This document shows positions 1-32,000 of a stretch of 32,000 bases of DNA, in pieces (position 1 is the first letter of the stretch; each line of letters opens with the position of its first letter). This stretch comes from Candidatus Saccharimonadota bacterium (lineage in GTDB: Bacteria; Pseudomonadota; Gammaproteobacteria; Enterobacterales; Enterobacteriaceae). Location of the stretch: the NCBI GenBank assembly GCA_036689225.1, contig CP144768.1, positions 236,408 through 268,407 on the forward strand. Reading direction: 5' to 3'. The notes under the pieces were generated by a model, which had not been told where the DNA came from, did not search any database, and worked only from the letters and a program-made list of their open reading frames with translations. A program made the position numbers and the translations under genes.

Positions 1-223
1 CTTTATAATATATAGCAATATCAGCTCCAAATATTGGTTTTATACCATAAAATAAAGATTTTTTATAAAATTTTATAATACCAGATAAACTAAAATAATC
101 TGTTAAAGCAATAGAAGGAATATTTAATTCATAAGATTTTTTTAATATATCATCTATTTTACATATACTATCTTTTATAGAATAATCACTATGTACATTA
201 AGATGTATAAATTTAGGATCCAT
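1..223 (-). CDS. dnaE: DNA polymerase III alpha subunit, N-terminal part (gene runs off the window start)
   Basis: Minus-strand ATG at 221-223. My translation is MDPKFIHLNVHSDYSIKDSICKIDDILKKSYELNIPSIALTDYFSLSGIIKFYKKSLFYGIKPIFGADI, which is the PHP-domain N-terminus of Pol III alpha (HLxVHSxYS ... ALTDxxxLxG ... GIKPIxG). The ORF is still open at position 1. Confidence 0.85.
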   Translation of the reverse strand, partial: MDPKFIHLNVHSDYSIKDSICKIDDILKKSYELNIPSIALTDYFSLSGIIKFYKKSLFYGIKPIFGADIAIYYK

Positions 224-237
224 CATAATAATATATA

Positions 238-735
238 CTAGTTAATTTTTTTAATTATATAATTAGTAATATCTAAAATATTATAACTATGATAAATAAT
301 AAAATTAGAATCAATAATTAAATCATAATTATATTTTTTAATAAAAATATTTATTATATTTTTAATTTTAAATAATATTTTATTATATATATTAATATTT
401 TTTTTATTTAATCATAACTGCAATTTTTTAAATTTATTAAATATAATTTTTTTTTTAAAATTAATTTTATTATTTAAAAAAAATAATTTTTTTTTATTTA
501 ATAAATTTTTTTTTTTATTAATTTTTTTTTCTTGATTTAATAAATTATTTATTTTAATATTTAATTTAAAATATTTTTTATTAATTTTAATATTTAAATA
601 CTTAACAAATCTTTTATATTTAATAGAATTTTTTATTATATTATTAAAATTTATAATAACAATTTTAGGATAAGAAAAAACATAATTACTAAAAAATAAA
701 AAACTAAAAAAAAATAATTTAAAATATTTCTTCAT
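238..735 (-). CDS. skp: Periplasmic chaperone Skp (OmpH-like)
   Basis: Track ORF 412..735 stops at TGA (412-414). Reading TGA as Trp extends it to TAG at 238-240, giving 165 aa, the normal Skp size. The N-terminus MKKYFKLFFFSFLFFSNYVFS looks like a signal peptide. The extended C-terminus YNYDLIIDSNFIIYHSYNILDITNYIIKKIN resembles the Skp C-terminus (GYDLVxD...DITxxV). It lies directly downstream of bamA, as in other proteobacteria. Confidence 0.75.
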
Positions 736-744
736 ATATATTAA

Positions 745-3150
745 TTATATATTATTACCAATACTAAATTGAAAATAATTTATTTCATTATTATTATTAT
801 ATTTTATAGGTATACCAAATGATAAATTCAACATTCCTATAGGAGTTATAACATTAAATGAAGTTCCAATAGATAATCTTATCATATTTTTATAATTATA
901 AAATATATTATTATTAAAATTTTTAAAAATATTTTTTCAATTAGTATTTAATATTAAACCTGTATCTAAAAAAAAAGAAATACGAATATATTTAGAATAA
1001 TAATTATTTAAAAAATAATAATTAGGTATTATAATATTTAAATTATTTGATAAAATCAAATTCCCACCATAAAAATTATTTGAAAAACATATTTTTTTAT
1101 TTTTTTTACATTTATAATTTTTAGAATTTATAAATATTTTATTAAAACCAATATTTTCATAATTAAAACCACGTAAAAAATTATTATTATTACCAGAATA
1201 AAAATATTCATAAAAAGGTATTTTTTTTTTATTTAAATTACTAACATATCCAATATTACTATACAAATAAAATATTAAATTTTTATATTTATTTAAAGGA
1301 ATATAATTAGAAAAAGAAAAATATATTTTATAATAATTATTATTTAAACTAAATAAAGTATATTTATTATATATATCTATATAATAACCTGAATTAGGAA
1401 ATATATTATTATCTAATTTATTTAATGATAAATTATTTATTAAAAAAAAATCATTTATATGTAAATTATTATTTAAAGAATTTAAATTATATTTTTTATT
1501 TATAGAATTAAAATATTCTAAAGAAGATAATTGTGATTTTATATTATATAAATAATTATAAGTATAATTTAAAGATAATTTATATTTTAAATAATTACTA
1601 ATTAAAAAAATAATACTATTTTCTATACCATAACTAAAATTTAAATATCCATAATCATTTAAATTATCATATAAAATATTATCAAATAAAAATTTATGTT
1701 TTAAATATATATTATTATTAATTGGATAATAAAAAAAAATATTCCCAAATTTACCAAATTTATTTCTTAAATTTTTAATTAAAAAATTACTATCATTTAT
1801 AAAAATATTTTTTTTAGAAAATACAAAATCATAATTTATATAACTTTTTCTACCATAACCCATATTAAAATTAAATATATTATTGTCATTTTCTATAACT
1901 TTATAAATTATATTTATTTTATTAGAACTATTTATATTAATAAATTTCTCTTTATATTTTATTAAAGAAAAAAGATTAGTATTTTTTAAATTTAAAATAC
2001 CTTTTTTAATTAAAAAAATATTATATAACTCATTTTTAAAAATAGGTATTTTTTTAATTAAAAAATTAAAATTATTTTTTTTATTACCTTTAAATAAAAT
2101 TTTATTAATATAATATTTTATATTAAAATTAATATTTATAAAAAAAATAATATTATTATTTTTTATTTTTTTATATTTAATTTTTATATTTAAATTAGCA
2201 TAACCTTTATTTTTAAAAAAAAAATTAATATAATAAATAATTTTTTTAATTTTATTATATTCATAAAAATTATTTTTTATTAAAAATTTTTTTTTAATTA
2301 AATATAATATTTTATTAAATTTTAAAATATCACTTTTAAAAATAATATTAAATATTTTATATTTTTTACCTTCATTTAAATATATAAAAATATTTAATAT
2401 ATTTTTTTTATAAAATTTAATTTTAATTTTTTTTATAAAAAAATCTAAATAACCTTTATTAAAATAATAATATTTTATATTTTCTAAATCTTTAATAAAA
2501 TTATTATAATAAAAATTATTATTAAATAATAAATCTAATATTATATTAGATTGTTTTATTTTCATTAAAGAAAATATTATATTTTTATTTATATTAATAT
2601 TACCTAAAATATTTATTTTATTTACTTTTAAAAAATCTTCTTCTTTTATAATTAATTTTAATAAACATTTATTTTTATTTAAATTAATTTTAAAAAAATC
2701 TATTTTAATATTATATTTACCTATTTTTTTATATTTATTAATTAAATAAATTTTAAATTTTAAAATATTATAATTATTTAAAAATTTACCATAATTAATA
2801 TTAAATTTATTTAAAAAATATAATATTTTATAATCATTAAATAATTTATTACCAAAAATAAATATATTATTAATAATATATTTATATTTTAATAAAAATA
2901 ATATATTTTTATTTTTTAAAAAAAAAAATTTTATATTATTAAAATGACCTAATTTATATAAAAATTTTTTTATATTATATATATTATTTTTATATATATA
3001 TTTATTAAATTTTTTTTTTAATTTATTCTTATAATAATAAGAATTAATATTATTATTTTTAATATTTAAAATAATATTTTTTAATTTATAAAATTTATTA
3101 GAATAAGAATTAGAATAAATTAATAACAATAAAAATAAAAAAATATACAT
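745..3150 (-). CDS. bamA: Outer membrane protein assembly factor BamA (Omp85 family)
   Basis: Track ORF 937..3180 stops at TGA (937-939). With TGA=Trp it continues to TAA at 745-747, and the C-terminus ...NEINYFQFSIGNNI matches the BamA terminal strand (FQFxxG). It is about 800 aa and sits between uppS and skp. I take ATG 3148-3150 as the start (MYIFLFLLLLIYSNSYS, signal-like). The TTG at 3178-3180 used by the track is an alternative but would overlap uppS by 20 nt. Confidence 0.85.
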
Positions 3151-3160
3151 AAAATTATAT

Positions 3161-3883
3161 TTATAAAAAAATTTTTCCAAATTTTCTATTTCTTAAAAAG
3201 AAACTATTAATTATATTTTTAAAATCAATACATTTAAAATCAGGTCATAAAGTATTTACAAAAAAAATTTCAGAATATGCAATTTGTCATAATAAAAAAT
3301 TACTTATTCTTTTTTCTCCACCTGTACGTATTAGTAAATCTACTGAAGGTAAATTACCTAAACATAAATTTTTATTTACAAAATTTTCATTTATATCTTT
3401 TATATTAATAATACTTTTATTATTTTTTTTTAATATTTTTTTTATACAATTTATAATATCTCATTTACCACTATAATTTATAGCAATATTTAATTTTAAA
3501 CCAGTATTATTTTTAGTTAAATATTTTATATCTTTTATATTTTTATTTAAATTATAATAAAATTTATTTTTATTTCCTATAATATTTACACAAATATTTT
3601 TATTATGTAAAATATACATTTGATTTTTTATAGTTAAAGAAAATAATCTCATTAATTCAGATACTTCTAAAGAAGGTCTATATCAATTTTCAGTACTAAA
3701 AGCATATAAAGTTAATATTTTTAAATTAATATTAACTGAAAAATTAATAATATCATTTAAAGATTTTAAACCTTTCTTATGTCCTAAAATACGAGATAAT
3801 CCTCTTTTAGTAGCTCATCTACCATTACCATCCATAATAATAGCAATATGATTTATTTTATTTAAATTATTTTTATTTAACAT
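3161..3883 (-). CDS. uppS: Undecaprenyl diphosphate synthase
   Basis: From ATG 3881-3883 I read [42 protein letters not shown]...LTLYAFSTENWYRPSLEVSELMRLF..., then NYSGKWDI...[35 protein letters not shown]. These are canonical UppS motifs. Five in-frame TGA codons fall at conserved Trp positions, for example GNGRW at 3815-3817. The stop is TAA at 3161-3163, giving 240 aa. Track ORF 3461..3652 is an internal fragment. Confidence 0.93.
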
Positions 3884-3887
3884 TAAA

Positions 3888-4454
3888 TTATAAATTTAAT
3901 ATATTTTTTTTTTTATTATTAAATAAAATATCTAATTTATTTATATATAAATTAGTATTTTTTTGTAATAAAAAACAAAATTTATTTTTTTCATCTTTAC
4001 TATAAGTAATATTTTTTATTAATAATTTAATTTTATTATTAAAATATTTTCTAATATTTCTTATAGAAATTTTTGATAATTCAAATTCTTTTTTTAATAA
4101 TTTAATAAAAAAAAATCTTTTTTCTTCAGTTAAAGGAGGAATAAATATTAATATATCATTTTTATTTTCATTAAGATTTAAATTTAAATTTAAAGATAAA
4201 ATACTTTTTTTTACAATATTTTTAATATTTTTATCAAATAAACAAATTCTAAAACAACACCTTTTTTCTATAGATATTTTAGATAATTTATTCAAAAAAA
4301 TTTTTTTTCCATAATAATTAATTAATAAATTTGAAATAACATTAACATCTAAAAAATTAATATTAAATTTATTTATATTTTTTTTAAAATTTATTAAACA
4401 TATTTCCATTTTTTTTTTTATATCTAATTCATTTATATACTCTAATATATTCAT
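3888..4454 (-). CDS. frr: Ribosome recycling factor
   Basis: The 188 aa ORF contains ...INYYGKKIFLNKLSKISIE...IFIPPLTEEKRFFFIKLLKKEFELSKISIRNIRKYFNNKIK, collinear with Frr (PPLTEERR...AKVAIRNIRRDAN). frr sits upstream of uppS, the conserved order. Confidence 0.9.
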   Translation of the reverse strand: MNILEYINELDIKKKMEICLINFKKNINKFNINFLDVNVISNLLINYYGKKIFLNKLSKISIEKRCCFRICLFDKNIKNIVKKSILSLNLNLNLNENKNDILIFIPPLTEEKRFFFIKLLKKEFELSKISIRNIRKYFNNKIKLLIKNITYSKDEKNKFCFLLQKNTNLYINKLDILFNNKKKNILNL

Positions 4455-4486
4455 ATTAAATATTATATCAAATAAAATTAAATATA

Positions 4487-5980
4487 TTAATCATCTAAAA
4501 AACTACGTAACAAATCAGATCTACTAGGATGACGTAACTTACGTAAAGCCTTAGCTTCTATTTGTCTAATTCTTTCTCTAGTAACATCAAATTGTTTACC
4601 AACTTCTTCTAAAGTATGATCACTATTCATATCTATACCAAAACGCATTTTTAAAACTTTAGCTTCTCTAGGAGTAAGACTAGATAATACATTATTAGTT
4701 ACAGATTTTAAACTATCAGAAGTTGCAGAATCTAAAGGTAATTCTAAAGAAGAATCTTCTATAAAATCTCTAAGATGTAAATCTTCATCTTCACCAATAG
4801 GTGTTTCCATAGAAATAGGTTCTTTAGCTATTTTTAATATTTTTCTTATTTTATCTTCAGAAATTAACATATATACAGATAATTCTTCAGGAGTAGGTTC
4901 TCTACCTATTTCTTGTAAAACTCTTCTAGAAATTCTATTTAATTTATTTATAGTCTCAATCATATGAACAGGAATTCTAATAGTACGAGCTTGATCAGCT
5001 ATAGATCTAGTAATAGCTTGACGTATTCATCAAGTTGCATAAGTAGAAAATTTATAACCTCTTTTATATTCAAATTTATCTACTGCTTTCATTAAACCAA
5101 TATTACCTTCTTGAATTAAATCTAAAAATTGTAAACCTCTATTAGTATATTTTTTAGCAATAGAAATTACTAATCTTAAATTTGATTCAACCATTTCTTT
5201 TTTAGCTAATTTAGTTTTAATTTGATTATATATTATATATTTATTAATTTTTTTAATTTTAAATATACTTAAATGAAAATATTTTTCTATTATATATAAA
5301 TTTTTCAATTTTTTTTTTAATTTATTAATTATTTTATTAAATTTATTTGATCATATTTTATTATTATTATTTATTTTATTTAATCATATTAAATTAGTAC
5401 CATAATTATTATAATAATAATAAAATATTTTTTTTGGGATTAAACAATAATTTACACATAAATCAAAAATTTTATTCTCTATATTTTTAATTAAATTAAT
5501 TATATTTTTAATTTTTTTTAATAAATAATTAAATTGTTTAGGAACTAATTTAAATTGCATAAATAATTTTATTAATTTATTCAATTCAAATATTGTATAA
5601 GGATGATTAATAGTATATTTTTTAATATATTTATCTAATAATTTATATTGAATATACAAACAATTAAATTTTTTTCTAATAATATCATTATTTAAAAAAT
5701 TTATACGAAAATTACTATTTTTATTTTTTTTTTTATTTAATTTATAAATATTATTTATAATTAATTTATTATTTATACTATAATCAATAAAACCAATTAT
5801 TAAATCAGATAAACGTAATTTTCCTTTTTTTACTAATAAATATTGATTTAAAAAAAAATATATAGATTTAAATAATTTAGCAATATAAAATTGAGTATTA
5901 TATATACCTTTTTCAATACGTTTTGCTATATTAATTTCATCATTTCTAGTTAATAAATTTATTGTACATATTTCATTCAT
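4487..5980 (-). CDS. rpoD: RNA polymerase primary sigma factor (sigma-70), lacking region 1.1
   Basis: Track ORFs 5384..5980, 5030..5308 and 4487..4963 are in one frame and are joined by TGA codons, including a tandem pair at 5027-5032 that gives [37 protein letters not shown] (region 2.3/2.4). The C-terminus [32 protein letters not shown] is region 4.2. The N-terminus [26 protein letters not shown] is region 1.2. Total length is 497 aa. Confidence 0.95.
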
Positions 5981-6149
5981 ATAAATTCCTACAAAATATT
6001 ACTATTTATATTTATTTTCGATATTATATTACTAAAAAAAAATATATTTTTATTTTTCTTTTAAAAAATAAATTATTTAATATCCAATTTTTTCTATTTA
6101 ATATTTTTATATAACAATTTTTATAATATATTTAAAATATTTTATAATA

Positions 6150-7889
6150 TTATAAATTTAAATTTTTTAATTTTATTAAATTTCATACTTTTTTTTTTCT
6201 ATTAAAATTTCAACCAAAAAAATATGATTTTAAATAATAATATTGAATTTTTTCGTTAATCAAAAAAATTTTTACTTTACGTAAAATATTTAAAAAAACT
6301 AATTTTTCATCATTTTTTTTTATATATATAAAATTATTACTATATAAATATTCTATATAAAATCTTATTCTATAACTTTTAAAAAAATTTATAATATTTA
6401 ATATATTAATATTATTATTACATATACAAATATTAACTATTTTTAAAAACAAAGATAAAATATAAATATTTTTAAATTTAAATATTTTATCATTTATATT
6501 TACAAAATTTGATAAATAAATATATTTTAATAATATACTTATTAAACAACGAAAAATATTTTTATTTTTATTAAATATTTTATCAACTGAAAAATTTTTT
6601 AATATACTAATAATTTTATTTTGATTTAAACCAATTTTTTTAGATAATTTATGAAATAATAATAATTTAATAACAGGAGAATTAATTTTTTTAATATAAA
6701 ATAAAATATAATTTATAAAAAAAAATTTATTTTTATAAAATAATTTACTTTTATTATATAATAAATTAAATAACACATCATATAAAGATTTTGCATTATT
6801 AATTTTATTATTAAAATTTAAAATACCATATTTTTTTACAAATGAATCTGGATCTTCATTAAAAGGTAAAAAAATAAAATATGATTTTCTATTTTCATTA
6901 ATATTTTTTAAAAGTAAAAATAAAGTTTTTTTAATTGATAAAAAACCTGATTTATCACCATCAAAACAAAAAATTATTGAATTAGTATAATAATATAAAA
7001 AATTAATTTGTTTATAACATATAGAAGATCCTAATAATCCTACAACATAATATATACCATATTTATTCAAAGTAATAACATCAAAATAACCTTCAACAAT
7101 TAATATTTTTTCTAATTTTAAATTTTTATTTCTAATAAAATTAAAACCATATAAACAATATTTTTTATTAAAAAAAAAATTTTTTTTAATATTAATATAT
7201 TTATATTTATATTTTTTATATATTGTACGACCACCAAATGCTATAACATTATTATATATATCATATATAGGAAATATAATACGATTATATAAATTATCAT
7301 AAATTTTATTTTTATCTTTTTTTAAAAACCCTAATTTAATTAAAAATTTTATTTCATAATTATTTAATAATTTTAAAAAAATTTTTATAATATCATAAGA
7401 TGAATAACCTATAAGAAAATATTTAATTAATTTTATATTAATACCTCTATTAAATAAAAATTCTTTTATATAATAAGAATTTTTATTTAATAATAAACAA
7501 TTATGATAAATATAACTAATTTTAAACATTAATTTAAAATAATAAAATTTATTTTTATGTTTATTATTATAATTATTAATATTATTTAAATAATTAAATT
7601 TAAATTTTATACCACAAATATTAGATAATTCTTTTATACTATCTAAAAAATTTATATTATTAAAACGCATTAAAAAATCTATTACATTACCATATGTTTT
7701 ACAACCAAAACAATAATAATAATTTTTATTTTCATTAATTATAAATGAAGGATTTTTTTCTGAATGAAAAGGACATATAGATATATATCTATTACCAACT
7801 TTTTTAACATTAATTTTTGAAGATATAATTTTAACTATATTACTATGACTTAATATTTTTTTAATATAATCACGAGAAATATATTTCAT
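6150..7889 (-). CDS. dnaG: DNA primase
   Basis: The N-terminal CHC2 zinc finger is present (ISICPFHSEKNPSFIINENKNYYYCFGCKTYGNVIDF) and a TOPRIM-like region follows (ILIVEGYFDVITL...FDGDKSG). Track ORF 6210..7889 ends at TGA. With TGA=Trp it runs to TAA at 6150-6152, giving 579 aa. It lies between rpsU and rpoD. Confidence 0.9.
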
Positions 7890-7908
7890 AATAATTACTT
7901 AAAATTTT

Positions 7909-8109
7909 TTATTTTTTATTTTTAAAAAATTTATTTTTAATTCTTCTTTTTATAGCTAAATTTTTAGCTTTTTTTCTTTTAGTAGTAGGTTTTTCATAAA
8001 ATTCTCTTTTTTTTATTTCAGTTAAAATACCTGACTTTTCACAAGATCTTTTAAATCTACGTAAAGCTATATCAAAAGGTTCATTTTCTTTAATTATAAT
8101 AGTAGGCAT
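7909..8109 (-). CDS. rpsU: 30S ribosomal protein S21
   Basis: [47 protein letters not shown] is collinear with bacterial S21. It is the first gene of a conserved rpsU-dnaG-rpoD operon. Confidence 0.95.
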
Positions 8110-8113
8110 AAAT

Positions 8114-8119
8114 TTCCTT
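8114..8119 (-). promoter_or_regulatory. Shine-Dalgarno-like AAGGAA upstream of rpsU
   Basis: Plus-strand ttcctt at 8114-8119 reads AAGGAA on the mRNA, 4 nt upstream of the rpsU ATG (8107-8109). It is a rare purine/G cluster in otherwise A/T-only flanking sequence. Confidence 0.5.
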
Positions 8120-8202
8120 CAATAAATTTAAAATTTGTTCTATATTTATATTTTATATTATAAAATAATATTTAATATTAACATAATTAATAAATAAAAA
8201 AA

Positions 8203-9216
8203 ATGATTATATTTGGTATTGAAACATCATGCGATGAAACTAGTATAAGTTTATATGATAATAAAAAAGGAATAATAATTAATAAAATATATAGTCAATC
8301 ATATATACACTCAAAATATGGAGGAGTAGTACCTAATATAGCTTCAAAAAATCACTCAAAAAAAATAATAAAATTAATAAAAAATGTAATTAAAAAAACT
8401 TTAATTAAAATAGAAAATATAAAAGCAATAGCTTTTACTGCAGGACCTGGATTATCAAGTTCATTAATAATAGGATCTACAGTAGCTAATACTATATCTT
8501 TTTTATATAATAAACCATGTATACCTATAAATCATATAGAAGGTCATATATTATCTATTATGATATCAAAAAAAAAACCTAAATTTCCTTTTATATCATT
8601 AATAACATCTGGAGCTCATACAATATTAACAATAGTAAATAATTTTAATAAATATAAAATTATAGGAAATTGTTTAGATGATTCAGCTGGAGAAACATTT
8701 GATAAAATAGGAAATATAATTAATCTAAAATATCCTGCAGGAGAAAAAATTTCAAAATTTGCTAAATATAGTAAAAAAAAATTTATTTTTCCAAAACCAA
8801 TTACATCAAATAAAAATAATTTTAATTTTAGTTTTTCAGGATTAAAAACATATGTAATAAATTTTATAAAAAAAAATAAAATAAATTTACAATTTAAATA
8901 TGATTTATCAAATTCTATAGAAGAAACAATAACAGATATTTTAATTATAAAATGTATAAATGCAGCAAAAAAATATAATATAAATAGAATTAGTATAGTT
9001 GGAGGAGTTAGTTCAAATAAAAAATTAAGAAAAAAAATGTCAAAAGAAGCTAAAAAACATAAAATAAAAACTTTTTTTCCAAATAAAAATTTATGTACAG
9101 ATAATGCTGCTATGATAGCATATACTGGTTATATAAAATATATAACAAAAAAATTTAAAAAAAATAATTTTATAATAAAAATAAAATCTAATTGAAAAAT
9201 AAATGAAAAATTTTAA
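8203..9216 (+). CDS. tsaD: tRNA N6-adenosine threonylcarbamoyltransferase
   Basis: MIIFGIETSCDETSISLYD...YGGVVPNIASKNHSKKI...TAGPGLSSSLIIGS...INHIEGHI and the Kae1/TsaD motifs are collinear. Track ORF 8203..9195 ends at TGA. With TGA=Trp it extends 7 codons to TAA at 9214-9216. It is divergent from rpsU, as in E. coli. Confidence 0.92.
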
Positions 9217-9220
9217 TATT

Positions 9221-10420
9221 TTAAAATAATTTATTTATAAAAATATTTTTTAAAAAAAAATATATTTTTTTATATCTTAAAATTTTAATTTTTTTACTTA
9301 TAAAAATACCAATATATCCTAATTTAATTAAATATTTATTTTTTATATTTTTACATATAATATATATATCTAAAATATATTTTTCTAAAAAAAATAATAA
9401 TTTATTTTTTAAAGGCAATAATTTTATAAAATTTATAAATTTACGTAAAAAAAATAAATTATTAACATTTCTTCAAACATTAATAATATTTAATAAATTT
9501 AAAATCATTATAGATAATATTTCATTTTTATAAAAAAAAACTTTATATAAAAAATTATATATATTCTTAAATAAAATAAAAAATTTTTTTGGTAATTTTA
9601 ATCTTTTGCAAAAAATAAAAACTTTATTTAAAGTATAATATTTTTTATAAAAATATTTTTTTGAAATTATAGAATATCCAAAAAAAGAAAATAAACATAA
9701 TAAAATAATTTCTAATCCTAATTTATAATTACTATTATTATTAAATAATAATTTAAAATAATATTTTTTTTTTTTATTATTAAAAATAGAAAATATTTCA
9801 GGATAAATTATATTATTTATATTATAAATATTTAATAAATTAAAATATATAAATAAATTTCCTTTTAAAAAAACTTTTTTAGTTTCCAATCAAATTCTTT
9901 CAGGTTTTAAATATAAAAGTTCACCAGATTTAACAATTTTTTCAATCAAATTTAAAGTTTTTTTATGAATTATAAAACCAAATTTATAATAAAAAGAATA
10001 AATTTTAAATAATCTTAAAACTCTTAAAGGATCTTCAGAAAAATGAAAAGAAACATGTTTAATAATACGATTATTTATATCATTAATACCTCCAAAAAAA
10101 TCATAATATATACCTTTTTTATAGGCTATAGCATTAATAGTTAAATCTCTTCTATATAAATCTTCTTTTAAAGTAATTTTTTTAGAAAAATTACATAAAA
10201 AACCTTTATATCCTTTATTTATTTTAATTTCTTTACGAGCTAAAGCATATTCTTCATAAGTAATAGGATGTAAAAAAACTGGAAAACTATTACCAATAGG
10301 TATAAAACCTAAATTAATCATTTCTTTATAAGAAGATCCTATAATAACTCAATCTCTATCTCTTACATTTAATCCTAATAATTTATCACGTACAGCACCA
10401 CCAACAAGAAAAATTTTCAT
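9221..10420 (-). CDS. cca: CCA-adding tRNA nucleotidyltransferase
   Basis: From ATG 10418-10420 I read [64 protein letters not shown]...RRDLTINAIA...EDPLRVLR...LKPERIW, collinear with E. coli Cca. Track ORFs 9890..10321, 9473..9889 and 9221..9418 are one frame joined by TGA codons. Length is 399 aa and the stop is TAA at 9221-9223. Confidence 0.9.
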
Positions 10421-10440
10421 TATATATAAAATTAAAATTA

Positions 10441-10674
10441 TTATTTTTTTTTATTTAAAAAAATATCTAATATATTATTATCTATTAAATCATTTTGAAT
10501 TTCTTTTAATGCCAAAATTGTACATTTATCATTTTTTAATTCTTTTAAATAATTATTTCTAGAAAAAATTTGTATTTGTCTAGCTCTAAAAGATGCTATT
10601 AAAACAAGATCAAATCTATTACCAATTTTTTTAATTATATTTTCAATAATCAAATTAGACATATTATTTACCAT
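10441..10674 (-). CDS. rpoZ: RNA polymerase omega subunit
   Basis: ...IIENIIKKIGNRFDLVLIASFRARQIQ...NDKCTILALKEIQNDLIDNNIL matches the omega core (KxGNRFDLVLxAARRARQ ... ALREI). The true start may be the internal Met at codon 5. Confidence 0.88.
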   Translation of the reverse strand: MVNNMSNLIIENIIKKIGNRFDLVLIASFRARQIQIFSRNNYLKELKNDKCTILALKEIQNDLIDNNILDIFLNKKK

Positions 10675-10677
10675 TAA

Positions 10678-12291
10678 TTAAAATATATTTTTATTTATAT
10701 GTTTATATAATATTTTATACTTATTTATTTTATGATTTAAAATAGGAATTTTAATTTTTTTTCAATATAATTTTATATTTAAAAATTTTTCTATTTTTTT
10801 AAAAATATTTGGAATAATAGGACTTAAATAAATAGAAATAATAGCAAAAGTATTTATTATAGTAGTACAAAATTTATGTAATTCATATTTTTTTTTATTT
10901 TGTTTACATATTAATCAAGGTTTATAATCATTAATATATTTATTTATTAAATCTATTAATTTATTAACTTCTAATATAACCTTAGAATAATTAAAATTTA
11001 AAAAATAATTATTTATTAAATCATATTTACTAATAAAAAAATTATAAAAATTATAATTTAATAATTCATTAGATAAATTATTATTATAATATTTATTTAT
11101 AAAAGGATATATTCTAGAAGGAATATTTATAAAATTATTAACAAAATTACAATTAATAATTTTTATAAAATCATTTATACATAAATTTATATCATTTATA
11201 TTATAAGATAATTTACTTGCAAAATAATATCTTAAACTATCAGAATCAAAAAATTTTAATCATTTTTTTATAGAAATAAAATTATTTTTAGATTTTGACA
11301 TTTTAAATCCATTTATTTTAATATGTCCATGAACTATAATATTAGTTGGTTTTCTAAAATTTAATACATCTAATATTATTGGTAATAATAATCCATGAAA
11401 ATATAATATATCTTTACCTATAAAATGATAAATTTCATAACTACTATCAATTTTTCAAAAATTATAAAATTCATAATAATTATTTAAATAACAATATTTT
11501 TTAAAAACACTTATATATCCTAAAATTGCATCTAATCATACATAAAATCATTTATTTAAAATATATTTATCAGGTATTTTAAATCCAAAATATGGATAAT
11601 CACGAGAAATATTTCAATTAATAAAATTATTATCTAAAAAAAATAATAATTGATTTTTTATTTCATTTTGAAAATTAGAATTTAATATTCAATTAAATAA
11701 TATTTTTTTATATTTTTTTATATTAATAAATAAATGATCAGTTTTTTTTAATATAGGAATACTATTAGATAGTAAAGAAATAGGATTAATTAAATCATAA
11801 GAATTATATATTTGATTACAATACTCACATACATCACCATATTGATTAAAATTTTTACATTTAGGACATTGACCTTTTATAAATCTATCAGGTAAAAAAA
11901 TATTTTTTTTTTTATCATAAAATTGATAAATACTTTTTTTATATAGTAAATTTTTATTATTTAAATTATTTAATAATAATAAACAATAAAAATAATTAAT
12001 TTTATTATGAGTAGTATAATAAATATCATGAAATATATTAAATCTTTTAAATTGTTTTTTATGATCTATTAATATATTTTTTATCATTATTTCAGGTAAT
12101 AAATTTAATTTATTAGCTTTAATCATTATTGCTGTTCCATGAGAATCATCTGAACATATAAAATAAACATTATTACCTAATAATCTTTGATATTTTACTC
12201 ATATATCAGCTTGTATATGTTCTAAAATATGTCCTAAATGTATAGGACCATTTGCATAAGGAAAAGCACAAGTAACTAAAATATTTTTCAT
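10678..12291 (-). CDS. metG: Methionyl-tRNA synthetase (short form, no C-terminal Trbp111-like domain)
   Basis: From ATG 12289-12291 I read [56 protein letters not shown]. The zinc knuckle [17 protein letters not shown] is present, as are [16 protein letters not shown] and YVWLDAILGY. KMSKS is in frame at 11290-11304. I checked the frame by hand from 12291 to 11221 and from 10800 to the TAA at 10678-10680. Length is 537 aa. Track ORF 11689..12126 is an internal fragment. Confidence 0.92.
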
Positions 12292-12307
12292 AAATAAAAA
12301 TAAAAAA

Positions 12308-12381
12308 TCGGCGAGAGAGGATTTGAACCTCTGACCCACTAGTCCCAAACCAGTTGCGCTACCAAACTACGCCACTCACCG
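12308..12381 (-). tRNA. tRNA-Pro (anticodon UGG)
   Basis: The reverse complement is CGGTGAG-TG-GCGT-AGTTTGGTA-GCGC-A-ACTGG-TTTGGGA-CTAGT-GGGTC-AGAGG-TTCAAAT-CCTCT-CTCGCCG-A. It folds as a full cloverleaf, 74 nt, with no encoded CCA. Confidence 0.9.
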
Positions 12382-12386
12382 ATAAA

Positions 12387-12460
12387 GGTGGTTAATGGGA
12401 TTCGAACCCATGACATCTAGAACCACAATCTAGAGCTCTACCTACTGAGCTATAACCACC
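12387..12460 (-). tRNA. tRNA-His (anticodon GUG) with genomically encoded G-1
   Basis: The reverse complement is G-GTGGTTA-TA-GCTC-AGTAGGTA-GAGC-T-CTAGA-TTGTGGT-TCTAG-ATGTC-ATGGG-TTCGAAT-CCCAT-TAACCAC-C. The extra 5' G pairs with discriminator C, the bacterial tRNA-His signature. Confidence 0.9.
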
Positions 12461-12502
12461 ATAATTAATTATATATATTATAACAAAATTTTAAAATTAT
12501 TA

Positions 12503-13762
12503 TTAATATCTTTTCATCATATTAAAAAATTCATCATTTGTTTTAGTCATAGATAATTTTTTAATTAAAAATTCCATAGCATCAATTTCACTCATAGGTT
12601 GAATAATTCTTCTTAATATTCAAATTTTTTGTAACTCATTAAAAGAAGTTAATAATTCTTCTTTACGTGTTCCAGATCTATTATAATCTATAGCAGGAAA
12701 AACTCTTTTTTCTGCTATTTTTCTAGATAAATGTAATTCCATATTACCAGTACCTTTAAATTCCTCATATATTACTTCATCCATTTTAGAACCAGTATCT
12801 ATTAAAGCAGTTGCTATTATAGTTAAACTACCTCCTTCTTCAACATTTCTAGCAGCACCAAAAAATCTTTTAGGTCTATGTAAAGCATTTGAATCTATTC
12901 CTCCAGTTAAAACTTTTCCAGAAGAAGGAACAACAGTATTATATGCTCTTGCTAATCTAGTAATAGAATCTAATAATATAATAACATCTTTTTTATGTTC
13001 AACTAATCTTTTTGCTTTTTCAATAACCATTTCAGATACTTGTATATGTCTTAAAGCAGGTTCATCAAAAGTTGAAGCAATAACTTCTCCTTTAACTAAT
13101 CTATACATTTCAGTTACTTCTTCAGGTCTTTCATCAATTAATAAAACAATTAATACACAATCAGGATAATTTAAACTAATACTTTTAGCAATATTTTGTA
13201 ATAAAATAGTTTTTCCAGCTTTAGGTGGAGCAACTATTAATCCTCTTTGACCTCTTCCTATAGGAGAAGCTAAATCTAATACACGAGAAGTAATATCTTC
13301 TTTAGAACCATTACCAATTTCCATATATAAACGACAATTTGTATGTAAAGGAGTTAAATTTTCAAACAAAATTTTATTTTTTATATTATCAGGTTTATCA
13401 TAATTAATAGTACTAATTTTTAATAAAGCAAAATAACGTTCTGTTTCTTTAGGAGGACGAATTTTACCAGAAATAGTATCACCAGTTCTTAAATTAAATC
13501 TACGTATTTGACTAGGAGATACATAAATATCATCAGGACCTGCTAAATAAGAACTATCACAAGATCTTAAAAATCCAAAACCATCTTGTAAAATTTCTAA
13601 AACACCATTACCAAAAATATCTTCTCCACTTTTACAATGTTGTTTTAATATAGAAAAAATAATATCCTGTTTACGCATTCTAATTAAATTCTCTAATCCA
13701 TTTTTTTTACCAAGAATAATTAATTTAGAAACTGACATATTTTTTAATCGTGTAAGATTCAT
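12503..13762 (-). CDS. rho: Transcription termination factor Rho
   Basis: Track ORF 12620..13762 is highly conserved ([42 protein letters not shown]). It ends at TGA (12620-12622). With TGA=Trp it continues [39 protein letters not shown], collinear with the E. coli Rho C-terminus, to TAA at 12503-12505. Length is 419 aa. Confidence 0.97.
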
Positions 13763-13801
13763 AATAACATAATAATTAAATATTAATTAAAAAATAAATT
13801 A

Positions 13802-14128
13802 CTAAATATATAAATTTAAAAATTTTATTAATTGATTTTCAGTTAAATAACCTATTTTACTAGATAATAAAATACCTTTATTGAATAATATAATTGTAGG
13901 AACACTAATAATATTATATTTTTTTATTATAATATTAGATTCATTTACATTTAATTTAACAAATTTAATTTTATTAATATAATTTTTATAAATATTTTTT
14001 AATAAAGAAATTAATAACTTACATGGTCCACATCATTGAGATCAAAAAATAACTAAAACATAATTATTATTTAATAATACTTCATTATTAAATAAATTAT
14101 CATTAATATTTATAATTTTAATATTCAT
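13802..14128 (-). CDS. trxA: Thioredoxin
   Basis: This gene is absent from the ORF track. From ATG 14126-14128 I read MNIKIININDNLFNNEVLLNNNYVLVIFWSQWCGPCKLLISLL...ISVPTIILFNKG...; the stop is TAG at 13802-13804, giving 108 aa. Both Trp of the FWxxWCGPC active site are TGA (14042-14044 and 14033-14035). The trxA-upstream-of-rho order is conserved. Confidence 0.92.
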
Positions 14129-14583
14129 AAAACCTCTATAATAAAATAATAATAATAAAATACATTTTACTACATTTTAAATTAAAAACATAAATAATAA
14201 TATATAAAATATAATACTATTATTATATATATAAATATATATTTATATATATATTAACATAAACAATAAATAATTAAATTATTTTAAAAAAAAAATTAAA
14301 TATTTAATATATTTAAAAAATAAAAAATAAAATATATAATAAATAAATTTTTATAAACAAAATAATAAAATTTCAATAAAAAATTTAAAATTATTTTTTT
14401 TAATATATTTAAAAATTAAAATAAAAATATAAATATTTAATAAATATAATAAATATTATTATATAATATTAATTTATATATATATATATATTAATTAAAA
14501 ATAATTATAAAAACCATTATTGATTAATAATATTTAATTTTATTATAATAATATAATTATTAATATAATTAAATTATAAAAAA

Positions 14584-14898
14584 ATGATAATATCAAGTAA
14601 ATTTAATATAGGACAACAAGTAAGACATAAATTATTAGGATTTTTAGGAGTAATAATAGATATAGATGCAAAATATTCTTTAAATAATAATAAAAAAAAT
14701 AAAAAAATATATAAAAATAAAAAAATAAAAAAATCTCCATGATATCATGTTATTATAGAAGATAATAATGGATATCCTATTCATATATATTTAGAAGAAC
14801 ATCATTTAATATTAGAATATGAAAAAAATCATCCTAATCAATCTTCTTTAGATAAACTTTCAAAAACAATAAAAAAAAAATTTAAAAAAAAAAATTAA
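14584..14898 (+). CDS. hspQ: Heat shock protein HspQ (YccV / hemimethylated-DNA-binding family)
   Basis: This gene is absent from the ORF track because of an internal TGA. I read [33 protein letters not shown]...[52 protein letters not shown], collinear over its whole length with E. coli HspQ as I recall it ([28 protein letters not shown]...[22 protein letters not shown]...HPEQPSMDELAQTIRKQ). Length is 104 aa. The TAA stop overlaps the acpS ATG as TAATG. Confidence 0.85.
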
Positions 14899-15275
14899 TG
14901 AAAATATTAGGAATAGGTATAGATATAATAAATATTAAAAGAATAAAAAAAATTTATAATAGTAAAAAATTTTTTTATAAAAAAATATTAACAAAAAAAG
15001 AATTATTAGAATATAAAAAAAAAAAAAATAAAATTCAATATTTAGCAAAAAAATTTGTATCAAAAGAAGCAGCATGTAAAGCGTTAGGAATAGGAATGAA
15101 AAATGGAATAAATTTTAAAAATTTTGAAATATATCATAATAAATTAGGTAAACCAAAAATAAAATTTCTTAAAAAAGCATTAAAAATATTTAAAAAAAAA
15201 AATGCTAATAAAACATTCATTAGTATTTCAGATGAAAAAAAATATGCACAATGTATAGTAATAATTAGTACTTAA
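14898..15275 (+). CDS. acpS: Holo-[acyl-carrier-protein] synthase
   Basis: [16 protein letters not shown]...LAKKFVSKEAACKALGIG...FEIYHNKLGKPKIKF...ISISDEKKYAQCIVII is collinear with AcpS (GxDIVEIxRI, AKRFAxKEAxxKA, GKP, SLSHE-like). Confidence 0.9.
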   Translation: MKILGIGIDIINIKRIKKIYNSKKFFYKKILTKKELLEYKKKKNKIQYLAKKFVSKEAACKALGIGMKNGINFKNFEIYHNKLGKPKIKFLKKALKIFKKKNANKTFISISDEKKYAQCIVIIST

Positions 15276-15303
15276 TAAATTAAAAAAAATTTAATTATAA
15301 AAA

Positions 15304-15603
15304 ATGAAAAATATAGAATTAAAAGTAAAATACAGAAAAAAAAAAGGATCACAATATAATAAAAAAATAAGAAAAAAAAATTTAATACCAGGAATAATAT
15401 ATGGAAAAAATAAAAATAATATATTAATAAAAATTAATCATAATAATATATATAATAAAATATTTAAAAATCAAAATAAAAAAGAAATTATATTTAATAT
15501 AAAAATAAAAAAAAAAATAATAAAAACTAAAATAAAAAATATACAAAAACATCCATATAAAAATAAAATATTACATATAGATTTTATATATTATAAAATA
15601 TAA
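15304..15603 (+). CDS. rplY: 50S ribosomal protein L25
   Basis: ...RKKKGSQYNKKIRKKNLIPGIIYGKNKN...IQKHPYKNKILHIDFI matches short-form L25 (RxxGxxPAIIYG ... VQRHPYKPKLxHIDF). Length is 99 aa. Confidence 0.85.
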   Translation: MKNIELKVKYRKKKGSQYNKKIRKKNLIPGIIYGKNKNNILIKINHNNIYNKIFKNQNKKEIIFNIKIKKKIIKTKIKNIQKHPYKNKILHIDFIYYKI

Positions 15604-15675
15604 TGAGTCGTACAGGATTTGAACCTGTGACCAATTGATTAAAAGTCAACTGCTCTACCACTGAGCTAACGACCC
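15604..15675 (-). tRNA. tRNA-Lys (anticodon UUU)
   Basis: The reverse complement is GGGTCGT-TA-GCTC-AGTGGTA-GAGC-A-GTTGA-CTTTTAA-TCAAT-TGGTC-ACAGG-TTCAAAT-CCTGT-ACGACTC-A, 72 nt. Its 3' end abuts the rplY stop codon on the opposite strand. Confidence 0.9.
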
Positions 15676-15768
15676 ATAAAATATAAATTATAAATATTTT
15701 ATTATAACTTATTATTTAAAATATTAAAATATTAATTTTAATATTTTATAAAAAATAAAATTATAATT

Positions 15769-17070
15769 ATGATTAATATAATTAATGAAAAAATAAATAA
15801 TTTATCTAAAAAATATAAAAAATTTTTAATTGCATATAGTGGAGGTATAGATTCAACAACTTTATTATATAGTTTAATAAAAAACAAAAACATAAAAAAT
15901 AAAAATATTAGAGCAATACACATAAATCATAATTTATCAAAAAAATCAAAAAAATGAGAAAATAAATGTATTTATATATGTAAAAAATGAAAAATAAAAT
16001 TAATTATAAAAAATATATTTATTAAAAAAAAAAATAATATAGAAAATAAATGTAGAAAAAAAAGATATAAAATTTTTATTAAAAAATTAATTCATTCTGA
16101 AATTTTATTAACTGCACATCATAAAAATGATCAATGTGAAACAATATTATTATCTATAAAACGTGGATGTGGATTAGATGGATTATCAGGAATAAAAAAA
16201 AAATATAAAATAAATAAAAAAACAATTTTTAGACCTTTTTTAAATATAAAAAAAAAAATAATAATAAAATATGCTAAAAATAATAATTTAAATTGAATTG
16301 AAGATAAAAGTAACAAAAATATAAAATTTGATAGAAATTTTATTAGAATAAAAATAATACCAAAAATAATTAAAAAATGACCTTATTTTATAAATTGTAT
16401 AACAAGAACAGCAAAAATATGTTTAAAACAAAAATTATTATTAGAATATTTTATTAAAAAAAAAATAAAAAAAATATTAATAAAAAACAATATAATAAAT
16501 ATAAAATATTTATATAAATGAAAAAAAGAAGAATGAATTTTAATATTAAGAAAATGAATTAAATTAAATAAAAAAAAAACATTATCTTATAAAAATATAA
16601 ATATATTATGAAATAATATATTCAAAAAAAAAAAAAAAATATATTTTCAACTAATGTTTAAAAAATTTATTATATATAAATATAAAAATTATTTATTTAT
16701 AGAAAAAAAATATAAAGAAAAAAATAATACTATAATATGAAAAAATACAAATAAAAAAATTAAATTATTTAATAATATAGGTTATTTATCAATTAATAAA
16801 AAAATAAAAAATAAAAATAACTTAGTTAGAAAACCATATAAAAATGAAATAATATATATAAAATTTAATTATAAAGGATATATAAATATATTAAATAAAA
16901 AAATAAAAATTAAAAAAATATGACAAAAATATAAAATATATCCTTGAAAAAGAAAAATAATACCAATTATTTTTTATAATAAAAAACCTATAATATGTCC
17001 TAATTTATTTAGAACAAAATATGCAAAATCAAAAAATAATAAATATTGAAATATAAATTTAATTAAATAA
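15769..17070 (+). CDS. tilS: tRNA(Ile)-lysidine synthase
   Basis: Track ORF 15769..15957 carries the PP-loop (LIAYSGGIDSTTLL). Hand translation past the TGA codons gives ...LLTAHHKNDQCETILLSIKRGCGLDGLSGIKK...FRPFLNIKKKIIIKYAKNNNLNWIEDKSN, which are TilS motifs. The frame is confirmed at the 3' end to TAA at 17068-17070, giving 433 aa. Confidence 0.88.
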
Positions 17071-18760
17071 TTTTATTATATTTTAATAATAAAAAATCAA
17101 ATATATTATATATATTAATATATTTAATATTATTATTTAGTCTATCTCTAAATTCTAATAAATTTAAAGACAATAATTTATTACTTATTAATAAAATATT
17201 AGGTATTCCAATAATTTCAAAATCAGTTAACATTTCTCCAATAAATAATTTTCTATCATCTAATAATACATTAATTTTATTAAATATTAAAAAATTATAA
17301 ATTTTAAAAGATATTTTATATACATTAGTATTATTATACATATTTATTGGTACAATACCTATTTTAAAATGAGATATAGATAAAGGTAATATTATATTAC
17401 CATTACTATTATATTTATCTATTATACTAAAAATTAATCTAGTTATTCCAATACCATAACATCCCATATATATTTTATTTTTTAAAAAAAAATTTTTATT
17501 AAAAAAAATATTAGGATAATAATCCATTAATTTAAATGTATGAGCTAATTCTATAGAATTATATTTTTTTTTTTTTTTTTTAAATTTATTTTTTTTTATA
17601 AAAATAAAAATATTTTTACATATATCATAAAATCCACTTACATTTATATTTTTATAAAAATTAACATTATAATATAAATTATAATTTATATTTGACCCAA
17701 AAATAAAATTTTTTCAATTTAATAAAGAATAATCAGCAATAATTTGATAAAAATATCCAAATGGACATAAAAAAATACTATTTATATTAAATTTTTTCAT
17801 TATATATTTTTCACTTAAAATTTTTATATTCATAAAAAAAGGAAAAATTTTATATAATTTATTTAAATCTATATTTTTTTTATAAGGAACTAAAATAAAC
17901 ATAAAAGTATTATAATTTTTTGTATATATTTTTATTAATATAGTTTTAATAAAATAATTAATATTTATAATATTTTCTATATTATATTTTAATAAATATT
18001 TATAAATATTAATTAATTTTATTTTTTTAAAAATAAATTTTATTTTTTTTTTTTTATTTAAAAAACAATTAAAAATATTATCAATATATTTATAATAAAA
18101 AATTTTATTATCTCCATAAATAGAATTTATATGAAATTCATGAGATATTTTTCCACATATATTACCACATTTAGCTTCTTTATAAAAAAAATCTAAACCA
18201 ATATCAAAAAATATATTTTTATATATTAATAAAATATTTTCATAAAAATTATTTAAACATTTTATAGAATTATGAAAAGAATAAGCTTCTTTCATTATAA
18301 ATTCTAACGATCTTAAAATATTATATCTAGGCCTAATTTCATCTCTAAATTTAGTTTGTATTTGATAAAAAAATTTAGGATATAAATTATTTTTTATTTC
18401 ACTACAAACTATATTCGTAATAATTTCTTCATTAGTAGGAGATAAAATAAAAGATTTATTATATCTATTATAAATTTTAAATAATTCTTTACCATATAAA
18501 TTATATCTATTACTTTTTTTTAACAAAATAGAATTTTGTAATATAGGAATATATATTTCTATACCATCTATTTTATTCATATAATTCTTTATAATTTTAT
18601 TTATATTATTAATTACTTTTAAACCATTTGGTAATCATATATATATACCAGAAGATAATTTCTTAATTAAACCTCCTTTAATCATTAAATTATATATTTT
18701 ATTCTTATTTTCATTATAATTATTTTTTTTAGTAAATAAAAAATATTTTTTTGTTCTCAT
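17063..18760 (-). CDS. proS: Prolyl-tRNA synthetase
   Basis: From ATG 18758-18760 I read MRTKKYFLFTKK...LMIKGGLIKKLSSGIYIWLPNGLKVINNINKIIKNYM, collinear with the E. coli ProRS N-terminus. Track ORFs 17714..18580 and 17063..17527 are in the same frame. I translated the joining segment 17528..17713 by hand and found no TAA or TAG; it contains IELAHTFKL. Length is 565 aa and the stop is TAA at 17063-17065. Confidence 0.9.
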
Positions 18761-18785
18761 ATTTAAAATTTTAAATATTAAATTT

Positions 18786-19142
18786 TTATATTTTTTTTAT
18801 ACAAATCATTTTACCTAAATAACATCCACCTAAAATATGTAAATGTAAATAATCAATTTCCTGACCTGAATTTTTATTACAATTAATAATAATTCTATAT
18901 CCACTTTTATTAATATTATTTTTTTTAGCTAACTTAGAAGCTACAAATAACATTCTTCCTAATATAAATATATTATCTTTAATAACATAATTTAAATTTT
19001 TTATATATACATTAGGAATAATTATAATATGAATAGGACATTTAGGATTTATATCATTAAAAGCAGTAACATAATTATCTTTATATAAAATTTTTACTTT
19101 TATTTCATTATTAATAATTTTATTAAAAATATTATTTTTCAT
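18786..19142 (-). CDS. hinT: HIT-family purine nucleoside phosphoramidase
   Basis: The 118 aa protein is collinear with E. coli HinT: IFNKIINNEI...YKDNYVTAFNDINPKCPIHIIIIP...GYRIIINCNKNSGQEIDYLHLHILGG (histidine triad HxHxHxxGG). AAGGAA lies upstream of the ATG. Confidence 0.85.
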   Translation of the reverse strand: MKNNIFNKIINNEIKVKILYKDNYVTAFNDINPKCPIHIIIIPNVYIKNLNYVIKDNIFILGRMLFVASKLAKKNNINKSGYRIIINCNKNSGQEIDYLHLHILGGCYLGKMICIKKI

Positions 19143-19300
19143 TTTTTTCCTTTAAAATATAAATAAATATTTAATTTATTAATTTAATAAAATTAATTTT
19201 AAATAATTATAATAAAATAAATATTATTTATTGATATATATCAATTAATTTTATATTATATAATATAGTTTTAAATAAAAATATATATTTTATAATATAA

Positions 19301-19373
19301 AGGTCTATAGCTCAGCGGTTAGAGCACACCCCTGATAAGGGTGAGGTCAGTGGTTCAAATCCTCTTAGACCTA
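19301..19373 (+). tRNA. tRNA-Ile (anticodon GAU)
   Basis: AGGTCTA-TA-GCTC-AGCGGTTA-GAGC-A-CACCC-CTGATAA-GGGTG-AGGTC-AGTGG-TTCAAAT-CCTCT-TAGACCT-A, 73 nt, with one U-U mismatch in the T stem. Confidence 0.9.
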
Positions 19374-19375
19374 TT

Positions 19376-19448
19376 GGGGGTATAGTTTAATCTGGTAGAA
19401 CAATGGTCTCCAAAATCATAGGTTAGGGTTCAAATCCTTCTACCCCTG
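19376..19448 (+). tRNA. tRNA-Trp (anticodon CCA)
   Basis: GGGGGTA-TA-GTTT-AATCTGGTA-GAAC-A-ATGGT-CTCCAAA-ATCAT-AGGT-TAGGG-TTCAAAT-CCTTC-TACCCCT-G. The anticodon C34 C35 A36 is at 19410-19412. The anticodon loop is identical to that of E. coli tRNA-Trp. It starts 2 nt after tRNA-Ile. Confidence 0.88.
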
Positions 19449-19483
19449 TAATATTTTAAAATAATTAATTATATATAAATAAT

Positions 19484-19726
19484 ATGAAAAAAAAATTTAA
19501 TCTTTTTAAAAAAATTACAAAATATATAAATAAAAAAATTAATATATTATTAAATAAACATAATGGTAAATTAAAATTAATAAATGTAGATAAAAATAAT
19601 AATATTTTATTAAAATTTAAAGGAAATTGTAAAACATGTAATTTTAAAAAAAATACATTTATTAATTTAATAATTATTAAACTAAAAAATAATTTTCCTA
19701 TTATTAATAATATAAATTATACATAA
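19484..19726 (+). CDS. Stand-alone Nfu/NifU C-terminal-domain Fe-S cluster carrier
   Basis: In this 80 aa protein, INILLNKHNGKLKLINVDKNNNILLKFKGNCKTCNFKKNTFINLIIIKLKNNFP aligns with the Nfu domain (HGGxVxLxxxxxxxVxxxFxGxCxGCxxxxxTLKxGIExxLxxxFPE), including the CxxC pair. Confidence 0.65.
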   Translation: MKKKFNLFKKITKYINKKINILLNKHNGKLKLINVDKNNNILLKFKGNCKTCNFKKNTFINLIIIKLKNNFPIINNINYT

Positions 19727-19729
19727 ATA

Positions 19730-20287
19730 TTATTTATATCTTGATATATAAAATCTATATTTTGTATTTATTTTAATTAAATCACCACAATTAATAAAAT
19801 TAGGTACTTTTATTTTTAAACCTGTACTTAATATAGCTATATTATTTTTAGATCTTTTTTTTTCTTTATTATTAGTAATATAAATAACTTTTATATAAAT
19901 ATATTTTGGAATATTTATTGATATAGGTATTTTATTTCAAAAAATAATATCATATATATTATTAACATATATTCAATATTTATATTTTAAAATAATATTT
20001 TTATTTAAAATTATTTCATTATAATTATTATTATTAATAAAAAATCAATTATTTTTAAATTCATAAATATAAACATATTTATCTATAAATATATTAGCTT
20101 TTTTTATATTATTAAATGATTTAAAATTTTTATCAATTAATTTATTATTTATTAAATTTCTTATTTTAGTTCTTATAAAAGAATTTCCTTTTCCAGGATT
20201 AATAAAATCTAAAAATTCTATTTTATAAGGTTCATTTAAATAAATTATATTATTTCCTAAAAAAAAAATACTTTTAATATTAATCAT
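19730..20287 (-). CDS. efp: Elongation factor P
   Basis: Track ORF 20045..20287 (...GNNIIYLNEPYKIEFLDFINPGKGNSFIRTKIRNL...) is the EF-P N-terminus with the KPGKG loop. It ends at TGA. With TGA=Trp it continues to TAA at 19730-19732, ending ...CGDLIKINTKYRFYISRYK (compare GExIKVDTRxGEYVxRVK). Length is 185 aa. Confidence 0.9.
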
Positions 20288-20661
20288 ATAATAATTTACA
20301 ATTTTAAATTTTAAAATAATAAAATAAATTATACAATATTTAAATTTATATTAAAATATTATTATTAATTTAAAATATAAAATAATTTAAAAAAATATAA
20401 AAATAATATAAAATATAATTGTTTAATAATAAATATATAAAAATATTAAACTAAATAATAAATAATATAAATATATAATAAATAAATAAAATATAATTTT
20501 AATATAAAAAAATATTTATTTATTTTTAAAAAAAATATTTAATAATATATAATAAAAATATATTAAATAAAAAATTTTTTATAAAATAATTAAAAATAAA
20601 AATTATAAATTTAATAAATACTACAAAAATATAAAAATCAATATTTTAATTAAAAAATAAA

Positions 20662-23232
20662 ATGTTTAAAAAATATAATTCATTTAATAAAGAAAAGAAA
20701 ATATATAATTATTGAAAAAAAAATAATTTTTTTAATCCAAAAAATAATAATAATAATAATAAAAATAATTTTTCTATAATTATGCCACCTCCTAATATCA
20801 CAGGAAACTTACATATAGGACATGCTTTTCAACAAACTATTATGGATTTAATAGTAAGATATAATAAAATGAATAACAAAAATACACTATGATTAATGGG
20901 AACAGATCATGCAGGTATAGCAACACAAATTCTAGTAGAAAACTACTTAAAAAAAAAAAAAAAATATAAATATTTTTCAAAAAAAAATATAATAAATGAA
21001 ATTTGAAAATGAAAAAAAAAATATGAAAATAAAATAAATAAACAAACCGAATTAATAGGTAGTTCAATATATTGAAAAAAAACATGTTTTTCTTTAGATA
21101 AAAATTTTAAATATGCAGTTAAAAAAGCTTTTATTAAATTATATAATAATAATTTAATATATAAAAAAAAAAAAATAGTATATTGAGATAAAAAAATAAA
21201 AAATTCAATATCTAATTTAGAAATTAATACAAAAAAAAAACTAGTAAAAAAATATTTTATAAAATTTAAAATATTTAAAAAAAATAAATATATAACAATA
21301 TCTACAACAAAACCAGAAAAAATATTATGTATTACAGGAATAATTATAAATAAAGATATAAAAAATAATAATAAATTTATAATAAATCCATTAACTAAAA
21401 AATTAATAAAAATAATAATTAATAAAAAAAATAAAAAAAATAAAAAAAAAATAATTTCAAGTTTTAATAATAAAAATATAAAAATAATAAAAAAAAATAA
21501 ATTAAATATAATTAGTATATTTCAAAATAATGGAAATATTAAAAAAAACATAAAAATATATAATTATAAAAAAAAAAAAATAAAATATTTAAAATTTAAA
21601 AATTTAAAATGAATTAAAAATATAAATTATTTAATAGTTAGAAAAAAAATAATAAAATATTTAAAAAAAAATAATCTATTAAAAAAAATAAAATATAAAT
21701 TAAAAAAAATTAAATATAGCAATAAAACAAATTCTATTATTTTCCCTAAATTAACTAATCAATGATATATAAAAACATCTAAATTATCAAAAAAAGTAAT
21801 TAAAAATATAAAAAATAAAAATATTAAAATATTTCCTAAAAAATATAAAAAATTATTTTTTTATTGAATGAAAAATATAAAAGATTGATGTATATCTCGT
21901 CAAATATATTGAGGACACAAAATTCCAATTTGATATGATTTAAAAGGAAATAAATATATTGGTTATAATATAAAACATATAAAAAAAAAATATCCAAATA
22001 TAAATTATAAAAAATTAAAACAAGATAAAAACATTTTAGATACTTGATTTTCTTCTTCTTTATGAAGTTTTACATCATTAGGATGACCAAAAAAAAAAAA
22101 TAAATTAAATAAATTTCATCCATTAAATTTAGTAATAAGTGGTTTTGATATAATATTATTTTGAATTTGTAAAATGATAATGATGACAACATATTTAATA
22201 AAAAAAAATGGTATACCACAAATACCTTTTAAAAAAATTTTTATTACTGGATTAATAAGAGATGAAAATGGAAAAAAAATGTCAAAATCTTTAGGAAATG
22301 TAATAGAAATTTCTGATTTAATAAAAGGAATATCATTAAAAAAATTAATAAAAAAAAGAACTAAAAATTTATTTAAAAATAATGAAATTAATAAAATAAA
22401 AAAAAATACAAAAAAATTTTTTCCAAATGGAATTAAACCGAATAAAATTGATGTAATAAGATTTACTTTAATATCTATATCTACATCTACATTAAAAATT
22501 AATTTTAACAAAAATAAATTAATTTTTGGCTACAATTATTGTAATAAATTATGAAATGTATGTAAATATATTTTTAAAATAATAAAAATAAACAAAAATT
22601 ATATAAAAAAAAAAATAAAAATTAAAAAATTATTATTAATAGAAAAATGAATTTTATATAAATTTAATAAATTAATTATTAATTATCATAAAAATATAAA
22701 ATTATTTAAATTTAATATACTAATTGAAAATATTTTTAAATTTTTAAAAAATTATTTTTGTGATTGATATATAGAATCTTGCAAATTTAAAAAATTAAAT
22801 AATAATAATAAATTATTATTAATATATATAATTAATAATTTTTTAAAATTATCTCATCCAATAACACCATTTATTACAGAATATATATGAATAAATAATT
22901 ATAAAAATTCTATTTTAGAAAAAAAAATTCCAAATATAAAATATAAAATAAATAATTTTAAAAAATACAAATTAATATTTAATATATTTAAAAAAATAAT
23001 TTTTTTAATAAGAAATTTTAAAAAAAAAAATAAAATAAAAAAAATTAATATTATATATATATTAAATTTAAACTTAATATATAAAAATATTTTAATAAAA
23101 AATAAATATTTATTCAAATTAATAAATATAAAAAAAATATATTTTTTTAAAAAAAAAAATTTTTTAAAATTTTATAAAAATAAAAATATTATATTTTTAG
23201 TAAATAAATTATATATATATATAAGCGAGTAA
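20662..23232 (+). CDS. valS: Valyl-tRNA synthetase
   Basis: I translated the whole gene by hand in one frame from ATG 20662-20664: ...[53 protein letters not shown]..., [112 protein letters not shown]. There is no TAA or TAG until 23230-23232, giving 856 aa, and there are many TGA=Trp codons. Track ORF 22174..22554 is an internal fragment. Confidence 0.93.
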
Positions 23233-23294
23233 CGGGATTTGAACCCGTATCTTTAGTTTGGAAAACTAAAATAATACCTTTATAAAATACTCGC
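23224..23294 (-). tRNA. tRNA-Gly (anticodon UCC), A/T-eroded D arm
   Basis: The reverse complement is GCGAGTA-TTTTATAAAGGTATTAT-TTTAGT-TTTCCAA-ACTAAA-GAT-ACGGG-TTCAAAT-CCCGT-TACTCGC-T, 71 nt. The acceptor, anticodon and T arms are good, but the D arm pairs only weakly. Confidence 0.8.
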
Positions 23295-23307
23295 AAAATA
23301 TATTTAA

Positions 23308-23391
23308 TGGTAGGAGAAGGATTCGAACCTTCGAAGTTATTATAACAACAGATTTACAGTCTGCCCCCTTTAACCACTCGGGAATCCCACC
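23308..23391 (-). tRNA. tRNA-Tyr (anticodon GUA), long variable arm
   Basis: The reverse complement is GGTGGGATTCCCGAGTGGTTAAAGGGGGCAGACTGTAAATCTGTTGTTATAATAACTTCGAAGGTTCGAATCCTTCTCCTACCA, 84 nt. It is nearly collinear with E. coli tRNA-Tyr as I recall it. Confidence 0.9.
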
Positions 23392-23421
23392 TAATATTAC
23401 ATTATTATATATAAATATTAA

Positions 23422-23494
<73 letters not shown>

Positions 23495-23498
23495 AAAA

Positions 23499-23571
23499 TG
23501 GAATTAAGCGGATTTGAACCGCTAACCTTCTGATTGCAAAACAGATGCTCTACCATTTGAGCTATAACCCC
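23499..23571 (-). tRNA. tRNA-Ala (anticodon UGC)
   Basis: The reverse complement is GGGGTTA-TA-GCTC-AAATGGTA-GAGC-A-TCTGT-TTTGCAA-TCAGA-AGGTT-AGCGG-TTCAAAT-CCGCT-TAATTCC-A, 73 nt. The G3:U70 alanine identity pair is present. Confidence 0.9.
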
Positions 23572-23575
23572 AAAT

Positions 23576-23815
23576 TTACAAAACTACAATAATTATTTTA
23601 TCACAAACACATTTTAAAAAACCTTTATATATAAATATATCATAAATTTTTTTTTTATATACATATATATAACATTTTTTTAAAATAGTAATTAATGGAC
23701 AATGATTTTTATAAATTTCAAAATTTCCATAAAAATTACATATTTTAATAAATTTAATTTCTTTATACTTAAATAAAAATTTATATTTTGAAAAAACTAA
23801 CATTTTTAAATTCAT
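23576..23815 (-). CDS. atpC: ATP synthase F1 epsilon subunit, N-terminal beta-sandwich domain only
   Basis: The 79 aa sequence ...FSKYKFLFKYKEIKFIKICNFYGNFEIYKNHCPLITILKKCYIYVYKK...IFIYKGFLKCVCDKIIIVVL is collinear with residues 1 to about 85 of epsilon (GExGIxPGHxPLxxxL ... GGxxEVxxxxVTVLA). It ends at a genuine TAA (23576-23578). It is the last gene of the atp cluster. Confidence 0.85.
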   Translation of the reverse strand: MNLKMLVFSKYKFLFKYKEIKFIKICNFYGNFEIYKNHCPLITILKKCYIYVYKKKIYDIFIYKGFLKCVCDKIIIVVL

Positions 23816-23832
23816 AAAATATATTATTATAA

Positions 23833-25230
<1,398 letters not shown>

Positions 25231-25236
25231 TTAATT

Positions 25237-26085
25237 TTAATTTAAAAAAGATATTATTTCTATTATTTCTTTAGTAATATTAAATTGACGTAATTTATTA
25301 TAACTTAAATTAAATTTTTTAGATAAATTATTAGAATTTAAAGATGAATTTTTCATTATAAAAATTCTATTAAAATATTCACATATCATATTATTTAATA
25401 TATAAAAATATATATTTGAATTTATATATTCAAATAATATTTTTTTAAATAAAAAAAATTTATTATTTTCATAAATATATTCTTTTTTTATATTATTATT
25501 ATTAATATTTATTAATGGTAATATTGAAAAAATATTTAATTTACATATATTTTTTTTTAATATATTACTAAATATAAATACTTTACTATATTTATATTTT
25601 TTATAAAATATTAATATATTATATGTTATATATTTTTTAATTTTATTAATTATATTTGATATAAAATATGTTTTTAAAATATTAAATTTTATACTATTTA
25701 ATTTTAATAAACTAATTAATAAATCATATTTTTTACCTATAATAATAAAATTAATATTTTTAAATAAAAAATTATTATTTTTTATATGACTAATTATATT
25801 TTTATACAAATTTATATTTAAATTACCACATAAACCTTTATTAGTTAAAATAATTACATATAAAATATTTTTTAAAACAATATTATTTTTAAATAAAAAA
25901 TAATCATTATAAATATCTATATCATAGATTATTTCATCAAAAAAATTTTTATATATATTAGAAAAAAATAATTTTTTATATAAAATTTTATATTTTAATA
26001 TAGAAATATTTTCCATAGATTTAGTAATTTTATATATATAATTAGTAATATTAATTTTATTTTTTAAATTATTTTTATTTATCAA
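25237..26085 (-). CDS. atpG: ATP synthase F1 gamma subunit (TTG start)
   Basis: The N-terminus (M)INKNNLKNKINITNYIYKITKSMENIS aligns with gamma (IRxKIxSVxNTQKITKAMEMV), and the C-terminus is LSYNKLRQFNITKEIIEIIS. There is no in-frame ATG upstream of the conserved N-terminus. The TTG at 26083-26085 is preceded by GGAGAA. Confidence 0.88.
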   Translation of the reverse strand: MINKNNLKNKINITNYIYKITKSMENISILKYKILYKKLFFSNIYKNFFDEIIYDIDIYNDYFLFKNNIVLKNILYVIILTNKGLCGNLNINLYKNIISHIKNNNFLFKNINFIIIGKKYDLLISLLKLNSIKFNILKTYFISNIINKIKKYITYNILIFYKKYKYSKVFIFSNILKKNICKLNIFSILPLININNNNIKKEYIYENNKFFLFKKILFEYINSNIYFYILNNMICEYFNRIFIMKNSSLNSNNLSKKFNLSYNKLRQFNITKEIIEIISFLN

Positions 26086-26091
26086 TATAAA

Positions 26092-26097
26092 TTCTCC
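26092..26097 (-). promoter_or_regulatory. Shine-Dalgarno GGAGAA upstream of the atpG TTG start
   Basis: Plus-strand ttctcc at 26092-26097 reads GGAGAA on the mRNA, 6 nt upstream of TTG (26083-26085), in the 21-nt atpA-atpG spacer. Confidence 0.55.
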
Positions 26098-26106
26098 AAA
26101 ATATTT

Positions 26107-27660
26107 TTATATATTTCAATTATATTTTTTTTTAAATCTACAAATAATTTTTTTTAATTTATCAATAATATTAATATTTAAAATACCATATTTATTTATT
26201 TTTTTTTTTAAAGAAAAAAACTTATTTTTAGTAAATTCAAATAATTGATTTTCAAAAAAATAAATATCTTTAATTTTAATATTATCTAAATAACCAAATT
26301 TTAAAGAAAAAAATATTAGAACTTGTTTAAATAAAGATAGAGGACTATATTGTTTTTGTTTTAAAATTTCAACTATTTTTTTACCATAATTTAATTGATC
26401 ATTTATACTTTTATCTAATTCAGAAGAAAATTTAGAAAATTTTAATATTTCATAATATTGACATAATAAACTTTTTAAAGAACTAGATAATTTTTTCATT
26501 ATATCAGTTTGAGCAGATGAACCAATACGTGAAATAGAAATACCAGGATTAATAGATGGTTTAATATTAGAATTAAATAAATCAGATTCTAAAAATATTT
26601 GTCCATCAGTAATAGAAATTATATTAGTAGGAATAAAAGAAGAAATATCTCCTTCATAAGTTTCTACTATAGGTAAAGATGTTAAAGATCCACAAACATC
26701 ATCTTTTTTATAATTTTTATTATATTTTTTAATAAAATCAAAATTAACATATGCACATCTTTCTAATAATCTAGAATGTAAATAAAAAATATCTCCTGGA
26801 TATGCTTCTCTTCCAGGAAAACGACGTAATAAAAGAGAAATTTGACGATATGAAATAGCATGTTTAGATAAATCATCATATACTATTAATACATCATTCC
26901 CATAATTTCTAAAATATTCTGCTATAGAACATGCAGAATAAGGACTTATATATTGAAAAATAGAACTTTCTGAAGAAGAAGCAACCACAATACAAGTATA
27001 TTTTAAAGAATCATAATATTCTAATTTTTTAACTATATTAATAATAGAAGATAATTTTTGTCCTATAGAAACATATATACATTTAACATTTAAATTACGT
27101 TGATTAATAATAATATCTATAGCTAAACTAGTTTTACCAGTTTTTCTATTTCCTATAATTAATTCTCTTTGACCTAAACCTATAGGTATAATACTATCAA
27201 TAAATTTATAACCAGTATATAAAGGTCTATTAATAAATCGTCTATCTATTATTTCAGGACATTTATATTCTACAGGATAATAATCATCATTAATTATATC
27301 ACCTTTACCATCTATTGGTATTCCTAAAAAATTTACAATTCTACCTAACATATTTTTTCCTACAGGAACACTCAATCTTTTACCAGTACTTTTAACTTTC
27401 ATTCCAACTTTTAAATACATATTAGAAACTAATGATATTGCATTAACAACATATTCATCTAAATCAAAAACTAAAGCATATCCAATATTATCTGGAAATT
27501 CAATCAATTCATTTAAAAATACTTTAGACAAACCAGAAATTTTTATTATTCCATCAATTATAGAAATAACTTTACCTTCATAATAAATATCAATTTCATT
27601 TTTTAATTTAAATATTTTTTTTTGAATCAATTTATTAATTTTTCTTAAATAAAATGACAT
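26107..27660 (-). CDS. atpA: ATP synthase F1 alpha subunit
   Basis: The Walker A motif GNRKTGKTSLAID is present, with IYVSIGQK and FYLHSRLLER. Track ORF 26116..27660 ends at TGA. With TGA=Trp, three more codons (W-N-I) lead to TAA at 26107-26109. E. coli alpha also has a Trp at its extreme C-terminus. Confidence 0.97.
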
Positions 27661-27670
27661 TTTATTCTCT

Positions 27671-28219
27671 TTAATTATTATTATTAAAAATAAATTTTAT
27701 ACTTTCAATTAAACTAGCATTAATAACAAAATTATTTATATAAATTTTAAAACCAGCAATAAGTTCTTTATTTTTTTTAAATATATATATTTTTTTTTTG
27801 TTATAAAAAAATTTATTAATTATTTTTTTTATAAAGAAAATATTTTTATTATTAATAAAATAACTACTATATATTTTTATATATATAATATTTTTATATT
27901 TCATATATAAATAAATAAAATTTTTATATATTAAATAAAAATATGAAAATATTTTTTTTTCTAATATATTTTCTATAAAATTTTTCATAAAAATATCTAT
28001 TTTAATTTTATTAATAAAAAATATACTATATATTTCTTTTAAACATTTTTTTTTATTTAATAAAAAAAAATTTATTCATATTTGTTTTTTAGTTATTATT
28101 AATAATATTTTAAAAAATTTTTTTCATAAAATAATTTTTTTTTTATATTTACTATTATTAAAAAAATTTAATAAATAATAAGAATAAATTAATGATTTAT
28201 AATAAATATTTATCATATA
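27671..28219 (-). CDS. atpH: ATP synthase F1 delta subunit (start codon uncertain, non-ATG)
   Basis: Track ORF 27671..27988 is the C-terminal half (ELIAGFKIYINNFVINASLIESIKF, compare SLIGGxxIxxGDxVIDGSVxxxLxxL). In the same frame upstream, across two TGA codons, I read ...YKSLIYSYYLLNFFNNSKYKKKIILWKKFFKILLII, which aligns with the delta N-terminus (ARPYAKAAFDFA...ERW). The frame is closed by TAA at 28220-22, so the start must lie at or below 28219, where only ATA, ATT or TTA codons are available. Confidence 0.75.
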
Positions 28220-28233
28220 TTTAAAAACTAAAT

Positions 28234-28704
28234 TTTATATTTTTTTAATAATTCATTTATATAATCATTATTTAATTTTTTATTAAAATTATTTTTTGTT
28301 ATTTTAATTAACATATTATTTAATATATAATTAATATTTTTATAAAAATCATTATACATAATTTTTTTCTCATTTTTAATTTTTATTCTATTATTAGATA
28401 ATATTTTTTTATATTTTTTAAAAGCTTTTTTTTTTGTATTATCTATAATAGATTTACTTTTTTTATTAGCTTCTAAAATAATAAAAGAAGATATTTTTTT
28501 ATTTTTATCAATTATTTTATTTATTCTATTTTTTAAAATTAAAATTATTCTTTTAATTTTTTTTATTTTATTATATTCTGATAAAATATTTTCTTTTCTT
28601 TTATTAATTTTTTTATTTAAATAAGGTCAAATATATTTTTTACAAAATATTAAATAAAAAATAAAAATTATAATTTGAACTATAAAAGTAATATTTATTT
28701 CCAT
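28234..28704 (-). CDS. atpF: ATP synthase F0 b subunit
   Basis: This gene is absent from the ORF track. From ATG 28702-28704 I read MEINITFIVQIIIFIFYLIFCKKYIWPYLNKKINKRKENI..., collinear with E. coli b ([24 protein letters not shown]). The Trp is a TGA. The stop is TAA at 28234-28236, giving 156 aa, the same length as E. coli b. Confidence 0.88.
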
Positions 28705-28709
28705 AATAA

Positions 28710-29784
<1,075 letters not shown>

Positions 29785-29821
29785 ATATTTTATTAATTAA
29801 AAAATTATATAATAATATATA

Positions 29822-31693
29822 TTATATATTATTAATAATTTTATTTTTTTTTATATATATTAAAATAGATATAATTGATGCTGGAGTAATCCCTGATATT
29901 TTATAAATATCACTTAAATATTTAAATTTATAATTTATTAATTTTTTTTTTATTTCGTTAGATAAACCATTAATTAAATTATAATCTAAATTTTTAGGCA
30001 TAATTATTTTTTTATAAAAATTTAATCTATTTATTTCTAATTTTTGTTTATTTAAATATCCATTATACTTAATAAGTATTTCAGTTTCTTCTAAAAATTT
30101 TTTTTTTATATTATTAAAATTAAAATTATTTATAATTTTTTTTAATGAAATAGAATAATTACATATTAATGATTTTATACTTATTTCATTTTTAATTTTT
30201 TTATTAATATAAAATTTATTTAAAATATTTTTAGAAAAATATTTTATATTTATTTTTTTATTTTTAAAATAATTATAATTATTATTAATAATATTCATTT
30301 TATTTAAAAAAAAATTTCATTTATTTTTACTTATTAAATTTAATTTATATCCATAAGGAGTTAATCTATAATCAGCATTATCTTCTCTTAAAAATAATCT
30401 ATATTCAGATCTTGAAGTAAACATTCTATATGGTTCATCTACTCCTTTATTACATAAATCATCTATCATTACACCTATATAAGAATTTAATCTATCAAAT
30501 ATAAAATTTGATTTACCTATAATTTTTAATCCAGAATTTATTCCAGCTACTAATCCTTGAGCTGCAGCTTCTTCATATCCTGTAGTACCATTAATTTGTC
30601 CAGCAAAAAATAAATTTTTTATAATTTTACTTTCTAAAGTTAATTTTAAATTTTTAGGATTAAAAAACATATATTCAACTGCATATCCAGGTTTAATTAT
30701 TTTAGCATTTTCTAATCCCTTTATAGTATGAATAAATTTATTTTGTATATTAATAGGTAAACTTGTAGATATCCCATTAGGATAAATTGTATTACTATAT
30801 AATCCTTCTTTTTCTAAAAATATATGATGTTCATTTTTATAAGGAAAATTTACTATTTTATCTTCTATTGAAGGACAATATCTAGGTCCTATACCAATTA
30901 TTTTACCATTATATAATGGACTACTTCTTAAATTATTTTTTATTATTTTATGAGTCTCTTTATTAGTATATGTTATATAACATTTAATTTGTGGTAATTT
31001 ATTATATTTTTTTAAAATACTAAAAAAAGAAAAATAATTAATTTTATTACTTTTTTGTTTTTCTAAATATTTATAATTTATAGAATTTTTATGTATTCTT
31101 GGAGGAGTACCAGTTTTAAAATATTTAAAATCAAATTTATATTTTTTAAAAAATTTTGGTAATTTTATAGAAGAATGATCATTTATTCTTCCTCCTCTTT
31201 CAATTTTATTACCTATAAAAATTTTAGAATTTAAAAAAGTACCAGTAGTTAATATAACTATATTAGTATATATTTTTTTTTTTAATGTTATAACACCTTC
31301 AATTGTATTATTATTAATAATTAAATCTATAACTTCATCTTGATATATAGTAATATTTTTTCTTTTACTTATAATATAATAGGAATTATATTTATATAAT
31401 TTTTTATCTATTTGAACTCTAGTAGATTGTACAGCTTTACCTTTACTTAAATTTAAAATTTTATATTGTATACTAGATAAATCTGCTAATCTTGCCATTA
31501 ATCCACCTAATGCATCTATTTCTTTTACTAAATGACTTTTACCTAAACCTCCAATAGAAGGATTACATGACATTGTTCCAATATTTTTAATATTACAAGT
31601 AATTAATAATACATTTTTTACTATTTTAGAAGATATATAACTTGCTTCTATACCAGCATGTCCTCCTCCAATTATAATTATATCAAAAAACAT
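29822..31693 (-). CDS. mnmG: tRNA uridine 5-carboxymethylaminomethyl modification enzyme MnmG (GidA)
   Basis: Track ORF 30317..31693 has the FAD-binding N-terminus (FDIIIIGGGHAGIEAS and GQINGTTGYEEAAAQGL). Track ORF 29822..30298 is the C-terminal domain (EILIKYNGYLNKQKLEI...LDYNLINGLSNEIKKKL...ISGITPASIISILIYIKK). They are in the same frame, joined by a TGA at 30317-30319 that aligns with a conserved Trp. Length is 623 aa. Confidence 0.95.
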
Positions 31694-32000
31694 ATTAACC
31701 TTTTTAATAATTAAAGAAATTTAAACTTATTATATTACATAATTTTAATATTTAAAATAGTTTTATATTTTTTTTTTTAAAAAAAAAAATAAAAATATAT
31801 TGTTTTAATAAAAAAAATGAATTATAATTTTATAACTTTTTAATATTAAAGAAAATTAGAAATTATATTTAAAATAAAGAAATTTTATGAATAAAAAAAA
31901 GTTTTTATAATAGATAGTAATATATATATATATAAATCTTTTTATGCAATAAATTATAAAAAAAATATTATTAATTTTAAAAAATCATTTAAAATATTTT

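Follow-up and report, generated by a model that had tools for sequence, protein, structure and literature searches.

The sole tRNA-Trp of a Candidatus Stammera capleta genome stretch that writes tryptophan as UGA keeps a CCA anticodon and carries an A24 that is older than the recoding

The analysed DNA, a stretch of 32,000 nucleotides hereafter called the window, encodes a single tRNA-Trp with an unaltered CCA anticodon, and the tryptophan codons of its open reading frames (ORFs) are all UGA. Students of the genetic code have long asked how a stop codon can turn into a sense codon when no tRNA matches it, and an attractive answer would be that A24 of this tRNA, the base found in the Hirsh suppressor, acted as the switch. 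This answer is removed, since A24 is older than the recoding. The route that we consider probable, with real room for doubt, combines near-cognate C34·A decoding by the CCA tRNA with loss of the release factor RF2, a permissive tRNA body and AT mutation pressure.

Judged by its proteins and gene order, the source of the window is Candidatus Stammera capleta (Gammaproteobacteria, Enterobacterales). Stammera lives in the gut of tortoise beetles as a symbiont with an extremely AT-rich genome and genetic code 4, and the G+C content of the window is 13.7%. The EF-P and ValRS of the window have entries of 100% identity on an NCBI contig of 268,407 bp and about 40 related proteins on contigs of 212–326 kb; CP043989.1 (212.7 kb) and CP144853.1 (325.6 kb) are Candidatus Stammera capleta (PMC11842425). 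Outside the Stammera group, the best ValRS matches are from Buchnera, Westeberhardia, Tachikawaea, Pantoea and Arsenophonus symbionts. The gene order (cca…tsaD-rpsU-dnaG-rpoD, trxA-rho, tilS…proS and mnmG-atp) also agrees with the E. coli map. A preliminary description of this DNA had looked to Betaproteobacteria for its source; protein matches and synteny place it in Stammera, and these, together with the differing tRNA-Trp of Zinderia CARI, rule out a betaproteobacterial or Zinderia origin.

ARAGORN, Rfam and direct reading of the sequence bear out the base calls and coordinates that had been given for the tRNA-Trp gene, trnW (Table 1). ARAGORN reported nine tRNA genes in the window, including tRNA-Trp(cca) at 19375–19449, and the Rfam tRNA model (RF00005) matched 19376–19448 at 60.6 bits, well over its gathering score of 29, both general tRNA models recognising the gene as a cloverleaf. 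Neither method found another tRNA-Trp or any tRNA with a UCA anticodon in the window, and a permissive Rfam scan added no further tRNA-like elements, in agreement with the earlier statement that this is the only tRNA-Trp of the window. When trnW was folded as a single sequence, the minimum free energy structure was not the cloverleaf (z = 0.14), a common outcome for tRNAs rich in A and T.

Reading of the sequence places the acceptor stem GGGGGTA/TACCCCT at 19376–19382 and 19441–19447; positions 8 and 9 are U8 and A9, and position 26 is A26. The D stem consists of the pairs G10:C25, U11 (19386):A24 (19400), U12:A23 and U13:G22, U11:A24 being the pair that had been described. The anticodon stem is formed by A27 (19403):U43 (19419), U28:A42, G29:C41, the wobble pair G30 (19406):U40 (19416) and U31:A39. 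The major identity elements for TrpRS, the anticodon CCA and G73, are both present; as for the minor identity pairs (A1:U72 and G5:C68), the window keeps G5:C68 and has G·U at 1:72, as does one relative (L124), while most other Stammera lineages have A:U at that pair. A constraint imposed by TrpRS was considered as the reason for the kept C34 and found to be unsupported, as the E. coli TrpRS need not discriminate between C34 and U34 (PMC12135181).

No 3' CCA is encoded by trnW, TAA following directly after G73, and the CCA-adding enzyme of the window is required because the tRNA genes are without an encoded CCA. The genome keeps the tRNA-modification genes tilS, mnmG and tsaD. The pair trnI(GAU)-trnW lies between efp/nifU and hinT-proS and is syntenic in every Stammera locus fetched; the two genes are probably carried on one transcript. 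Promoter-like sites upstream of the pair were at chance level (13 versus 10.5 ± 2.9 in shuffles), and no terminator was found for it.

Table 1. Positions in the window of trnW, its structural elements and the other genes discussed.
Feature	Position	Strand	Basis or remarks
trnW, tRNA-Trp(CCA)	19376..19448	+	ARAGORN, Rfam tRNA (60.6 bits), sequence reading, cloverleaf table
D arm	19385..19401	+	Stem GTTT (19385–19388) / GAAC (19398–19401), loop of 9 nt
Anticodon arm	19403..19419	+	5-bp stem ATGGT (19403–19407) / ATCAT (19415–19419)
Anticodon C34 C35 A36	19410..19412	+	Within loop CTCCAAA (19408–19414)
Discriminator G73	19448	+	Major bacterial TrpRS identity element (PMC12135181)
tRNA-Ile(GAU)	19301..19373	+	2 nt upstream of tRNA-Trp
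uppS	3161..3883	-	Example gene, 5 in-frame UGA
CCA-adding enzyme gene	9221..10420	-	NCBIfam tRNA CCA-pyrophosphorylase, E = 3.9e-90
tilS, tRNA lysidine(34) synthetase	15769..17070	+	NCBIfam TilS N- and C-domain models above cut-offs; 12 UGA
valS	20662..23232	+	20 in-frame UGA, 0 UGG

UGA codes for tryptophan in the window. Read with translation table 4, the 27 ORFs (9,357 codons) have TGA in frame 77 times and TGG 0 times, and each of the 27 ends in TAA or TAG, none in UGA, so the earlier observation that tryptophan is written UGA throughout is upheld. These codons fall where Trp is conserved: in uppS, all five correspond to Trp residues in the alignment with the E. coli UppS (motifs GRWA, ENW, GKWD, LLWQ and LWPD), and across 12 orthologous genes the TGA of the window stands opposite TGG at 38 of 47 aligned sites in one relative (L133) and at 36 of 47 in another (L134), a one-for-one replacement of UGG by UGA. 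The valS orthologues of these two relatives contain zero UGA. In-frame UGA on conserved Trp sites and stops restricted to TAA and TAG are as in code 4; a cognate tRNA-Trp(UCA), which belongs to the same set of features, is absent from the window and from 10 related loci. No gene for a release factor was recognised when the translations of the window's 27 ORFs and the Pfam labels of the relatives' syntenic genes were inspected.

The zero count of UGG in the window fits its base composition and AT mutation pressure. Other codon pairs ending in A or G are 2.4% G-ending, from which 1.9 UGG would be expected (P(0) = 0.15), and an avoidance of UGG as the sign of a UGA-specialised tRNA was rejected, as it is not significant. 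The UGA-using relatives have UGG at or about the composition-predicted rate or above it, with 1–5 per about 55 Trp codons (5 of 57 in L123); since they still use UGG, their tRNA-Trp must read both codons. As to readthrough context, A was not enriched after UGA (54% versus a background of 51%).

The E. coli trpT has the D stem GTTC/GAGC and hence U11:G24, as stated in the preliminary description; this query was found at 100% identity in the matches listed, and 5,394 of 5,426 E. coli genomes carry it at an identity of at least 99%, with the annotation tRNA-Trp. The change G24A in this gene is a proven UGA suppressor (PMC11805395, PMC13092985), and the window trnW, with an unaltered CCA and A24 paired with U11, has the base state of that suppressor. 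To this extent the description of A24 as Hirsh-like stands; what does not stand is its special character, as U11:A24 is the commonest state in a bacterial sample and is shared by UGG-only lineages. The bacterial sample comprises 36 tRNA-Trp(CCA) genes of diverse bacteria, almost all presumably with the standard code, among the matches listed (120 arbitrary loci, retrieved with a broad pattern that also matches tRNA-Cys), and it is biased, all of its members having the GGTTCAAATCC T arm; the genome of the window and its relatives are not among the matches listed. U11:A24 was present in 22 of these 36 genes and C11:G24 in 11, with U11:G24 in only 2, and a D stem identical to that of the window (GTTT/GAAC) occurs in Bacillus, Enterococcus and Companilactobacillus among the matches listed. 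U11:A24 is an ordinary state that coexists with UGA as a stop, and not a special suppressor state. Of the differences between E. coli trpT and the window trnW, 16 run from GC to AT and 5 from AT to GC. Among the 24 positions that are G in trpT, 10 have changed, 6 of them in all eight Stammera lineages compared. G24A is one of the 16 GC-to-AT changes, lies along the mutation bias and replaces wobble pairing at this site by Watson-Crick pairing.

Within Stammera, the anticodon CCA, A9 and U11:A24 are invariant in all 11 lineages sampled, eight of which are heavy users of UGA (48–77 TGA versus 0–5 TGG). Two are UGG-only in the genes compared: L133 (CP144787.1, 313,940 bp), with 0 TGA and 43 TGG in 16 syntenic genes, and L134 (CP144793.1, 303,086 bp), with 0 TGA and 50 TGG in 20. 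L132 (CP144790.1), the remaining lineage, falls between the two groups and has 6 TGA beside 44 TGG (12% UGA). These three lineages have a strong AT bias at other codons ending in A or G. UGA ends 0 of 36 genes in L133 and L134 together, and these genes and the gTranslate preprint, in which a basal Stammera clade of five genomes has code 11 and keeps prfB, point to code 11 for both, their use of UGA as a stop being taken from the preprint. The tilS gene of L133, otherwise intact, holds one in-frame UGA.

As A24 is common to the UGG-only lineages, it was present before the recoding and does not suffice for it; A24 is either a permissive background or a neutral outcome of AT drift, and not the trigger. 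The suppressor reading of A24 does not survive the comparison with these relatives, since L133 and L134 share U11:A24 and, according to the preprint, use UGA as a stop. Among the explanations offered earlier, the best fit is drift from G to A that arrived at the suppressor state by coincidence. A contribution of A24 to UGA reading is nevertheless plausible in view of the work published on G24A, summarised as faster forward rates and a pre-bent tRNA (PMC11805395, PMC13092985). No paper linking Stammera to the Hirsh position was found in the literature searched; that the Hirsh-state base is older than the recoding in this group is new, and so is the graded series, from UGG-only through intermediate to UGA-using lineages, that the clade offers for experiments.

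In its strong form, the argument from the Hirsh suppressor makes the D-arm change G24A the adaptation that enabled CCA to read UGA and that underlies the recoding. We judge this to be quite unlikely, even though the window has U11:A24 where E. coli has U11:G24, the same change is an established suppressor in E. coli, and A24 is kept in every Stammera lineage sampled. A24, A27 and A59 of the window are, moreover, the bases of an in vitro-selected UGA-reading mutant, C27A/G24A/G59A, cited in PMC13092985. However, the two lineages that together have 0 UGA and 93 UGG also carry A24, U11:A24 is the state most often met among the matches listed, in bacteria using UGA as a stop, and the change follows the mutation bias and creates a Watson-Crick pair. 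In addition, A27 is re-paired with U43, so that the stem is not opened as in the triple mutant, and Zinderia, likewise CCA-only, has C11:G24. The key change in the tRNA could lie instead in the anticodon stem, weakened or opened at pairs 27:43 and 30:40 as in the 4-bp mechanism of Blastocrithidia and Zinderia. All nine UGA-using lineages have at least one G:U pair or mismatch in this stem (G30:U40, G27:U43, G27·A43 or U27·U43), whereas L133, L134 and E. coli (C27:G43, C28:G42, G29:C41, G30:C40 and U31:A39) have five Watson-Crick pairs. No part of trnW varies more in the clade than this stem, which has six variants, compared with at most four for other tRNAs, and five states of pair 27:43 (U:A, U·U, G·A, G:U and A:U) occur over the 11 lineages. 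The change of U27 to G in L127 and L129 runs counter to the AT bias, and in E. coli more UGA was read through when the anticodon stem had 4 bp (PMC13092985). On the other hand, about 47% of the anticodon stems of other tRNAs in these genomes also contain non-Watson-Crick pairs, UGG-only lineages included, the top pair of the window is a normal A:U, the lineages are not independent and the UGG-only sample consists of two of them, and the lowest UGA count (6 of 50) goes with the most open stem, that of L132. We know of no effect of pair 30:40 on decoding, which also counts against this explanation. The association of the anticodon stem with UGA use is weakly suggestive, and we think it unlikely that the stem was the key change.

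An alteration of C34 after transcription, by C-to-U editing as in kinetoplastid mitochondria or by a modified cytidine, could let the mature anticodon pair properly with A. Editing and modification of C34 that alter decoding have precedents (reviewed in PMC13092985), and with tilS, mnmG and tsaD kept, nothing in the DNA speaks against them. UGG is still read in the relatives, at the rate expected from composition, which argues against a modification that confers reading of A only, such as lysidine, although tilS is encoded; a UGA-only tRNA produced by TilS acting on C34 was set aside as unlikely on this ground. The determinants of TilS are C4:G69 and C5:G68, and the acceptor stem of trnW has G4:C69 and G5:C68 in their place. 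To our knowledge, there is no bacterial C34-to-U tRNA deaminase, and a genome of 268 kb can hardly accommodate an enzyme for this purpose alone. Position 34 is C in the Logan assembly of SRR23946949 (library type unspecified). Taken together, a change at C34 seems improbable to us. The preliminary description had also raised the possibility of a second tRNA-Trp, with a UCA anticodon, elsewhere in the genome. The window is 12% of the genome, and such a tRNA is present in most code-4 bacteria (PMC13462651). Against it are three independent publications that are without a tRNA-Trp(UCA) in Stammera and the Stammera sequence covered by this analysis, about 250 kb, in which none was found. The survey of 49 Stammera genomes by Parks et al. 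(2026, PMC13462651 Table 2) found tRNA-Trp(CCA) and no tRNA-Trp(UCA), Manzano-Marin et al. (2023, PMC10540940 Table 2) listed Stammera as prfB-minus with an unchanged CCA in trnW, and tRNA-Trp(UCA) is "always" missing in Stammera according to the gTranslate preprint. That a UCA tRNA outside the 32-kb window reads UGA is accordingly very improbable.

A CCA-only tRNA-Trp in a Stammera genome with UGA as Trp is thus already documented; the literature searched contains no published mechanism for its reading of UGA. In the near-cognate route that we favour, the sole tRNA-Trp(CCA) would read UGG as its cognate codon and UGA as a near-cognate one, through C34·A at the third codon position. The main factor would be the loss of RF2 (prfB), which we infer for the genome of the window from the literature on Stammera: with the competitor for UGA removed, near-cognate decoding would become workable. 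The tRNA body would already be prone to miscoding, owing to the Watson-Crick pair U11:A24 and an A/U-rich anticodon stem with the G30:U40 wobble, each of which may add to UGA reading. Once UGA could be read, AT mutation pressure would have turned essentially all UGG into UGA, site for site. Against this route, C·A decoding would have to serve about 0.8% of all codons, and it would do so slowly and with errors unless otherwise helped. prfB has been found in 15 of 49 Stammera genomes (PMC13462651), and some code-4 Stammera assemblies retain it (PMC13462651, gTranslate preprint). The proposed mechanism agrees with the distal-mutation, ambiguous-intermediate model (McCutcheon et al. 2009) and with a similar route suggested for Zinderia (PMC10540940).

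A more speculative extension, possible although we would not wager on it, is that Stammera represents a living ambiguous intermediate, in which readthrough by the U11:A24 tRNA let RF2 decay and a loosening of the anticodon stem at 27:43 and 30:40 tuned decoding later. If this were true, the UGA in the tilS of L133 would show readthrough beginning to be tolerated. The clade, with near-identical tRNAs in the UGG-only L133 and L134, in L132 with 12% UGA and in the others with 91–100%, would allow the roles of the tRNA body and of RF2 loss to be measured.

The published trnW(CCA) of Stammera comes from the same group as the window and shares its features, with UGA as Trp, CCA only, no UCA and prfB mostly lost; Stammera genomes have 13.9–20.4% G+C and sizes of 0.22–0.34 Mb (PMC13462651), and Stammera has been mentioned in passing as having a 5-bp anticodon stem (PMC13092985). 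In the literature searched, the Stammera papers contain no account of variation at 11:24 or in the anticodon stem and no comparison of the tRNAs of UGG-only and UGA-using lineages. The Hirsh suppressor (E. coli trpT G24A, su+9) reads both UGG and UGA and resembles the window trnW in its unchanged CCA, its U11:A24 pair and its kept A9. In contrast to the Hirsh mutation, A24 in Stammera is fixed, ancestral and common to UGG-only lineages, and about 20 further positions distinguish the window trnW from that of E. coli; furthermore, the Hirsh tRNA is a leaky suppressor competing with RF2, whereas the Stammera trnW is the proposed sole decoder of a fully reassigned codon. The tRNA-Trp(UCA) of Mycoplasmatales, Hodgkinia, Nasuia and mitochondria also serves UGA as Trp and reads both Trp codons; in these systems C34 was changed to U, with normal wobble, whereas the window trnW keeps C34.

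Zinderia resembles the window in being an extremely AT-rich insect symbiont with UGA as Trp, a CCA-only tRNA-Trp and no UCA, for which C·A decoding has been invoked. In the tRNA-Trp of Candidatus Zinderia insecticola CARI, which differs from that of the window throughout, the 11:24 pair is C11:G24 and A27/C43 is unpaired (NAR 2026, PMC13092985, Suppl. Table 5), and its reading of UGA has been explained by a 4-bp anticodon stem (PMC13092985), whereas the window has U11:A24, a paired A27:U43 and a 5-bp stem. The definition used in that study (a 4-bp stem, with 27:43 unpaired and a 7-nt loop, and neither A9C nor G24A), by which 2,414 of 3,438 4-bp-stem tRNA-Trp genes were set aside for A9C and/or G24A (PMC13092985), excludes the window trnW on two counts, as its A27:U43 is paired, with a loop of 7 nt, and as it keeps A9 but has A24. 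A top pair opened as in Zinderia occurs in L129 (G27·A43) and L132 (U27·U43); the stem has 5 bp in most Stammera lineages. Like Zinderia, Stammera indicates that a CCA anticodon can serve UGA codons proteome-wide.

Among the Stammera relatives compared, the locus of L132 (CP144790.1, GCA_036689315.1) contains 6 TGA and 44 TGG codons over its whole length, which marks it as an intermediate lineage. In its alignment with L133 (CP144787.1), a relative using only UGG for tryptophan, 4 of the 6 TGA codons lie opposite TGG. Since the 44 TGG codons persist despite an AAA/AAG count of 917/13 in the locus, UGG is retained in L132 far above the composition-based prediction. In the tRNA-Trp of L132, U27·U43 is unpaired and there is also a G30:U40 pair.

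Pair 27:43 (19403/19419 in the window) occurs in five states across the 11 Stammera lineages, namely A:U, U:A, G:U, G·A and U·U. Over the window and L123-L134, the tRNA-Trp anticodon stem has six variants, with the tRNA-Ile and tRNA-Thr stems invariant over the same set. The tRNA-Trp genes of L127 and L129 carry a U27-to-G change, opposite in direction to the AT bias.

The tilS gene of L133 (L133:1690-2988, 432 codons) is intact apart from a single in-frame TGA, against 10 TGG codons in the same gene. The alignment column of this TGA holds Cys in the TilS of the window and also in E. coli TilS. A sequencing error could account for the codon, tilS could have become a pseudogene very recently, or UGA readthrough could be tolerated in this lineage, for which prfB retention is reported.

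Directly after the tRNA-Trp gene of the window, positions 19449-19451 read TAA and not CCA; the 3' end must therefore be added, and a gene for the CCA-adding enzyme, cca, is present in the window. In larger Stammera genomes, a response regulator and a histidine kinase lie between nifU/efp and trnW. Neither the window nor the smaller Stammera genomes have this two-component pair, whose absence illustrates ongoing gene loss adjoining the tRNA.

Some annotation points concern other genes. The mechanical metG ORF begins at a TTG that falls within tRNA-Pro, and the true start is probably the ATG of a 16-residue stretch about 19 codons further downstream. ARAGORN calls a tRNA-Leu(CAA) at L134:12602-12683, overlapping the 3' end of valS, in the UGG-only CP144793.1 and in no other locus compared. 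The prediction may be spurious, or it may mark a genuine tRNA for UUG that has been lost elsewhere. Rfam also gives matches to plastid UTR families that stay below threshold and run antisense to tRNA genes; these appear to be artefacts, caused by tRNA-like sequence that the models contain.

Coordinates of features in the window (unprefixed) and in related loci (prefixed)
Feature	Position	Strand
cca	9221-10420	-
metG, mechanical ORF	10678-12348	-
tRNA-Pro	12307-12382	-
Sub-threshold plastid UTR matches	19301-19374	-
	23421-23494	+
	12386-12459	+
	15603-15675	+
	23308-23356	+
In-frame TGA of tilS	L133:1879-1881	
trnW of L132	L132:5286-5357	
Two-component pair	L126:11045-12854	
	L132:5373-7369	
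	L133:5375-7404	

The tRNA-Trp of the window carries A24 (19400), A27 (19403), which pairs with U43, and A59 (19434), the last found in 5 of the 8 aligned Stammera lineages. A C27A/G24A/G59A mutant of E. coli tRNA-Trp was obtained by in vitro selection on UGA, as cited in PMC13092985, and the window tRNA-Trp has bases identical to those of this mutant, as described there, at all three positions.
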